From a virus, in IMG/VR virus record IMGVR_UViG_3300038426_000075, positions 24,039 through 88,038 of that record: a DNA stretch of 64,000 bases. One strand, 5' to 3'. A program made the position numbers and the translations under genes. The notes below the pieces were generated by a model. The model searched no databases and had not been told where the DNA came from. It saw only the letters and a program-made list of their open reading frames with translations. The first letter of the stretch is position 1. Each line of letters starts with the position of its first letter. This document shows, one piece after another, positions 1 through 64,000 of this stretch.

Positions 1-2186
1 TTATCAATCTCTGGATACTCTTCTGGCATGAGCTCAAGGTGCTGAGCCGTCGGGGGAATTGCCTGAGTTGCAAGTGATTGCAAGTCGGGGTAGTCGGCTA
101 AAACTTCGGGGGAGACGGGTTTGCCTTTTTCAACAGCATCCTGCACTTCATATTGATGGAGTGATCTTGCCGTTTTCTTATCAAGAGTACCTTCTGGGTT
201 GCTAGGATCAATTGAGCGGTCAACAAATTCCTTTTTTGTCATCTCCCACGGTTGCTTTCCTACCATATCTGCCAGATTGACAGTTTCTTCAAATCCCTTC
301 TCTTTATGGTGTCTAAGTTCGTGATCAAGAGCCCTTTGGAAACCTTGTCTACTTAAATCCTTTCTTAGATAGATATTGCCCTCTGCATCATTTGTCGAAC
401 CTAATCCAGTCCCCTCAACACCTTTTGGGAGTTCAACTTCTTCAACCTTATAAACCTTATGGCCTTCTACCTCAAAATAGTCCGTAGATTGATTAGGAAC
501 CTGGGATTTAAAGCGATTAAATAGAGAATCATAATTAATAACCCCCTCCTCACTCACTGGCATGCCCTCTTTTGAGACTTCTTGACCAGCAAGGGGTTCG
601 GTAGCCTCCATAATCGGAAATTCTTCGGGTGGAAGTTTGGCCGCTTCCTCCATATCTTTACGGGCTATTTCAGTAATAATATTCTCTTTTGGCTTCGCAA
701 CCGTCGGCATTTGCTGCCCCATCCCCATCATCTGGGGGATTGGTTGAGGAATAGGGGCTTGAATGGGTGGTGCTGTCGGTGTTGGCTGTGGAGGTAGAGC
801 AATTGGACCGACTCCCATCGGCAGAATTGGCTGAGGTGCTTCAATCGGTGGTGCCTCTGGCCGTGGAGCGATAGATGATGCCGGCGGCATGGTGGTTCCG
901 ACAGGTTCTGGTGTCTCGGTCCCAATTCCAGGAGGTCTTACCGGTTCTGGTTCTCCCGTAATAGGGTTAATTTTAAACTCTGTTCCAACGGGAGCTTTTA
1001 GCCGCAAGATCGTCTTGGGTTTGGGTTCCATTAGCTGAAAACCTTGGCCTGGAGGCAATGCCAATTGAGCTCCTGCCTTTATTTCTGTAGCCGGTTGAAC
1101 TGCTGGAGTCCCGGGGGCAGGAATCGTCGAGCCGACAACTTCTGGAACTTCCGGCGCCATCCCAGGAGGAGTAATTTGTGGACTCTCTGCGGGCTTGCCT
1201 GCCTCTGCAAAGGGAGGATATTCCTCTCCTTTGTTCCTTCGTCTCAGAGCCTCTTCCCTCCACGATGGATTGTTCCAACGCCTTAGAACATCGCCTTCGG
1301 AATATCCCTTGTTCATCATGTCCTCAAGAGACTGTGTAACAAGACCACGTTCCTTATTTGTAAGGCTTCTAAGCCAAGGACCTATTGGCGTTTTTAAAAA
1401 TCTGGTTAATACCGCTGGTAGTACTTCCTCCGCAATGGTACCAGCCGCTCTCATAGCAGTTGGAAAAGCTGCCCATTCCGCAGCAGTCATTGTTTCTTTT
1501 GCCAAGGATTCATAGGGAGAAATCTTCTTTTTCCCAGTAACCAATTCTTTCTCGATCTCTTTCAATTTCTCTGGATCAGTTGTCGTCCCAGGGGGGAAAA
1601 AGTCTCCCTTTAATTCTGCTCGACCTTCCTCTCCTGCATATTTCCCAAAGGGAATCGTAAATTTTGCCACTTCCAATGCTGTCGGCGGAATCGCAGCCAA
1701 ATAGGGATGGCGAGCAGCAAAGGGAGAAGTGACAACTTTAGGTTCGACAACGGGAGGCACCTTTGGTGTCGGCTTTACTGGCTCATGCGAAGGAATGGGT
1801 TCCTCTTTCGGAAATCCCGACAAATCAACTCCTGCTTCCGCAGGTGTTTCACGTGCAACCACAGCTGTCATTGGAGAAGGCTTCGGTCTCTCTATCGGCT
1901 TCATGAGGTTCGGGTTGATCAAACCGGGAGGGGTGATAGGTGACACTGTTCGTTCCGGGACAAGAGGGGTAGGGGACTTCTCAACGATCGGTTTAGGCAA
2001 GGCTTCCTGTACGGTAGGTTTTGCTACAATACTCTTTTGAGGAGCGAGGTATTCGATGACCTCCCGATAGGGGACTCCTGCCTTCACAGCATCATCAAGC
2101 CGATAGTTTCTAGTTGCGGCCAGATGCTTAGCTATCTCTTCTTCTGGTACTCCATCCTTAAGTGCCTGCTCATAATTATATGGCAT
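1..2186 (-). CDS. N-terminal part of a large polyvalent/ejected internal virion protein (runs off window start); contains an HExxH metallopeptidase-like motif
   Basis: Not in ORF track. Hand translation from ATG at 2186 gives MPYNYEQALKDGVPEEEIAKHLAATRNYRLDDAVKAGVPYREVIEYLAPQ; same frame gives LDHELRHHK at ~303-329, QPWEMTKKEF and HQYEVQDAVEKGKPVSPEVLADYPDL near the start. Last gene of the ejection cluster. Frame was spot-checked, not checked codon by codon. Confidence 0.75.
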   Translation of the reverse strand, partial: MPYNYEQALKDGVPEEEIAKHLAATRNYRLDDAVKAGVPYREVIEYLAPQKSIVAKPTVQEALPKPIVEKSPTPLVPERTVSPITPPGLINPNLMKPIERPKPSPMTAVVARETPAEAGVDLSGFPKEEPIPSHEPVKPTPKVPPVVEPKVVTSPFAARHPYLAAIPPTALEVAKFTIPFGKYAGEEGRAELKGDFFPPGTTTDPEKLKEIEKELVTGKKKISPYESLAKETMTAAEWAAFPTAMRAAGTIAEEVLPAVLTRFLKTPIGPWLRSLTNKERGLVTQSLEDMMNKGYSEGDVLRRWNNPSWREEALRRRNKGEEYPPFAEAGKPAESPQITPPGMAPEVPEVVGSTIPAPGTPAVQPATEIKAGAQLALPPGQGFQLMEPKPKTILRLKAPVGTEFKINPITGEPEPVRPPGIGTETPEPVGTTMPPASSIAPRPEAPPIEAPQPILPMGVGPIALPPQPTPTAPPIQAPIPQPIPQMMGMGQQMPTVAKPKENIITEIARKDMEEAAKLPPEEFPIMEATEPLAGQEVSKEGMPVSEEGVINYDSLFNRFKSQVPNQSTDYFEVEGHKVYKVEEVELPKGVEGTGLGSTNDAEGNIYLRKDLSRQGFQRALDHELRHHKEKGFEETVNLADMVGKQPWEMTKKEFVDRSIDPSNPEGTLDKKTARSLHQYEVQDAVEKGKPVSPEVLADYPDLQSLATQAIPPTAQHLELMPEEYPEID

Positions 2187-2188
2187 GT

Positions 2189-3862
2189 CTACTCACTTTC
2201 ATAGCGGGAATGGTCAACAGGAACTCTTGTTGCTGCTGGTTTTTCTACCCTACCCGCAAATCCCAGTGGTGCAAGAACTTCTGGTTTCGTTCCAATCTCG
2301 GCAATTTTTCTTATTGGTCCCCCAACTTTCTTAGCGGCCCAACCATAAGTGTTCAGGAATTCCCCCACTGCTCTCGGAGAACTTGCCAAAAGAATAGGCC
2401 AAAATTTAGGATTTATGAATTTTAAAAGAGCCGCTCCACCACCTGCTGCGAGCACCTTTCCCATTGATCCCCTTGGAATCCATTGTTTTCCCACATACCC
2501 AGCAACCTCAGCAGGGATATCAACCCCGGATTTATTCCCTAAAATCTGCATAAGATCTTTTCTCATCTCAAAGTTTTCTCTCAACGCTGAAGAGAGTCTC
2601 CGAAGAGTGTTATCAGCGGTTATTCTACCTATGGGGAAGGTCGCACCTTCTTTTTTTAACATCAGGTTACTTTCTATATCTTTTATGAGATTGGTCGCTT
2701 CGGCGTATCCCTTTGTCATCTTTTCATATTCAGGTATTGCACCTTTGAGACCTTTGCTAAGATTGTTCTCAAGTCGGGTTAAAAATACCTCCGCAGGACT
2801 TTGTTTTTCCACCTGATCTATGTATTTGCTCAATCTCTTTTTTAAATTATCGAGTCCCAATACCGTATTATCTTCCCAGTTCGTAACGTCTTCAATTGCC
2901 CTTTGGACTACATCCCGGTTCTTAACAAGAGGGCTTTGACTAAAATCCAGCTTAGTCCTGGCGTGCGTGCCCTTCCATTGCATAGAGGTTCCTATCTGAA
3001 ATTCATCTGGTCCCATTAGTTTAGCCAGCTCTTGGTCCAAACTGCTTCTTACCTGAGTAAATGCTCCGGGGGTAGCCCTCACTTTCGCCAATTCAGTAGT
3101 GTAAGCACTTCCACGCTGATCCCTGAGACTTTGCAGAGCGTCTTTAGCGTGATCAACAACTTCTTCTCCCGTAAGCTTTCCCCTCATCGCCTTGGTAAAT
3201 GCTTCACTCCCTTTAGCCGCTTCCTCAATAAATCCTGGCCCTCCTCCTGTAAGAGCTCCGACAGCTTCCTTTGTGGCTTTTCCAACGGCACCCACTATTG
3301 GTTTCGCAACCTTCAGGGGTAGGGTTAACGGATCCGTAACCGTTGCCGCAGTCTCCAATACCTTAGCCGTTCTACCTAACCCAGCAAGTTTTGCACCTTT
3401 TCCAGCCAACCCAAGCCCCCCAGATGCAAGTAGAGCAGCATCCACTGGTTTCTCATAAAGGTAATCAAATGCCATCCCTGGTATTTTGAGAGGGCTTTGA
3501 TAGGCTTTGACAATGGGTTTTGAAACTTTCTCAAATGCCGCTTGCGCTTCTGGCGTGGCTGGTTCACCTGTGACCTTTTCCAATCCTCCTCTTATTATCT
3601 GGCCCGCCGCCTCTCCTACATTTTCAGCCGTTCGAAATGGGTGAGTAACGGCCGTAACGAGTCCCTTAGCGACATCAGCCACATTGGTTCCGACATTGCT
3701 TACAAACCCGCCAATGGATTTCCCGGGCGGCGCAGGCGGTCTCGGTCCAGTAGTTTTTGTCTGTTCGATTTGATTAATTAAGGCAGAATCAGTAACCGCT
3801 TGCCCTTTATTTGCCTCTAATTGTTTAATAAGTTCAGGATCAGTAACCGCACCATTTGCCAT
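2189..3862 (-). CDS. Putative ejection (DNA transfer/internal virion) protein
   Basis: Ala/Gly/Lys-rich helical protein with tandem N-terminal AVTDxxLIxQ[LI]E motif; positioned after tail genes; likely start MANG at 3862. Confidence 0.65.
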   Translation of the reverse strand: MANGAVTDPELIKQLEANKGQAVTDSALINQIEQTKTTGPRPPAPPGKSIGGFVSNVGTNVADVAKGLVTAVTHPFRTAENVGEAAGQIIRGGLEKVTGEPATPEAQAAFEKVSKPIVKAYQSPLKIPGMAFDYLYEKPVDAALLASGGLGLAGKGAKLAGLGRTAKVLETAATVTDPLTLPLKVAKPIVGAVGKATKEAVGALTGGGPGFIEEAAKGSEAFTKAMRGKLTGEEVVDHAKDALQSLRDQRGSAYTTELAKVRATPGAFTQVRSSLDQELAKLMGPDEFQIGTSMQWKGTHARTKLDFSQSPLVKNRDVVQRAIEDVTNWEDNTVLGLDNLKKRLSKYIDQVEKQSPAEVFLTRLENNLSKGLKGAIPEYEKMTKGYAEATNLIKDIESNLMLKKEGATFPIGRITADNTLRRLSSALRENFEMRKDLMQILGNKSGVDIPAEVAGYVGKQWIPRGSMGKVLAAGGGAALLKFINPKFWPILLASSPRAVGEFLNTYGWAAKKVGGPIRKIAEIGTKPEVLAPLGFAGRVEKPAATRVPVDHSRYESE

Positions 3863-3864
3863 GG

Positions 3865-6726
3865 CTATTCTCCTTCTGGGAACCACTGACCATTGCGCTT
3901 AATATAATTTTTGCCACCAACCGTACTTCTTTCTTCGCCCCCCACTACTGGTGCTCCCACACCCGCAGGATTCCCACCAAAATCAGCGGCACGTGACCCC
4001 GCTGCTCCACCTGGCCTAACGTTTTTTGGTTCACCGGGCAGAGATGGAATCTTTCCCACTGACTCCTGTACCGATGAGTCCAATGCATCTATCTTATTCT
4101 GCATTTCTGATTTCAAGAATTTACTTACTTCCACAAGGGCCTTATGAGTAAAACCAGCTTCAATAAATTTATTGGCAATAGCTCTCTGCTCATTCTGGAT
4201 AACTGCCCCTCCAATACCCATTGATCCCATCATCCTCGCATATTCGGTTACTACCGTTTGAACCGCATCGTACAACTTGATGGCATTTGGATCGCTTAAT
4301 AATCTTATTTGTCCGGTACGAATAGCATCATTTAAGACCGGGATTGATGTTCTCGGGAGGTTCTTTGAAATATCAACCATTAAGTTTATATTCCTATCAA
4401 CCATTCCTTCAAAGGCCCCTGCATTTGCCCTTAGTTTTATCAGACCAGCAGTTGCCTCTTTCTGTCCCTTGAGAACCATCTGATTGGCCAGAATCATTTT
4501 ATCTCCCATTCCCTCTTCTTTTGCCACACGTCCAGCAACTTTATAGAATTCCATCATGGCGATTGAGCCACCCATACCTGGGAATCTGGGTGGTTCACCG
4601 CCTCGCAACCACATTCGGGCCGAAAGTTCTAAGGCATTTTTCATTTCAGGAGTAGAAATCTGCCCTATTGAAACAGAGGCAATGTTCGGAGGGATAACTG
4701 CCGGAACCCATTTATTTCCAGCCCCCAGGGTTGCCGAAGGTACAAATCCTTCAGGCTTTCCCATCTTTTGCCATGTATCTTTGGCCTCCTTGATGGCTTC
4801 ATTCTTATCTGGATAACCCTTCTGTCCTTCTCCCTTAACTTCTGCCTGCTTGGCTAAAATCTCACCGGGATAAGGTTCTCTATTAGTTATTCCCTTATTT
4901 ATAAGATCTTGCTTTACCGCAGCTGTTTCCAACCCAAGTTGAGTCAGGGGTGCCGTTTTCCTCATTCCCCTTGCCTCAGCCGCAGCAACTCTCTCCTCTG
5001 ACGTGAAAATTTTCTCTGGTATTCCCGCAGTCGTCCCGGTTAGACGTGCTAACTGCTCTGTAAGTATTGGAATATTCTTTAATGCCGCATCACGCTGTGC
5101 CCTTGCCGTCTTGGGATTCTGAGACAACCCATAGCCCTGAGCAATGTTTTTGGCGTCATCAAGAGATTTCTGGATTGCATCTATTGAAGATTTAGTCTCC
5201 CCTTTGGCCATCTCCATGAAGCGTTCTTCGGGGTGGACATCGTAGTAGGTTGGTTCTGGACCCAATGAAGCTAACGCTTCTTCTCTTCTGGTTTTTGTCC
5301 CCCTCTCTAACGTTGGCCTTAACGTCTCCAATGCCTCTTCCTGGGTAGGACGAACCCATCCTTTAGGAGTTGTAATTCCACCTTGACCTTCTGCACTGCG
5401 TATGGAATAACGGGTTTCTCCAGAGGGAAGAACTTCTTTATTAATATCAGAAAGGTTTCCCGATATACCGCCCTCTACCGGTTTGGTGGGTTCAGTCCCT
5501 GCGACCGGTGTCTGTTCCACCTTTTGAGCCTTGGGAACAATCACAGTTGGCACACGAGAGGAAGCAAGAGATTCTATCGGAAACGCTGTTTTTAGTAGTG
5601 CTACACGTCTTTTGCGTTCTTCTTCCGTCATCCCTTCCTCAAGATTAGGAGAAGTAGCCCCTCCAACATCCCTTGACAATAGTGGTGTCATACCAGGAGC
5701 TCCCGATGCCGCTTTTAAACGCTCATATAAATCTGGCGCCTGGGCAATTCCGTACTTCTTATTGTAAGCGGCCAACTGATCGGAACCAAACACGGGGGAT
5801 CCCTTATTCTCCTTAAATGGAGGAGGGGTCAATTCCGGTGATGAAGCTTTTGGTGGAGGTGGCGGCGTTGCCGTATCGAGTTCTTCTTCTTCAGGTTTCC
5901 AGATACGCTGAGGAGCGTATGAGGCTAAAGAAAGTGTGGATGTCAATGGTAGAGGCTTCGGTTCTAACGACTCCAAATTAGAAACCCATGGCGAGACATG
6001 GATAGGAGTAGACTTTAATAATGATGTGTTACGTCCCGCTTCAATTCCTTGTTGGGTGGAAGCTCCCAAATTTTCATAAGAGGTTTCTTTAAAAAGGCTT
6101 GGATTGACTTCTCCACCCTCTTGCTTCGGGATAAGTGGCATTGTTGATCCAGCTTCCGCAGGTCCTGTCGTTGATGTTTGCTTCCCTTCCGGGGCAAAAG
6201 AACTCAACCCTCCCTCCGACCTACCAGCTTTCATTCCGGGTCGGTAGTATATTGATTGATCGCTGAAAGACGGGTGCCCTGGTAATTTATAGGTATCTGG
6301 TAAATGTTCCGTTGTACTCCTATGTCCTTTTAGCCAAGCTCCTCGAGTGTCGTAAAAGTGTCTCGGATCATCTGGATTTGGATTGAGGCCCATATTCTTT
6401 GCACGCTCCGCATACCATCCCTGAAAATTCTTTTCCATCTCGGGCGTAAATGAGGACTTCCAGTCCGGGGGTTGCCATCCAGGGCCTACTTCTCCCCCGT
6501 CTTGTCTCGATTCCAACGGTATGACATTTCCTTTTTTTGCAGGGAAGTATACTCCAGGAGCTGTTACCACTTCTGGATTCGGCCTTCCGTCGGGCTTCGT
6601 CTCGGCGATCGTATAACCATGTGTCGGCTTCGGCACTTTTGGAGGCCTCGGCTCCTTCAGGATATCCGAGAGGATATCAACCAGTCTCACATTCGTCCGT
6701 TTGTGCCAGTCCTGCGAAAGTTCCAT
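3865..6726 (-). CDS. Putative ejection/internal virion protein (953 aa)
   Basis: Low-complexity Pro/Glu-rich N-half with repeated RxxGGxV motifs, a NPDDPRHFYDTRGAW...HLPDTYKLPGHP domain, helical C-half; position in operon. Confidence 0.6.
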   Translation of the reverse strand: MELSQDWHKRTNVRLVDILSDILKEPRPPKVPKPTHGYTIAETKPDGRPNPEVVTAPGVYFPAKKGNVIPLESRQDGGEVGPGWQPPDWKSSFTPEMEKNFQGWYAERAKNMGLNPNPDDPRHFYDTRGAWLKGHRSTTEHLPDTYKLPGHPSFSDQSIYYRPGMKAGRSEGGLSSFAPEGKQTSTTGPAEAGSTMPLIPKQEGGEVNPSLFKETSYENLGASTQQGIEAGRNTSLLKSTPIHVSPWVSNLESLEPKPLPLTSTLSLASYAPQRIWKPEEEELDTATPPPPPKASSPELTPPPFKENKGSPVFGSDQLAAYNKKYGIAQAPDLYERLKAASGAPGMTPLLSRDVGGATSPNLEEGMTEEERKRRVALLKTAFPIESLASSRVPTVIVPKAQKVEQTPVAGTEPTKPVEGGISGNLSDINKEVLPSGETRYSIRSAEGQGGITTPKGWVRPTQEEALETLRPTLERGTKTRREEALASLGPEPTYYDVHPEERFMEMAKGETKSSIDAIQKSLDDAKNIAQGYGLSQNPKTARAQRDAALKNIPILTEQLARLTGTTAGIPEKIFTSEERVAAAEARGMRKTAPLTQLGLETAAVKQDLINKGITNREPYPGEILAKQAEVKGEGQKGYPDKNEAIKEAKDTWQKMGKPEGFVPSATLGAGNKWVPAVIPPNIASVSIGQISTPEMKNALELSARMWLRGGEPPRFPGMGGSIAMMEFYKVAGRVAKEEGMGDKMILANQMVLKGQKEATAGLIKLRANAGAFEGMVDRNINLMVDISKNLPRTSIPVLNDAIRTGQIRLLSDPNAIKLYDAVQTVVTEYARMMGSMGIGGAVIQNEQRAIANKFIEAGFTHKALVEVSKFLKSEMQNKIDALDSSVQESVGKIPSLPGEPKNVRPGGAAGSRAADFGGNPAGVGAPVVGGEERSTVGGKNYIKRNGQWFPEGE

Positions 6727-6743
6727 GATTTTCTCCTTTAACC

Positions 6744-8012
6744 CTATGTACTGGATATGGTCTCGCTCGCACTTGCGCTGTCACTACGACTCATTGATGC
6801 AGCCGCATGGATGCTCGACAATGCGCCGGCCACTTCTTGGGCAACGATGGCCCCCATAGCCTTAATAACCTCAATCCTTAATCCGATGAGAGCTTCGTAC
6901 TCTCGGATCTGGATGTCCGCATTTTTGAGGTAGAGTTCGGCTCGGGAAATGGCAAGACTCGTTTGCGTCTTTATGATTTCAAGCTCGACGTTAGTTAATG
7001 CCTGATATACCTGAACATCGGCCCTATACGCCTCGATTTCCCCAGTAAAGACCTTGATCAGGGCATCCAACCGGGCCGCTTCTGCTTCAACCTCCGCCCT
7101 AAAAGCCGTCACCTCGGCTACATATATCTCAACCTTTGTCTTTGCCTCAGTCATTCTTACGTTAGCAACCGTCTGGTAGATATCGGTCATCATCCGGTAT
7201 TTGGCAATCTCGACATTGTAGACCTGGATCTGAGCCTGAACGGTTGCCCGGGAGGCTTCAAAAAGCCTCGCCTGAGTCGTCTGAAGGAAGTTCATCAAAA
7301 TCCCTTCGAGTTGGGTAGCCTGGGCGATTGCTGACTCCCGAACTTTGATGGCAAGATCGGATTCCTGGATAGCAATTTGTCCGCTTCTGTCTTCATACAC
7401 ATTTGCGTATCTGATGTCCTCAGATTCAATCGCTGCCACTAAAACCCCATCCGGCAAAGGTAAACCGCTTTTGGACCACTCGGCACGCTTCTGAGCCAAT
7501 AGATCCTGATGGGTCAGTAAATCCCTTGCCCGGCCGCGGTTCCATTTTGCGGTTTCGATATCTGGTCTATCTATATCCGTCTGGACATCGGCCAAAAGAC
7601 GTGCCTTAAGGGCCGTCAGCAATGCCGACTCATACGTTACCGCAGCCGCATCAATGGGGTCCACATGGACGGCGAGACCACTTATATCGGGGACCGTTAG
7701 GTCGCTCAGGTCGATATTAGCGAACACGCTTTTTTCGGGAGGAGAGGGAAAATTCGTCGTCACATCAGGCCTTGTTGGTCTAACCCCAATGAACGGAGTA
7801 ATAGTAGAAGTATCGATACCCTGAAGCGTGACATCTGTATCAATCTGCTTGATTGAACCGGAGATGGTCGCGAGATTATTTAAGAGTCCTTCAGCCAAAT
7901 TTACTGCCTGCGTCGTATAGTCTCGGGCCAGATCGAATTGTTTTTCGACCTCCACCATTGCCACTTCATAAATAGGGACACCGCCAACGGTGCCAGGGGT
8001 GCCATTAGACAT
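6744..8012 (-). CDS. Coiled-coil virion/tail-associated protein
   Basis: 422 aa ORF with long heptad-like Ala/Glu/Tyr-rich C-half; GGAGG RBS. Confidence 0.5.
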   Translation of the reverse strand: MSNGTPGTVGGVPIYEVAMVEVEKQFDLARDYTTQAVNLAEGLLNNLATISGSIKQIDTDVTLQGIDTSTITPFIGVRPTRPDVTTNFPSPPEKSVFANIDLSDLTVPDISGLAVHVDPIDAAAVTYESALLTALKARLLADVQTDIDRPDIETAKWNRGRARDLLTHQDLLAQKRAEWSKSGLPLPDGVLVAAIESEDIRYANVYEDRSGQIAIQESDLAIKVRESAIAQATQLEGILMNFLQTTQARLFEASRATVQAQIQVYNVEIAKYRMMTDIYQTVANVRMTEAKTKVEIYVAEVTAFRAEVEAEAARLDALIKVFTGEIEAYRADVQVYQALTNVELEIIKTQTSLAISRAELYLKNADIQIREYEALIGLRIEVIKAMGAIVAQEVAGALSSIHAAASMSRSDSASASETISST

Positions 8013-8021
8013 TGTAGCCTC

Positions 8022-8537
8022 CTATTTCAATCCGTCGTTGGTTACGGTCTTGATTCCCAGATCAGCCTTCATCCCACCTCGCCAATCTGGATTCTCCTCG
8101 GACATTCGCTGTGCCCTAAATAGCTCGGATTTCTCCGTTTTAAACCCACATCCAATTGGTTTCATATCAGGACCTATTTCCTCACATGAATACATTGTAT
8201 GATACTTTCCTCCTTCTGAATCAGTACAAGATGGACATATATCTTTTAGTGATAATCCATCCTTACGTCCACATTGTGGGCAATCTTTACGGGGAAAAAT
8301 AAACTTCCCATTTTTATCCACCATTTCATGCGGTGCAGGCAGATGGGAAATGTCTCTGGAAGAAAGGGTTTGTACAATCACACCAAGCAAAGGAGCGGTC
8401 TCATTAAATAAAATGGTGATATTTTTTTCTTCCGGCAATCCCTTCGCCTTTCTGATTTCTTTTGCTGCATTAATTACGAGCTGTCTAATTTGATGTTGAC
8501 ACTCATCAAATCTGTCGGCAATTCTTTTTTCGGCCAT
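8022..8537 (-). CDS. Hypothetical protein with zinc-ribbon motifs
   Basis: CPQC, CPSC and C...C motifs; GGAGG RBS. Confidence 0.6.
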   Translation of the reverse strand: MAEKRIADRFDECQHQIRQLVINAAKEIRKAKGLPEEKNITILFNETAPLLGVIVQTLSSRDISHLPAPHEMVDKNGKFIFPRKDCPQCGRKDGLSLKDICPSCTDSEGGKYHTMYSCEEIGPDMKPIGCGFKTEKSELFRAQRMSEENPDWRGGMKADLGIKTVTNDGLK

Positions 8538-8546
8538 CTTCTCCTC

Positions 8547-10277
8547 CTAAAACGGTAATCCGGTTAATGGATTCAGAGGACAACATCCAGCTGCCTTCAT
8601 TGCATCGCCTCTTTCATCCGTTACAGTACCCATATGCCATGGGGAAATATCTCCATCACAGCAACCGTTACAATCGTTTCTTCCAACAGTATTGTCTGCA
8701 CAGATAACCTCTCTCCATCGCCCACAAACTCCTAAACATATGTCTTCTCGCACTGGTTCCCCGCTGTCGTAATATAAGAGCACTGTCCCACTACAATTCC
8801 ATTCCCAGTGCTGCGTCCTGAGACCCAGTTCGTGGCAGATACCACAATAGCTACAATCTGCTTGCGGAGGACACACATCACAGCAAAAACGGAATGTAGT
8901 CGTCCATAACTGCAATGCCATGCCCGGTGGAGTATAACAATTTACGGCCAAGCTGATTGCAGCACTTCCTCCGCAGCAATCCGTGAGCGTAATAGTTGGG
9001 TTATCGACGCAGTTTACATTCGTGGCTGGGGCGGTATATACAGCTTCCCCGCTATCATTGGGGCTGAAAGCGATAGTCCCCCCACCAGCAGTAACGGCCC
9101 AAGACCAAGGACCACATCCACCCTGAGCGGTAAGGGTTTGAGATCCGCCACAACTCATTAAAAGGGAAGTACAGAGAATAGAAAGAGGATCGGCATCATC
9201 ACAACATGGAGTACCTATAACAGTATAGGTACTCCCGCATCGATCTTTTAATTTTATAATACCAGGCTGGGTGCACTCGATACCAACACCCAAACCGGTG
9301 GATAGACCATCTTTTGACGTACCAAGCAGTGACAATGCCCCTGAAGCCGTCCATTCGAAGGGTAAACATCCTCCATTAACCTCTGGAATAGCGTATAATT
9401 TGCCAAATACACGATAGACAAGCAATCCACCAGCTCCTCCAAGGGGAACGGAAGTTGGCATTTTGCAAAGGGCCATACCCTCGTAAACTATATAGGGTTG
9501 ACAAGTTCCAAAATCTTCCCACCAAATCTCCACTTTTCTAAGATCAGGGGTTTTTAAACAGCAATCCACATCAATCTTTTGCTGTTGACTACATATTACA
9601 TTAGCATTATTATCGAGGATGATGCCCCCAAGAAGCAGGATGCCTAAACCAGTTCTGGAAAGTATGCCTGTCTCGGTATATGACTTCCAAATAATGTAAT
9701 TTCCTTTATCATCATGACCATGATCTATTATCTGACCCCAAGCTGGAGGAGAAAGGGAGTAAACCGTATGGTTATTTGGTTCACCGTCATAGTGTCTTGG
9801 TTCAACAGGAGCAGTATAGGTGAACAAAAAATCCCATACAATGTCCTGACAGGTGGGACATTTGCTTACATCAATTAAATAATAGGTTTTGAAATAATCA
9901 ATTCCAACGACATCTGTAGGTTCTATCACTCCTGAATTTTTCATCGGAGGAACAAAAAGCGGAAAATCAATAAATGTAATAGTGCATATACCTTTTATAG
10001 CTGTGACGACCCGACTTACATCAATCTCAACAAAGTCCTGACCAAACACCGACTTCACAATGATCGTTGTTCCAGGTTCAGGCGAACGTTTGTCTTGGAG
10101 CGATTTCAATTTCGGGACAGCTATGTTCATCCTGTTTTTTAACTGATAGAGCATATTCTTGGCTTCCCCAACAAATTGTTGGCAATAGGCCGGATCTCCG
10201 ATAAGGTTCCACGAAACGGCACCCGATGGGTATCGGTATCTCCAATCATCTAATTCCGAATAGTCTCGCTTTGCCAT
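8547..10277 (-). CDS. Cysteine-rich putative tail protein
   Basis: 576 aa, about 36 Cys, Ig-like segment (GGCGPWSWAVTAGGGT...YTAP); lies in tail module. Confidence 0.55.
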   Translation of the reverse strand: MAKRDYSELDDWRYRYPSGAVSWNLIGDPAYCQQFVGEAKNMLYQLKNRMNIAVPKLKSLQDKRSPEPGTTIIVKSVFGQDFVEIDVSRVVTAIKGICTITFIDFPLFVPPMKNSGVIEPTDVVGIDYFKTYYLIDVSKCPTCQDIVWDFLFTYTAPVEPRHYDGEPNNHTVYSLSPPAWGQIIDHGHDDKGNYIIWKSYTETGILSRTGLGILLLGGIILDNNANVICSQQQKIDVDCCLKTPDLRKVEIWWEDFGTCQPYIVYEGMALCKMPTSVPLGGAGGLLVYRVFGKLYAIPEVNGGCLPFEWTASGALSLLGTSKDGLSTGLGVGIECTQPGIIKLKDRCGSTYTVIGTPCCDDADPLSILCTSLLMSCGGSQTLTAQGGCGPWSWAVTAGGGTIAFSPNDSGEAVYTAPATNVNCVDNPTITLTDCCGGSAAISLAVNCYTPPGMALQLWTTTFRFCCDVCPPQADCSYCGICHELGLRTQHWEWNCSGTVLLYYDSGEPVREDICLGVCGRWREVICADNTVGRNDCNGCCDGDISPWHMGTVTDERGDAMKAAGCCPLNPLTGLPF

Positions 10278-11152
10278 TACGACTGTTCCTCTGTCACCTT
10301 CTTTAAGTGAAGCCTTTGATAAGCAAAACTACCTTCTGGCCCCTGGTCGGGAATCTTTAAAGATGAATGCTCATAAGAAAAAGAGCCTTCAGTTACCGGA
10401 GGAGATTTCAGCTTCAAAAATTGATATCTAAAGTTCTCTGGAATTTTAGGTTTAGCTTGAAATACGTTAATTGAATCGATACGATGAAGATGTTGAAGCA
10501 TTTGGACAATAAGCTGGTAAATCTGACTGAGACTGACTGAACCTAAAGAATGACTGTGAATTAAATCCTCTACTATCAAAAGGAAGGAAAGGACAAGATT
10601 GACATTTTCTATTCCGTGGGCATGAGCCAAACTTTGAACCAAGAGATTATGAACCTGAGAAAGAATAACGCCATCTATAGCGTGTGAATGACTCATGGCC
10701 TGCACGATAAGTTGATGGATCTGTATCAACGTGGGAGTATCAATAGAATGAACATGAGAAAGGGCTTGGATTAATAATTGATGAATCTGTGTAAGCACCA
10801 CGTTGTCGATAGCATTGATGTGGGCTAAATTATTAACCAAAAGATTATGAATTTGAGAAATACTAACCTCGCCTAGGGCGTGTGAATGGGTCATGGCCTG
10901 GACAATAAGAAGATAGCTTTGAGATAAATCTACCGTCCCTAAAGAATGGGCATGCATCAAGGCCTGAACCACCAATAAAACGTTATAAATCATTTGGACA
11001 TTATCGATGGCGTGAGCATGGGCCAAATTATCAACCAGAAGGTGATGAACCTGTGTGAGCGCAACACCATCAATAACGTTGGCATGGGCTAAATTGTCCA
11101 CGGCCAACTGGAACTCTCCGCAAATAATAGGAACTATCCAATTTGGAAGCAT
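10277..11152 (-). CDS. His-repeat fibre-like protein (10 x 22-aa repeats)
   Basis: Repeat LxVxx[LM]xHxHx[IL]xxVx[LI]xQ; likely start at 11152 by TAATG coupling to upstream stop. Confidence 0.65.
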   Translation of the reverse strand: MLPNWIVPIICGEFQLAVDNLAHANVIDGVALTQVHHLLVDNLAHAHAIDNVQMIYNVLLVVQALMHAHSLGTVDLSQSYLLIVQAMTHSHALGEVSISQIHNLLVNNLAHINAIDNVVLTQIHQLLIQALSHVHSIDTPTLIQIHQLIVQAMSHSHAIDGVILSQVHNLLVQSLAHAHGIENVNLVLSFLLIVEDLIHSHSLGSVSLSQIYQLIVQMLQHLHRIDSINVFQAKPKIPENFRYQFLKLKSPPVTEGSFSYEHSSLKIPDQGPEGSFAYQRLHLKKVTEEQS

Positions 11153-11637
11153 TAAATTGGCTCCACGTATATCGTAACGGTTCCAGAAGAAATACTTTGT
11201 ACCAAAGGCCAGACCCAATTGGCCTTGCCGCAGTCAAAAATGTATCGGGCCGAATAGTATCGGGTTCCGTCTGTAAGTGCTGCATCTCCTATAAATGTGA
11301 TAGACTCCGTTAATCCAATAGCAACGGGCGTTCCTGCGGCATCGTGCATGATCAGGCAAATCTTTGCGTTTGCCGAGGCTACGGAAAATGTTGCATAGAC
11401 CTCAACTAAACTTGAATTTCCGAGAGCCTTTGCCGAAGCATTCTTGGTATGAACGTCTCCAGTATCTGCCGAAGCAACAGCGGATCGGAGAGCAGCTCCA
11501 TAATTGGCCTTCTTGCTTACCATGTATCCAGCGGGAGAGATATTGGCAGTCGATGATACCTGATTATTTTGGATTGCCAAAATATCCACCCCTGTATCAG
11601 CGGCTAATGTGTGAAGGACTTCGTCCCCTACTGCCAT
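11152..11637 (-). CDS. Hypothetical tail-region structural protein
   Basis: 161 aa beta-rich ORF with GGAGG RBS. Confidence 0.55.
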   Translation of the reverse strand: MAVGDEVLHTLAADTGVDILAIQNNQVSSTANISPAGYMVSKKANYGAALRSAVASADTGDVHTKNASAKALGNSSLVEVYATFSVASANAKICLIMHDAAGTPVAIGLTESITFIGDAALTDGTRYYSARYIFDCGKANWVWPLVQSISSGTVTIYVEPI

Positions 11638-11639
11638 AA

Positions 11640-13463
11640 CTACCTCCTTCTTCCGTAAGCATGAAGAGGTTCAGGCCTTACCATGACTCCTCTCCGTGTC
11701 ATTGCTGAAATATTTGGATAGTGAATCAGCTTAAAATTTTCGGATGAATACTTATCGTTACCTGCGCCGAGACCCAATGGGAGTGATTTCGTAGGGTCCC
11801 ATGATGCACTCAATGCTGCTCCAGGCTTATAGGCCCAACTTCCGGTATACTCCCATCGTGCAGCAAATTCTGTTTGTAATAATGCAGGAAAGTAGGAAGT
11901 GACATAAGCCACATTATCTTGTACGCTTCCACTAGAAACAGAGCCAGCGAGAAGGTTATTGACCGTTGGAGTCGTATAGGCGTTTGCCGTAGGATACACC
12001 AGATTGATATGCGTTCCGTCAGGAATAGATAAAATCCTGTTTATCTCTCTATGGCCTCCATCTCCTATCCACACTATTTCCCATTGAACAAACGGAGCAC
12101 TGCTTGTTACCGGAATTGATGTTACTCCGGCGGAAACGCTACTCGCCGCAGTCGTCTTGGTTGCGTCTCTTGCGAAGATTGGATTCCCCGGATCTGCCAC
12201 AAAATTAGTCCAGTCTCTACTTCTCCATATTCCCTGTTGATACTGACTCGAATGATAGCCCTGGACATACAGAATAATCTCGCCCCTTTGGTAAAAAATA
12301 TCAGTAGGTAGTATCGTACTATCATTCCACGACCCGCCTGCTCCTACCAAAATAATCGGATTATTTGGATCAGCAACCCAAGGACCACCAACATACCCCG
12401 ATGTAAAATGTCCAATTTGCCATACCGATGAGACGTTGACCCCTCCAACGTACATGTGCCATTTTCTTGAGGCCAAATCATAGGCAATGACAGGAAATCC
12501 ATGTCCGCCAACATCCCAAGTCCCAGCATCCCCGACAGTGTCCATATACCCTACATCCGTGAAGGTAGCCCCAAGATCATTTGAATAAGCAAGCCGAATT
12601 CTATACTTTGCATCAGTATTTCGGTAAGCTGTGTAAAAAAGATAAATCTTCCCATCGAACCAAATAGGATTCGGGGCATATACCGAATTTTCTCCACTCA
12701 ACGCAGCAATCGAAGCATTATATCCATCCCATCGGTGAAATTTTATTCCGCTATCATACGACAATGCTCGAAAAATGGACTGGGTTCCAGATACCTGACC
12801 ATTGTAGAAGGCAATCATCACTGGATCATTGGAGAATTGGCAAAAGTCGGTCTTCATCGAGGTAATGTAATAATAATCCGTCCATGGCTCCCCCCAATAT
12901 AGATAAAGGGTTGTGAAGGCTTTCATGGCCGAAAACGCAATGGGGGATGTCTCTAAAACAGACATGGTATCCCCATTTTTTCTTATTGAAATCCTCCAAG
13001 ATCCCCCCTTAACGATAAGAGAAATATCTAACCAATAAGCTTGGCCTATGGCAAAACCGGAAATACCAGTTGTCCAATTACTTCCGTTCCAGTAATATAC
13101 TGTTCCAGTCGTTACTTGTTTATATTCTATGTAAACCAAACCCGAACTCTGAACATAATAAACCTGAAGCACCGTTTTTGCGTATTGAGCGGCAAAGGTG
13201 TCGCATGCCGGAATTCCATCTGAAAGGCAAAGCAAATGGACATAACCACTAACGGTACCGTCCATTAAATGCCGCATCGTATAAACAAAATCCTTCGTCG
13301 TGTCGATAGCAGCCTTGACATAAACCAGTGCCCCGTTAGCTGCGGCAGCGCCCATTGTAATATTGCACGACCCACCCGAATTGGAGACAGCTCCATCTCC
13401 GGCAACGGATGTCCCAAAGACGCTGGTATCGAGTGCGCTATCAAAATTATCAAGCCAGCTCAT
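11640..13463 (-). CDS. Putative tailspike/receptor-binding protein with 5-bladed beta-propeller glycoside hydrolase-like domain (GH32/43/130 type)
   Basis: Blade motifs VYAPNPIWFDGKIYLFYTA, WDVGGHGFPVI...WHMYVGG, PNNPII...SWND, DPGNPIF. Confidence 0.6.
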   Translation of the reverse strand: MSWLDNFDSALDTSVFGTSVAGDGAVSNSGGSCNITMGAAAANGALVYVKAAIDTTKDFVYTMRHLMDGTVSGYVHLLCLSDGIPACDTFAAQYAKTVLQVYYVQSSGLVYIEYKQVTTGTVYYWNGSNWTTGISGFAIGQAYWLDISLIVKGGSWRISIRKNGDTMSVLETSPIAFSAMKAFTTLYLYWGEPWTDYYYITSMKTDFCQFSNDPVMIAFYNGQVSGTQSIFRALSYDSGIKFHRWDGYNASIAALSGENSVYAPNPIWFDGKIYLFYTAYRNTDAKYRIRLAYSNDLGATFTDVGYMDTVGDAGTWDVGGHGFPVIAYDLASRKWHMYVGGVNVSSVWQIGHFTSGYVGGPWVADPNNPIILVGAGGSWNDSTILPTDIFYQRGEIILYVQGYHSSQYQQGIWRSRDWTNFVADPGNPIFARDATKTTAASSVSAGVTSIPVTSSAPFVQWEIVWIGDGGHREINRILSIPDGTHINLVYPTANAYTTPTVNNLLAGSVSSGSVQDNVAYVTSYFPALLQTEFAARWEYTGSWAYKPGAALSASWDPTKSLPLGLGAGNDKYSSENFKLIHYPNISAMTRRGVMVRPEPLHAYGRRR

Positions 13464-13816
13464 GTCGGGTCCGCTATTTCCTCTTTAAAAGCCGGAATGG
13501 TCACGGTATTCCCTGCCGTCAAAACCTGAGACGTGCATGTCGTTGTAAGTTTGATTACACCGCCCAAACTTAAAACAATGTGCAGAGCAGTTCCGCTCCC
13601 CGTCACAGATACGCCAGCCTTTTGTGCCGTTGTTATTTTGCGCCCAGATGAATCCCCTTCTGCGATTGCATAATCCCCAGGGGCCATCGCAACATTTGCG
13701 AGGGTATTAGTTAAGTCGGTTGGAGTGGTCACGTCGCTAGTCACATCCATACGAGTACAGGCCTGGACTACGCCAAGGGCTGCATCCAATACGGCATCTG
13801 CCACTGATTTACCCAT
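13460..13816 (-). CDS. Small tail-associated structural protein
   Basis: MGKSVADAVLDAAL... start with GGAGG RBS; Thr/Gly-rich beta protein. Confidence 0.55.
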   Translation of the reverse strand: MGKSVADAVLDAALGVVQACTRMDVTSDVTTPTDLTNTLANVAMAPGDYAIAEGDSSGRKITTAQKAGVSVTGSGTALHIVLSLGGVIKLTTTCTSQVLTAGNTVTIPAFKEEIADPT

Positions 13817-13922
13817 TGTCTTCCTCCTCCATAATTTTGATTCCATGACTAATGATCACGTCCTGGACTTCGAGCACGATCTCTTTCTTTTCCTCTTTCT
13901 TTTCTTCTTTAATTTCTTCCAT
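13809..13922 (-). CDS. 37-aa micro-protein
   Basis: MEEIKEEKKEEKKEIVLEVQDVIISHGIKIMEEEDNG with GGAGG RBS; fills the intergenic gap. Confidence 0.5.
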   Translation of the reverse strand: MEEIKEEKKEEKKEIVLEVQDVIISHGIKIMEEEDNG

Positions 13923-13934
13923 CTTAATTACCTC

Positions 13935-14864
13935 CTATCGCTTTCTATGTGTTATCGGATCAACCATTGCCCTGAATGATTCCAGGTCAAAGTCGGCTCC
14001 ATCAAGGTTTCTTATCACGAAGGACATAAATCTGTTCTTCAATCCCCGTGGAAATTTGACCCTTTCTTCCCCGGAAAAAGTCCCATTTGTATTCAGGACC
14101 CTTGTTATCGGATCTATCCTTCCCTCATCAAGGATAAGTTGTATGGAAATTGGCCCCCCTCTTTTTACGATCCATCCTTCTCGAAGTCGCTTTATGACAT
14201 CCCTCCACAAATCCTCAGTCCCAGTTTGGATTGCGCTATCAATCCTGACCCCGGCATCATCATCTCCATCCAAAAGAAAAACCCCTTGCTCGGAAGCCCC
14301 AATGTAAATACCGAGTCCATGGTAATCGCAGAATGAGTTGAATGGATAATTGCTGTACTCAGTCGTTCCAAAATGGCTCAGATTTACAGCGAATCCCTTT
14401 CGAATCGGAACGAATGCCGGCAGCACTCTGATCTCAAGCCATGGGTCAATAAATGGGATATCTAAGGCAAAGGCCAACTGGTTTTGATGGCCAATGGTAA
14501 GAACAAGCCCCAATGCGGGAATTTCAATTGCTCCACTAAGTACCCCACCGGATATCAAGGTTCCAGATAATTGAAGGGCAGGGATTCGGAGTGCGGCATC
14601 AATCTCATTACGAGGAGCAATCCTAAGAGAAAGTTCTACTGCCGGCATGGGGAGAGAAGCAGATAGCTTCCCCCCGCTTTTGATGGTTGCAGAGACCTCC
14701 AGGGCAGGGACTTCAAGTGGAAAGTCGAGTACCGCCCCCTGAGAGATGCTGGCACTCAGTTCGAGAGCAGGGATCCCTAAGCTGGCCGAGAGTGTACCCG
14801 CACTGATAACAAGCTCGGTCTCCAGGACAGGGATCTCAAGTGCAAACCACAGGTTATTTGACAT
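13935..14864 (-). CDS. Tail-associated protein with LxIPALxL repeats
   Basis: N-half repeats (LEIPVLE, LGIPALE, LEVPALE, LRIPALQ); C-terminal beta domain. Confidence 0.55.
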   Translation of the reverse strand: MSNNLWFALEIPVLETELVISAGTLSASLGIPALELSASISQGAVLDFPLEVPALEVSATIKSGGKLSASLPMPAVELSLRIAPRNEIDAALRIPALQLSGTLISGGVLSGAIEIPALGLVLTIGHQNQLAFALDIPFIDPWLEIRVLPAFVPIRKGFAVNLSHFGTTEYSNYPFNSFCDYHGLGIYIGASEQGVFLLDGDDDAGVRIDSAIQTGTEDLWRDVIKRLREGWIVKRGGPISIQLILDEGRIDPITRVLNTNGTFSGEERVKFPRGLKNRFMSFVIRNLDGADFDLESFRAMVDPITHRKR

Positions 14865-14873
14865 TTACCCACC

Positions 14874-15668
14874 TTATGTCTTGGAAGTGGGCAGCGTCAA
14901 AGAAAATGAAAGAACGACTGAAACGGCCGCAGCGGTAATCGATGCCGGATCAATTGTTGCGTCTCCACCCACAGCAGCAAGCGTCCCCTGAACCCGTTTA
15001 AAAACATAGGTGGAATCAAGAGCTCCAACATCGTCTGGCGTACATAAGGTGAAGTATCCCGCGACGCCAGAGGCCAGATTGCTCAAGCATTCCCAAGTAT
15101 CTCCGGCTGGTTTTGAAATTACGCCCGCAACCGGTGGACCGAATTGGAGGGTATTAACTCTGGCTACCGAAGTCTTTGCCGTATAGGTAACTGCCTGATC
15201 TCCCGCCCCCCCCGAATTATCCAGGGTAAGTGCTAAACCTGCTATCCTGTTTTGCACCCAAATAGCAGGTGTAGTCGGATCGCAAATAGCTTGGAGCTGA
15301 GGAATATCATTTAACATTCTGGCGACGTGGAGGTTAATCAAGGTTTCATTTCCGGTATCTGCTGCCGGGATTATATAGGTGTAAGTTGTCGCTACCCCCT
15401 CCACCGTTACGGTGACTTTGACTGTCTTCCCTGTAGTTCCACCCGCCGCAATTGTCAGCAAATAGGATCTCGCCGTTGATCGATCCGTTGTGGCAACGGC
15501 ACCCCCAGAGAGGGTGTACCTTGCCAATTTTGTTCCGATCCGTGCATCCTCGGGATTGGTAGGCGGATTCCCGTCATACACATCGAGCACGAAGTCCTCG
15601 AGGTCTTCCCTTACTCCCCTCCCTCCCATGATTGAATTCAACAAAGCCTGCGAATATTTTACTGTCAT
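14874..15668 (-). CDS. Tail-associated structural protein
   Basis: 264 aa Thr/Gly/Ala-rich; position in tail module. Confidence 0.5.
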   Translation of the reverse strand: MTVKYSQALLNSIMGGRGVREDLEDFVLDVYDGNPPTNPEDARIGTKLARYTLSGGAVATTDRSTARSYLLTIAAGGTTGKTVKVTVTVEGVATTYTYIIPAADTGNETLINLHVARMLNDIPQLQAICDPTTPAIWVQNRIAGLALTLDNSGGAGDQAVTYTAKTSVARVNTLQFGPPVAGVISKPAGDTWECLSNLASGVAGYFTLCTPDDVGALDSTYVFKRVQGTLAAVGGDATIDPASITAAAVSVVLSFSLTLPTSKT

Positions 15669-15681
15669 CTGTGTCCTCCTT

Positions 15682-15695
15682 TACGCAAATGCGTA
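15682..15695. promoter_or_regulatory. 14-bp palindromic operator-like site TACGCAAATGCGTA
   Basis: Perfect 6-2-6 inverted repeat, intergenic, recurs across the window. Confidence 0.7.
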
Positions 15696-15696
15696 T

Positions 15697-16698
15697 TTAA
15701 GCTGTGGTTATATGCCCACTAACCTCTATTGCCGGAATTCCTAATGCTGCCTCAATCCCACCATAGCCGGGCATTAGATCGTAGGTTCCCAGAAACTGCC
15801 GAATCTTTACCTGATTCTTAAGGATCCGGTAAAGAACTATCACTCTTCCTCTTGCCGCTCCATCTATCCAGAAATGGTCTGCCGTAACTCTATTGACCTG
15901 CCCACCCGGAAGTCCCATGTAGCAACCGTCTTGCGTAGCCCAGAGCACGATCTTCTCTGTCCGTCCACCGATAAGGGCCGTTCCGGATGTCTGGTGTACG
16001 ATTGAGATTGCCGTTCCCTCGATGGCCGGAAAATCGCATACATCGGTATAATTGAATTTAGGCGGATCTCCCGCACCTCCCCCAAGGAATCCGCACTTCT
16101 TGGTATCACTCACATAAAGGCCATCTTTAACCGCCTTCAACATCCTTCCCCTTCCTACGAACGAGACGAAATTATGCCTTGTATCTCTGACCCATGGCTC
16201 CGTGGCATCTGAATAGAGGAGAAGACCGTTCTGAAACACCCAGAGGCGGGAGTCCCAATACTCCATCAGGTGCCCAGCCACCATTCTGGCTTTGAATTCC
16301 TGGTCAACTTCTGGAATACCATGAGCCACATGTTCTCTGATGTATCCAAATTTCTCGACGTTCGAGAAAAATACCATGTCCCCAACGTCCTGAAAAATCA
16401 TCTCAATATCACCCACATTTGAAAGAATGGTAGTGTAGGTGAAGGTCATGGTGTTAAAATTTAGAGTCGCTTCTTTAAGATCTCCCGCCTGCACACAAAG
16501 GGTAATGTCGGCATTGGACCACATACTGTGGGTGCTCTCATCATCAAGTAACGTCCTTCCTCTCCGTCGATGGAGTTTCTTGTCATTATCGGAATCGATG
16601 TTCATGGCATACGGCACATAGCCAGCCGGGATCCTGGTTGGATCCCGCTTCTTCGAAACACCCACAATGTTTTTATATTCAAAATTTGGCTGAGGCAT
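15697..16698 (-). CDS. Putative tail nozzle/packaged-DNA stabilisation protein
   Basis: Beta-propeller-like sequence immediately after the adaptor gene. Confidence 0.45.
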   Translation of the reverse strand: MPQPNFEYKNIVGVSKKRDPTRIPAGYVPYAMNIDSDNDKKLHRRRGRTLLDDESTHSMWSNADITLCVQAGDLKEATLNFNTMTFTYTTILSNVGDIEMIFQDVGDMVFFSNVEKFGYIREHVAHGIPEVDQEFKARMVAGHLMEYWDSRLWVFQNGLLLYSDATEPWVRDTRHNFVSFVGRGRMLKAVKDGLYVSDTKKCGFLGGGAGDPPKFNYTDVCDFPAIEGTAISIVHQTSGTALIGGRTEKIVLWATQDGCYMGLPGGQVNRVTADHFWIDGAARGRVIVLYRILKNQVKIRQFLGTYDLMPGYGGIEAALGIPAIEVSGHITTA

Positions 16699-16707
16699 CG
16701 TCTATCC

Positions 16708-17685
16708 CTAATAACTCTTCCAGATTCCAGATCTACCGGACCTGACTTGTCTTTCCGATCGATCCAAGAAGATCAGGTCTTTCTTGACCTTCGCCTTTAA
16801 AATCTCAAAACGTTTACCATTTTTATCCGATGATGCCGGATCAAGGGTCTGTGTATCTTCTTTTAGGAAAGCCTCCCTGCCTATTCCATAGATCAATTCC
16901 CGGTGATACATTGCCTTGATTTCCGGGGCCACCGGAGGATTCGCAGTGATATCAGCAGTGGTGAATGGAGCCAGGGGTAAGCGATTGACCACCGTAATAA
17001 GGGTGTTACAGACCTTCCGAAGCGTAGCACTCGTCAGGAATTCATCGGACAAAGCTTGGTTGACGGTGATCTCGGATGCGGTGAGCGAAGCGACCGTTAC
17101 ATAACCATTGTTTTTGACCGTCCCGGAAATATTGATCTCATCCCCTACGTCATAGTGGGTCGTGAAGTTCCATGGATTTCCGTCTTCATCCACTCCAGTT
17201 ATTGAAATCTGACTCGTTGCTGCCGTAAATGAAATGCTCGAAACCCCTACTACCTCTCCCTTTCTGTGGTATTTTGGATATATATAAAAATAGCCCTTTC
17301 CACATTCTGGAATGTACCGCCGAGGACCATGCCATTCCCCTTCGTGATGATGCTCTTCCCTCCAATTCCTGTGCCATTGGTCCATATAGGCCTCGGAGGT
17401 TCTTATGAGGGTTCGGGGATGACCTGGATGATGATGTAAGAGATAGGCACCTTCTTTGATGTTGAGCACTAGGTCATCCGTGGTATATAGACCCATGTTA
17501 CTAAGTAACTTATACTGAGTAAGAGAAACTGTAGATCGATCCTCCACAAGTAATGTTTCTCTGTATAACTCTTCGGTAATAATATTCAGATAATGGATAA
17601 TCTCATCGTTTCCCCACAAAAAGGGCTCAATTGTATCGTCAAGGACCGTGCTTCGCGTGAGGTTAATTATTTCACCGACATTCAT
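16708..17685 (-). CDS. Putative head-tail adaptor protein
   Basis: Starts MNVGEIINLTRSTVLDD...LWGNDEIIHYLN, typical adaptor N-terminus; C-terminal PEIKAMYHRELIYGI; His-rich insert; ATG at 17685 with GGGGA RBS. Confidence 0.65.
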   Translation of the reverse strand: MNVGEIINLTRSTVLDDTIEPFLWGNDEIIHYLNIITEELYRETLLVEDRSTVSLTQYKLLSNMGLYTTDDLVLNIKEGAYLLHHHPGHPRTLIRTSEAYMDQWHRNWREEHHHEGEWHGPRRYIPECGKGYFYIYPKYHRKGEVVGVSSISFTAATSQISITGVDEDGNPWNFTTHYDVGDEINISGTVKNNGYVTVASLTASEITVNQALSDEFLTSATLRKVCNTLITVVNRLPLAPFTTADITANPPVAPEIKAMYHRELIYGIGREAFLKEDTQTLDPASSDKNGKRFEILKAKVKKDLIFLDRSERQVRSGRSGIWKSY

Positions 17686-17696
17686 GACTTTTCCCC

Positions 17697-17725
17697 TTGA
17701 CAAACATATTACGCGATTGCATACT
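17697..17725 (+). promoter_or_regulatory. Sigma70-type promoter of the antisense HNH gene, overlapped by a degenerate operator
   Basis: TTGACA-17 nt-CATACT; TACGCGATTGCATA at 17710-17723. Confidence 0.6.
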
Positions 17726-17740
17726 AAGAGAAAAACCAAA

Positions 17741-18337
17741 ATGCTTAAGCCTCCGAACTGGACAGAAGCTGAGAAAGAAATCCTTCGTAGATATTTCCCT
17801 ACGGAATCCAAAGAATATCTTTCTTCCATACTTCATAGAAACTTCGCGGCTATCGAGCGAAAAGCCAACTATTTGGGCATCAGAAGGTATCACCCTGAGA
17901 GCAGATTTGATAGTTTTTGGACTCCTGAACCCAATACTGGCTGCCGGCTGTGGACGGGGTCTGTAAATAGAAAAGGATATGGGCAAATTAGCAATCAAAG
18001 ACCTGTTCTTGCTCATCGAGTATCGTGGGAACTGTATATAGGTCCTATTCCAAATGGTCTTTGCGTACTTCATAAATGTGACATCCCCTCTTGCGTAAAC
18101 CATCGCCATCTTTTTCTTGGCACCCAACAGGATAACTCGGATGATTGTTGCAAGAAAAAGAGACAACTCTTTGGGGAACAAAAACCTGGGGCAAAACTGT
18201 CCGATGCCGCCGTAATAGCTATCAGACAGGATTCGAGAACTCAAAGAGAGATAGCTAAATCCTTTGGCGTATCCCAAAGTGCAATCGCTCAATCTAAAAT
18301 TGGAAAAACTTGGAAACATGTCACTAACCCTTCCTAA
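17741..18337 (+). CDS. HNH homing endonuclease (antisense to operon)
   Basis: EPNTGCRLWTG...GYGQI...AHRVSW...VLHKCDIPSCVNHRHLFLGTQQDN plus C-terminal HTH. Confidence 0.9.
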   Translation: MLKPPNWTEAEKEILRRYFPTESKEYLSSILHRNFAAIERKANYLGIRRYHPESRFDSFWTPEPNTGCRLWTGSVNRKGYGQISNQRPVLAHRVSWELYIGPIPNGLCVLHKCDIPSCVNHRHLFLGTQQDNSDDCCKKKRQLFGEQKPGAKLSDAAVIAIRQDSRTQREIAKSFGVSQSAIAQSKIGKTWKHVTNPS

Positions 18338-18685
18338 CTATTTCAGTTCGCCTTTTTTGGCCTTCTCGATAGAACCAATGAGGCTATCGTTTTTCTTAGG
18401 AGATTTGGTCTGGACTCCGACCTTCTGAAGTTGGACTTCGACACTAAACTGATTCTTGTCTCCCTGTCTGTCCACCTTTCTGACCTCCATCACTTCACCA
18501 ATCCCAGAAATATCGACCTTCTCACCTATCTTGACCTTTTCCATCTGTGGAAATTTACCAATCAGATCGGTATTAAAGTTAAGCCTAAACCCATAAGGAT
18601 ATTTCTCATCCAAAAGACTGGGTTGACTGTCTTTCTTCAATTCTGCCTTGCTCTTCTTAGGGATTTTAAGATCAATTAAATTCAC
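18338..18685 (-). CDS. Small capsid-associated protein
   Basis: YPYGFRLNF...KVKIGEKV...SVEVQLQKV pattern seen in podophage head accessory proteins. Confidence 0.45.
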   Translation of the reverse strand: MNLIDLKIPKKSKAELKKDSQPSLLDEKYPYGFRLNFNTDLIGKFPQMEKVKIGEKVDISGIGEVMEVRKVDRQGDKNQFSVEVQLQKVGVQTKSPKKNDSLIGSIEKAKKGELK

Positions 18686-18700
18686 GTTATTCGCCTCCTT

Positions 18701-18856
18701 TCAATCCTCGTTCTCGAATGTATAGCCGCAAAAAGGGCAGCGGCCGTGGAATGTTTCATCCGGCAAAAAGATCTGTCCGCACTTTCTGCAATGGATCACA
18801 TAACTATTCCCCGGGTTGGGATCAATAGACCCTTCGCTTACGGTTTGATCAGCCAT
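18701..18856 (-). CDS. Small zinc-ribbon protein (51 aa)
   Basis: HCRKC...RCPFCG; GGAGG RBS. Confidence 0.55.
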   Translation of the reverse strand: MADQTVSEGSIDPNPGNSYVIHCRKCGQIFLPDETFHGRCPFCGYTFENED

Positions 18857-18978
18857 ACCTAATCCTCCTTAACGTGCCCACAGACCTTACACACCTTAAA
18901 GATTCTCCGGCCCTTCTTCACCTTTCTCCAACTGCATTCTCCACAGGATGGGCATTTATCTGAAGATTTTATAGTCCC

Positions 18979-19479
18979 TTACCCCATAATCCCCATCTGC
19001 GAGAGAACACTTGGTTCCTTCTCCGTTTTAGGTCTCCCGGTGCGTTTCGACGCCTTGTTATCCTTCGGCTGCTCGGCCTTTCCGGTTACCGCCTCAGTCT
19101 TCTCAACTGGCTCGGGCGCCTCATCTTCCATCGCCTCGGCTTGCGCCTGCAGGGACCTGATTTCGGCCAGCAATTCTGCCTTGGTCATCTTCTTGCCGGC
19201 AGCCGGTGGTGCTGGATGATCGGGGGGCAATACTTCTTCCTCGAACTCCGGCCCTCCGAATCTCTGATCCCACCATGCGAGAGCCTTTTGCCTCTGTGGA
19301 TCGGGCAGAGATTCCAAGAGGGATTTGTCTTTTACAGGTTCCCCATTGGGAAGGATGTAATTTCCATCCATCGTCTCAAAGAAATTTCCCTGTTCTGTCG
19401 TAAAATTATGGCGCGTATAGACCTCCACTCCGTTCAAAACCTTTCTCGATCCTTCCGGTACTGTTTGGTTCGGTAACAT
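18979..19479 (-). CDS. Hypothetical protein
   Basis: 166 aa, AAGGAG RBS. Confidence 0.6.
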   Translation of the reverse strand: MLPNQTVPEGSRKVLNGVEVYTRHNFTTEQGNFFETMDGNYILPNGEPVKDKSLLESLPDPQRQKALAWWDQRFGGPEFEEEVLPPDHPAPPAAGKKMTKAELLAEIRSLQAQAEAMEDEAPEPVEKTEAVTGKAEQPKDNKASKRTGRPKTEKEPSVLSQMGIMG

Positions 19480-19507
19480 AAAGACTCTCCTTTCTGTTTT
19501 GATTTTG

Positions 19508-19535
19508 AAAAAGGTGGGGGCCCGAAGCCCCCACC
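19508..19535 (-). terminator. Intrinsic terminator
   Basis: Minus strand GGTGGGGGCTTCGGGCCCCCACC-TTTTT after the 329-aa gene. Confidence 0.75.
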
Positions 19536-19557
19536 CTGAAAGTTAAACGTTAAAAGG

Positions 19558-20547
19558 TTAGCCGGTTAAAGCAACCCATCTTCCACCAGTGCCTGCCCCA
19601 GGAACATCATTACCAAAGAGAAGGCCACTGTCGGATGTTTCCAGACCCGTCACTCCCTGAACGACAGAGTTCTTTAAGAGAACCTTGCCAACACCTCCCG
19701 TTGTGACAATGGTAAAAGCCTGGGTTAGGTTTGCCCCAAAGTTTTGGAACATACAATCCTCGAACAGCACGAAACGATCCATGCCATAAGCCGAGATATT
19801 CATGAACACGCTGCCTACCCCACCCCACTTATCTATATTGCAGCGCCTGAAAATGTTTCTTGGGGCAAGAGTCGCAGCTGTCTGAGCACCGCCGTCAAAG
19901 TCAATTTGTGCATTGGCCACATTCCCACCTTGTATAGTGTCCACACCAATGACACAATCCTCGAAAATATTCTCACCCGTTCTGATCACCAATGAACGCA
20001 TTGCAGCATTACCGGCAGCCAATCCACCCGAGTCTAATCCGGCAGCGATATGACAGTGATTAAATCTCTGCCTGAGTCCGGTAATCAGCATACAAACTGC
20101 CGCATTGGTAATGTGAGCGCCTCCCTGCTGGAATTCTATATTCTGGAAGAAGTTGGCGTTTCCGCTTACCGTGATCATCGGAGTACATGCAGTAATCACG
20201 GTAGCGGGAACAATAATCCTTGCGCGGGGAGAATAAGGGGTTCCCTGATTGGCTCCAATGACAAAGCAGTTACTTTTATGCCAGTCAAATACTGTCGTAA
20301 TGTTATATGTTCCCGGTAGAACTATCAGAGCATCATTCCTCTGATCTTTCATGGCTGTATAGGCCGTAGGTAAATCATTGAAGATGTGATCACCCGGGAC
20401 TCTCTGGTTTGCGAGCCAGACGTGATAATTATCTCCAACGACCGTAGGATCACACAGATAGAATACATCTCCAATTCCGGGTCCTAACTGGAGAGTGCTC
20501 TGAAGCCAAAATCTTAACGATTGGGAAAGATTTCCTAATTTAATCAT
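19558..20547 (-). CDS. Beta-helix-like head decoration/spike protein
   Basis: Repeated N.F.[DNR]C motifs; two genes downstream of capsid. Confidence 0.5.
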   Translation of the reverse strand: MIKLGNLSQSLRFWLQSTLQLGPGIGDVFYLCDPTVVGDNYHVWLANQRVPGDHIFNDLPTAYTAMKDQRNDALIVLPGTYNITTVFDWHKSNCFVIGANQGTPYSPRARIIVPATVITACTPMITVSGNANFFQNIEFQQGGAHITNAAVCMLITGLRQRFNHCHIAAGLDSGGLAAGNAAMRSLVIRTGENIFEDCVIGVDTIQGGNVANAQIDFDGGAQTAATLAPRNIFRRCNIDKWGGVGSVFMNISAYGMDRFVLFEDCMFQNFGANLTQAFTIVTTGGVGKVLLKNSVVQGVTGLETSDSGLLFGNDVPGAGTGGRWVALTG

Positions 20548-20736
20548 GGTAGTCCTCCATAGTTTTCCCCTACAGGTGTTGCAATGAATTGCAACCGTAG
20601 GATACTGGTTAAATTGTTAAAGAAATGAAGACCTTCGCCATTGCCAATTCTTCTTTGCCGATCAATCAAAGGACATAACTGTCCCGATGAGCGTCGAAGA
20701 GATGGGGAGAGGAAAATCCCCTCCCCAGTTGATTGT

Positions 20737-21195
20737 TTATGCACTCTGGAGGAAGTTGCTGTTGTTAGCCTTGACTTCCGGCCTTGGATAAGCCTCGAAC
20801 CAGGGCCTCCACATCCCGGAGCCTCCACCACTATTAGCGGTGAACACCAATTCATCGCCGGCATTGAGCTTTACGGGAGCAACGACTACTACTCCGGCAA
20901 CTGTGGAGTGACAATTCTTCCAGACAATCTTCCCTAATGGAGTCAGGGTCGGAATGGTGACTACAGCCACCGCCGTTGCCGTTGCATCACCCCCAGAGCC
21001 TGGAATCAATCTCCTGGTGACGGTAATGATCATAGCACTTGTATCAAGTGTAACCAGGATCTTGGCCCCGACCGCAAAAAGATCACAGGGCTGATTCACC
21101 CTGCAAAGAACCACTGCACTTGCGGCAAAAGTGCCAATATCAGTTGATGCCACTGCTTCGTTAATCGCTTGAATTTTTGAATCTGTGTAAGCCAT
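20737..21195 (-). CDS. Putative capsid decoration/cement protein
   Basis: 152 aa beta-rich gene directly after major capsid. Confidence 0.5.
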   Translation of the reverse strand: MAYTDSKIQAINEAVASTDIGTFAASAVVLCRVNQPCDLFAVGAKILVTLDTSAMIITVTRRLIPGSGGDATATAVAVVTIPTLTPLGKIVWKNCHSTVAGVVVVAPVKLNAGDELVFTANSGGGSGMWRPWFEAYPRPEVKANNSNFLQSA

Positions 21196-21286
21196 TTTTA
21201 TTACCTCCTTATCTTTTTTGAACTACTTTAAATTCGGGTTGAGAAATAAGATGGGCCATGTTCGACCCATCCCTACAAGTAATCTC

Positions 21287-21300
21287 TACGCAGATGCGTA
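21287..21300. promoter_or_regulatory. Operator-like palindrome TACGCAGATGCGTA
   Basis: Perfect copy abutting the capsid stop codon. Confidence 0.7.
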
Positions 21301-22260
21301 TTACGAGCTGGAAATGTAGCAGCCCTTCACTTTTCCAGCTGTTGCGGTCAATGGCCAAACGAGTCCGAGGCCAAGAACCCCATACCATGCCGCTGAATTT
21401 AACCGACCATGATCCTGTCCGAAGTTAACCTGCACTCTGACCTCCGGCGTTTCCGCCTCGATCATAGCTGCAAAGTCGTCTCCGAGGATGATCCCTTCAC
21501 CAAGAACAGAATTCGTCCCCGCGTTATTTTTGAGACAGACAGTGTCCTTGATTTCGATACACCGGATACTCTCAATCTTTCCAACCTCGGAGTTATGGAA
21601 GACATCCCCTTCACGGAGATATTGCTTCCAAGTTTCAAAGTTGTCGTCATTCTTGACGCCCCTCATTGCCTTTGTGGCGAGCAATCCAATATAGTCGTCA
21701 CCCTCGTAAGGATCTACGATATAGGTGTCAGCAAAGGCATCCCTGATCGCTCCCAGATGAGCGATGTTTACGTTGACAAGGGCTGCTGTAACAATGGTCC
21801 CGGTTTCAGTGAAGGTCCCTCCTGTCAGAGAAGTAGGGGTGTATGTCAGGTAGGTGGTCTTCATGACGGTTGCCGCAAGTCGGTCCAGGGCCTTTGTCAT
21901 CTGCTTTCTGAGGGCTTTCTGAATCGGGTCCTGCGGGTCGAATTTGGAAAGCAATTGGGACATATGGCTGAATGTCACCGCACGGCCATACTCTGCAACT
22001 GTGATCGCCGTGGTGGACAGAGCAAAGTCGTCCACGGGGATCCTGTCGTGCTCCGAAAGAGCAGCACTTGTGGGCTGGGTCAAAAGATCAGCCCGGGTAA
22101 GGGTTTGTGACTCGCCGCGTTTCTTCCCGAAGCCAGGTTCGGTCCTGACGAAATCCATGAACTTGGACTCGACAATAGACTGTTCACGAAGCTTCGCACT
22201 CAAAGCATTATTCTTGTAGACGCCTGTGGGAGCGCTAAACTCCCAGGTAAAATCTGCCAT
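21301..22260 (-). CDS. Major capsid protein (HK97 fold, N4 gp56-like)
   Basis: 319 aa after scaffold; GKKRGES, ITVAEYGRAV, SEVGKIESIRCIE, DHGRLNSAAWYG motifs. Confidence 0.85.
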   Translation of the reverse strand: MADFTWEFSAPTGVYKNNALSAKLREQSIVESKFMDFVRTEPGFGKKRGESQTLTRADLLTQPTSAALSEHDRIPVDDFALSTTAITVAEYGRAVTFSHMSQLLSKFDPQDPIQKALRKQMTKALDRLAATVMKTTYLTYTPTSLTGGTFTETGTIVTAALVNVNIAHLGAIRDAFADTYIVDPYEGDDYIGLLATKAMRGVKNDDNFETWKQYLREGDVFHNSEVGKIESIRCIEIKDTVCLKNNAGTNSVLGEGIILGDDFAAMIEAETPEVRVQVNFGQDHGRLNSAAWYGVLGLGLVWPLTATAGKVKGCYISSS

Positions 22261-22274
22261 GGTTTATTTCCTCC

Positions 22275-23312
22275 TTATGGTGAGTGACGGAGTTTCCTCC
22301 TTTCGAGAGCTGCTCGTTGAGCATCGCCCATCGTATGAGAGGCCTCCGGTTCTTTTTTGGTTGTTACCTTTGAACCGCGCCCAAGGACTTCAAGATTCTC
22401 TTGGTTCTCCTTTTCCTTAAGGGCACGTTCCCTTTCCTCGCCTCTGAGTTCATCAACGAAGTCTTTGCATAACTTGGCGGTCTCTTTGATCTGGTCTTCC
22501 ATAGGGAGTGATTTTGAGACGTCCGTTGAGAAGTCCCAGAACAGTCGAAGAATACGTTCCTTCTCCTTCGGACTGGTCTTGTCAGAAATCAAGCCAGCCT
22601 CTTCCAAGGCGGTATCGACTGCGGATATAACGGCCTCCTTGTTTCTCTTGGCTTCTTCACGCTCCTCGAATGCGAGATTGGCAATCTCGGTTTGTGCCTC
22701 GGCCCAAACAAGGGCTACCTTTCCGTTATATTCCCCCATCTTCTTCTGGTAGTCGGCCCACTTGGTATCAAACTCCGGATCGTCTCGATCCTGTGGTGGC
22801 ACGGGAGATGGTATGGCCGCGGCCTTGGCAATGGTATCATCGGCAACCTTCTGGCGTTTCACACTCCATGGGTTTTCGGCAGCGGCTGTGACCGGGGCTT
22901 TACTGGCGGCTTCGTCCACGCGCTTTTGAAGATCTGAAACAACGGTTTCCAGCTTCTTAGCCTTTGTGGTAGCCTCCGTCATCTTCTTTTTGGCCTCTTT
23001 GACAGCCTTCTCAGCAGCTGCTTGGTCCTTGTACTCAAGGCGGGCCTCTTCTTCTTCCTTTTCCTTACCCTCACCCTCGACCTTCTTCAGCTCTTCAGCC
23101 GCTCGATCCTCTTCAGCCTTCTTCTGCCTTGCCTTTTTTTCCTCCACTTCCTTTTCGACCGCTTCGGCACCTATTGCTCCGTGCTCGGGAGATCCCTCAA
23201 ACTTGGCTTTGGACGAATCCTCACCGGGGTCCGCGCCAATCGGGGTATTCCCTTCGTCGGGGTCAAAATCGTCATCCAGATTCAAATCTTTTGCCGTCAA
23301 TGTCTTTGCCAT
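22275..23312 (-). CDS. Scaffold protein
   Basis: Acidic coiled-coil protein with basic C-tail, directly upstream of capsid; start MAKTL with GGAGAG RBS. Confidence 0.7.
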   Translation of the reverse strand: MAKTLTAKDLNLDDDFDPDEGNTPIGADPGEDSSKAKFEGSPEHGAIGAEAVEKEVEEKKARQKKAEEDRAAEELKKVEGEGKEKEEEEARLEYKDQAAAEKAVKEAKKKMTEATTKAKKLETVVSDLQKRVDEAASKAPVTAAAENPWSVKRQKVADDTIAKAAAIPSPVPPQDRDDPEFDTKWADYQKKMGEYNGKVALVWAEAQTEIANLAFEEREEAKRNKEAVISAVDTALEEAGLISDKTSPKEKERILRLFWDFSTDVSKSLPMEDQIKETAKLCKDFVDELRGEERERALKEKENQENLEVLGRGSKVTTKKEPEASHTMGDAQRAALERRKLRHSP

Positions 23313-23383
23313 CGTTTTCACTCTCTCCGAGAGTCCATTTCTGGGTCGGAGTCCTTTCTTGTATTTCCAAGTGCGAATCCTTG

Positions 23384-23397
23384 TACGCATTTGCGTA
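23384..23397. promoter_or_regulatory. Operator-like palindrome TACGCATTTGCGTA
   Basis: Perfect copy in scaffold leader. Confidence 0.7.
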
Positions 23398-23429
23398 TTC
23401 AGGGGCACTGTGGATGCTGTGTAGGCAAC

Positions 23430-23480
23430 AAAAAAGGCGGTCAGACATGAGTGTCGTGGCACCCACGAATGCCGCCTTTT
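23430..23480 (-). terminator. Branched terminator/attenuator-like structure
   Basis: GGCGG...inner TCGTGG/CCACGA hairpin...CCGCC followed by TTTTTT. Confidence 0.55.
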
Positions 23481-23545
23481 TCCAGAATATCTGCCCACTA
23501 AGTGATCAACTTAGTGAGGTTGCTTTTATTATTTCCTATTCAAAT

Positions 23546-23968
23546 CTATATATGTTCATTTCGATCTTTTTCTCTCCACTCTCTTTGATATTCATTATGG
23601 GCCTCATTACACGCTGAACATCTACAGTCTCTATAAGAATATCCAGAATGTGTTCCGTGTGAAATTGGACCTTTCTGTTCCTTTCTGTTCTGCATTGAAT
23701 TGCAACTCAAATGAGCGAAAGCAATGTTATCCATATCCCAAAATAGATTGACATCAACACCCAACCATTTCCGCTTATGCTCAACTGATAAATCTCTGAC
23801 GGTATCAATGAGTTTGCCACATAAATAACACTTATTAAGATCATATTTTTTTAAAAGATCGAATAAAATCATCTTTCTTAGTCGATGGGTTGCCGTTCCA
23901 AAGGACATACCCAAAAAATCACTCTTCCTTTTGTTACATTTCCAATGATTTTCCTTTGTATCCCCCAT
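23546..23968 (-). CDS. HNH endonuclease
   Basis: CYLC...SVEHK...NIAFAHLSCN, C-terminal HGT..Y...CRC..C. Confidence 0.8.
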   Translation of the reverse strand: MGDTKENHWKCNKRKSDFLGMSFGTATHRLRKMILFDLLKKYDLNKCYLCGKLIDTVRDLSVEHKRKWLGVDVNLFWDMDNIAFAHLSCNSMQNRKEQKGPISHGTHSGYSYRDCRCSACNEAHNEYQREWREKDRNEHI

Positions 23969-24018
23969 GCTTTGACCTCCGTCTTTGATGGGAATTTTTG
24001 TTACTTTATCTTTCTATA

Positions 24019-24095
24019 TGGTAGCGGGAGCCAGATTCGCACTGGCGACCTCCGGGGTATGAGCCCGGCGCGCTTACTGCCTGCGCCATCCCGCA
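24019..24095 (-). tRNA. tRNA-Met (CAT), initiator-like
   Basis: TGCGGGATGGCGCAGGCAGTAAGCGCGCCGGGCTCATACCCCGGAGGTCGCCAGTGCGAATCTGGCTCCCGCTACCA folds as a cloverleaf; 1:72 mismatch, three G-C pairs in anticodon stem, encoded CCA. Confidence 0.9.
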
Positions 24096-24124
24096 ATCTA
24101 TTCTATATTTGGTATTTCCCTTGC

Positions 24125-24466
24125 TTACCTTCCCAATCTTATCCGCGTCAACCTTTTGGCTGCCGCTTCTCCAATTTGGATATCTCGTCCAAGTTTATCA
24201 AGCATTCCCAAAAGTGTGAGTGCTTTAGGATCAGCATTTAACAACTCCTCTATCCTTTGCTGCAAGTCCTTTTCGATCATGGCCACAAAAAACTTTCCAG
24301 CCCTCGTCTTTAGTTTCTGTTCGGCCTCCATGCCAGCAGAGGCATCCGCTTCAAGCTGGCCCTCCAATAGTTTTTCTCTCTCGGTAGGACCCTTGTTTCT
24401 TGGCCTTCCACTCATGATATCAACTGCCATCCCACCAATGATGCTATCGCTCATGCCTCTCTCCAA
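24125..24466 (-). CDS. Hypothetical helical protein
   Basis: ORF track; coupled to neighbours. Confidence 0.55.
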   Translation of the reverse strand: MERGMSDSIIGGMAVDIMSGRPRNKGPTEREKLLEGQLEADASAGMEAEQKLKTRAGKFFVAMIEKDLQQRIEELLNADPKALTLLGMLDKLGRDIQIGEAAAKRLTRIRLGR

Positions 24467-24696
24467 ATTCCTTTTTCAAGAAACCCATGCCATTTATGTT
24501 CACCCTCATCGAGCAGAATCGAAGGTGAAACTGTTATTGTTCCATCCTCATGCTCGGTAACTTCATGATTGATTAAACTTCCCATATGGCATCCAGGTGG
24601 TCTCATATACCATGTGCCGTACTTATCCTTCCCATACTCACCCTCACACAAAAGAAGGTTTCCCTTTTCGTCTGGATAAGCCCTTCGCCCAATCAT
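24451..24696 (-). CDS. Small conserved protein (DUF6527-like)
   Basis: EHEDGTITVSPSI...WHGFLEKGIW motif. Confidence 0.55.
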   Translation of the reverse strand: MIGRRAYPDEKGNLLLCEGEYGKDKYGTWYMRPPGCHMGSLINHEVTEHEDGTITVSPSILLDEGEHKWHGFLEKGIWREA

Positions 24697-24938
24697 CTCC
24701 CCTTCCTCTTCTTTGGGGCATATGAACTCAGGGACGATCCTCGACCGATCGATGGAAACTTAGCCTTTACCGCAGCCCTAACTCTCGATTCAACCGGCTT
24801 ACCAGAGGCTCGAGCCAATGCATTCCTAGCATGGCTAATATTTTGAATCGGATATGAGCCTGATCCTGGTGCCTTGCTTGGTATCGCAAATTGACTCTTG
24901 GAAAGTTTTTTCCTTTCGGAATAGCTTAACTTTGCCAT
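24693..24938 (-). CDS. Small basic head-associated protein
   Basis: ERKKL..SQFAIP...YPIQNISHARNALAR motif common in phage head regions. Confidence 0.6.
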   Translation of the reverse strand: MAKLSYSERKKLSKSQFAIPSKAPGSGSYPIQNISHARNALARASGKPVESRVRAAVKAKFPSIGRGSSLSSYAPKKRKGR

Positions 24939-24964
24939 TTCATTCCTCCTGAGGAACATTGAAA

Positions 24965-25267
24965 TTAAACAGGAATTCTCTTCTTACCCCTCTTTGCCTT
25001 CTTGCCAGTCGGCATGAATCCCGCCAAAGGCGTACCTCTCATTTTCATAACCTTCGATCTCCCGGGAGAAACAGGCCCGCCTTTAGCCCTCGGAATTAAC
25101 GGCTCTTTTAGCTGACGAACTGCCCACGGTTTTGGACCCGTATAAGGAAGAGCAACTCCTCCCTGTGCAACACGATCTTTCATGCTCTTTCCGTAAGGTT
25201 TGTACTTCGGTACAGGAGTGCTGACTCCAATAGCTTCGTTATACTTTTCAAACGGATCTCTTGCCAT
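24965..25267 (-). CDS. Small basic (Lys/Arg/Pro) protein
   Basis: 100 aa; C-terminus similar to that of the next gene. Confidence 0.6.
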   Translation of the reverse strand: MARDPFEKYNEAIGVSTPVPKYKPYGKSMKDRVAQGGVALPYTGPKPWAVRQLKEPLIPRAKGGPVSPGRSKVMKMRGTPLAGFMPTGKKAKRGKKRIPV

Positions 25268-25289
25268 CGTCTTTCCCCTTCACTTGAAA

Positions 25290-25529
25290 TTAGACTGCAA
25301 GCCTCTTCTGGCCTTTCTTTCCCCGCTTCGCCTTTTTGGGTGAAGGCATAAATGCAGAAAGCGGCCTTCCCCTCGTTTTCATCAGGGACCGTCCGGGGAG
25401 TCCAGTCATAGGTGCAGCACCTAGACCGGATGCGGGTGGTGACGCTGGCATAGGCATTCTACCAGCCATGGGATTCATTCCCGGGGTACTCGGTCCTCCA
25501 AGCGGAATTCGTTGCTTTTTTCTAGCCAT
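25290..25529 (-). CDS. Small basic Pro/Met-rich protein
   Basis: 79 aa, GGAGG RBS. Confidence 0.6.
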   Translation of the reverse strand: MARKKQRIPLGGPSTPGMNPMAGRMPMPASPPASGLGAAPMTGLPGRSLMKTRGRPLSAFMPSPKKAKRGKKGQKRLAV

Positions 25530-25533
25530 TTCA

Positions 25534-25710
25534 TTACCTCCCTTTCTTTTTTTTCTTCTTATAGGGCAACCCCTTATCGGGTGTTGCTGCGAAATCGTGT
25601 AGGGCTACTCCGGTCATCTTGAGAATCCCCCGATTCTTCTTATAGACCTTCTCGGGATGATGTTCGGCAAGTCTGGCCAACCTGCCCATTGCTATTGATT
25701 CTGCTGGCAT
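25534..25710 (-). CDS. Small basic protein (58 aa)
   Basis: MPAESIAMGR...KMTGVALHDFAATPDKGLP...KKKKKKGR. Confidence 0.6.
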   Translation of the reverse strand: MPAESIAMGRLARLAEHHPEKVYKKNRGILKMTGVALHDFAATPDKGLPYKKKKKKGR

Positions 25711-25718
25711 CTTACCCC

Positions 25719-26018
25719 CTATGTGATGTGAACCCCTGCTAATGCAGCGAGAATCAGGACGATCCAGATGATGGCGATGATACAGACAATGAATTTGAGT
25801 ATCTTCGGAAGAAGAGCCCAAATTTTTGCCATCTCTCTTGCCCAATAACCAATCGCCCACAAAGCAATTCCTGCCAAAATGCAGATCACGATAATCAGAA
25901 TGAGGGGGCCTAAAAACCTCGATACGTTGATGCTGCCCCCTGCAAAGGCAACGCTCGGTAAGCTGCATACTGCCATAGCCAATAACCAAAGCCATCCATT
26001 CCTGAGAGATTTAAACAT
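25719..26018 (-). CDS. Membrane protein with signal peptide and two TM helices
   Basis: ...SVAFA/GG cleavage-like site followed by two hydrophobic spans. Confidence 0.65.
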   Translation of the reverse strand: MFKSLRNGWLWLLAMAVCSLPSVAFAGGSINVSRFLGPLILIIVICILAGIALWAIGYWAREMAKIWALLPKILKFIVCIIAIIWIVLILAALAGVHIT

Positions 26019-26030
26019 GGTTTTCTCCTT

Positions 26031-26372
26031 TCAATTTAGTTTCTTGAAATTTCTCGTCCCGATATTGTCCCTGCCGTTATACATCCGAACAGGTTTCCAC
26101 GTGGAGTATTTAACTGGCCTACCGTCTGTATTTCGCATCTTCATCACCCGGTCAAATTTTGGTTTCTCTTTGAACAGATTAGATAAATCCTCTTCTTCCT
26201 TTTCCCTTTGGAGCTGAGTAAGAGTAAGAAGCAAACGATCAACCTGATTAGTGTCTGGCCCCGCCGTGCTTGTCGTGGAGCCGGTGCTCGGCAAATAAGT
26301 GGCCGTGGTCCTGGGCGTTTCCGACACTGTTACGTATACAGGGACCATGCCTCCTCCTCTCCCTTGGAGCAT
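26031..26372 (-). CDS. Hypothetical protein
   Basis: ORF track; true start may lie further upstream. Confidence 0.4.
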   Translation of the reverse strand: MLQGRGGGMVPVYVTVSETPRTTATYLPSTGSTTSTAGPDTNQVDRLLLTLTQLQREKEEEDLSNLFKEKPKFDRVMKMRNTDGRPVKYSTWKPVRMYNGRDNIGTRNFKKLN

Positions 26373-26410
26373 ATTATTAATATAATCTTTTTCATGTTTA
26401 TCCTCTCCTC

Positions 26411-27970
26411 CTATCTAAAACTAAACCCTTGACCAGTGATTCCTTGTAAAGCTGGAGGTGTCCACTCGAATGCCCCCATATCCCAGGCTGGGCCTTGGGG
26501 ACGGGGGATGCCATCTTTATCAGTGGTAAAGGTTGCAGATAAATCCAGTCCCCCATCTCTCACATGACCTGTTCCTTGTGGAGAAGAAGAGGTAAGTTTG
26601 TAACTTGCATCCCAGGCAGGATTTTCGATAATGTTCCCATCTGCCGTTCCTGTCCATGTATCATTGAGATATGCAATTGTTCTCGTTGCTCCATCAAGAT
26701 AAACAGCTGTATCGGCTGCCTTATAGAAATCATTGTTTTGTACGGTGATGGAATTTGATGCAAGCAATTCACTAAACGCATATCCTGTACCACCTATATA
26801 GACAATGTTATTTTTTATAAGATTTCCATCTCCAGCATCTGACTCTATTTTAATTCCAGAATTGGCCGTAGCACTATTTGGTATGATGGCATTGTTATAA
26901 ATCAGATTACTTGCCGATGAACTCTGAATCATTATTTCAGAGTAAGTAGAAGAATTATAATCTGTCAGATTATTATATACAACATTGTTATAAATGACAT
27001 TTGAATTTGAAGTCTGAGCAATTTCAATTCCGTAATATTTATTTCCATAGACTGTATTTCCATAAACTGAGTTTGAATTGCATGAAGTGACTAACTGGAT
27101 ACCTCTATTTCCCGATTCCCATCCTGTATTATTATAGATGGTATTATTATAAACCAAATTGCCGACCATAGAATTCAGGGCTATCCCATTGCCAGCACAG
27201 TTATAGATTGTGTTATTGTAGAAAGAGTTTCCGTTCGGAGGATTAGCTTCAAACCCTTGTCCTGACGCACTTATTCCATTTGCCCCTGCAGTGATGGTAT
27301 TATAAATGATGTTGTACCTAATAATATTATTATCCGCACCATAACCACTAAGTTTAACTCCGTAGTAATTTATACCGTGAATAAGGCAATACTCAACAAT
27401 ACAGGCTTTTGGCCCATCTTCGGTAGAAGCATTTCCAAGATTCTCAGCCGTGATTCCTTCAAGTTTGATTCCCTGATAGACCTGGTAATTGTTATTCCGA
27501 ATCTCTAAATTCTTCAACCAGATATGATCCCCACCTATTACCTTAATAATATTATAAGCAGCATCTCCTCCGTCAAAGACAATGTGATGACCTACATCAC
27601 TACCAGAACCATCCCATTTCACATACTGAACAATATTAAGAGTATCCCCAATTTCTATCATATTGATATGGCTTGCCGTGGAGATAGTAACATCCTCATT
27701 CTGATAATTAGAGAAGGTAACATAGTTTCCAGCACTTCCATCATCGGCAGAAGTGATAACAATGGCAGAGGTTATTACATAGGTTCCAGACCTAATATAA
27801 ATATTGTCTCCTCCAGCCAAAGTTTTATTATCAATGACAGTTTGAACCGTTAGGCAGGGAGAAGCAAAACTGCAAGTCGTTCCACTTCCTGTCGTGGCAA
27901 CATAGTAATCCGTTGCGAAAACTGGAGAGGCTCCGATTAGAAATAAAACCAAAATGATTAACTTTCTCAT
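26411..27970 (-). CDS. Secreted right-handed beta-helix (pectin-lyase-like) protein
   Basis: Signal peptide MRKLIILVLFLIGASPVFA/TDYYV; many NNTIYN rungs; C-terminal DKDGIPRPQGPAWDMGAFE. Confidence 0.8.
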   Translation of the reverse strand: MRKLIILVLFLIGASPVFATDYYVATTGSGTTCSFASPCLTVQTVIDNKTLAGGDNIYIRSGTYVITSAIVITSADDGSAGNYVTFSNYQNEDVTISTASHINMIEIGDTLNIVQYVKWDGSGSDVGHHIVFDGGDAAYNIIKVIGGDHIWLKNLEIRNNNYQVYQGIKLEGITAENLGNASTEDGPKACIVEYCLIHGINYYGVKLSGYGADNNIIRYNIIYNTITAGANGISASGQGFEANPPNGNSFYNNTIYNCAGNGIALNSMVGNLVYNNTIYNNTGWESGNRGIQLVTSCNSNSVYGNTVYGNKYYGIEIAQTSNSNVIYNNVVYNNLTDYNSSTYSEIMIQSSSASNLIYNNAIIPNSATANSGIKIESDAGDGNLIKNNIVYIGGTGYAFSELLASNSITVQNNDFYKAADTAVYLDGATRTIAYLNDTWTGTADGNIIENPAWDASYKLTSSSPQGTGHVRDGGLDLSATFTTDKDGIPRPQGPAWDMGAFEWTPPALQGITGQGFSFR

Positions 27971-28542
27971 GACGGATTACCTGCTTGATTATTAAAAATA
28001 ATGGCAAGTGGTCTACTACTTACCAAAGTTGCTCCCGAAACATTGTCTCCACAATTATATACATGAGTGACACCATAAGTATCTGGAATACCTGTCGCAA
28101 ATGCCCCCGCAACCATAGTTATTGATGATCCAGTAACTTGTAATCCTAACCAATATGTTGTCGCTGCTAAAATTGTAGTGGATGATGATAGGGCCACGTT
28201 AATCCATGTTGCTGAGGATATCGCACCGAGACCTGTGGGTGCCGTTAATTTGATAGCGGTTCCAGAAGAATCCCAGATTGTGATACAAACCGTTTCATCT
28301 CCCGAAGCGGTTAGAACTAATATATGGGCATAACTTATCGTTCCGGCAGTTGTCGTAACGTAATCCGAATACACAATTTTAGTAGTAAGACATTCTAGCG
28401 AGTCTGCATTCGTAGTGCCGCCAATCAGACCATTTGCACCACCCGCAGCCACTCCTCCCCCAACCACTCCTTGCATCATTACCTGACCAAAACAAGGAGT
28501 TGCGATTAATAATAAAAGTAAGAGAAAAATTAACTTTTTCAT
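27967..28542 (-). CDS. Secreted beta-sandwich protein
   Basis: Signal peptide MKKLIFLLLLLLIATPCFG/Q; Gly linker; W...TTYWLG motif. Confidence 0.7.
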   Translation of the reverse strand: MKKLIFLLLLLLIATPCFGQVMMQGVVGGGVAAGGANGLIGGTTNADSLECLTTKIVYSDYVTTTAGTISYAHILVLTASGDETVCITIWDSSGTAIKLTAPTGLGAISSATWINVALSSSTTILAATTYWLGLQVTGSSITMVAGAFATGIPDTYGVTHVYNCGDNVSGATLVSSRPLAIIFNNQAGNPS

Positions 28543-28551
28543 GTTGACTCC

Positions 28552-30531
28552 TTAATCTTTCGTCCACGTTCCCATCTGATGATATGCTGCCCAGTGAGTA
28601 TCATCCACTCCAATTACACAGGCTGAGTCACCTGCTGCACCATTGGATTTGATCTTTCCACCAGTATTAGTAAGCACTCCATCTAAATCTATGAACTGTC
28701 CAGAAGTGGAAGTTTGGAAGGTAAGAACTTGACTAATTCCAGTATAGTTCCTAATGCAATACTGTAAACCCGCTGCTGCTGTTGGTAAGGTAAAAATTGA
28801 ATGAGCAGCACTATCTCCAATGTTCCAAAAGTAGGAGGCGTTCCCGTGAGTGGCGACCACAATCGCTGTAGCCGAATTTGCCGTGGAGGTTAGCGTACCT
28901 ACTGTCCCGTCCACCCTTCCCGTTGCCATGAGTGAGGTTCCCGTAGCGGCTCCAAGAGCAGGAGTCGTAAAGGATGGACTCACAAGAGGAGCATAGGCCC
29001 CAAGTTTCGTGCTAACCACACCTTCAGAAGGAATGACCGTAGTACTAGAGCCTAATGCCGTTGAAGGATTGAAGGTAAGACTACTAAGTGGAGAAATAAG
29101 GTTCCCATCTCCATCTGCCGCAGGAATCCCCCACATAAACATTGAATAATTTGTACTAATTGTTAAGGGCATTTGGAGCCAAAAATTAGTAGCAACAGTT
29201 CCAGAGGGGCCTGCAAATCCTGGGCCAGTGATATCCGTACTATTTGAGGCATAAAGTGTTATGAAACCATATTTTCCTGATACTTTCTTGGTGACAAAAC
29301 TCTTTCCTGTGAAGGTATAATTCCCGGCATCCCAATCGGCAGTCAAAGCTTGTGTGCCCGCCGCAACCAAAGGGTTAGTCAAAACTGGTTGCCAGACGCC
29401 TTCCGTACCAGCACAGACCACTGGCAAACCACTTGCATCTGAACAAATCGGTTTACTGGCTGTCACCCATTTCCAAGCTGGAATTGTACCCGACATGTAA
29501 AGACCAAAGGCGTTTGTACCTAAAGGAACAAGACCTACGAGATTGGTTCCGTTATAATAAAGAGTGTACCCCTTTGCAAAAGTTACTCCTGCAATGTCCG
29601 TGAGGAGAGCGTTGGATGCCTGTTTTCCCCCCAATCCAGTATCCACATAGGCCGTGGTCGCCAACGCTGTAGAACTGTTCCCTTGAGATTTGGTAGTGGC
29701 TGTGGTTCCATCTGGCAAGGCTGGTGTTCCAGAGAGATTGCCTGCTGTGCCTGAAATATTAGAATCCAGAAAGGCAATCGTTTTTCTTGCCGTGGCACTT
29801 GTGATCGTAAAATAGAGGGCGTCGGTCGTGAACTCAAAAGCCCCAGCCACAGGAGTATTAGCTACGGTCCCCGAAACCATCTTCCAAGGTATTGCTCCTG
29901 TCCCGCCAGTTGGCATGGTAAGGATGCCCGTAAAGGTAGGTGAGGCAAGTGGAGCATAACCACTAAGAGAGGGAATATCCGCAAACTTAGCAAGTTTTGT
30001 CTCGGCAGCATTTGAATCTTCAAAATATGGATAAGTGTCTGATTTGAAGTAAAGCCTGTATTTTGCACCCGTAGGAGCGGCAGGTTTAGAAATAATCCCA
30101 AAATCAAGGTAACCTGTAAGGGGAACAGAACCGTCTGCCTTAAAGTCACCGTATGATCCTGCTATCTGCCAAACCCCCTCTGTCCCTGCACACACTGCTG
30201 GCTCTCCGCTGGAGTCCGTACAGGCTGGTTTGGAAGCTGTAACTCCAACACCTTTTATATGAGTGCTATCAGTAAACACTCCCCATTGATGAATAGCTGG
30301 AGTACCAGAATGGATAAGATCACCAGTACCAGCTCCTCCTACTGCTACAGATACTGACCCATCGGTGTTATTGTTCAGCGTGCCATTGCTAAATTTTAGC
30401 TTCCACGGTACTGCCGAATGAGATCCGTCCTCTTCCTCAATGATCGGCCGCCCAGGAGCTGGAAGTGCCTGACCATGAACCTGTAAAGGCAAGAAAAGTA
30501 TAACCAAGAACAGTAGGATTAGTCTTTTCAT
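28552..30531 (-). CDS. Tail-fibre-like protein with N-terminal signal peptide
   Basis: MKRLILLFLVILFLPLQVHG/QA; fibre repeats YAPLASPTFTG, NSSTALATTAYV, APLVSPSFTTPALG; internal duplication VTASKPxCxDxSGxPxVCAGTEGVWQ. Confidence 0.7.
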   Translation of the reverse strand: MKRLILLFLVILFLPLQVHGQALPAPGRPIIEEEDGSHSAVPWKLKFSNGTLNNNTDGSVSVAVGGAGTGDLIHSGTPAIHQWGVFTDSTHIKGVGVTASKPACTDSSGEPAVCAGTEGVWQIAGSYGDFKADGSVPLTGYLDFGIISKPAAPTGAKYRLYFKSDTYPYFEDSNAAETKLAKFADIPSLSGYAPLASPTFTGILTMPTGGTGAIPWKMVSGTVANTPVAGAFEFTTDALYFTITSATARKTIAFLDSNISGTAGNLSGTPALPDGTTATTKSQGNSSTALATTAYVDTGLGGKQASNALLTDIAGVTFAKGYTLYYNGTNLVGLVPLGTNAFGLYMSGTIPAWKWVTASKPICSDASGLPVVCAGTEGVWQPVLTNPLVAAGTQALTADWDAGNYTFTGKSFVTKKVSGKYGFITLYASNSTDITGPGFAGPSGTVATNFWLQMPLTISTNYSMFMWGIPAADGDGNLISPLSSLTFNPSTALGSSTTVIPSEGVVSTKLGAYAPLVSPSFTTPALGAATGTSLMATGRVDGTVGTLTSTANSATAIVVATHGNASYFWNIGDSAAHSIFTLPTAAAGLQYCIRNYTGISQVLTFQTSTSGQFIDLDGVLTNTGGKIKSNGAAGDSACVIGVDDTHWAAYHQMGTWTKD

Positions 30532-30541
30532 ATTCTCCTCC

Positions 30542-30901
30542 CTACTCGTAATAATTCGCCTTGATCGTGGCGTCTACACTCCCAGACCTAATGGCTCTGA
30601 AGTTCCTGATCTTATCCGAACTGTCCAACCAGATCGGAGTCATTGCCGTGGCCGTAAACCCCGTAGTCGTATTGGCCACGAAGGTTATTGGATCGCAGCT
30701 CCAGAGGATTGAAGCGGTCTCAACCTGTAACTGAGCCGTTCGTGCCCTTCCATAAGTGGTTGAGATCAGGCTTACCACCGAGGTGCTGACCGTCACCTTT
30801 TCAGAGGCCACAAACCATGCGGCCATGGCGGAAGAGGCCAGAAGCACTACCAAAATCAGTATCAGCATTTCCCATTTTTTAAGTAATCTAAAGGTCTTCA
30901 T
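30542..30901 (-). CDS. Small secreted structural-like protein
   Basis: ...MLILILVVLLASSAMA/A; beta-rich body ending IKANYYE. Confidence 0.6.
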   Translation of the reverse strand: MKTFRLLKKWEMLILILVVLLASSAMAAWFVASEKVTVSTSVVSLISTTYGRARTAQLQVETASILWSCDPITFVANTTTGFTATAMTPIWLDSSDKIRNFRAIRSGSVDATIKANYYE

Positions 30902-30937
30902 TTTTCCCCTCCCTTGGAGTATATGATTTGTGGTATA

Positions 30938-31699
30938 TCACTTATAGTAAATTGTGACGTAAACCGTTCCCCCACCAACTGGGTAATAATTTGCAGTCAC
31001 ACCCGTGTCGTTCAAATTGGACGTGCCTTCTTGAAACCCTCCGGATACCGTTGACATTACGGTAACGTATCCCATATCTGCCGATGATGCCGGAAGAGCT
31101 GGGAGAGCTAAAATAGCAAGAGCTTCGGAGCCATAACCGGTCCCGTTGGCCGATCCTGGGGTTACCGTTATTGTTCCGCCAGCAACGATTGAAAATCTGT
31201 AAATGCCCCATTTGTTTTGAGGGATAGTACCCGCTGCCAGAGCTGTTCCGATCGGAACAGCGATTTTTGAATATCCCGTTCCTGCGATAGCGAAGGTAAA
31301 GGCACCGTTGGCTACATTCGTATGGGTTGATCCAAGGGCAAGGGCGGTGCCTGGTGCCGCAGAGAGGTTTACGGTGATAACGCACCCTTCAAAAATCGGA
31401 TATTCGGCCTCCGGATCATCGTGTTTTGAAATCCTCACCGGCGTTGGACTTACCTGGTTCGCTGCTAGGTTCGCCTTGTGAAAAGTCATATTGCCATTTT
31501 GATCAAAGGCTTGAAACTCGGCTGTAATTGGACTAATCCAGTTTGGAATCTCAATCAAGGTGGTCTCCGCATCCCCGGAAGATACAGAATAGTTTGGAGG
31601 CCCGACTCCTCCTTTAATAACAAAGCTCTTGGTTATATCGTTTGCCCCAAACACTAACGCCTGCCTTGGAATATCCCTAAATCTTTTATTGGCACCCAT
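30938..31699 (-). CDS. Hypothetical structural protein
   Basis: 253 aa Gly/Thr/Ala-rich beta protein. Confidence 0.55.
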   Translation of the reverse strand: MGANKRFRDIPRQALVFGANDITKSFVIKGGVGPPNYSVSSGDAETTLIEIPNWISPITAEFQAFDQNGNMTFHKANLAANQVSPTPVRISKHDDPEAEYPIFEGCVITVNLSAAPGTALALGSTHTNVANGAFTFAIAGTGYSKIAVPIGTALAAGTIPQNKWGIYRFSIVAGGTITVTPGSANGTGYGSEALAILALPALPASSADMGYVTVMSTVSGGFQEGTSNLNDTGVTANYYPVGGGTVYVTIYYK

Positions 31700-31710
31700 T
31701 TTTACCTCCT

Positions 31711-33129
31711 CTAAAAGTGAAAGTCGTCTCCCTTCATGGCGTTCACTTCTTTGATAATTTGAAGCACATCCGTCTCGAACTTTGCAGGAAACGAGCTATT
31801 GGACATCTCGATCTGGGAAGCGATCTTACCGGCCGCATCCACTGCGGCTTTCGGAGTCTTCCCGTGGCCCATGGCGGTCGCAACTACCTGATCGCCGGGA
31901 ACAAACCAATAGTCTCCCGCCTTCCTTACGATGCGCCTAAAGCCCATGTCTTTTCTTATTTCTTGAGGAAAGTGGATCACCTCCCATGATTTGATATCGT
32001 CGGTGTAAACGCCGACCTGTGTGACGTATCCAGGATCCACTTCGGCCCGAACGTCCTGACCGGCCGCAATCTTGTAGGTATATTCGGGATAATTCTTTAT
32101 GAATCTGGATTGGATCGCACCGCAGGGCCACGCATCACGAGAGGTTGGATCGTGGACTCTAACTTTCCTTCCGTCCCAAAAGAATTCGAAGCTGATATTC
32201 CCATGGTAACCAGACTTGATCAGGGAAGGCTTTACTTTGTTGAGAATATGCTCATCGATCCCATTTTCTTCCACCCAAACTCCGATGGTTCCCTCTCCTT
32301 TGACTTCTATCGTGTAGAGGAAGGGCCGGATATAATCCCTTCCATTGAAACCTACGTCAACACCCAATTCGAGGCCTGGACACGCACGCTGGATCAGGAT
32401 CTCCATGGTGGTAAGATATGGCCCAAAACCGGCCTGTGTAAGAGCCACGAGGGCCTGTGTTCGGGTCTTTACCCCCTTCCCCGTCTCTTTATTGCCTCGA
32501 TATTCGCCAACCTTCGGGAAGAAGAGCGTCTTTCCATCCTCGTTCTTTTCGATGTAATCAAGGCACTCATCCAAACCATGAACCACGACACCATCAGGGA
32601 CCCCCACACCCATCTCTTGGAGCCTCTGCCATCCCTTCACACGATTGTTTTCATTCTCTGCCCACCACGCAGAAGGTCCATAAACGTCTTTGCCTTCTCC
32701 ACGCCAGATATCGGCATCCTTGCCAAAGCAACAGTCGGTAATGACAACAAAATCCTTGGAGGCAGCCTCCATCATGCTATCCACCTTATGGAGTCCCTTA
32801 AACCCATCTCCTGAAATTTTGTTCTCAATGGACGGGTAGGCCGCCGCGCCGGCAATAAAATAATAGACTTCGAACTCCTTCATCAGTGCAAGGGCATGAT
32901 CAATACCCAGGTTCGTATCGATGAAGCCAACGGTCCGCGGCATCCCATGTTCTCGCTTAAGCATAGGAAGAGCTTTGGTCGCTTTTGCTGTCTGATAATT
33001 GGCGATTTCTGCATAGGAATATCCTTCTTTGTGCGCCTCTTCGACCTTAAAACCCGTAAATCCAGCGAGATAAAAAGCTATCTCCCGGTATGAATGACCC
33101 TCTTTTCTTTGGCCTTCAACATCGTACAT
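31711..33129 (-). CDS. ATP-grasp ligase (PurD/GARS-like) with N-terminal tandem tag
   Basis: VYGPS..AENENNR...GVGVP, FPKV..YRG..ET, LIQRACPGLELGVD..FNG, YHGNISFE, DPTSR; translationally coupled to portal. Confidence 0.75.
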   Translation of the reverse strand: MYDVEGQRKEGHSYREIAFYLAGFTGFKVEEAHKEGYSYAEIANYQTAKATKALPMLKREHGMPRTVGFIDTNLGIDHALALMKEFEVYYFIAGAAAYPSIENKISGDGFKGLHKVDSMMEAASKDFVVITDCCFGKDADIWRGEGKDVYGPSAWWAENENNRVKGWQRLQEMGVGVPDGVVVHGLDECLDYIEKNEDGKTLFFPKVGEYRGNKETGKGVKTRTQALVALTQAGFGPYLTTMEILIQRACPGLELGVDVGFNGRDYIRPFLYTIEVKGEGTIGVWVEENGIDEHILNKVKPSLIKSGYHGNISFEFFWDGRKVRVHDPTSRDAWPCGAIQSRFIKNYPEYTYKIAAGQDVRAEVDPGYVTQVGVYTDDIKSWEVIHFPQEIRKDMGFRRIVRKAGDYWFVPGDQVVATAMGHGKTPKAAVDAAGKIASQIEMSNSSFPAKFETDVLQIIKEVNAMKGDDFHF

Positions 33130-34937
33130 TATTGCCCCTCGAATGCGGAAAGAGGTCTACGCGTAGGCTCCCCTTCACCAGGGGCCAAAGCCCCAGGAAC
33201 CAAACCAGCCCCACCGACAGCCGGCGGAGGTGCTTGATCAATTGCCATTGCTTGGTCATCCGTCATAATGAAGTCCGGGTCATGAAACCCGAACGCATTA
33301 ACTTCGTGTTTCAGAAGCTTATACGGTTTAAAATACTTACCGAACGTAGAGCTTTCTGCCTGCTTAAGGAAGGCTTGATACATTTGAATAAGCTGACTAT
33401 TCTTGATTGCCGCAGATATCCCCATGATCTTAATATCGCAATTGGCCCTCAACATCTCCTTGCGTTGTTCGATGGACATCTGAGCGAACTTTTGAGCATT
33501 GGGATTGTTTCGCATAACACGGGAAATACTGGGATCTGAGTATTCGTTCCAGTTCAGGATCACTACTTCCAAGGCAGCTCTAATCGTATCGACCGCACCT
33601 TCTTCGATATCCTCACCTATTGAATCGAAGACTGTCATAGACTGACCGAGCAATATCTCAGCCTCTCCCTTTGTTTTCTGGCTTTTAGTTCCACGTTGAC
33701 CAGCTGCTAATTGAGTAAGCATTGAGGAAGCTTCCCGGCGCTGGTCCCAATGTTGAAGCGTGGCCAGCGTTTCGTTGCTTGAGGGACTCGTGTAGACCTC
33801 CTTGACTACCTGCTGGCCAGGCGGGACATCTGGGTTTATAAATACCGTCTTACCAGGAAACATGGCGACATCGGTAGGATCCTCGAGACTCATTCGTTTT
33901 ATCTCTCGAAGTTTATTGACCCGCCACGAGAGATCGTCAATATGGAGGCTCATCAAGTTGCAGCTGTTAAGCCACAGAAGAAGAGAGGTCTCGATAACGC
34001 CATGTCCCTCAAACGTAAATAAATCTGGAAGGGGAGAAAAAGATATGCCTGGCCATCTCATCGTAACGAAGGGGTTGGGTTCCGGATTCCGGATCAAAAC
34101 ATCTCCAGCCACGGTAAACCTGGCGTTATCGAGGAGGAGTTCTCCCGACTTATCCAAAATAACGCCCCAATGCTCAATCAGTCTCACGGCTTTCCTGAAG
34201 GTACTTCTTTGGTAATACTGACCTTTCCTGCGGGCCCGTCTTTCGGCAGTTTCCTGTCCCCAGTTTGCTTCACTGGCTGTGACCTCATCTAACCTTACGT
34301 ACCGTGGACCGAGCTTTTTAACCTTCCATAAATCAAGCCACTCCACATGATCCCAGTAATCTCCCGACTGTGGCTCCCGTGGCGTCGCATCCGGGTCACG
34401 ATAGATCTGCCATGGAGGGACGAGGGAAAACATCAATCCCTTTCCGGGGACCCATCGTGGAATTATCTCATGGGATTGACCGATCGCAAAGCCAAGTTCT
34501 GTTCCATCAGAAAACGCAGTATCTAAACGGGCGTGTTGAGGATTGAACCAAAACTCAGAAGCCTCTCTAAGGAAAGAGGCAATCCATTTTTCATTCTCAT
34601 CATCTGGATTTACCGCCTCGATTTTATACCAATCTGGCTGGCGAAGTGCTTTTCGGATAATCGCTACTCCCTGTTTAACCGTGGAGGTCATATCCCCAGT
34701 TGTCATCTTGGCCTGCCACTCTTCTTTTTCGGAATAATCAATATCTGCCTTGTAGGCCCTATAGCACTGATCCCAGAGATATCTGACTTCTATGTTGGCT
34801 TGCTCACTCTCGTTTATGCAGGAATGAGCAAAATCAACATAGGTATCGGGGTCCTCCTCACCATAAGCCGCTGCAGCTTCAGCCCTCTCCTCGAGTTCCT
34901 GATCGTCTATCCCTTGAAGCCCTTCGTCATTCGCCAT
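33129..34937 (-). CDS. Portal protein
   Basis: 602 aa between terminase and scaffold/capsid; VPPWQIYRDPDA, PNPF..RWP, PGKTV, KTKGEAEIL patterns of podophage portals. Confidence 0.85.
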   Translation of the reverse strand: MANDEGLQGIDDQELEERAEAAAAYGEEDPDTYVDFAHSCINESEQANIEVRYLWDQCYRAYKADIDYSEKEEWQAKMTTGDMTSTVKQGVAIIRKALRQPDWYKIEAVNPDDENEKWIASFLREASEFWFNPQHARLDTAFSDGTELGFAIGQSHEIIPRWVPGKGLMFSLVPPWQIYRDPDATPREPQSGDYWDHVEWLDLWKVKKLGPRYVRLDEVTASEANWGQETAERRARRKGQYYQRSTFRKAVRLIEHWGVILDKSGELLLDNARFTVAGDVLIRNPEPNPFVTMRWPGISFSPLPDLFTFEGHGVIETSLLLWLNSCNLMSLHIDDLSWRVNKLREIKRMSLEDPTDVAMFPGKTVFINPDVPPGQQVVKEVYTSPSSNETLATLQHWDQRREASSMLTQLAAGQRGTKSQKTKGEAEILLGQSMTVFDSIGEDIEEGAVDTIRAALEVVILNWNEYSDPSISRVMRNNPNAQKFAQMSIEQRKEMLRANCDIKIMGISAAIKNSQLIQMYQAFLKQAESSTFGKYFKPYKLLKHEVNAFGFHDPDFIMTDDQAMAIDQAPPPAVGGAGLVPGALAPGEGEPTRRPLSAFEGQ

Positions 34938-34947
34938 GAATTGTCCC

Positions 34948-34961
34948 TACGCATTTGCGTA
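34948..34961. promoter_or_regulatory. Operator-like palindrome TACGCATTTGCGTA
   Basis: Perfect copy 10 bp upstream of the portal start. Confidence 0.7.
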
Positions 34962-34964
34962 TGT

Positions 34965-35318
34965 TTAACTCCAAAGAAATTCACAGAGAGCCAACATACT
35001 TTGAACCGTTTCTTTTCTTTTTCGCTTTTTGATTTCTGGGGCAAACTGGAAACCTGAGAATCTTGCTCCAAAAGAAAAATAGACTTCTTTCGTTAGCCAA
35101 AGCGGTTTTTCACAACAAAAGCAAAGAGGAATAACCCCGCTCTGTGCCCCTCCCTCAATTTGACCATAGGCAGTTCCAATATCGTTTTCTTCTCCACAGT
35201 AAGGACAGACCTTAATTAATCCGAGTCTTAATATCTGGTCTTGCCTCTGGTAGCACTGAAGGCCAATATTCATAGATAAAAACCCTTTACTTGAACCAGA
35301 AACAAAAAAAGGGCACAA
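34965..35318 (-). CDS. Zinc-ribbon hypothetical protein
   Basis: CPYC...CFCC; start uncertain (probably MNIG at ~35273). Confidence 0.5.
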   Translation of the reverse strand: MCPFFVSGSSKGFLSMNIGLQCYQRQDQILRLGLIKVCPYCGEENDIGTAYGQIEGGAQSGVIPLCFCCEKPLWLTKEVYFSFGARFSGFQFAPEIKKRKRKETVQSMLALCEFLWS

Positions 35319-35343
35319 TGGTTTTTAAACCACGTGCCCCTTT
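35304..35343 (-). terminator. Terminator-like hairpin
   Basis: GGGCAC-GTGGTTTAAAAACCATT-GTGCCC-TTTTTTT on minus strand. Confidence 0.6.
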
Positions 35344-35377
35344 GTTCCCGAATACTATGTGAGAGTTAGGGATGGAC

Positions 35378-35587
35378 TTACGTCCTATGTCTATTTAAGG
35401 CTTTTCTTAACCCCCGCTTAACTCCCTCCAAGATGGTTAACGCATTGATGATCTCCTTTTTCTTTACCGTTACTACTTCCTCATGGATGTCCTCTGCTGG
35501 TGAATCACCCACATCATCTGATGGGCCTTTATACTTTGCTTTTACGCATTTGTCAAGCTTTTTTTTAGTTACGATAGGTTCTGGCAT
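35378..35587 (-). CDS. Hypothetical protein
   Basis: GGAGG RBS. Confidence 0.5.
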   Translation of the reverse strand: MPEPIVTKKKLDKCVKAKYKGPSDDVGDSPAEDIHEEVVTVKKKEIINALTILEGVKRGLRKALNRHRT

Positions 35588-35623
35588 TAAATCTGGCCTC
35601 CAATCTCAATAAATCTTACCTCT

Positions 35624-35830
35624 TTAATCCGATCTGCGAGTGATATCTTTGTGCCTTAACCTCCTTGCGAAGCGTTTTGCTTCAGGCTTCTCCACGGACT
35701 CAAGCATTTGGAAATTCTCAATGCTATTGGGACCAGTCCACCGAGTTCCATAATCGGTACAACGGAAAATCTCTTTGCCCTCCTCATTGAGTATGGTTGA
35801 GAACTTTCCGTAAACTATTTTCTTACTCAT
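35624..35830 (-). CDS. Hypothetical protein
   Basis: ORF track. Confidence 0.45.
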   Translation of the reverse strand: MSKKIVYGKFSTILNEEGKEIFRCTDYGTRWTGPNSIENFQMLESVEKPEAKRFARRLRHKDITRRSD

Positions 35831-35977
35831 CTTTCCTACCCCTCAACCTTCTCCCTTTGTAAGTTTTCCGGTCCCTTAACCGTCTCTCCCGCATTAATTT
35901 CGTGAATGTTTTGGCCTCGGAGAGGCAACGACCCACATACTTTTCAGTCTCTCTTTGATTAGACATTCTGCCTTACT

Positions 35978-36295
35978 CTAAATTAATCGTTCCTTAAACT
36001 TCCCACACCACCAGTCATCCATGGTTCCAGGGAAACAGCCCTGCACAAGCATTTGTACCTGCATTTCAACGCCCTTTCCAATAATCAATTGATTTGGGTC
36101 TACCTTTGGAACTTGGGTCGGGATCACAACCGCTTGTGGGGATCTTTCTCTACAATCTCCAAGCTTGTCTTGCTTTCTTACAAAAAATCTACAGTTACCA
36201 CATTTTACCTGTACCGCTACAGTTGGCTCAGCCATGCTCTTTCCCTCCTGCTTTATTAATTTTAAGTGTTTTCTCATCCTGGAATTTTTTCCCAT
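35978..36295 (-). CDS. Cys-motif hypothetical protein
   Basis: CGNCRFF...C...FP....WCGKF pattern. Confidence 0.55.
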   Translation of the reverse strand: MGKNSRMRKHLKLIKQEGKSMAEPTVAVQVKCGNCRFFVRKQDKLGDCRERSPQAVVIPTQVPKVDPNQLIIGKGVEMQVQMLVQGCFPGTMDDWWCGKFKERLI

Positions 36296-36530
36296 CTTTC
36301 TTATCCTCCCCCTTAATATAAGCTCCCCAAGGTGGACAGTCGGGATCGATCTTGATCACCATACCAGCAATTTCAAGAACAGCTTCGTGTTTCCTGTTAT
36401 CAATCTGGTTAACCTCATTTAAAAAAGATTCGTGGGCCGAGGGAGACATGTATATCCACTTGGGAGTAAGGTCCAAATCTTCCAGCTTTCGTTTCGCTGT
36501 TAGGATCGTGTCACGGATTGAGGCTGTCAC
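36228..36530 (-). CDS. Hypothetical protein
   Basis: ORF track. Confidence 0.45.
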   Translation of the reverse strand: MTASIRDTILTAKRKLEDLDLTPKWIYMSPSAHESFLNEVNQIDNRKHEAVLEIAGMVIKIDPDCPPWGAYIKGEDKKDGKKFQDEKTLKINKAGGKEHG

Positions 36531-36856
36531 CTTTACACCTTTGCCTTGAATGACTCAGCCAGACTGCGGATCATTGCCGCCCTCAGTTCGAGATTGGTAT
36601 CAACTGTGTTTTCCTTGGGCTCCGGCCATCCAATCCTGGGGGCGGTTTCATAGATCTCTTCGAGGGACCGCTGCCTCCTGCATAGACGACCAAATGAAAT
36701 GCCGAGTCCGAAGCTCATTTCTTCACCCTCCTCAAACTCCCATCCTCGGCCACATAATACTTCCGGCCGTTGAAATCAGTGTAAATTTCACCCGGGGGCA
36801 AGAACTTACATTTATCCCTGAAGTCCAGGGTGCAACCCTTCTCTCGGGGATCGTGG

Positions 36857-37111
36857 CTATGGGGATGGAATGGCTTCTCGTCCTTTGGTAGCATGGTCCT
36901 CCTCTGATTCCTTTTGGGCGATCCTCAGTATTTCTTCTTCGGCAATTCGCATAAATAGGTGAAATTTGGATTCGAAGTCATCTGCCGGCACTCTCATTTC
37001 AAAGCTATGTTCTATCTTCCCACCAACCTTGGCTTTAACAGAGCAACGTATGTGCTCTGCAGGAAATTCTTCCGGTCTGACTCTCACAATAATGTCATCA
37101 AGAATTCTCAT
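36857..37111 (-). CDS. Hypothetical protein
   Basis: AAGGAG RBS. Confidence 0.5.
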   Translation of the reverse strand: MRILDDIIVRVRPEEFPAEHIRCSVKAKVGGKIEHSFEMRVPADDFESKFHLFMRIAEEEILRIAQKESEEDHATKGREAIPSP

Positions 37112-37120
37112 TTCATCTCC

Positions 37121-37438
37121 TTATAGTAAAACGTTCGCCAAGCAGACCAGGATGCTAAGATGGATCGCCTGATCAAAGCCAATGAGGACAAAGAACCAAT
37201 GCATCTCTCCTTTTTGCCAGAGGCGTGCAGTTCCCAGGGAGGTAATTCCGTCCACAATGAGATGTGTCGCTCCAACGATGATTGCAAAGAGGACCCCACA
37301 CCACACAAAGCACAAGGCGTAGACCAGCGCATGGAGGCTCAGCCACTTGAGGCTCTTGCTTTTGTTCAGGGCCATGGCGTGACTCTGAAACAGTAGATCC
37401 CCTATGAAATGTGCCCAAATGAGTAAAAGAATAATCAT
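37121..37438 (-). CDS. DUF3307-like membrane protein
   Basis: HFIGDLLFQ...K...H...H..VD...GFDQAIH. Confidence 0.75.
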   Translation of the reverse strand: MIILLLIWAHFIGDLLFQSHAMALNKSKSLKWLSLHALVYALCFVWCGVLFAIIVGATHLIVDGITSLGTARLWQKGEMHWFFVLIGFDQAIHLSILVCLANVLL

Positions 37439-37698
37439 GTTTTGACCCCTGGCTCAAGCTTCCAGTCCCAAGTATATTCTTTCTTTCCATCTATTTCTCG
37501 AAGTGTTATTTCAGGTTTTACAACTGGAACCGACTCTCCGTCTCTCAACTTTGGAAAGTCTGGGCTACGGACCCAAACCCGGATAGTTGATGGTTTCTCC
37601 CAACCAGTTTGTGCTCCAATGATCTTACACCCCTTGGGGAGATGTAGGACCTCTTCAAGCATAAGTGTTGATATATCGAACATTACGGTGCGCACCAT
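37435..37698 (-). CDS. Hypothetical protein
   Basis: ORF track, coupled. Confidence 0.5.
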   Translation of the reverse strand: MVRTVMFDISTLMLEEVLHLPKGCKIIGAQTGWEKPSTIRVWVRSPDFPKLRDGESVPVVKPEITLREIDGKKEYTWDWKLEPGVKT

Positions 37699-37888
37699 CT
37701 AAAAAACCTTCCTTCTGGTATTTATGATATCTTCAAGCGTCCCGATCGGTGGACCGAGCCTTTCCAATACAAGATGATCGACAAAGTCCCGGAACTTGGG
37801 ATACCATCTACCGGGATGCAATTGACCTGCAAACTCCTTCTTGAATCGTTTAATAGTTTTACGCCTTTGCGTATGACTGTATGACAAA

Positions 37889-38266
37889 CTACTTCTCCAA
37901 ATATTTTAATGCCCTATCAATTTTATTTCTTTGATTTTCAACATATCCAACAATCCTATTGCATTGTGCATGTAAAAGCCCCCTGACTCTTCCAGTTATA
38001 TGGTCATGATCTATATGAGTCAAACGGTCTGTCGTAAGTTCTTTATTGCAAATAGGACATAAATTTTCTTGTACAAGTCTAAGCTTTTCCAGACTTTCTA
38101 AGGTCAGCCCGTATCTTTTTTTAAGGATATGTCTTCTCCGTAAAAGACGCCATCGGTCTGGATTCTTTTCTCTCCACTTTTTCTCCGCTAAGTACGCTTG
38201 AGCTTTATGGTTTTGTTTATACTTACGAGATGCTCTGCGAGCTGATTCCTTGCTCATCCTAGCCAT
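37889..38266 (-). CDS. Endonuclease VII family protein
   Basis: YGLT...QENLCPIC...HIDHDHITGRVRGLLHAQCN. Confidence 0.9.
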   Translation of the reverse strand: MARMSKESARRASRKYKQNHKAQAYLAEKKWREKNPDRWRLLRRRHILKKRYGLTLESLEKLRLVQENLCPICNKELTTDRLTHIDHDHITGRVRGLLHAQCNRIVGYVENQRNKIDRALKYLEK

Positions 38267-38272
38267 TCCCTC

Positions 38273-38476
38273 TTAATCATGCCCGAATATCCTCCGGTAG
38301 TTCTCTTTATACGCCTCAGAGACGGTCTTCCCTGTGCAGGCTGGGCATTTACAGAGGCCGTTCGGTGGTCCGGCACTGTGGCTACCATCATATTGTGCTC
38401 CGCATTTCCGACAAGCGAACGCCTCAGATTCTGGGGTTCGCTTCTTACTACGATAGACCGCAACCCAGTCCGACAT
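38273..38476 (-). CDS. Small zinc-ribbon protein
   Basis: CRKC...CPAC, YKENYRRIFG. Confidence 0.55.
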   Translation of the reverse strand: MSDWVAVYRSKKRTPESEAFACRKCGAQYDGSHSAGPPNGLCKCPACTGKTVSEAYKENYRRIFGHD

Positions 38477-38903
38477 CTCTTTCTCCTTGAAACTGTTTGA
38501 GATTGCTCATCCTTCCATCAACTGTCATGTGGCAATGTCTACAGAGAATTTGAACATTTGAGGGATCATTATTTGTTGTATCTCCGTCTCGGTGATGCCG
38601 GTCTGTTGCTTCCTCCCCGCAGAGTTCACATTTGAATAAATGATATCTAAGCCTTGCCCTCTGCCTACCCGATTCTTCAACTATATCATCACCCTTCCAC
38701 ATAGGATTCTTCTCTCCCCACTTTGCCACACGAACCTTTTCCTTTGATTCTTCAGTATGGTGTTTCCCTTTCCAGCCATGGCCCCAAATAAATCTCTTGG
38801 GTTGTCCTTTTATCCACCCGGATCTTCTCGATGTTATTATGGCAATGGGGGCTAAACCTCCGCATCCACATTCACAGAGTTTCTCGGATAGCAATTTGCT
38901 CAC
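38448..38903 (-). CDS. HNH endonuclease with NUMOD3-like motif
   Basis: CECGCG, HHTEESKEK, CELC...RHHRDGDTTNNDPSNVQILCRHCH. Confidence 0.85.
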   Translation of the reverse strand: MSKLLSEKLCECGCGGLAPIAIITSRRSGWIKGQPKRFIWGHGWKGKHHTEESKEKVRVAKWGEKNPMWKGDDIVEESGRQRARLRYHLFKCELCGEEATDRHHRDGDTTNNDPSNVQILCRHCHMTVDGRMSNLKQFQGERDVGLGCGLS

Positions 38904-39057
38904 TTTTCATCCCCTTCTGTAATCTTCGGTGCCTCATCCGATACCCATTCCCATATCTTCTTTGCCTCTTTTATTTCAGACTTTGATACCTGAAATAATT
39001 TCTTTATCGTTTGCTCGAAGTTAACTTTTGCTTTTAAACCTTCAATCATTTCTGACT

Positions 39058-40041
39058 TCATGATGTTTCATTCCTTTTAACTTTATTCAGTGAATCGAAA
39101 TACATAAGAAATTTAAACCTATTAACCGGATTATTATTAAGTTTCTTCTGCAATAACCACTGTGCATAATCACTGCCAGTGACGCCAGCCTTTTCTTCAA
39201 GAAGGCTATATTTATTTTTCCAATCTTCAAAATACCCTTTGGTAAAAAACAGAACCTTGTATCTTCCGGTAGCTCTCAATTCTTGTAATGATTTACGTTC
39301 AAACCTATACTTACGTGGGCCTATAAAGAAATTATCGTAATGCTTCATGGCTTCCCTGGCAAATATATCAGCCGCTTGGATACCGATACTCTCTGTTCGG
39401 GGAGCAAAACTGATTGTGTGAACCAAGCACGGAGCATATTTCCATTCCCACTCAGGTAAGCTTGTCATCCATTCATAGAACACGGCGGTGCTTGGATTAG
39501 TTCTATTGTTTAAATCAAAAGTGAAGTTTACCTTTTCACGAGGAACGGATTTATAAGCCATTCTAGCAAAGAGCATCACGACTTCTAAAAAACACAGGTC
39601 ATAAGGAATAGTATCTAAATTACCAGGGAAATAAGTCCGCCACCCTTGCAAATCAATAGCCTTTACAAAACCCATCAATTTTGTTGCTATAAGAAGATTT
39701 ACAAGCTGTCTGTATAGTTTTAGTCTTTCTTTACGGCTGATGCCCTTGTATTCTCCTTGGCCTGCTTCACAGTCCGCAGCGTGAAAAGGTTTTCCTCCCG
39801 TACGCTGATTCCAAAGAACCGCTAACTCATCCCACTCTTCCTGTGTTCCAGCAATGCCGGAAACCGCAAAAACACGTTGCTCTTTTTCATCATGGCTTTC
39901 GTCTCCGAATACACTCAATACGATTATTACCAGCCTCTTCTTTCTGGCTTGTCTTATTTCTTCTATGCCTATGCTCTTTAGAACGTTTCCAAGGTTATTA
40001 TCCATTAATTTTCTTTGTGTATCAACTACAATTCCTTGCAT
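39058..40041 (-). CDS. DUF3800-like protein (moron)
   Basis: VFGDES...F.VSGI, FHAADC, GIQAADIFA motifs; AT-rich. Confidence 0.75.
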   Translation of the reverse strand: MQGIVVDTQRKLMDNNLGNVLKSIGIEEIRQARKKRLVIIVLSVFGDESHDEKEQRVFAVSGIAGTQEEWDELAVLWNQRTGGKPFHAADCEAGQGEYKGISRKERLKLYRQLVNLLIATKLMGFVKAIDLQGWRTYFPGNLDTIPYDLCFLEVVMLFARMAYKSVPREKVNFTFDLNNRTNPSTAVFYEWMTSLPEWEWKYAPCLVHTISFAPRTESIGIQAADIFAREAMKHYDNFFIGPRKYRFERKSLQELRATGRYKVLFFTKGYFEDWKNKYSLLEEKAGVTGSDYAQWLLQKKLNNNPVNRFKFLMYFDSLNKVKRNETS

Positions 40042-40063
40042 TTTTTCTCATCCCTCCTTTATC

Positions 40064-40091
40064 TTGACATCCCCATCTCCCTTGATATAAT
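40064..40091 (+). promoter_or_regulatory. Consensus sigma70 promoter
   Basis: TTGACA-16 nt-TATAAT with extended -10 TG. Confidence 0.7.
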
Positions 40092-40133
40092 CAGGTTCGG
40101 TCAGAACCAAAATCATATCGAAAGGAGATAGGG

Positions 40134-40481
40134 ATGAATCAACTTACACTTTTGATTTATCTTGATTACGATCCAAAGAACCCCCAAAACGATTTGATTT
40201 CCAGGGCCAGATATATTGAAAAAGAAGATTACGGATCGCTCTTAGGGCGCGACGGCGTAATTCAACTCTCAAATAACGCTCTCTTGTTCGATCAAACCAA
40301 ATCGCATGATGTAATCGTTCAATTATGTAACGATCTAATCTCAATACAAAGGCCTTATCTGATCGTTGCACTGGAAGCAAACGACGCCTTACGGGTCGGA
40401 CCGTTATCCAAAGAAGCTCAAGCCAGTCTAAAAACGTATGGCGTTCCTGTCTTATGTCCACCATCTACAAAAACCTCCTAA
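40134..40481 (+). CDS. Hypothetical moron protein
   Basis: AAGGAG RBS downstream of consensus promoter. Confidence 0.65.
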   Translation: MNQLTLLIYLDYDPKNPQNDLISRARYIEKEDYGSLLGRDGVIQLSNNALLFDQTKSHDVIVQLCNDLISIQRPYLIVALEANDALRVGPLSKEAQASLKTYGVPVLCPPSTKTS

Positions 40482-40497
40482 CAGGAGAAAATGCTAT

Positions 40498-40641
40498 ATG
40501 GAAACTACAATCTGGATCTGCACGGGAATTATTTGCATCTGCATAATCTCTTCAGCTCATGGTATTGCTAAGTCCCTTGGTCAAATTAAAACACTGTTAG
40601 ATGAAATCCTGAGAATCACAAAATACACCTCCAAAATGTAA
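40498..40641 (+). CDS. Small membrane protein (moron)
   Basis: METTIWICTGIICICIISS hydrophobic span; AGGAG RBS. Confidence 0.5.
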   Translation: METTIWICTGIICICIISSAHGIAKSLGQIKTLLDEILRITKYTSKM

Positions 40642-40682
40642 AAAAATGACTCTATCTTTCTCACAATGAAAGGAGACGAATC

Positions 40683-40997
40683 ATGTCATTAGCCGAAGAC
40701 GCAAAACCCATCATGGATCTGATAGAGCAGAAGCAAAATTGCCCTTTATGTGAACATTCAGCGAAATTTATCGGCATTGACAGTGGCCGAAAGAAAAAGT
40801 TTTACTGCACAAACTGTAAGGTCTTCGTAACTCATAAAGACTCCGTGGAAGATATCGCCAAATTGCCAAAAACAATAAGAGAGGCAATTTCAAAAGCATC
40901 AAATCAATGTGCAAATGATATGGTCCTTCTAATCTTGGACGCACAAGATGTAAGAAAAGTCAATTGGCACTGCGAACCAGAGAGCAATTGGTCCTAA
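40683..40997 (+). CDS. Zinc-ribbon moron protein
   Basis: CPLC...CTNC; AAGGAG RBS. Confidence 0.6.
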   Translation: MSLAEDAKPIMDLIEQKQNCPLCEHSAKFIGIDSGRKKKFYCTNCKVFVTHKDSVEDIAKLPKTIREAISKASNQCANDMVLLILDAQDVRKVNWHCEPESNWS

Positions 40998-41322
40998 GAT
41001 CAAGAAAGCTTTCACCATTAGAGAAACCACTTATGCCCGTCAACGTTGGCGGATCATCTTTAAGCTTTTTTATGAATTGCTCTAAAATGTCTGTTGGATC
41101 GTAAACTCTACACGATTCATCCAAAGGGTAAATTGCTATATTCACAAATGGTCTTTTTTCGTTCTTCGGAATCCTTATGTAGTACCGTCGAGAAGGTGAG
41201 AGATTTTTGATTTTCCAGCGAATTTTGAAGCGGAGTAGGAACCATTTGTGTTGTAACCAGGTTAAGGCTCCATAGGCTATTGTGTGCCAAGTATATAATT
41301 GCCCTATATAGATCTCTTCCAT
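40960..41322 (-). CDS. Hypothetical protein
   Basis: Likely start MEEIYI with GGAGG RBS. Confidence 0.45.
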   Translation of the reverse strand: MEEIYIGQLYTWHTIAYGALTWLQHKWFLLRFKIRWKIKNLSPSRRYYIRIPKNEKRPFVNIAIYPLDESCRVYDPTDILEQFIKKLKDDPPTLTGISGFSNGESFLDLRTNCSLVRSAN

Positions 41323-41687
41323 TACTCTACCTCCTTTTGACGTAGACAAGCTAAATGTCCGTGCTCCCCACAAACGCTACAACGCGGATGTATGTCTTTA
41401 TCTCTTTCCCAACGATGACCTTCGTAACAAAGCTGACATCTCAAAGGATCGTATTTCGATGGAAACCAAGGATGAAGCGGGGCCGTTCCCTCAACCGCAT
41501 TGTAGTCAGGATAACTATTCATAAGTGGGGGTGGCTCCGGTAAAGGTTCTTTGCCTTCCAATAGGCGCCTTAACAAAGCAGAATGCTGAACGTCCGGACC
41601 AGTAGTAACATCTCCCCGATATTTATTCTTAATATCCAGCCACTTGGCTACACAATCTAAAATTCTTTTTTGTTCTGTTTCTTCCAT
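41322..41687 (-). CDS. Hypothetical protein
   Basis: Likely start MEETEQ; CQLC/CSVC. Confidence 0.45.
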   Translation of the reverse strand: MEETEQKRILDCVAKWLDIKNKYRGDVTTGPDVQHSALLRRLLEGKEPLPEPPPLMNSYPDYNAVEGTAPLHPWFPSKYDPLRCQLCYEGHRWERDKDIHPRCSVCGEHGHLACLRQKEVE

Positions 41688-41896
41688 GAACTCCACCTCT
41701 TGACCCACTCTTTTATCCGGATCCAAGCAACCATGACTTTCCTTGTCCAAAATAGCCTAAAAAACTGCCGCCAAGTTGGAGTTGGTCTCTGTATCTGGTA
41801 AAGCCGAATCTCATTCTCAATCTTGTCAAACTCCTGTTTTTTTAGTTTGACCCTGACCCGCCTTCCACTCGGGAGAACCAGCTCCATTGATAGCAT
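41657..41896 (-). CDS. Hypothetical protein
   Basis: GGAGG RBS. Confidence 0.45.
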   Translation of the reverse strand: MLSMELVLPSGRRVRVKLKKQEFDKIENEIRLYQIQRPTPTWRQFFRLFWTRKVMVAWIRIKEWVKRWSSWKKQNKKEF

Positions 41897-41912
41897 CTTC
41901 CCTCCTTCTCGG

Positions 41913-42200
41913 TTATTTGGGAAGTTTCGCCCTTCTCTTGGCCTCTGGAAGGACCCGATGCACCAGCAGGCACTCTATGTCAAGGATCGACCAACCAGAG
42001 AGCAGAAACAGGATGCGTGCTTCCATCTTGTCAAGTCGGATCGAAATGCGTGCGCCTTCTGAAATACTCGCTAACGCCCCTGCGGCCAGTTTGGCATTGA
42101 CAGCACCGATATGCTTCAGTGTTTCAGTGTTTAGCCTTTTTGTTTCACGAGCATACTTGGCACACTTCTTTTTTAAGTCCTTCACTTTGGGATTAGTCAC
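41913..42200 (-). CDS. Hypothetical basic protein
   Basis: GGAGG RBS, GTG start. Confidence 0.45.
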   Translation of the reverse strand: MTNPKVKDLKKKCAKYARETKRLNTETLKHIGAVNAKLAAGALASISEGARISIRLDKMEARILFLLSGWSILDIECLLVHRVLPEAKRRAKLPK

Positions 42201-42400
42201 AAGAAACCTCCTTTCTTAGGGTGCAAGTTCACCACATACGACTTCCCCAAATTCTGCGGCTCTACTCGGTCCACCGATGACGGCACATGCCCACACCTCG
42301 AACACTTATACGGGAATGGATTCTTCTTATCCACCACCAAGAGCTCCAGCTGGCCGCCACACATGTTACAGAACTGCTGCGTCACACCATCATCGTACAA
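42197..42400 (-). CDS. Small zinc-ribbon protein
   Basis: CNMC...CSRC. Confidence 0.5.
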   Translation of the reverse strand: MYDDGVTQQFCNMCGGQLELLVVDKKNPFPYKCSRCGHVPSSVDRVEPQNLGKSYVVNLHPKKGGFL

Positions 42401-42960
42401 AATCTTCCCCTTCCATCATGGCCCAAGACCACCGGAACTTCTTGAAACTGATTAAGGTTCTTCATTCGGCCATCAGCTTTCATGTGGCAAGACCTACATA
42501 AAAACAATACGTTTTCAGGCTCATTGTTTGTGGTATCCCCATCTTTATGATGCCTATCAAGAGCTGGTCTCTCTCCACATTCCTGGCACTCTCCAATGGA
42601 AGTGTACATTCTTACTGCCCTTTGATTGCCGGAGAGCTTCCAGATTATAGACTTTCCCTTCCACTTTGGGTTAAGTTCTCCTACCTTTGCTTTGCCCATC
42701 TTCTCCCTTGTCTCTTTAGACCGTACCTTCCCAAGAGTTGAGCTTCGTATTTTTTCTTTGGTTTCCTCGGATACCACCCTTCTACACCCTGCAATGCTAA
42801 GCTTTTGCTTAGCTTCCTCAGTATGATGCATTCCTTCCCGGGCATGCCCCTTAATAAACCTCATACCATACCCTTTTACCATGCCCCTGCTTTTGCAAGA
42901 ACTTTCTGCAATAGCAGTCGGTCTTCCACATCCGCATTCACAAAGTTTTACCTCTATCAT
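42382..42960 (-). CDS. HNH endonuclease with NUMOD3 repeats
   Basis: CECGCG, HHTEEAKQK, SEETKEKI, RHHKDGDTTNN...LCRSCH; paralogue of 38448-38903. Confidence 0.9.
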   Translation of the reverse strand: MIEVKLCECGCGRPTAIAESSCKSRGMVKGYGMRFIKGHAREGMHHTEEAKQKLSIAGCRRVVSEETKEKIRSSTLGKVRSKETREKMGKAKVGELNPKWKGKSIIWKLSGNQRAVRMYTSIGECQECGERPALDRHHKDGDTTNNEPENVLFLCRSCHMKADGRMKNLNQFQEVPVVLGHDGRGRFCTMMV

Positions 42961-44603
42961 CTCTTGGTTCCTTTATACCCCTGGTGCATACCGACATTCA
43001 CGGCGTAGCTTTTTGCGAGATTTTGCGCCGGTGGCATATCTGCGGGCTTTGTACGCCTTTGCGTAACCATTGAACAATAAACAACCGCCTCACCCTTGTC
43101 GGGGGATCTTCCCAGCCTCCTCTTGAGCCCGGCAATCTTCACTCCATCAGCCCCTATCTTGTCCTCTTTGGGTTCAATCAGAATCCCCCCAGGGGTCAGC
43201 ATCCATAGGGGAGCACATAGGTCGGCTTTCAGTTCAGGATCCGGAGGTAGAGCAACCTTATCACCCGTCTCTGGGTCTAAGCTCTCCCTGAATCTCCACC
43301 ACATGAAAGACCGCATGTTTCGGAAACGATACTTCTGGGTGGATTTGTCGGTCTTTCCCTCGAGTCCCTTCGTGCTGCCCGAATCAATGGCGATGACCTG
43401 GACCTTAACATTCGTCTTTAGGAAATCTACCACGGCTCCGCCAACCCCAATTCCATCAACATGGATGGGTGCCGCATCTCGCATCGCCTCAATAACCTTA
43501 CCGGCCGCTGATTGGCCATCTGGTGTCTGGATCCCGGGATAGCAGATCAACGGAGAGTACCATGTCCCATAGCGGGTCGAGATCACGGTCCGATCAGTCC
43601 CACCTCGAGCCACATCAACCCCTATGGAATCCATAGCCCCCTTCTTTCCATCCTCTTTCCAGCGAGCCTGGGCCTCGTCAACCCATGCCGTGGGGATCAC
43701 CTGCCATTCCGAATCACGGACGCCAGCCTGGAAGTTCCCTTCGAGCATTTGGGAGCGTAGGGGCTCCGGAGAGGCCTGAAGTGTGGCCTCATAGTTTGTG
43801 CCCACCAAAAAGGGGTTGTCTTGAATCTTGGATGGAATGAAGGTCCTAGACATCGGCTTGACCATGACGCCTTTAATCATGATCGGATTCCCATCCGGGA
43901 CCTCGATATCCTTTCCATCCTCTCCCGTGGTGTACCACCGAAGTTCGCCAGGTTTGGCAGGGTGTGGATGCTTTGGATCGATCCAGGGTCCCCAAAATTG
44001 GATCACCCACCGACCATTCGCATCAACCGGCGGGTTACCCGTGCAGACGATCCGACACCGCTGTCCTTCAAGTGTCGTTCGAAGCCAAAGGATTAAGAAG
44101 CGGAATTGGTATTCCAGGAAGCCGGGGAGTTCGTCAAAACCAATAAAATCATGAGCACGCCCTTGCCAGCGAGTTTCATCTCCCGGATCTTTACAGCTTC
44201 CAAACTCAATCTGTCGGTCCGGAAGTCTCCAAATTCCCTTTGTGTCGTTGAAACCCTCTCGGGTCCCAAGTATCTCCGCCAAGCGATCAACTAATGCAAC
44301 GGTCTGTGTTGCCTCACGTCGATAGATGATGGAGCGCCTATGCTCGTATAGAGAAAGGCCAAGAAGAAGATCCGATTTACTTCCCCCCGCGGCTCCGCCA
44401 AAGAAGATAATATCCGCAGGGCTTTGGTAGGCATCCAGTTGTGTTCCAGGAGTGGGAACCCACAGGCGTTTCTTGGAGGCATCAAAGACCTCTTTAGCCA
44501 GTTCTGACTTTTGCTCAGGGTTTAATCCCCGCTCAATGAAGTCTTTGAGCTCAAGGATCTGTTTTGCATACGTCTGCAATGGGGGCCCCTTTCTTTTCCG
44601 CAT
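42957..44603 (-). CDS. terL: Terminase large subunit
   Basis: FGGAAGGSKS Walker A, FIGFDEL Walker B, TGNPP, GVDVARGGTD nuclease, RSPDKGEA. Confidence 0.95.
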   Translation of the reverse strand: MRKRKGPPLQTYAKQILELKDFIERGLNPEQKSELAKEVFDASKKRLWVPTPGTQLDAYQSPADIIFFGGAAGGSKSDLLLGLSLYEHRRSIIYRREATQTVALVDRLAEILGTREGFNDTKGIWRLPDRQIEFGSCKDPGDETRWQGRAHDFIGFDELPGFLEYQFRFLILWLRTTLEGQRCRIVCTGNPPVDANGRWVIQFWGPWIDPKHPHPAKPGELRWYTTGEDGKDIEVPDGNPIMIKGVMVKPMSRTFIPSKIQDNPFLVGTNYEATLQASPEPLRSQMLEGNFQAGVRDSEWQVIPTAWVDEAQARWKEDGKKGAMDSIGVDVARGGTDRTVISTRYGTWYSPLICYPGIQTPDGQSAAGKVIEAMRDAAPIHVDGIGVGGAVVDFLKTNVKVQVIAIDSGSTKGLEGKTDKSTQKYRFRNMRSFMWWRFRESLDPETGDKVALPPDPELKADLCAPLWMLTPGGILIEPKEDKIGADGVKIAGLKRRLGRSPDKGEAVVYCSMVTQRRTKPADMPPAQNLAKSYAVNVGMHQGYKGTKR

Positions 44604-45195
44604 CCAATTTCTTCACTGTCTCAACTGCGAGCTTCACAAGGTAAACGATCCTTTGACTGATCTGAAGGGTAGTCATGTTCTTGACTATTTCCTCATCCTC
44701 ATCATCCTCATCACGATGCTTCCCGTTGCCAATGACTCCGAGATTCTTGGCCATATTCGTAAGAGAGGGATTCGGATCCCAAAGCCTAACCTTTTTGGTA
44801 TGGCCAATAAGGATACGATCTGCCCCTTTTCCCTGGTATTCCTCAAAGGTCTCAACTCCCGCTACTGCGGGCACTATCTCGTCCGGCCATTCATTGGGAG
44901 GCAATAGGGTTCCATTGGGCCCAAAGATCTTCCGAATGTCAGCAAACCCAAGCCGAGCCATCCGGATCAGGATCTGGGCACCCTCTACGCCCGCTTGGGT
45001 CAATCGGTCCTCTTCTTCCAGTTCTATGGCTTCTTTAACAGGTAACGTTTTGTAACGGAGGTCATAAGCGGTTTGTTTAGCTCTTTTCGGACTATACCCA
45101 GCCTCAATAGCAGCTCGAGATCCATTGAAATCCTTTAGGAATTCAGCAACAAAAACCTTCTGTTTTCCCGTGAGCTTACGAGTTTTTGATTTCAT
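44551..45195 (-). CDS. terS: Terminase small subunit
   Basis: LTGKQKVFVAEFLKDFNGSRAAIEAGYS HTH; overlaps terL start. Confidence 0.9.
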   Translation of the reverse strand: MKSKTRKLTGKQKVFVAEFLKDFNGSRAAIEAGYSPKRAKQTAYDLRYKTLPVKEAIELEEEDRLTQAGVEGAQILIRMARLGFADIRKIFGPNGTLLPPNEWPDEIVPAVAGVETFEEYQGKGADRILIGHTKKVRLWDPNPSLTNMAKNLGVIGNGKHRDEDDEDEEIVKNMTTLQISQRIVYLVKLAVETVKKLDAEKKGAPIADVCKTDP

Positions 45196-45238
45196 GTAAA
45201 ATGGATCTCCCCTGTACGATTACTTCTTGATTTTTATT

Positions 45239-45407
45239 AGGGTGGGTAGGAGAGGGTTCCTAACTGGAGATGATGAACCAGCGCTTTCGCCCCACCCTCT
45301 TATTTCCAATCTTCACAGAATGGGGAAGCAGGGAGTTCTGGTCGGTGAGGTAAAATAGAAACCAACGTATCGGTGTTGGGGGAACCGCCAGTTGCTTTGC
45401 TTCCCCA
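45239..45407 (-). ncRNA. Two candidate structured RNAs/elements
   Basis: Closing stems AGGGTGGG/CCCACCCT (45239-45298, three inner hairpins) and TGGGGAAGCA/TGCTTCCCCA (45321-45407). Confidence 0.4.
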
Positions 45408-45483
45408 AATTTTACATAAAATTTAGAGGCAGGGTTTAAAACCCTGCCTTTGGTTACTTTCCGAACTTACCTACCCTACCTTC

Positions 45484-45927
45484 TTAGAGTCCCAAAGCTG
45501 TAACATACGGTAATATTTTTGCTAAGACCGCAGGAAAGAATGTCTGCATGATTTTATCTACCCCACTTTTGCCAATAGACCCCCAGATCCATCCCCACAG
45601 GGTAACTATTTGTCCCATGTCGGTATCTGTAAGTTCCTGACAGGTCAGGACCCCATTGGAATCTTTCGCCACACACTTCGCTGAGAGGGTATTGAGAGTC
45701 TTGATATCACCATCGCAGTCACAGGGCAGAAGACCCTTAAATTTAACCAGCACAACCGAAAGGGCACCTGAGTTGAGTGGCCATGTCCTGGCAATTTCTT
45801 GGGCTACAATGCGGGTTGAGGCAGCATTAGTCGCATCCATCTGTGCAACACTAATGACAGTCTTTTGCCATGATGCACAGCCCGCTAAAAACATTAAAAG
45901 AAATGACATTATGACGAGCTTTTTCAT
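45484..45927 (-). CDS. Lipoprotein
   Basis: MKKLVIMSFLLMFLAG/C lipobox. Confidence 0.75.
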   Translation of the reverse strand: MKKLVIMSFLLMFLAGCASWQKTVISVAQMDATNAASTRIVAQEIARTWPLNSGALSVVLVKFKGLLPCDCDGDIKTLNTLSAKCVAKDSNGVLTCQELTDTDMGQIVTLWGWIWGSIGKSGVDKIMQTFFPAVLAKILPYVTALGL

Positions 45928-45998
45928 TTTACTTTACCTCCTTTCCTTTAAGTAAGTGGGAACTGACAAATCCGGTACGCCAGTTCCCATCATTTATC

Positions 45999-46709
45999 TC
46001 AATTCCTTCCAAATGGAATGATGTTCCCATCTTCTATCAAAAACCCCTTCAATGGAGACTCGTACCCTGCACCTGAATTATGGTTATTCCCAACATCCTT
46101 GAAAGCGTGGGTGTGTCCGTAGAGAAAATCCCATCCTGGATTTGCATCTGTAAGTTCCTGACGCATCTGTTTAACTGCTAAATGTCGATTTGGATTTGAA
46201 GGATGAGGAGAAGTTTCTGGGTCAATGCCAAGTTTGTCGGCTGCCCTGACAGCGAATCTTCCTATCTTCCAGCCTTCGCAGTTAGGCCAATCGTAAAGGT
46301 GGCCGTGGTCAAGGAATATTTTTTTACCGTACCCTTCGAAAATGTAAGCGATTGGAAGTGTCAGGAGATCCTTGGAATGGTTACTGTCTACCCAGTAAAG
46401 TTCCCCAACCCCTCCATAAGCATCGATTGCTCGAATTAAATCAGAATGAGCTGCATACATATTGACAAGATCGAATCCTCTCCAAACATCAAAGAACTCA
46501 CTCCCTAAGAGTGCATACCCCTTGCTCCTGAAATCCTTCAAGATGTCAATAATTAGTGGTTCAGTTCCAGCTGCCTTTAGAGGATCATGGTCATCTCCGG
46601 CCGCAGCGTGAAGATCGGAGATGTTGAGGCACTTCGCCGGCAAAGGAAGATGAGGAAGCGTTTTGATTAAATATTCGAATTTTTCTTGTAGGCTCATTTT
46701 ATCCACCAC
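45999..46709 (-). CDS. Calcineurin-like metallophosphoesterase
   Basis: ISDLH, SNH, HGH, GHTH, NSG motifs. Confidence 0.75.
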   Translation of the reverse strand: MVDKMSLQEKFEYLIKTLPHLPLPAKCLNISDLHAAAGDDHDPLKAAGTEPLIIDILKDFRSKGYALLGSEFFDVWRGFDLVNMYAAHSDLIRAIDAYGGVGELYWVDSNHSKDLLTLPIAYIFEGYGKKIFLDHGHLYDWPNCEGWKIGRFAVRAADKLGIDPETSPHPSNPNRHLAVKQMRQELTDANPGWDFLYGHTHAFKDVGNNHNSGAGYESPLKGFLIEDGNIIPFGRN

Positions 46710-46716
46710 TCCCTTC

Positions 46717-47046
46717 TTATTGTTTGAGCTTTATATTGGCTGGAATAGTAGGTGATGCTGGACGAGTAAATACGAAAGGGGTTGTGCTTGAGCACAATAA
46801 CCCCCATACTGGGTCAGTCAAACAGGCTGCCACAGTTAAAGAATTTAATCCTACAGTTGCTGCTGATACATCCATCTTGATACTTCCATCTGCCTGTGCT
46901 GTCACGGTCACAGGAACCCATGCTGGGCCGGTAAGAGAGTAACTTGTTACTCCTGTCTGTGGATCACAGACTAAGAAGGGACCTGCACAAGCCACCGATG
47001 CCATTAAAACAATACCAATTGCCAATAAAATAATCTTTTTAATCAT
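46717..47046 (-). CDS. Small secreted beta-sandwich protein
   Basis: Signal peptide ...MASVACA/GP. Confidence 0.65.
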   Translation of the reverse strand: MIKKIILLAIGIVLMASVACAGPFLVCDPQTGVTSYSLTGPAWVPVTVTAQADGSIKMDVSAATVGLNSLTVAACLTDPVWGLLCSSTTPFVFTRPASPTIPANIKLKQ

Positions 47047-47855
47047 GCCGTTACCTCCTTCAAATACTGCTCCAACTTGGGGATATCAAGCGGAGAATTA
47101 CTCCCAAGCCACTTATCCTTGTTGTCCACCACGGCATAAAGTTCGTCACAATACTTCTCCAAGAAATACCAGCTCATCCACCACTTCATGCCCCATGTCA
47201 CACATTGAACACCCTCTTTGAAGTAGGCACATAGATAAACGCAGTGTCCACCCCAGGTGCCCGGAACGCCATCTGCCCCTCCTACATCATACCAATGGCT
47301 CGCAGATTGAAGTTGAGAGTAAGCCGTAAGGGGAAGCTGGAGACCGATATAAAGACCGTTCAGGAGATACATTGCGGCTCTTACCATTTCTAGATCTTGA
47401 ACATTCATTGAGCCATAGGCATCAATCGTATAGTTCTTTCTGGCCGCCGTCCATCCCTTTTGTCTCCACTCATTCAGAGAATCGAGCATGACAAGACCAT
47501 TGTCCTGCCCACCACTTTCCTTGAAGTATTCGGCCTCAACTTCTTTATCAGAAATCGGGATCACTTTTCCCTGTTCATATCCCTCAAATCTCAAGGTCTG
47601 ATGAGCTCTTCCTGCCATTACACAATCCCCATAAACATCATTCCCAAATATAGGCGTAGGGATATTCAAAGATATTAAAGGTTTATTCGTGTCGATAAAC
47701 CATTCATCAGGTATTGGCGGAAGTGCCCTCATAATGTCTTTCAACTGCAGCGTTCTTGGATCTACCTTAGCTGGAGCTTTCCCAAGACAAAATTTTGGGT
47801 TAGTGTGAATACCTTTTGCTTTCATCCTCTTACCTCCTATCAAAATATTTTCCAA
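47043..47855 (-). CDS. Papain-like cysteine peptidase
   Basis: GNDVYGDCVMAG (Cys), GGHCVY (His), VTWG. Confidence 0.75.
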   Translation of the reverse strand: MENILIGGKRMKAKGIHTNPKFCLGKAPAKVDPRTLQLKDIMRALPPIPDEWFIDTNKPLISLNIPTPIFGNDVYGDCVMAGRAHQTLRFEGYEQGKVIPISDKEVEAEYFKESGGQDNGLVMLDSLNEWRQKGWTAARKNYTIDAYGSMNVQDLEMVRAAMYLLNGLYIGLQLPLTAYSQLQSASHWYDVGGADGVPGTWGGHCVYLCAYFKEGVQCVTWGMKWWMSWYFLEKYCDELYAVVDNKDKWLGSNSPLDIPKLEQYLKEVTA

Positions 47856-47915
47856 GCTTGAAACTCGCTATGCCAATTATCAAGACTATTAAAAGCCCAA
47901 TTATCACACCTAACC

Positions 47916-48983
47916 TCATAATGCGTCCTCCTGTCTTTCATGGAAGTATCTTTGAACATCTCTTCGTAGCTGGGGACTTCTATCACTTAGGACATAAAGT
48001 CCCTGCCAATCCCTCTTCAAATCCGTATCAGGATTAAACTGGTGTTTGACAAGAATGTTTTCTCTGGTTGAATAGTGTCTTTCAGCTTTTGACCCATGCC
48101 AGTGATGAAGGCAAACACCCTTTACAACCCCTACGTTTCCGCAAATAGCCCTCTCCTGCCATAAACTCTGCTTTGCGCGGTTTTCCCACTCAAAGAGCCG
48201 AGCCGTAAAGCGGGGATGATATTTTCTTTGCAAATAATAATTGAGATGACCAATCAACGCATATGCCATATAACTATCTCCGGCTCCAAGGATGCAATAG
48301 TCAATCAACCCCCCCAACTGATCCCAGGCTTCCCTTCGCATGGCCCACGCAAGACCAGGTGCTCCAGGATAGAAAGGCTTTCTCTCGATGCCTGGATACG
48401 GATAGGGATAAGGATAACCCGTTTTTATGGTATGGATTATCTTCTCTGGATTTCCATTCACCCACCAATCAATAAAGCTCCTAATCGTTCCTCTCAAATT
48501 GTAGTCCGAATCAAGATCATGCATCTGAGTCCACATCTGCACAACGGGCCAATGCTCGAGTGCGTGTAATGTCTCATCCGCCCAATCCGATCTGACAAAA
48601 TGAGTATCGGCATCAATCCAGGCTACCTTTTTCCAACCTAATGGAAGCCTTTGAACTGCTAAATTAATCATGTTTTCTTTGTACCAAAGTTCATGTTGTG
48701 TTCTAAGCTGAAGGTGATAAGGATTATTTGGTTCGGTAACAACGAAGTCTCTGTCTCCAAAGGCTGCCTCTACGGTAAAAAGAACCGCACCTGCTTCCCA
48801 TACGTGCTTGGCAAAATCTTGATATAATCTCCAGCGAGAGCGATAACGAGGAGAATTAAAAACGGTTGTCACTACAAATAATTTATCGTGAAGTATATCG
48901 GGACGCTGAAATAGGGTGCGTTGGCTCTCATCAAATGAATGCTGAATATTTATTGTGCTTCCACGATGTTCATGAGATTCCAT
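47916..48983 (-). CDS. GT-A fold glycosyltransferase-like protein
   Basis: KENMIN, VAWIDAD (DxD), GAGD, HHWHG. Confidence 0.7.
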   Translation of the reverse strand: MESHEHRGSTINIQHSFDESQRTLFQRPDILHDKLFVVTTVFNSPRYRSRWRLYQDFAKHVWEAGAVLFTVEAAFGDRDFVVTEPNNPYHLQLRTQHELWYKENMINLAVQRLPLGWKKVAWIDADTHFVRSDWADETLHALEHWPVVQMWTQMHDLDSDYNLRGTIRSFIDWWVNGNPEKIIHTIKTGYPYPYPYPGIERKPFYPGAPGLAWAMRREAWDQLGGLIDYCILGAGDSYMAYALIGHLNYYLQRKYHPRFTARLFEWENRAKQSLWQERAICGNVGVVKGVCLHHWHGSKAERHYSTRENILVKHQFNPDTDLKRDWQGLYVLSDRSPQLRRDVQRYFHERQEDAL

Positions 48984-49669
48984 CTTAGTCCCCTTTCCTT
49001 TTTCTGATTAGCATCACGCCAAAGAGGTTGAAGGTTAGAATAATGAAAACATTGAATTTGTTCTTCTGGATTAATTAAATCGAAAGTTGATACAGGCCGT
49101 ATATGATCGATTTGCCACTGTCCGTAATTACTCCAATTCATGCCCTCAATGAATCGATTTTGTAAATATTGCCACAAATATTCCGGTGAGCATCCTACAA
49201 GATCAAAGGTTGATTTCACTCTTCTTGTACCCACACGGCTATTAACTGCTTTGTAGAGTCTTGAACGAAGGTTGCGAACAATTCGAAAATTCAGATCAGT
49301 CCGCACTCGATTACGGATATATTCGGCAGCTTTTGCTTTAGCCTTGGGACTTGCCCTTTGTTGTTTTATGACATTCACTCGTTTAGCCCTGCCTGTTTTT
49401 TCTCGTGCTCTTACTTTTTGGGGATTTCTTTTTCTCTCTTGGCGCATCCATTCAGCATTTTTCTGCCTTAGCGATTCCTTTTCCTTTTCCGTCATTTGTG
49501 CACGTTTATTACGTGCCCAAAGCTTTTTGTACTCACGTATCCGAGTTAATTGTCCATCACTCAAAGGATTATTTAATCTCTTGATACGTCGCTCTTCATT
49601 CAATCGGACTTTGTTTTTAGCCCACCATTCTCGTCTTTTAGATAATGGTATCAATCCCCTAGCCTTCAA
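48950..49669 (-). CDS. HNH-type endonuclease
   Basis: Basic N-half; NLRSRL, VGCS..L, GMNWSNYGQWQIDHIRP...FHYSNLQPLW..N. Confidence 0.85.
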   Translation of the reverse strand: MKARGLIPLSKRREWWAKNKVRLNEERRIKRLNNPLSDGQLTRIREYKKLWARNKRAQMTEKEKESLRQKNAEWMRQERKRNPQKVRAREKTGRAKRVNVIKQQRASPKAKAKAAEYIRNRVRTDLNFRIVRNLRSRLYKAVNSRVGTRRVKSTFDLVGCSPEYLWQYLQNRFIEGMNWSNYGQWQIDHIRPVSTFDLINPEEQIQCFHYSNLQPLWRDANQKKERGLRWNLMNIVEAQ

Positions 49670-49976
49670 AACTGTAGATATGCCAAGACTGTTCGGGCTT
49701 CCCTCCCATGGCCGTCCATTGGGTATGCCAGTAATCCCATCCCTTTACAGGATCACAACGGTTCCCACTTACATCCCAAAAGAAGATGTATGCAGCCAGA
49801 CCCAACTGATAGGGGGATAGGGTACTAACACCATCATACGCAGTCAGACCTAACTCAAACAGGATTCTTACGGCCAGTCGTGACTGCCGAACGAAATCGA
49901 GTACAGGTCTTTCCCCCTCGGTAACCATTTGTTGAACTAATGCAGAAATCTTTGACGTAAATTCTACTCTATCCAT
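49659..49976 (-). CDS. Catalytically degenerate paralogue of the M15 endolysin
   Basis: Aligns end to end with 51344-51709, but SAH...D becomes SPY...Y and EDHFE becomes IYSFE. Confidence 0.7.
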   Translation of the reverse strand: MDRVEFTSKISALVQQMVTEGERPVLDFVRQSRLAVRILFELGLTAYDGVSTLSPYQLGLAAYIFFWDVSGNRCDPVKGWDYWHTQWTAMGGKPEQSWHIYSFEG

Positions 49977-50608
49977 TTTTCTACCTCCTTCCATTCGATA
50001 ATCTTGCCAGATTTCAGCCCAGCCTGGTGTATATGTTCTGGGGCCGTATTAGAAATATCTATCTCTGGCCCAAGGAAATCTCTCTTGGCGATTTGATAGC
50101 AATGCCTAACCAATTGAGAACAAAACATACTGTTCTTACTAATGAAGGGATTGCGTTGCCACACCCTTTTAAGGATAATGTCCAACCAAACCGCTGCTAA
50201 CCCCACGATAGGAAAATTCACTTGCTCATCAACTAATTGCAGAGCAGTAGCCAATACATTATTGACTTCTACTTCTGACAGACCAAAATCTATAATACAG
50301 GCCTGGTCGGTTTGATTATCGCACCAGTTTCCTATCCAATTCTCTTGAGCACCATTTCGCATCTGTGCTTTTAAAAGGTAGATATCGAAACTACTCTCAA
50401 AAATATGCAGACTTGTCGGGGAATCAACAGAATGTCTGTCCAGCCTTAATCCTCCAAAAATAAGGGCGTGACACCATCGCGAAGGTAGACCATCCAGAGT
50501 GAACGATTTCTGTGCCTCCCGAATGGCTCTACCCATCAGATCAGTTGTTCCTACCAGACCGATAGCTCCAGGTTTAAAATTGGCTGTAAAGAACTCAATT
50601 AAGTTCAT
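49964..50608 (-). CDS. Permuted papain-like NlpC/P60 (YiiX/YebB-like) enzyme
   Basis: KPGAI, SRWCHALI (His), MFCSQLV (Cys), TAPEHI. Confidence 0.65.
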   Translation of the reverse strand: MNLIEFFTANFKPGAIGLVGTTDLMGRAIREAQKSFTLDGLPSRWCHALIFGGLRLDRHSVDSPTSLHIFESSFDIYLLKAQMRNGAQENWIGNWCDNQTDQACIIDFGLSEVEVNNVLATALQLVDEQVNFPIVGLAAVWLDIILKRVWQRNPFISKNSMFCSQLVRHCYQIAKRDFLGPEIDISNTAPEHIHQAGLKSGKIIEWKEVEKWIE

Positions 50609-50853
50609 GGCTTCGGGCCCGGCAGTCCTTTCTTGATCTCAACTCCTGGTAGTGGACTTCTTGCGAGATAGTTTCCTATGGCAATAATCGCTGATACAGC
50701 TGAAACGATTATGACTTTATGTGTCCCTGTATCGAAATTAAAGGTCTGAGGAGCGACTATCATGGTGCTTATTGCCGTCCCGATAGCACCACTGGCCACC
50801 GAAATCAACCCTCCGATCCAACCTCTTGTCGTGTCTGATATTGTAAATTGCAT
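50605..50853 (-). CDS. Putative holin/small membrane protein
   Basis: 82 aa, two TM spans, near endolysin. Confidence 0.55.
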   Translation of the reverse strand: MQFTISDTTRGWIGGLISVASGAIGTAISTMIVAPQTFNFDTGTHKVIIVSAVSAIIAIGNYLARSPLPGVEIKKGLPGPKP

Positions 50854-50867
50854 GATACCTCCTTTTT

Positions 50868-51326
50868 CTACATAGGTTGAGGCGTGATAGGACCCTTAAT
50901 CGGTGGTGTTAGCCATTCTGGATGCTGCGCCAACATAGCCTTTACCTGTGCTTGTGTAGTGCCAGAAGGCAAAGTTGGACCTTTCCATGTCTGTATATAC
51001 CCACCCTTAACGATTTGTGTTCCAGTTTTTATTGCCGGATACGCACCCCCCGTTAGGACTCCAGTAAATTGAGGTGCATTTCCCAGAGGGAAATATGCAA
51101 TTCCACCACCTGGAGTTTGGCTAAAGGCATAGTGGGTAAAATCAATATTATTTGGGTCTATACCTTCCTCTGCCATTTGACCAGCATACTTTGGATCTTT
51201 CATCCATGTGGGCTGAGCATAAGCTGCATAGTAATCTGCTCTTGAGCGGCGTACGTAACTACCAGCTCCAAATGGAGCGGGTTGATTCCACATGCCACTA
51301 TAATTTGGTGCCTTTTGTACTGTCAT
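50868..51326 (-). CDS. Hypothetical protein
   Basis: AGGAG RBS. Confidence 0.55.
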   Translation of the reverse strand: MTVQKAPNYSGMWNQPAPFGAGSYVRRSRADYYAAYAQPTWMKDPKYAGQMAEEGIDPNNIDFTHYAFSQTPGGGIAYFPLGNAPQFTGVLTGGAYPAIKTGTQIVKGGYIQTWKGPTLPSGTTQAQVKAMLAQHPEWLTPPIKGPITPQPM

Positions 51327-51343
51327 AGTTTTATTCTCCTTTT

Positions 51344-51709
51344 TTAACTTTCAAAGTGATCTTCATCCCAAGAAATATCTTCCTTGCCGCCGTACTCCTC
51401 CTTCCACACCTTGTGCCAGTAAGCCCATCCCTTCTTTGGCGCAGGCAGAACCTTGGTCAAATCGTCTGACAGGAACATAATATCTAATGCCTTACCGAAC
51501 TGGTGAGCTGAGATATTCTTAATTCCATCACAATTCGTCACAACTTTCGACTTATCTATTACGTTGCCATCTTTATCTCTTCCAAGAGAAAACAGAAATT
51601 GCTGCTCTTCCGTTAGTCTATGCCATGAATCCCCAACTGGGTGCTCTCCCTCCGCAATCATCCTCGAAATGAATCTGGTTATCCGATCTGTATATTCAAA
51701 TCGGTTCAT
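51344..51709 (-). CDS. Endolysin, M15 family zinc peptidase
   Basis: R..EEQ..LF..GR, TNCDG, SAHQFGKALD, DEDHFE. Confidence 0.85.
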   Translation of the reverse strand: MNRFEYTDRITRFISRMIAEGEHPVGDSWHRLTEEQQFLFSLGRDKDGNVIDKSKVVTNCDGIKNISAHQFGKALDIMFLSDDLTKVLPAPKKGWAYWHKVWKEEYGGKEDISWDEDHFES

Positions 51710-51737
51710 GCTTTAACCATCCTCTTAACATTCCCCC

Positions 51738-51782
51738 AAAAAAAGAAAAGGCGCCCCCATAAATTGCAACTGAGTGCGCCTT
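51738..51782 (-). terminator. Leader terminator-like hairpin of the late operon
   Basis: AAGGCGC...GCGCCTT-TTCTTTTTTT between promoter and endolysin. Confidence 0.55.
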
Positions 51783-51829
51783 ATCTATAAAAAAGTCTAT
51801 TCGGTCTGGGCGTTTTTATCACTGCCCCA

Positions 51830-51859
51830 AGTCTATACGCAAATGCGTAATCTTGTCAA
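51830..51859 (-). promoter_or_regulatory. Putative late promoter with the palindromic operator in its spacer
   Basis: TTGACA-18 nt-TAGACT; TACGCAAATGCGTA at 51836-51849. Confidence 0.7.
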
Positions 51860-51893
51860 GAAAAATCTTTGAGATAGACTTACAATTCGCATC

Positions 51894-52169
51894 TCACGAC
51901 TTATATGTCCTCTCAACCGCTCTATTCCTTTCTTCCCGTTTAAACACGTATGCCTCAAACGCAGCAATGTCTGTATCTGTGGCCGTACCTTTGAATATGG
52001 GCATACAAAGATTGAAAATCTTTTTCGATTCTTCCATCTCTGTCTGTATCTCAGCCATCTCTTTTTTAAATTGCCGACGTGATTTTATCATCCGAGGCAG
52101 GGCATAAAAAAGTAAAAAGCCAAACACTCCCAATTGAATGACCAATAAAATAATCTCAAGTGTTTTCAT
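51894..52169 (-). CDS. Membrane-anchored hypothetical protein
   Basis: Start MKTLEII with GGAGG RBS; one TM span. Confidence 0.55.
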   Translation of the reverse strand: MKTLEIILLVIQLGVFGFLLFYALPRMIKSRRQFKKEMAEIQTEMEESKKIFNLCMPIFKGTATDTDIAAFEAYVFKREERNRAVERTYKS

Positions 52170-52257
52170 ATCAAACCTCCTTTTTATCCATTTCGTATAG
52201 ATTCCTACCATAAAAAGCTGGCGTTGTCCATCAGACCGATCCCTGAATATGACCCTT

Positions 52258-53229
52258 TCATTTTGGTGTCTCGTCCCAAATTTTCCCATCGAGCAATCGG
52301 CCAGCTTTCTTTTTGCCAACACGATACATCGTTATCATGTTGCTGTCTAAAAGTTCGTCTGGTTTTAGGGCGTTATAATGATAACCATCAGGCATGAATG
52401 TTTCCGTTTCGTGTGACCACCTTCTTTTTGATCTTCTGTAAAACAATTCTGGTTTGGTTGAGCTCCATTCCCCCCATCCCTTAAAAAAGAAAGGCACTCC
52501 TGCCGCTTGGGATTGATTTTTCAGAGATCTCACCCAATCGGGATGAATAGGGCGGGCCTTTGGGCCAGACTCTCCTCCACAGACGACCCAATCAATGCCT
52601 CCATCCAACGTCTGAGCGGGAGATCCAAGGTCGAACGTTTTTAGATGTGGTCGTGAGTCACTAAGCCATTTATATAAGAGCTTCACCGGTCCCAGCATCG
52701 GTTCCACACTCACAAACCTCTTCGCTGCCGGTATCTGCAAAAGAATCGGTATCCTCTCATCGGCGGTTTGCTGATCCTCGACCGAGACACCGAGCCATAA
52801 TCTTTTAGACTTGTCGGCGAGAATCCCCCCGCACGAATCGAGCCATACCCTTTGAAGGATGTGCTCCATTCTCTCCGGGCGCTTTGTCAGAAAGAAATAT
52901 TGATGCTTGTTGGCCCTGGCGAACGCTACGTTAAGGATTCTCACAACGAAAGAATCCGGAATGTCTTCGTGAAACAGATCCCCCATGAACTGCACTCCTA
53001 TCCTTGCGGGTTTCTTGAGACGAAGAGGGGCTTCGAGTTCTTTTTCATCAAGTATCGGTTTTTGCCCCTCATAAGCGAGTCTATGCCAAGCTGAAATATT
53101 TGGATTCATACGCAGTCTTCTTGCCATGGCCAGGTGCCAGCAGTTCCGACAGCCGTCAGAGACCGGAGTGCATCTCATGACGAGGGGGTTCCAAGTATGG
53201 GTTAAATATTCAATTTTGGTTCTTTGCAC
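52258..53229 (-). CDS. DUF5131 / phage Gp37-Gp68 family protein
   Basis: TWNP...CTPVSDGCRNC, MGDLFH, LTKRPER, WLGVSVE, WVVCGGESG, PFFFK.WG. Confidence 0.9.
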   Translation of the reverse strand: MQRTKIEYLTHTWNPLVMRCTPVSDGCRNCWHLAMARRLRMNPNISAWHRLAYEGQKPILDEKELEAPLRLKKPARIGVQFMGDLFHEDIPDSFVVRILNVAFARANKHQYFFLTKRPERMEHILQRVWLDSCGGILADKSKRLWLGVSVEDQQTADERIPILLQIPAAKRFVSVEPMLGPVKLLYKWLSDSRPHLKTFDLGSPAQTLDGGIDWVVCGGESGPKARPIHPDWVRSLKNQSQAAGVPFFFKGWGEWSSTKPELFYRRSKRRWSHETETFMPDGYHYNALKPDELLDSNMITMYRVGKKKAGRLLDGKIWDETPK

Positions 53230-53570
53230 AAAAATGCCTCCTTTTTTAACAGCATCTCGATATGATCTCTGGTTAAAGAATAATGGCCGATGGCTCCCAA
53301 GTATCCTTCCACGGTCTCACGAAGCATTTGCTCCCGAAAGCTTTTCTTCAGCATCTCTTCTGCCAATCGTTGGTCGGATAGGCTGCGCTTATACTCTTCC
53401 CAATAGGCAAGAATCTCTTTGCGGGAAAGCTTTTTGCCGATTTCGCGGGCTTCTTCTGTGTTTTTAGGTATGAGCAAAGCTAACTCCTTAAATGCAATTG
53501 CGTAAATTTTTGGGAGACTTTTTGATAAATCAATCTCGGCCTTGCCCATCGTCTCTGAAATTTCAACCAT
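53202..53570 (-). CDS. Hypothetical protein
   Basis: ORF track; overlaps both neighbours. Confidence 0.45.
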   Translation of the reverse strand: MVEISETMGKAEIDLSKSLPKIYAIAFKELALLIPKNTEEAREIGKKLSRKEILAYWEEYKRSLSDQRLAEEMLKKSFREQMLRETVEGYLGAIGHYSLTRDHIEMLLKKEAFLCKEPKLNI

Positions 53571-54331
53571 TTCCTATCTCGATGCATTCCCTGTTCGTCA
53601 CGCCACAACATGGCCATCGGAGTAAAACCCGCCTGGATCGTCTGTTTCAACCTACCTTCCGCAGATTCAAAACTGTCCTTCGGATATCCGATCAGCACAT
53701 AGGCCATTAAAACATGCCTTACCTTGGGGATTCCAGCCTCCCTCATTACCCTCCCTGCCTCAACAAGCGGCTCATAATCGTCGGGAGTATCGTAGGCAAA
53801 ATAGAGGCGGTCTGGTTTCAGATCGGCCAACATCTGGGCGTGCCATGCAGTGAGTCGCGCCGCCTCCAAACCTCCCGAGAATATAGACCTCTCCTTCTGC
53901 CGCTTCAGCATTTCACAGACCTTCAGGAAATGATCATCACTAGTAGCCAGAATATTGTCGTCCACTACGTTCCAACCCTCAATAATGGGAAGTTCTTTTA
54001 CTTCTGGATCCCTTTCGTGGACCGAGCAGAACCAACAGCGGTTGGGGCAACCCCTTGATGTGATCGTTATCCCGGGTTTGAGGAAGCGACCCGCAACAAA
54101 TTCTTCTCCTTTTGATCCAAGGGCCGGTCCTCCCATATCAACATCCGAATAGTATTGCTTCCAAGATTGATAAAGCCTTTCGGCTTCTGGAATGTCCCAC
54201 TTAAAAGCCACCGAAATCCTAACCGACTGCTCCGGAGGCCTAAAGAGTGTGGGACCTCCCACAAAGGCAAGATCGTCCCTTGGTGTCCATTGCGTCCGTC
54301 TTGGAAATACTCTAATCATCATCGCCCCCAA
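53480..54331 (-). CDS. Radical SAM protein
   Basis: TSRGCPNRCWFC (CxxxCxxC), DDNIL, YVLIGY. Confidence 0.85.
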   Translation of the reverse strand: MGAMMIRVFPRRTQWTPRDDLAFVGGPTLFRPPEQSVRISVAFKWDIPEAERLYQSWKQYYSDVDMGGPALGSKGEEFVAGRFLKPGITITSRGCPNRCWFCSVHERDPEVKELPIIEGWNVVDDNILATSDDHFLKVCEMLKRQKERSIFSGGLEAARLTAWHAQMLADLKPDRLYFAYDTPDDYEPLVEAGRVMREAGIPKVRHVLMAYVLIGYPKDSFESAEGRLKQTIQAGFTPMAMLWRDEQGMHRDRKWLKFQRRWARPRLIYQKVSQKFTQLHLRS

Positions 54332-54364
54332 AGTTGCAATCCAATTGCAAGTTCCACGCGGTGA

Positions 54365-54808
54365 TCATTTAATCTCTTTCCCTGATCTGTGGGTTATCTG
54401 AATCTGCTTTGGAAATAAATCTGCCAATCCCAAAATTTCGTCACCCGCAACCTGAGAAGCAACCCTACCATCGGGAAGCATAAGATGGGAAAAAAACGCA
54501 TCTCTCGGCCCGCAAACCACGGCACGTAAGGCCACACCTTTGACATAGTGGTACAGCATCGTAGCCGCCTGAACCCGAGCTGCCCGCTCATTCTCCTTAT
54601 ATGATTTCATGACGGGCCAAATGATTTTAAAGGCGTCTCCCTTAATAGAAAAACCTATCATAAAGGCTGCTCTTCCCTCCCCATTCATACCAAAACCTTC
54701 ACCCTCGATCTTTCCGCCTAATTCTTCGATCTGTTTTTTGGCTCTATCAATCCATACATCGGGAGACGATTTGCTGGTTTGCCAGTAGTTTAAGTCGTCT
54801 GCATACAT
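54365..54808 (-). CDS. Conserved phage hypothetical protein
   Basis: AAGGAG RBS; AFFSHLMLPDGR. Confidence 0.6.
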   Translation of the reverse strand: MYADDLNYWQTSKSSPDVWIDRAKKQIEELGGKIEGEGFGMNGEGRAAFMIGFSIKGDAFKIIWPVMKSYKENERAARVQAATMLYHYVKGVALRAVVCGPRDAFFSHLMLPDGRVASQVAGDEILGLADLFPKQIQITHRSGKEIK

Positions 54809-54823
54809 ATCAGTTTCTCCTTC

Positions 54824-54994
54824 TTACCTCGACTTCTCTTTGAAAATATCCTCTAATTTGTCTTCCTGGGCCTCAGTGAGGAAGCCGTTATCCTCGAAGA
54901 ACTCCGTCACGGACTCTACGAACCCAGCTTCCCACATGGTTAGCTTGTCATCGTCGAGTCCGTCCAGTATCCATTCAAGCCTGTCTTTGGTCAT
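54824..54994 (-). CDS. Small acidic protein (56 aa)
   Basis: MTKDRLEWILDGLDDDKLTMWEAGFVESVTEFFEDNGFLTEAQEDKLEDIFKEKSR; ATGA-coupled. Confidence 0.6.
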   Translation of the reverse strand: MTKDRLEWILDGLDDDKLTMWEAGFVESVTEFFEDNGFLTEAQEDKLEDIFKEKSR

Positions 54995-55413
54995 TTGATT
55001 TTAAAGTCTTGGATATTCCAAAGACCTTGAGCACCTTTAACCGTAATAGGTTTTTCCAGTTTCTGAACCTTATCGAGCATCCACATAAAGCGGCCAGGGG
55101 TATAGTCTCCGAAGGCCTTCTCCTGGGCTGAAAGTAAGAGAGGACCCGTATGAATAGGAAAGCACGCCTCAAGTTCACAAATTGCGACAATGGCACCGAG
55201 AGCATGAGCCTCCTTATAGGCGTATCCTGCTTCATAGAGAACCTTAAAAAATGGATCTCGGCCCAACAATAATCTTGCTTCCTTTTGCCATTTGCTACTC
55301 GAATGGATCGCCAGGGAACCTCGGTACTCGGTGCTCCAGCTTCTTGTTTCAATTTTTTTTACTCCAATCGCAATCAGGGTTGCCCAGGGTTGGTAAAGGG
55401 TGAGTGCTTTCAT
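54991..55413 (-). CDS. ASCH domain protein
   Basis: MKALTLYQPWATLIAIGVKKIETRSW...YRG.LAIH...GAQGLWN. Confidence 0.9.
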   Translation of the reverse strand: MKALTLYQPWATLIAIGVKKIETRSWSTEYRGSLAIHSSSKWQKEARLLLGRDPFFKVLYEAGYAYKEAHALGAIVAICELEACFPIHTGPLLLSAQEKAFGDYTPGRFMWMLDKVQKLEKPITVKGAQGLWNIQDFKIK

Positions 55414-55598
55414 GCTCTGTACGGTCCTTTCAGGGTGAGAGTGTCAAGAAATTTTTCTGGATCTAACACTTCGTCAAGCTTGGTACTCCATATTTTCCCG
55501 TTCATTGAGATGAGAACGATGGTAACTTGGGGAGCTTCAATATCCCCGGCAAGGTAGACACCAGGATTCTTAATCATGTGCTCAACTTCTTTTCTCAT
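55410..55598 (-). CDS. Hypothetical protein
   Basis: GGAGG RBS. Confidence 0.5.
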   Translation of the reverse strand: MRKEVEHMIKNPGVYLAGDIEAPQVTIVLISMNGKIWSTKLDEVLDPEKFLDTLTLKGPYRA

Positions 55599-55656
55599 TT
55601 TGGCACCTCCCGTTGCAATCGGTCTGCCGTGATCATATTAATCCCTTCTGTCCCTT

Positions 55657-56565
55657 TTACGGGGAACGCATTTGCGTAACCGAGGACGCAACATCCATTT
55701 TTATTTCATAATCCTTCAATACAACCCCTTTCTTATTCCTTCCCGCAACATGGGCTTGCCACCAGAATCTTCCGACAATATGACCAAAGAGAGGATTTTC
55801 TTCAGTATAAGTTTTGAAGTGACCACGGCACAAGTGGATTCGGTTGGTCCATAGATGCTTCGGGATTGACTTTTCCCTTTGTGTCGTTGGTTTAAGATAT
55901 AGGATGTGGTAAGTAAATAGTGGACCTTTATCACCCTTGGCTCTCTTTGTATTCAACTTAGGGGGGGGGATGACCTTCTCTGTTCCTATATTTTTGCAAT
56001 CCAGAAGCATTAAAGAAGAGTTTAACGCACCCAGATTTTGAGAATTTACTGCCGAGGAAAGTTCAATCACCTTGTTAAGTTTGCCACCATACATGGATTC
56101 TTTCCATGCTCCAAAGACTCCTATCCTCTCTTTGCCCACATCAACCTTATAGCCAAGCGCATCAATGGCCCACTTTTTTGCTTTATCAAAGTAACTAAAC
56201 GTCACAACGTCCCATACGAGCGGTTCCAATTCATTCGTCAGTATTGCGAACTTTGAGGTCTCACCGACATCTAAGTGCATTCCCAATAGATCTCCATCTA
56301 TACTCCAAGGTCTTGCCACTCTATTCTCATCAGGACTTATTACATAATCAAACCATGATACCTTATAGGGAATATTGACACCGCCTAACGGTCCTGTAAA
56401 CATAGGAACGCCTTGATGTTTTAAACAAAAAGACAGAATATCTTGAACTATTCCAAAGTGAAATTTTTGGGAGTGACGAATCAACTCATAAAGAACTGAG
56501 ACGTTTTTGTCCTCAATATAATGATGATCTCTTTTAAGATCTTCAATGACCTGGTGTGCAAACAT
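55657..56565 (-). CDS. Conserved phage hypothetical protein
   Basis: C-terminal HLCRGHFKTY...WWQAHV.G motif. Confidence 0.6.
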   Translation of the reverse strand: MFAHQVIEDLKRDHHYIEDKNVSVLYELIRHSQKFHFGIVQDILSFCLKHQGVPMFTGPLGGVNIPYKVSWFDYVISPDENRVARPWSIDGDLLGMHLDVGETSKFAILTNELEPLVWDVVTFSYFDKAKKWAIDALGYKVDVGKERIGVFGAWKESMYGGKLNKVIELSSAVNSQNLGALNSSLMLLDCKNIGTEKVIPPPKLNTKRAKGDKGPLFTYHILYLKPTTQREKSIPKHLWTNRIHLCRGHFKTYTEENPLFGHIVGRFWWQAHVAGRNKKGVVLKDYEIKMDVASSVTQMRSP

Positions 56566-56570
56566 ATCGC

Positions 56571-56639
56571 CTACCTCTCTTCCTTTTTAAAAATCACCAC
56601 CACGTCCACCACCTCAATCTTCAACTCGTTCTGCTCAAC
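56571..56639 (-). pseudogene. Displaced duplicate of the 3' end of the 57204-57488 gene
   Basis: Encodes VEQNELKIEVVDVVVIFKKEER* versus IERNELQVGVVDIVVIFKKGE*. Confidence 0.75.
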
Positions 56640-57207
56640 CGCCTTTATTTCTCCTGTTTTCCCATTTAGTACAAATTGGACAATAACGTGCTACTTTTCC
56701 ATGATGACAAGGAAAAGGACTTGGAAACAATGGATGTCCTTTCGGGCAGTGTGTTTTTCTTGCATTTACCCCTGTAACTCCATTACCTCTCAAAAGATTT
56801 TCTCTGAGTGTTACTGGTTCTAAATGGTCTGGATTTACACACCTTCTATTTCTGCAAAGATGATCCAGTGTTAAACCGTTAGGAATGGGCCCTTTAAAAT
56901 GTTCGTATGACCACCTATGGGCATTAAAACACTTCCTAACTTTATTTTTTTCAACATTGAATTTCCCGTATCCTCCCGGAGCAATGGCCCCTATCCAATT
57001 CCAACAACCATCCTGAGCCTTCTCAACCTTGCACATAAACCTTTCTATTATAGGTTTCGTTTCTTTCCCCATTAAATCCTTTGAATGTTGAATACCAGAA
57101 CACTTTTTACTACAGTATTTCCCCTTCCCTTTTCTAACCTTAGACGTTTGCGTAAAGAATGGTTCTCCACAAACCCCACAGAGTAATTTGACAATGCTCA
57201 CTTTCAT
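56635..57207 (-). CDS. HNH homing endonuclease
   Basis: GCWNWIG, GYG.F, AHRWSY, LDHLCRNRRCVNPDHLEPVT..EN, THCPKGH. Confidence 0.9.
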   Translation of the reverse strand: MKVSIVKLLCGVCGEPFFTQTSKVRKGKGKYCSKKCSGIQHSKDLMGKETKPIIERFMCKVEKAQDGCWNWIGAIAPGGYGKFNVEKNKVRKCFNAHRWSYEHFKGPIPNGLTLDHLCRNRRCVNPDHLEPVTLRENLLRGNGVTGVNARKTHCPKGHPLFPSPFPCHHGKVARYCPICTKWENRRNKGG

Positions 57208-57488
57208 TCCCCTTTTTTGAATATTACCACTATGTCTACGACTCCCACCTGCAACTCATTCCGCTCAATTTGTTCATGACATGGCAGGCAAAGCGTGATG
57301 ACGTTGCCAGGAACATCACTTCCAAGCTGAGATCGTCGAATTACATGATGAGGAGTCAATGACTTCCTCGACCCGCAACGGCGGCACATCCAGCTATCCC
57401 GGGTAAAGATGGACCGGGTAAATTTCTTGTACTCATCGCCTTCAAGTTTCTCACGATGCGGCTTTGGAAAAGATTTAACTGCGCTCAT
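57204..57488 (-). CDS. Small HNH endonuclease
   Basis: RDSWMCRRC...HHV...G....NVITLCLPCH. Confidence 0.85.
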   Translation of the reverse strand: MSAVKSFPKPHREKLEGDEYKKFTRSIFTRDSWMCRRCGSRKSLTPHHVIRRSQLGSDVPGNVITLCLPCHEQIERNELQVGVVDIVVIFKKGE

Positions 57489-57586
57489 TCTTCGTCCTCT
57501 TCCTCACCATAGTCCTCCTCTTCCTCTTCGTCGCAATCACAAGTGTACTCAGGCTCACCACAAAACGGGCAATCATGATCGCTCAT
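57485..57586 (-). CDS. 33-aa acidic Cys micro-protein
   Basis: MSDHDCPFCGEPEYTCDCDEEEEEDYGEEEDEE; AAGGAGG RBS; ATGA-coupled. Confidence 0.55.
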   Translation of the reverse strand: MSDHDCPFCGEPEYTCDCDEEEEEDYGEEEDEE

Positions 57587-57607
57587 ACTTTCCTCCTTTC
57601 GCCTCTC

Positions 57608-57793
57608 TCACCCGTAATTACAAAACACATTATCGTGTACATAGACCTGCTTAATTCTTCCAAAACAATCACAATATGAAAAATGTGCTGAACTCCCTTT
57701 TATTATTACTTTCTTGCAATGTTCGCAGATATGCTCGGTCCTTGTTTTTCCAACGAAATGATGATATAGATGGAATTCATGACTAAATTTCAT
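57608..57793 (-). CDS. Small His/Cys-rich protein
   Basis: MKFSHEF...CEHC...CDC; coupled to upstream ORF. Confidence 0.4.
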   Translation of the reverse strand: MKFSHEFHLYHHFVGKTRTEHICEHCKKVIIKGSSAHFSYCDCFGRIKQVYVHDNVFCNYG

Positions 57794-57981
57794 GTAATCT
57801 TTCTCTCCAACTCGGCCCATTCCTCGTCCGTCAGCGGTTTGCATGGAGGAGTATGGTCGCACGGCAAAATACAGAGGGACTCAAAGTTAAGGTTTCCCTG
57901 CAGATCTCTTTTAAGAGTGCTCCATTCTTCGTCCGATTGAAGTGCTTTTCTAAACCGACAAATCGAGATGGGGATGCTCAT
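57790..57981 (-). CDS. Hypothetical protein
   Basis: ORF track, ATGA-coupled. Confidence 0.45.
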   Translation of the reverse strand: MSIPISICRFRKALQSDEEWSTLKRDLQGNLNFESLCILPCDHTPPCKPLTDEEWAELERKIT

Positions 57982-59006
57982 CCTTCCCCCTCTACGAGGA
58001 TCTCGCCGGTTTCATCAACCACATCGCCTATGAATTTCACCTTCATTACTGCCTGGATTCGTCCCAATAAACCGGTGATTATCCTCGCCTTTGAAAACTC
58101 TGCGTCCTCACTTTCGTAAGTTCCTCTGAATTCAGCGCAGACCATTTCCAATTGATTCCCCCGCTTATCCGAATTCGTCATCCTGCCAGCCAATTCAAGT
58201 GCTCTCTCCACGTTCTCCTTCTGCTCCTTAAAGAGGGGAAAGGATATCTTCTCAGGAAGAATCTCTACTTCTTTCTCGGTCTTCCTGCCCAAGGCAACCT
58301 GAACTTTTCCCCACAGCATATGGACCGTCGTTTTCTTGTTGCGGGCCACATCAATCCAGTGATCCCTGTTCTTCTTCGTAACCACCGGACCAATCTCTTT
58401 AAGCCGGGACCACCCGATTTCTCCGGCAATCTCCCTTCCGATACCGACCTCATCACACTTTTTGCGGGTCATTCGTAAATAATCGATCGCTCTCCACTTG
58501 AGCTCGAGGGGGCCTAAAGCTACCTCACAGAAATCCTTCCAATTCGTGTAGCCCAAATCGATGTAATGCCGACCCTCGAAGATCTCCTCCAGTATCTTGC
58601 CGAGATCGAACCAACGAACCTCAATTTCAGCCTTTAGGGAAAGGACCTGTTCGTAAAGCTGTTGAGCCTTGCTAACTGAGGGGACCGCCGGCGGCCTTTC
58701 GATGATCTCTCGCCGAACGTCAGTATCGTCACTCTCCTGTACTTGGGGGGTATTGGATTCCACTTCCTCCTTCTCGGCGGGCTCTTCAGTCTGCTCGTCC
58801 ACATTGATCACCGTCTCAGATTTCAATTGATAAGGCGCAACAAAACCCTCGGGCACCAGTCCAAGTTTCTCGGCGGCCGCTAATGTGATTTCGCGTGGCA
58901 CCTCGTTGAAATTGTCGCACTCAAACTGCGCCTTGCAATTTGTCAGGCACACAGCCAACTCCACTTTCCGATCTTGTCTGTTTTTGCAAATCACATAGGT
59001 CGCCAT
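57978..59006 (-). CDS. Hypothetical protein (N-terminal Cys cluster, helical possible DNA-binding region)
   Basis: Start MATYV with AAGGAGG RBS; LGKIL.EI...LGY.NWKDFC, IGWSRL. Confidence 0.6.
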   Translation of the reverse strand: MATYVICKNRQDRKVELAVCLTNCKAQFECDNFNEVPREITLAAAEKLGLVPEGFVAPYQLKSETVINVDEQTEEPAEKEEVESNTPQVQESDDTDVRREIIERPPAVPSVSKAQQLYEQVLSLKAEIEVRWFDLGKILEEIFEGRHYIDLGYTNWKDFCEVALGPLELKWRAIDYLRMTRKKCDEVGIGREIAGEIGWSRLKEIGPVVTKKNRDHWIDVARNKKTTVHMLWGKVQVALGRKTEKEVEILPEKISFPLFKEQKENVERALELAGRMTNSDKRGNQLEMVCAEFRGTYESEDAEFSKARIITGLLGRIQAVMKVKFIGDVVDETGEILVEGEG

Positions 59007-59054
59007 CGATCCTCCTTGTGTTCCTCCGAGTTGCAATGCAATTGCAACTTTCAG

Positions 59055-59654
59055 TTAGGCCCGTCCCTCTCCCTTGATCGTGGCACTATGGCCATCCGAA
59101 GAGATTGTTACGCTCTCCCCTGGACCAAGGGTTTTCTTCATGTTATCGTGAAATTCTTTAGCTATCTCCTTTGGGCCTTCTTCCTTGTTTTTTTCTCGGT
59201 CCACAAACAGCTCTCCCTGCGCTCGAATACCGTTAATGTAGTCTTCGGCTTCAGAAATCAGGTCTTCCAGGCGTTGAACGCAGTCTTCTGATAGGCACTG
59301 CGACTTATCGCCATCCTCAGAATAGGGTTCGGACGGTTTATGAGGGGTATTTAGGTTCAAATTGACATTTGACAGATTTAGGGACATTTGGGAAATGATC
59401 GTGGCCCCAAGAATTTCTGCTTCTCCGCCATAGGAAAATGAAACACCGGTCACCATGATTCGTTTTCGGTAGTCCTCCGGCAATTCGCACATAAAAATCA
59501 CGTCTTCGGAGAGGGCCTGGAGTGCGACCTGGAATTCGGGTTTTGGTTCGTTCGAACAAGCCAAAGAGAACTGATCCCAATCCTTGAGCTTATTTCGGAG
59601 TTCGTACTCTATCTTAACCTTCCCTTTACTGTACTTAATCTTTTGAAATCTCAT
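59055..59654 (-). CDS. Conserved phage hypothetical protein
   Basis: Start MRFQK with GGAGG RBS; VTGVSFSY, LNLNTP, YING.RAQGELF. Confidence 0.6.
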   Translation of the reverse strand: MRFQKIKYSKGKVKIEYELRNKLKDWDQFSLACSNEPKPEFQVALQALSEDVIFMCELPEDYRKRIMVTGVSFSYGGEAEILGATIISQMSLNLSNVNLNLNTPHKPSEPYSEDGDKSQCLSEDCVQRLEDLISEAEDYINGIRAQGELFVDREKNKEEGPKEIAKEFHDNMKKTLGPGESVTISSDGHSATIKGEGRA

Positions 59655-59969
59655 CGCTGACCTCCTTTTCAAATAAAAGACCAATTATTGTCTCATCCTC
59701 TTCCGAAAGTTCCTGGGAAAACGTGACGCTTTTGACGTACCTGGCTGAATCATCCTTGAGTAAACCTCCAAGTCTAAGGCCGTCAATCGCGGCTTTAGCA
59801 CTGATCCCATCGGGATCTGCGAGCCTCCGGCGTCTTGAATGCACATGGATACGACATTTCTGATCCATTTCTTTATCCTCATCCGCTCCTGTAGTCTCAT
59901 GGAAAACAGTTGGTTCCATGTCGGGAGTTTGAACGGCAAAATAACCGTGATTTGTTTTACCTCAGCCAC
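59635..59969 (-). CDS. RusA-like Holliday junction resolvase encoded across two overlapping frames
   Basis: Frame A (59685-59969) has ITVILPFKLPTWN; frame B (59635-59919) has RIHVHS...DPDGISAKAAIDGL...KDDS..V. Confidence 0.6.
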
Positions 59970-60051
59970 TATTGATCCTCCTCCCTTCCCCGCTCCTGGC
60001 CGATGTCCTCAATCATCGGCCTCCAAGGCCGGGAGCGGTCGGCCCATAAAG

Positions 60052-60666
60052 TTATTGTTTAAATATGCGCTTCTGGAATCGGCTCCCTCTTAATACATTT
60101 TCCCTTTGCGTAACCGCCCCCAAATGATCTGGATTCACGCATTTACGATTTCTACAAAGATGATCTAAAGTAAGTCCAAGAGGAATTTCACCCTTAAAAT
60201 ACCGATAGGCCCATCTATGCGCATGGAAAGTTTTGCTGATATTGTTCTTTTTAACAGTAAACGTTCCATACCCGTTCGCCTTAATATTTCCAATCCAGTT
60301 CCAACATCCATTTGTGTCTTTTTTAACCTTATCCATAAACCTTTCTATTACAGGTTTAGTTTCTCTCCCCATCAATGTCTCGCTAATCTTTCTCCTATGA
60401 TCCTCCGTTTTAACGTGTGCTCTCATTTTTTCTTTTGCTTCTTCTGAGTGCTTCTTCCCCAATTTGGCGATTCTTATCTTTTCCTTTGTTGCCTCACTCG
60501 TTTTCATGCCGAGATGCGAACATTTTGGGGGAATACCTTTTAACTTTTGAGACTTGCCCGTTGCCTGGCATTGTCTACTGCAATATTTCCCGGCTCCCCT
60601 TTTCAGGTGACAGGAGTACACCGAAAACCCTTTACCGCACACCTCGCACCTTACCTCTATTTTCAT
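60052..60666 (-). CDS. HNH homing endonuclease with NUMOD3 repeats
   Basis: SEATKEKI, HSEEAKEK, GCWNWIG, LDHLCRNRKCVNPDHL; paralogue of 56635-57207. Confidence 0.9.
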   Translation of the reverse strand: MKIEVRCEVCGKGFSVYSCHLKRGAGKYCSRQCQATGKSQKLKGIPPKCSHLGMKTSEATKEKIRIAKLGKKHSEEAKEKMRAHVKTEDHRRKISETLMGRETKPVIERFMDKVKKDTNGCWNWIGNIKANGYGTFTVKKNNISKTFHAHRWAYRYFKGEIPLGLTLDHLCRNRKCVNPDHLGAVTQRENVLRGSRFQKRIFKQ

Positions 60667-60921
60667 AGATTGTTTTTCTCTCCATCTTGAGAAGGTGCTA
60701 TTAATTTCATAAGCGGTGGCTTCCTTGGCCTTTTGATTCCCTTCGGGGGATTGCGCGATAGATGATGATGTGGTAGCAATTTTTCAATCAGCCATTCGAT
60801 AATTCTCCTTCTCATACATCCTCCTTATCTCACCCCTCACCGGGGTTAAAGTCTTGTCCTACGCCATTGCGTAAAGCGTGGCGTACCTTTATTATCATTC
60901 TCCTACCCTTAGCGATGGAAT

Positions 60922-62580
60922 TTAATCACTCCCATATCTTCTATCTTGGTGTTCTTTTTTTTCTGGAGCCTTCCACTCGCCCTGAGCAATAAACTTGGCT
61001 CCCTGAACTATTTTTAATTCCATCTGCATCCCTTCGGGGTTTTGTTCCGATGCCCACGTTTTCCCCTTAATGATCTTTAATCTACCCCGGTCCATAGTTA
61101 GATAAAGTCGTGGTTTCTCAAGTCCGAGGCCTCCTCCTCGCCCATATTCCTTTTGTGGATCTTTCTGGATAGCAACGAACAGAACCCCTTTATTCAATCT
61201 CTTGTGGTACTCTCGGAGTCTTTCCGCTATCAGGTAGAACTTGTCTGTAATTTCCAAAAAATCAATAATATTAACTCCATCTGGATTGAGTGCATTGGCG
61301 AAATCCTCTTCTTTTTTATAGAATCCTACCTTCCTCCATTGTTTGAGGGGCCCCTCAAATTTCTTTAGCCGTGCCTTCAACTCTGGACCATCCATCTCCG
61401 ATGAAAAATAAAGGATTGGCCACTTATCCATATTCATTCTTGCAAAATTCAGGAGGAAGGCGGTTTTCCCAGCATTCGGAATCCCAGCAATAACCAAAAT
61501 GTTCTTAGGCATAATTGAGACAAGGCGCTCGATCTCGAATGGGAACTGAAGTGGTAAAATTGAATCGTCTGCATTCTCCCAGTTAATTAGTTCAATATCG
61601 GTCTCGATCTTTATAAACATTCCATTCTTGTCGCCATATTTCTGTATAACCCTCTGATCACAAAGGCGTTTTAGTGCCATAACTACTGCCTTTTTATCGT
61701 TTCTTGTGGTCACCTGTAGTCCAATGTGGACATCTGTGGTCAAGAAGTGTCCCGTTGTGGTCATCACAAAATCATGAACCTCTGAAGAAATGTTTCTTTC
61801 TTTTCTTTCTACTCGATCAAGTGCACTTTTTATTTTTGCATCAATCCATCTTTTATCAGGATTTTCACCCCATGAAAGTATAAGTCTTTCAAGCACTTCG
61901 CAGATAAATGCAGGTTCACCACCCGCCTTTGTCATTAGATTAGCGGTATGAAAAAGGCTATCGTCCCTTTTGCCATAACTAAAGAAATTGTGGTCAGTTG
62001 TGGTCGTTGTGGTCAGTTGTGTCTCTTTTTGGTTTTGTACCCCCCCTAGAACCCCCCCTTTAAAATCTAATGCTTTTATTATTATTTCTATTGCATTTGG
62101 AATTGAAGGAGCTTGAACTTCGAATAGGCTCAAACCCTCCATCCATTGCCAACTTCTTCCTGTGCCATTTACCGAAGGTGCTACGATGATGAACCCGCCT
62201 TTTGTCCGTACATCAATACCTTCAGCTACCTTAGCTTTATTAACAAAGCCATCTTGGTGTGAGAAGAAGAAATGTTTCCCTCCTCGAGGAGTTCTCTCAC
62301 AAGGAACCAAAAGTCCATCAGGTATTGCATCATTTATCCGAGTTATTCCTGCTACTGTATCAGCATCCACCACAAGGAGATTAGAAATTTCACCAGTTAC
62401 AAGTCCGATATTTGCATCAGGCATCTTTGACCACCATGATTTGATTTCATCAGAAGTAGCTCTCCGGCTTTGATAGAGTTCCCATTTAGTCAAAGGTTTT
62501 TTGTCCTTTGCCGCCGGAATTACAGAAAATCCTTTTGCTTCGTATTGTAAGGCCGCTTCCAAGAGTTTATTCATTTCCAA
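60922..62580 (-). CDS. Bifunctional primase-polymerase fused to P-loop helicase
   Basis: GFSVIP, ANIGLVTG, VVDAD, TPRGGKH, IDVRTKGGFIIVAPS (Prim-Pol); GIPNAGKT Walker A, IIDFL. Confidence 0.9.
   Translation of the reverse strand: MEMNKLLEAALQYEAKGFSVIPAAKDKKPLTKWELYQSRRATSDEIKSWWSKMPDANIGLVTGEISNLLVVDADTVAGITRINDAIPDGLLVPCERTPRGGKHFFFSHQDGFVNKAKVAEGIDVRTKGGFIIVAPSVNGTGRSWQWMEGLSLFEVQAPSIPNAIEIIIKALDFKGGVLGGVQNQKETQLTTTTTTDHNFFSYGKRDDSLFHTANLMTKAGGEPAFICEVLERLILSWGENPDKRWIDAKIKSALDRVERKERNISSEVHDFVMTTTGHFLTTDVHIGLQVTTRNDKKAVVMALKRLCDQRVIQKYGDKNGMFIKIETDIELINWENADDSILPLQFPFEIERLVSIMPKNILVIAGIPNAGKTAFLLNFARMNMDKWPILYFSSEMDGPELKARLKKFEGPLKQWRKVGFYKKEEDFANALNPDGVNIIDFLEITDKFYLIAERLREYHKRLNKGVLFVAIQKDPQKEYGRGGGLGLEKPRLYLTMDRGRLKIIKGKTWASEQNPEGMQMELKIVQGAKFIAQGEWKAPEKKEHQDRRYGSD
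61705..62092. repeat. TGTGGTC iteron-like repeats plus AT-rich tract (candidate origin)
   Basis: Copies at 61705, 61715 (variant), 61725 (variant), 61735, 61756, 61989, 61999, 62008; AT tract ~62060-62092. Confidence 0.55.
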
Positions 62581-63059
62581 AGTCCCGCGTGATATTCAGC
62601 ATGGCAATTAGCACAGAGAATGAGAAAATCAGTCTCTAAAATTTTCTGTTGAAAATGTTCAAAACTATATTGCCTTAACCATACCGAAAATTGATCACGA
62701 GGACCCTCTTTTCCCTTGGAGTTTGTATGATGGATTTGGATTGCTGCCAATGATTTATCATATCGACACCTATCACAATGAAGTCTGTCTGTTCCTAAAT
62801 GAGCTAAAAACCAATCAATCTTCTTTTTTCTATGTTTATATGCTCGATCAAGATACTCTTTTTTATGTACCTGATAATACTTCGTGCTTCTTTTTCTTGC
62901 ACTTTCAAGATGGTTTTTGTACCATTCACCACTTTTATAGTTGGCTTCTGCCTTATGCTGCTGATAGTACTGTTTGTGCTGTTTAATAAAACGCTCTCGA
63001 TTTTTTAGATAATATTCTTTTCTATGTTCTTTTGCTTTTTCTGGATCTTTATAGGGCAT
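62571..63059 (-). CDS. HNH-like endonuclease
   Basis: MPYKDPEK, basic repeats, CDRC...QIHH...LCANCHAEYH. Confidence 0.8.
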   Translation of the reverse strand: MPYKDPEKAKEHRKEYYLKNRERFIKQHKQYYQQHKAEANYKSGEWYKNHLESARKRSTKYYQVHKKEYLDRAYKHRKKKIDWFLAHLGTDRLHCDRCRYDKSLAAIQIHHTNSKGKEGPRDQFSVWLRQYSFEHFQQKILETDFLILCANCHAEYHAGLWK

Positions 63060-63453
63060 TTGGTTGGTTTTCCTCTTTAATACCGGTTGCCTTTTCCTTC
63101 GGTGGAATATTGAGATAGTGGATATTGAAGACTATCTTTCTCCACATGCGAGAAGAAAGTTGATTTACCTGATAATTCTTGCGACCAGTCAAAAAACCTA
63201 TTTCTTTGGTGGTCATTTTTCCAAGAGTTGAAAATAACTTGCAGTAGACCTTTACGAAGTTACCCCCAGCCAATCCTATTTGGTTCTTCTTAGATACAGC
63301 ACCCCAGCAGGAGGTACAAAATAACGTAGGATTCTTAATTGTATTTTTGCCGTCCGGGAAGGTCTCTTGGTAAAGCCCTATCCTATCCGCTGCGACTCCA
63401 CAGAAAAAACATTTATATTCGTTGAGTCGAGACTTAGCCATTTCTGAATTCAT
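63049..63453 (-). CDS. Hypothetical protein
   Basis: CFFC/CTSC. Confidence 0.5.
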   Translation of the reverse strand: MNSEMAKSRLNEYKCFFCGVAADRIGLYQETFPDGKNTIKNPTLFCTSCWGAVSKKNQIGLAGGNFVKVYCKLFSTLGKMTTKEIGFLTGRKNYQVNQLSSRMWRKIVFNIHYLNIPPKEKATGIKEENQPNAL

Positions 63454-63550
63454 ATTTAGATCCCCAACATTCTCTCTTCGAAATGCTTCCCCATAATGAT
63501 CGTCTTTCTCGTGTAGACATAGTTATTCTCCACCATCAAGGTCCAATACC

Positions 63551-63898
63551 CTATAGGTCTCTATCTTCTAAAAATGTTAAAAATTGCTCAGCGTTCATTA
63601 ATGTAGTACTGCCATTTTGGTGATCTTTTACTATAAACGTGGCCACATTAAAATCCTCATCATCCATGTGTCTATCGGTGTACCCCGAGCCTCCACAGAC
63701 TTCACACTTAATTTTACCTATCTTTTTAACGAGTGGAAGTTTGACTGTGTAAAGACCTCTATAAAATTCTGCCTTCGGATCGGCGATTCTTAGTAATCTG
63801 TCGAGCAATTCGAAAGTTCTTTTCTGAGCATACTTCATGTCCCTATTCATCTTTTTCTCTATTAATTTTATTTCGGAATTGTTTACTTGACAAACCAT
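63551..63898 (-). CDS. Hypothetical protein
   Basis: ORF track; start uncertain. Confidence 0.4.
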   Translation of the reverse strand: MVCQVNNSEIKLIEKKMNRDMKYAQKRTFELLDRLLRIADPKAEFYRGLYTVKLPLVKKIGKIKCEVCGGSGYTDRHMDDEDFNVATFIVKDHQNGSTTLMNAEQFLTFLEDRDL

Positions 63899-63916
63899 TG
63901 GCCGTTTCCTTATAAT
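63887..63916 (+). promoter_or_regulatory. Consensus sigma70 promoter
   Basis: TTGACA-18 nt-TATAAT. Confidence 0.65.
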
Positions 63917-63951
63917 AAAAACATCCTATCCTACAGAAAGGAGCAATCCCA

Positions 63952-64000
63952 ATGGCAAAAGTACCAGCATTTTACTCCATCAATGAGGTCAAGAAGCCAG
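63952..64000 (+). CDS. Truncated plus-strand ORF (MAKVPAFYSINEVKKP...)
   Basis: AAGGAG RBS downstream of promoter; runs off window. Confidence 0.55.
   Translation, partial: MAKVPAFYSINEVKKP

Follow-up and report, generated by a model that had tools for sequence, protein, structure and literature searches.

Four consecutive genes of a temperate peat phage lie back to back on the minus strand (30901-26411 of the window, the whole 64,000-nt stretch of DNA analysed) and encode proteins of 119, 659, 191 and 519 aa. They sit where the initial annotation placed them and, as it said, are tightly packed and all carry Sec-type leaders. We believe that Sec export and periplasmic maturation of the four proteins is very probable from sequence, and that the cassette is almost certainly accessory and mobile. 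Each of the four consists of modules that phages use in leaderless form as well: a small jelly-roll, a fibre of mosaic type, a lectin-like sandwich and a beta-helix that resembles polysaccharide enzymes. Our first choice among the possible fates of these proteins, at a probability of about 0.38, is that they act on surface glycan independently of the phage particle.

The cassette is a repeat-flanked insert

The initial annotation placed the cassette inside the head-assembly operon, but comparison with the closest relative does not support a fixed part in head assembly. The four genes form one 4.55-kb unit (26355-30928) in a variable slot after the portal gene. A repeat search finds the unit between two direct copies of a 24-nt sequence (family D5; 88% identical, spacing 4550), which is the local intergenic spacer with its ribosome-binding site. 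The left copy (30905..30928, minus strand) is immediately 5' of the 119-aa gene and the right copy (26355..26378, minus strand) is immediately 5' of a conserved 113-aa gene. The pattern occurs only at these two edges, with 0.04 occurrences expected by chance. The closest relative, L001, has a single copy of the spacer and none of the four genes, despite otherwise having the same particle genes: its portal is 93% identical and its head and tail genes are collinear, the tail genes at 39-97% identity. Aligned to L001, the DNA loses its match at exactly positions 30895 and 26376, and window positions 26376-26122 align to L001 14382-14632 at 86%. Upstream, the leaderless 253-aa flanking protein (30938..31699, minus strand) is 71% identical to a 254-aa protein of L001. 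On the other side the 113-aa ORF (26031..26372, minus strand; the likely true start is an internal ATG at 26348) lies outside the cassette and also has a homologue in L001. Synteny in related phages was a check proposed in the initial annotation; in L001 the cassette is absent from the same junction between conserved flanks. The whole 145-kb record of this relative holds no homologue of the 519-aa protein, and all that it shares with the 659-aa protein is one module of 47 aa, which lies within a different gene elsewhere in the record. The cassette-bearing form is present at an identity of at least 99% in four other peat runs. A repeat-flanked insert that the closest relative lacks is what leads us to call the cassette a swappable add-on and not core particle machinery.

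The right edge holds a vestigial 21-codon ORF (26330..26395, minus strand) with a strong ribosome-binding site, an ATG and a leader-like start (MKKIILII), and it runs into the right repeat. Over its first 20 nt it is similar to the beginning of the 191-aa gene (family D8, 85%). We infer that it may be the truncated start of a fifth leader-bearing gene, which suggests excision from a longer array.

It could be argued that such an insert is lysogenic-conversion cargo of the moron kind, expressed also or mainly from the prophage and supplying an exported adhesin, biofilm-matrix modifier, receptor remover or anti-phage decoy. The phage is taken to be temperate because it has a tyrosine integrase (PF00589, 35 bits), and the cassette is accessory and repeat-flanked. 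GC3 is lower in three of the four genes (0.28-0.37) than in the neighbours (0.44-0.54), although it is 0.62 in the 119-aa gene, and the GC z-scores of the cassette genes run from -1.3 to +1.2. Late operons are also known to encode exported proteins, as with lambda lom and bor. Leader-bearing genes of Porphyromonas phages have been read as envelope modifiers (Matrishin et al. 2023, PMC10367356), and the MAT fibres of Bdellovibrio are an example of exported fibres owned by the cell (PMC10769870). Late-operon morons resemble the cassette in being non-essential exported proteins among temperate-phage structural genes, found in some relatives only. However, classical morons are small envelope proteins with their own promoter and terminator, whereas the cassette carries fibre, tailspike and jelly-roll particle modules and has no evident promoter or terminator. 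A consensus scan gave promoter- and terminator-like sites at chance level (12 vs 12.0 expected, 6 vs 6.4) and none at the edges, for a consensus that may not be that of the host. The genes share one strand, the gaps between the 119/659 and 659/191 genes are 10 and 9 nt, the 191 and 519 genes overlap by 4 nt, and the upstream spacer is reused, so read-through with the late operon is the simple reading. Other leader-bearing genes are already present in the lysogeny module, on the opposite strand, and that module is the usual home of conversion genes. If the host has two membranes, a Sec leader does not by itself take a protein to the cell surface, and neither a C-terminal sorting tail nor secretion genes were seen with Pfam and NCBIfam. 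We consider conversion cargo a rather unlikely explanation of the cassette.

The leaders and what they imply

The leaders were assessed with two rule-based scans, one of hydropathy and one of n-region charge, h-region and the -3/-1 rule. Both select all four cassette proteins, with maximal h-regions of 13-14 residues and a net charge of +2 or +3, and the c-regions are short with small residues at -3 and -1. The predicted cuts, all on the minus strand, are AMA|AW in the 119-aa protein (residues 1-27, nt 30901-30821), VHG|QA in the 659-aa protein (residues 1-20, nt 30531-30472), CFG|QV in the 191-aa protein (residues 1-19, nt 28542-28486) and VFA|TD in the 519-aa protein (residues 1-19, nt 27970-27914). 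The same scans find only ~10 plausible leaders among the ~120 ORFs of the whole 88-kb genome, so four adjacent ones are not due to chance. Shine-Dalgarno sites stand immediately 5' of the leader ATGs of the 119-, 659- and 191-aa genes, which argues that the leaders are translated; the 519-aa gene starts within the 4-nt overlap. Strong Shine-Dalgarno use in this phage also argues for a host group other than Bacteroidota.

Conservation of the leaders, another check that had been proposed, came out in favour of export: close homologues of the 659-, 519- and 119-aa proteins keep them. For the 659-aa protein, 57 of 96 relatives have a leader, among them almost every one that has the N-terminal, Cys-module or C-terminal parts in common with it. 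For the 519-aa protein the count is 77 of 120, with the six closest full-length homologues among them, and for the 119-aa protein the nine nearest relatives all have one. The leaders persist although their sequence drifts. Leaderless phage versions exist of the beta-helix (L014 and L017, with the start MAIYYVATTG) and of the jelly-roll (L006 and L008), which shows that the leader is added as a module and is no artefact of a wrongly chosen start codon. Cysteines are even in number in both the 659- and the 519-aa protein, three pairs in each, and the pairs are conserved.

A sceptic might hold that nothing is released into the periplasm, the leaders being uncleaved tethers, assembly-timing devices or pieces removed by a phage protease, and the proteins ordinary cytoplasmic particle parts. 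The leader calls are rule-based, and in the 119-aa leader the n-region is long and contains an acidic residue; the model shows this leader as a single long helix, which could be a signal anchor. Leader-like starts are also known on capsid proteins, where they are probably cut by the prohead protease (Matrishin et al., PMC10367356). Yet the short c-regions and small residues at -3/-1 of all four leaders speak against this, as do the conserved paired cysteines. In the homologous beta-helix family, which extends to proteins annotated in bacterial assemblies, the great majority of members have a leader, and the leaderless versions of the same domains indicate that a leader is not needed for folding. 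We regard this explanation as very improbable. The exported appendage system of the initial annotation is upheld in part, for its export-directed leaders, kept in close homologues, its conserved cysteine pairs and its phage particle-type modules.

The initial annotation named two further elements. The tail module was described as separate and signal-less, and indeed a block at ~8.5-17.8 kb has no leaders in either scan and matches phage structural families. A 99-aa ORF (25719..26018, minus strand) was described as a signal-peptide protein with two transmembrane spans that might serve as anchor. Hydropathy does give it a leader-like start and two hydrophobic spans, but it is not in the unit: the gene conserved in L001 (26372-26031) intervenes, and it occupies a separate variable slot that in L001 holds unrelated 93- and 74-aa ORFs. 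We found no evidence linking it to the fibres as an anchor.

The four proteins

The 119-aa protein (30542..30901, minus strand) consists of its leader and a ~90-aa jelly-roll of what we call the A4 family, in which 24 of the 74 proteins have a leader and the other 50 lack one. The AF2 model is an eight-stranded sandwich (pLDDT 91.9). All 25 BFVD matches at E<1e-3 are uncharacterised Caudovirales proteins of 90-100 aa. Comparison of the fold gives generic jelly-roll and cupin matches only, the best at Z 8.8 with PM2 spike P1 among the ties, which is the usual background level. The same jelly-roll occurs without a leader in L006 and L008, in the gene that follows the portal, and a leaderless relative directly follows the putative capsid gene in MW202577. 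Together with the cassette copy this makes the jelly-roll and its relatives small head-module proteins by position.

The 659-aa protein (28552..30531, minus strand) is a mosaic fibre-like protein made up of the leader, a conserved N-terminal region found in only a subset of its relatives, two Cys-pair modules, fibre motifs and a swapped C-terminal tip. Tail-fibre repeats and a duplicated Cys-pair module had been claimed for it and both are borne out. There are two SPxFT motifs and the common fibre motif GTPALPxGTTATT, and local alignment of residues ~46-122 with 317-381 scores 125 against 35.5 +/- 5.6 for shuffles. The first Cys-pair module (30166..30243, minus strand, residues 97-122; motif SKPxCTDxxGxPxxCAGTEGVW) is shared at 55-85% identity with leader-bearing proteins of other contigs, and its C104 and C114 are invariant in our alignment (A3). 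The second (29389..29466, minus strand, residues 356-381) has its cysteines at C363 and C373. The tip domain (28555..28956, minus strand, residues 526-659, with Cys 592 and 638) is common to the leader-bearing proteins P0016, P0019/20, P0022, P0023 and others, and has an Atlas structure match to a 131-aa viral cluster (TM 0.79 as listed). By features the nearest Atlas clusters to the whole protein are all of the Uroviricota fibre type. No PDB chain was matched at E<=1, Pfam shows no Peptidase_S74, and a tblastn search of 50,697 phage records with the 659- and 519-aa proteins gave no match.

The fibre family lies on phage-like contigs, after the tape-measure gene in L031 and after a giant protein in L028; in the unrelated L010 a fibre of this type sits between portal and protease/capsid genes, as it does in this phage. 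A search by Cys-module patterns did not find the family in 185,579 reference bacterial genomes. The contigs holding such fibres have no partner in common with this locus. A close parallel in architecture is provided by the MAT (mosaic adhesive trimer) fibres of Bdellovibrio bacteriovorus, which are exported and have been shown on the surface of the predator (Caulton et al. 2024, PMC10769870). They too have a signal peptide, a conserved N-terminal region, a phage-fibre-like shaft and swapped C-terminal tips. However, MAT fibres are chromosomal and most have an S74 chaperone, whereas the 659-aa protein is phage-borne with no S74 and a shorter conserved region. It matches none of the deposited MAT tip structures; the MAT N-domain has no solved structure and so lies outside this comparison.

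The 191-aa protein (27967..28542, minus strand), a leader followed by a lectin-like beta-sandwich as judged from Atlas, is a near-orphan by sequence, with two real relatives and other matches that cover the leader alone. A match to DUF4082 (E 0.015) is weak and under the cut-off. Atlas gives feature scores of 0.93-0.94 and TM 0.65/0.71 to viral clusters of 170-230 aa, and also a resemblance to secreted lectin-like/DUF4082 bacterial proteins. We take the lectin-like assignment as a lead only.

The 519-aa protein (26411..27970, minus strand) had been called a beta-helix, and this is confirmed by Pfam (Beta_helix 1.8e-14, NosD 4e-9) and by an AF2 model of a right-handed beta-helix (pLDDT 90.8). 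The helix starts right behind the leader, from ~residue 21, with no N-terminal particle-binding domain. Foldseek of the model against the PDB returns Pel9A (4e-9), AlgE6, chondroitinase B, GH136, the periplasmic AlgG, PL6 lyases and the Det7 tailspike (2e-6). The close homologues all read as a leader followed by A|TDYYVATTGSGSTCS, and the protein shares with its homologues the start pattern of a leader plus YYVAxxGSD..C..PC. Near the C-terminus is a choice-of-anchor Q motif (residues 472-502, nt 26465-26557, minus strand), which scores 27.9 bits against NF041518, where the cut-off is 25. The protein is thus above the cut-off for these DUF1565-type secreted bacterial beta-helices but lacks their C-terminal sorting anchor: Pfam and NCBIfam show neither a T9SS nor a PEP-CTERM tail. 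The likeness to the Det7 gp208 tailspike (PDB 6f7k) is in the right-handed beta-helix. Virion tailspikes are leaderless and usually have an N-terminal particle-binding domain, whereas here the helix follows a leader directly; the leaderless phage homologues in L014 and L017 are at 27-33% identity. WceF of Pantoea stewartii is an exported tailspike-type right-handed beta-helix that acts on the organism's own exopolysaccharide (Irmscher et al. 2021, PMC7949094). WceF is trimeric, carries a Tat signal and belongs to a chromosomal EPS operon, while the 519-aa protein has a Sec leader and is phage-borne, and the similarity is at the level of the fold only.

Where the exported proteins go

According to the explanation we favour, the cassette genes would be read through with the late head genes, as they have strong ribosome-binding sites and no evident promoter or terminator of their own. 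The chains would cross by Sec unfolded, signal peptidase I would remove the leaders, and disulfides would form in the periplasm. Export followed by periplasmic maturation implies that the four mature proteins could not enter particles in the cytoplasm. Free or bound to the envelope, the fibre tip and the lectin-like domain would bind the host surface polysaccharide and the beta-helix would cut or modify it, from the periplasm and then from the lysate. Clearing of capsule, EPS or receptor would let progeny escape debris and reach neighbour cells, and would block late superinfection.

Several observations argue for action independent of the particle. The beta-helix begins directly after its leader with no particle-binding domain, it has the choice-of-anchor Q motif that is characteristic of beta-helix proteins secreted by bacteria, and it resembles at the fold level the periplasmic or secreted polysaccharide enzymes AlgG, Pel9A and PL6. 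That EPS can be the target of an exported tailspike-like enzyme is known from WceF (PMC7949094). Sequence comparison within this phage finds no cassette protein that resembles its own head or tail proteins, and the closest relative, whose particle genes are the same, does without the cassette. The objections lie mainly with the fibre: a long fibre with a conserved N-terminal region seems built to reach from a surface, and a free soluble one has no obvious use. Its family, on phage-like contigs (once after a tape-measure gene) and not found by its Cys-module patterns in the bacterial genomes, fits particle fibres, and a cassette within the late operon fits a structural role.

These objections are the strength of a second explanation, that the exported proteins bind finished particles as optional fibres or decoration once the holin opens the inner membrane, or at lysis. 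The docking part would be the 119-aa jelly-roll or the conserved N-terminal region of the fibre, and the cassette would be a mobile plug-in for host range and adhesion, a whole extra host-recognition set swapped by recombination at the 24-nt spacer while the core assembly line stayed as it is. Addition to particles at lysis and a cell-surface adhesin or decoy were the two fates put forward in the initial annotation, and either may apply. The capsid would be the most likely docking place, given the leaderless relatives of the jelly-roll in head modules (MW202577, L006, L008). The decoration proteins lambda gpD, phage L Dec and T4 Soc/Hoc are known to attach to finished capsids. The architecture of the fibre, with its swapped tips, the tail-fibre position in L031 and the presence of the family in L028 and L010 on phage-like contigs only, and the late-operon location with strong ribosome-binding sites all agree with docking. 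On the other hand, no dedicated docking site is evident, since the particle proteins of the closest relative are the same although it lacks the cassette; nor is there a sequence link to the phage's own virion proteins, a shared partner across the contigs that hold the fibre, or an anchor domain on the beta-helix. Tailed phages are not known to attach exported parts to their particles, and our literature search found no such paper.

A precedent comes from a cultured phage. Cellulophaga phage phi18:3 (NC_021794) has three large, consecutive, leader-bearing late proteins, gp085, gp086 and gp087, with Sec-type leaders (cuts YS|Q, SA|Q and NA|Q), whose genes lie apart from the main tail block. The record lists them as structural or tail proteins "based on experimental MS/MS proteomics analysis". 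This annotation counts against particle-independent action, although detection in a purified phage preparation is not proof of attachment. The phi18:3 proteins differ in having no sequence similarity to the 659- and 519-aa proteins and in coming from a phage of a Bacteroidota host, and their genes are not known to form an optional cassette. We found no report of their leaders in the literature. The claim that the system is undescribed accordingly has to be qualified: no paper was found that describes such an exported cassette, but leader-bearing proteins annotated as virion components already stand in the record of this cultured phage. Weighing both sides, we hold docking to be a possible but tentative alternative.

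Conclusions

By the textbook, tailed-phage assembly is wholly cytoplasmic, and here modules for recognising and cutting host surface sugars are addressed to the Sec pathway. Annotation pipelines that label such genes "tail fibre" miss the leader. The natural pair of near-identical phages, one with and one without the cassette, and the precise recombination scar mark the exported set as optional, mobile and self-contained, which makes an essential role in building the core particle unlikely. The question of what it does is testable by comparing phages with and without the 4.55 kb. If the proteins dock on particles, this would add both a new route of assembly and a new means by which host range passes between phages. 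If they act freely, as we favour, the cassette would be a phage-borne kit for periplasmic or secreted glycan remodelling, with a bearing on peat biofilm and EPS turnover.

The cassette within the phage genome

The window is the right-hand 64 kb of a single-contig virus record of 88,038 bp, and its minus strand carries nearly all of its genes. In transcription order the small and large terminases come first (Terminase_2 at 44551-45195), followed by the portal (34937-33129, a PHROG portal match), a 472-aa and then a 253-aa protein, the four cassette genes, a 113-aa ORF and a 99-aa membrane protein, the last six of these on the minus strand. Small genes, a tRNA-Met and an HNH gene separate the last of these from a scaffold-like gene (23498-22275, minus). 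The major head protein (319 aa, 22260-21301, minus), a head-closure and structural block with PHROG matches (about 17.8-8.5 kb) and, at the end, three very large proteins of 953, 565 and 1690 aa complete the order. No tape-measure or sheath family matched any of the phage's genes, so the virion is likely of the short-tailed form. PHROGs holds no family for the six ORFs from 30901 to 25719 or for the two genes just upstream, and the 472-aa protein (31711-33129), proposed to be an ATP-grasp ligase, has no match above cut-off in Pfam, PHROG or NCBIfam.

The left part of the genome encodes a tyrosine integrase (PF00589, 35 bits), which makes the phage temperate. Its DNA recurs in 14 metagenome runs from peat and wetland. 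A scan of reference prokaryote genomes with the portal gave no match that would point to a host. A Bacteroidota host was suggested by Gln at position +1 behind two of the leaders and in many homologues, and by a Phage_int_SAM_5 match, but ribosome-binding sites of the GGAGG type, present in 32 of 40 genes, led us to drop this reading. The region just 5' of the small terminase gene encodes one protein whose leader is of the lipoprotein type (lipobox LAGC) and another small leader-bearing protein (45484-45927 and 46717-47046), neither with a family match. These may be spanin-type lysis genes, and if so they point to a double-membraned host.

Four translated leaders

The four ORFs of 119, 659, 191 and 519 aa were found as described in the initial annotation (30901-26411), with spacers of 10 and 9 nt and one 4-nt overlap. 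Each begins with a leader whose hydrophobic region is 13-14 residues long, as judged by two rule-based scans rather than a trained predictor. The scans place the cuts (slash) at AMA/AW in the 119-aa, VHG/QA in the 659-aa, CFG/QV in the 191-aa and VFA/TD in the 519-aa protein. Only about 10 of the roughly 120 ORFs in the genome have plausible leaders. The 119-, 659- and 191-aa genes have GGAGG-type ribosome-binding sites directly 5' of the leader ATGs, the 519-aa gene starts within the 4-nt overlap, and the 659- and 519-aa proteins have no further in-frame Met until far downstream. We conclude from the placement of these sites and the distance of the next Met that the leaders are translated. 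That they nevertheless give no export at all seems to us very improbable. Pfam and NCBIfam find no T9SS or other C-terminal sorting tail on the cassette proteins.

One inserted unit

A check put forward with the initial annotation was whether leaders and gene order are conserved in related phages. Close homologues do keep the leaders, but the closest relative is without all four genes. A portal search of IMG/VR gave eight related loci, and L001 is the nearest of these with a portal 93% identical. There the portal is followed by genes of 472 aa, 119 aa (an extra gene, with no leader), 254 aa and 107 aa, the last a homologue of the 113-aa ORF to the right of the cassette. Nothing of the cassette stands between them. 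In DNA alignment L001 13595-14412 corresponds to 31710-30895 of the window and L001 14382-14632 to 26376-26122, and about 30 bases of L001 match both cassette edges. Direct alignment shows an intergenic element bearing a ribosome-binding site once in L001 and twice in the window, where the copies form a 24-nt direct repeat (30905-30928 and 26355-26378, 88% identical, 4550 bases apart). The repeat pattern occurs nowhere else in the window, with 0.04 occurrences expected by chance. Its 20-nt core has a third, degenerate copy at 24704-24723 (3 mismatches), 5' of another small head-region gene. Perhaps the flanking element is a spacer that recurs among late genes and promotes recombination.

A 21-codon ORF (26330-26395, minus) follows the stop of the 519-aa gene and runs into the right repeat; it has a strong ribosome-binding site, an ATG and eight leader-like codons (MKKIILII). 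We take it to be the beginning of a fifth leader gene, cut short by the recombination event that introduced the cassette, and such a remnant would indicate capture from a longer array.

The full 145-kb record of L001 contains no homologue of the 519-aa protein, and it matches the 659-aa protein only in a 47-residue Cys module, which is part of an unrelated 1721-aa leader-bearing gene at another place in the record. The tail block of L001 is collinear with that of the window, with 70-97% identity for most proteins. Identity drops to 39% for the 576-aa protein (8547-10277) and to 31% for the 329-aa protein (19558-20547), neither of which has a leader. These two probably serve as variable host-contact proteins of the phage itself, the 576-aa protein probably being the native receptor-binding protein.

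Five of the related loci (L002, L004-L006 and L008) have different genes after the portal, which makes this slot a hot spot for gene exchange. Judging by the gene orders compared, the whole portal-to-scaffold stretch forms a hot spot where small genes are swapped. The extra 119-aa gene of L001 (L001:13237-13596) lies between the 472- and 254-aa genes (compare window 31699-31711) and is unrelated to the 119-aa protein of the cassette. In place of the 99-aa gene of the window (26018-25719), L001 also carries two unrelated ORFs of 93 and 74 aa. The 99-aa gene does have the leader-like start and two hydrophobic spans first ascribed to it. However, it lies past the conserved 113-aa ORF and other ORFs take its place in L001, so we regard it as a separate variable slot. 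The suggestion that it anchors the fibre is not borne out; it is outside the inserted unit, and we found no link between it and the cassette.

In four further peat runs there are contigs at least 99% identical to the cassette and its flanks, the left junction included; the cassette-bearing form therefore persists in nature. No contig in these runs has a cassette-skipping joint and none bridges the right junction, which neither supports nor excludes a cassette-less form there.

A mosaic fibre and a small jelly-roll

The 659-aa protein has the fibre motifs attributed to it, two SPxFT and one GTPALPxGTTATT, which are common in phage fibres, and its Cys-pair module is indeed duplicated (alignment score 125 against 35.5 +/- 5.6 for shuffles). 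In the mature protein Cys residues lie at 104/114, 363/373 and 592/638. All of its 94 relatives are partial, so it is a mosaic protein. A leader is present on 57 of 96 fetched sequences related to it; nearly all relatives sharing its N-terminal region, Cys module or C-terminal tip are leader-bearing, and the leaderless ones mostly have only the ubiquitous fibre motif in common. Its nearest Atlas clusters are all of viral fibre type. There is no match above cut-off in Pfam or NCBIfam, none in a sequence search of the PDB and none by tblastn against cultured phages.

Both Cys are invariant in the family's module, SKPxCTDxxGxPxxCAGTEGVW. Patterns of this module found no relative in 185,579 prokaryote species (one genome each), an absence that covers these patterns only, and matched ten metagenome loci and three viral loci. 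The fibre gene has a leader at these loci too, and one to three further leader genes come after it. In L028 four leader genes in a row follow a 2104-aa protein; in L031 a tape-measure protein and distal-tail-like genes precede the leader-bearing fibre; and in L010 the portal and a protease/capsid gene flank it, a head module as in the window. The 1721-aa protein from the record of L001 (L034:7024-12459, G001:C1 about 37-42.5 kb) has the same module (68% over 47 aa). Its gene is far from the portal locus and adjoins a different capsid-like gene set; two phages may be joined in the 145-kb record. The next gene encodes an 85-aa protein that has a membrane span at its N-terminus and a coiled coil. 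Small proteins of this kind also come after the leader-bearing fibres of L024 (74 aa) and L028 (78 aa), and these may be spanin-like.

The AF2 model of the 119-aa protein (pLDDT 91.9) is a leader helix and an eight-stranded jelly-roll. An exhaustive search gave 74 relatives of about 90-130 aa, 24 with a leader and 50 without; the nine closest all have one. BFVD has 25 matches of this fold (E<1e-3) to small uncharacterised tailed-phage proteins. Fold searches of the PDB return generic cupin/jelly-roll matches only, Pfam and NCBIfam nothing above cut-off, and PHROGs no family for 44 members. The family profile finds the domain, leaderless, in the gene directly after the portal of L006 and L008 (L006:11870-12655, L008:11781-12638), where an inserted domain of about 170 aa splits the jelly-roll. 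This split form may be a capsid-displayed binding module. The profile also finds the jelly-roll domain in the gene just upstream of the leader-bearing fibre gene in the unrelated contig L024, and a family member follows a putative capsid gene in phage record MW202577.

Several of these observations speak for the possibility that the proteins, once exported, dock on particles at lysis. The 659-aa protein has fibre architecture, its family is phage-only in distribution with fibre-position contexts, and the jelly-roll has relatives in head modules. There is also a precedent in Cellulophaga phage phi18:3, whose GenBank record annotates gp085-087 as structural or tail proteins from MS/MS; each starts with a leader and then Gln. 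However, we found no docking partner common to this phage and the other contigs with such fibres. When three copies of the 659-aa N-terminal region (21-130) were modelled as a complex with three of the mature 119-aa protein, the score was 0.07 against a mark of 0.32; this gives no support and is uninformative either way. We regard docking as a serious but rather unlikely alternative.

The beta-helix and the proposed fate of the cassette proteins

The 519-aa protein is a right-handed beta-helix, as first proposed (Pfam Beta_helix; model pLDDT 90.8), and the NCBIfam choice-of-anchor Q motif scores above cut-off. The mature protein has Cys at 33/39, 190/195 and 258/297. All close homologues (35-62% identical) have a leader and A/TDYYVATTGSGSTCS..PC, and 77 of 120 homologues overall are leader-bearing. 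Distant phage homologues start without a leader at MAIYYVATTG and lie in tail-fibre blocks (L014, L017); tblastn against cultured phages gave no match. Runs of 2-4 leader-bearing ORFs that include distant beta-helix homologues of 1595 and 404 aa occur on other viral contigs, at L012:7276-14716 and L013:9941-11971. The model resembles Pel9A, the AlgE and AlgG epimerases, chondroitinase B, PL6 lyases and GH136, and more weakly the Det7 tailspike. With the helix beginning directly behind the leader, the protein lacks an N-terminal domain for particle binding.

The 191-aa protein is nearly an orphan, with two real relatives and other matches that cover the leader alone, and no match above cut-off in Pfam or NCBIfam. 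These relatives are too few for a model of its own, so its fold is taken from the Atlas model only. In that model and in its features the protein is similar to viral proteins of 170-230 aa and to secreted bacterial lectin-like/DUF4082 domains, a lead that it might be lectin-like.

The phage thus has an optional, repeat-flanked cassette whose leaders are canonical and conserved in homologues, and whose proteins have paired Cys and sugar-directed module types. We propose that its genes would be transcribed late by read-through; a promoter/terminator scan is at chance level and the translation signals are strong. The proteins would be exported by Sec, lose their leaders and form disulfides in the periplasm, and proteins maturing there could not join particles in the cytoplasm. 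Expression from the prophage would fit a temperate phage and the low GC3 of three cassette genes. However, the cassette has no promoter or terminator signals of its own and the lysogeny module already has a separate set of leader genes, so we think this improbable. We favour action on surface glycan independently of the particle, at a probability of about 0.38, because the beta-helix is anchorless and belongs to a family of secreted enzymes, because the cassette is dispensable and because we found no link to the phage's particle proteins.

Relation to known systems

We found no paper describing tailed-phage fibre-type proteins with Sec leaders. Among the nearest reports, Matrishin et al. 2023 (PMC10367356) list genes with leaders in Porphyromonas phages as possible envelope modifiers, the MAT fibres of Bdellovibrio have a signal peptide, a conserved N-domain and mosaic tips (Caulton et al. 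2024, PMC10769870), and WceF is an exported tailspike-like EPS enzyme (PMC7949094). What is new here is a natural pair of phages with and without the cassette, a 24-nt recombination scar and a location in the head module common to the unrelated contig L010. Taken together, these three show the exported set to be a mobile, self-contained module.
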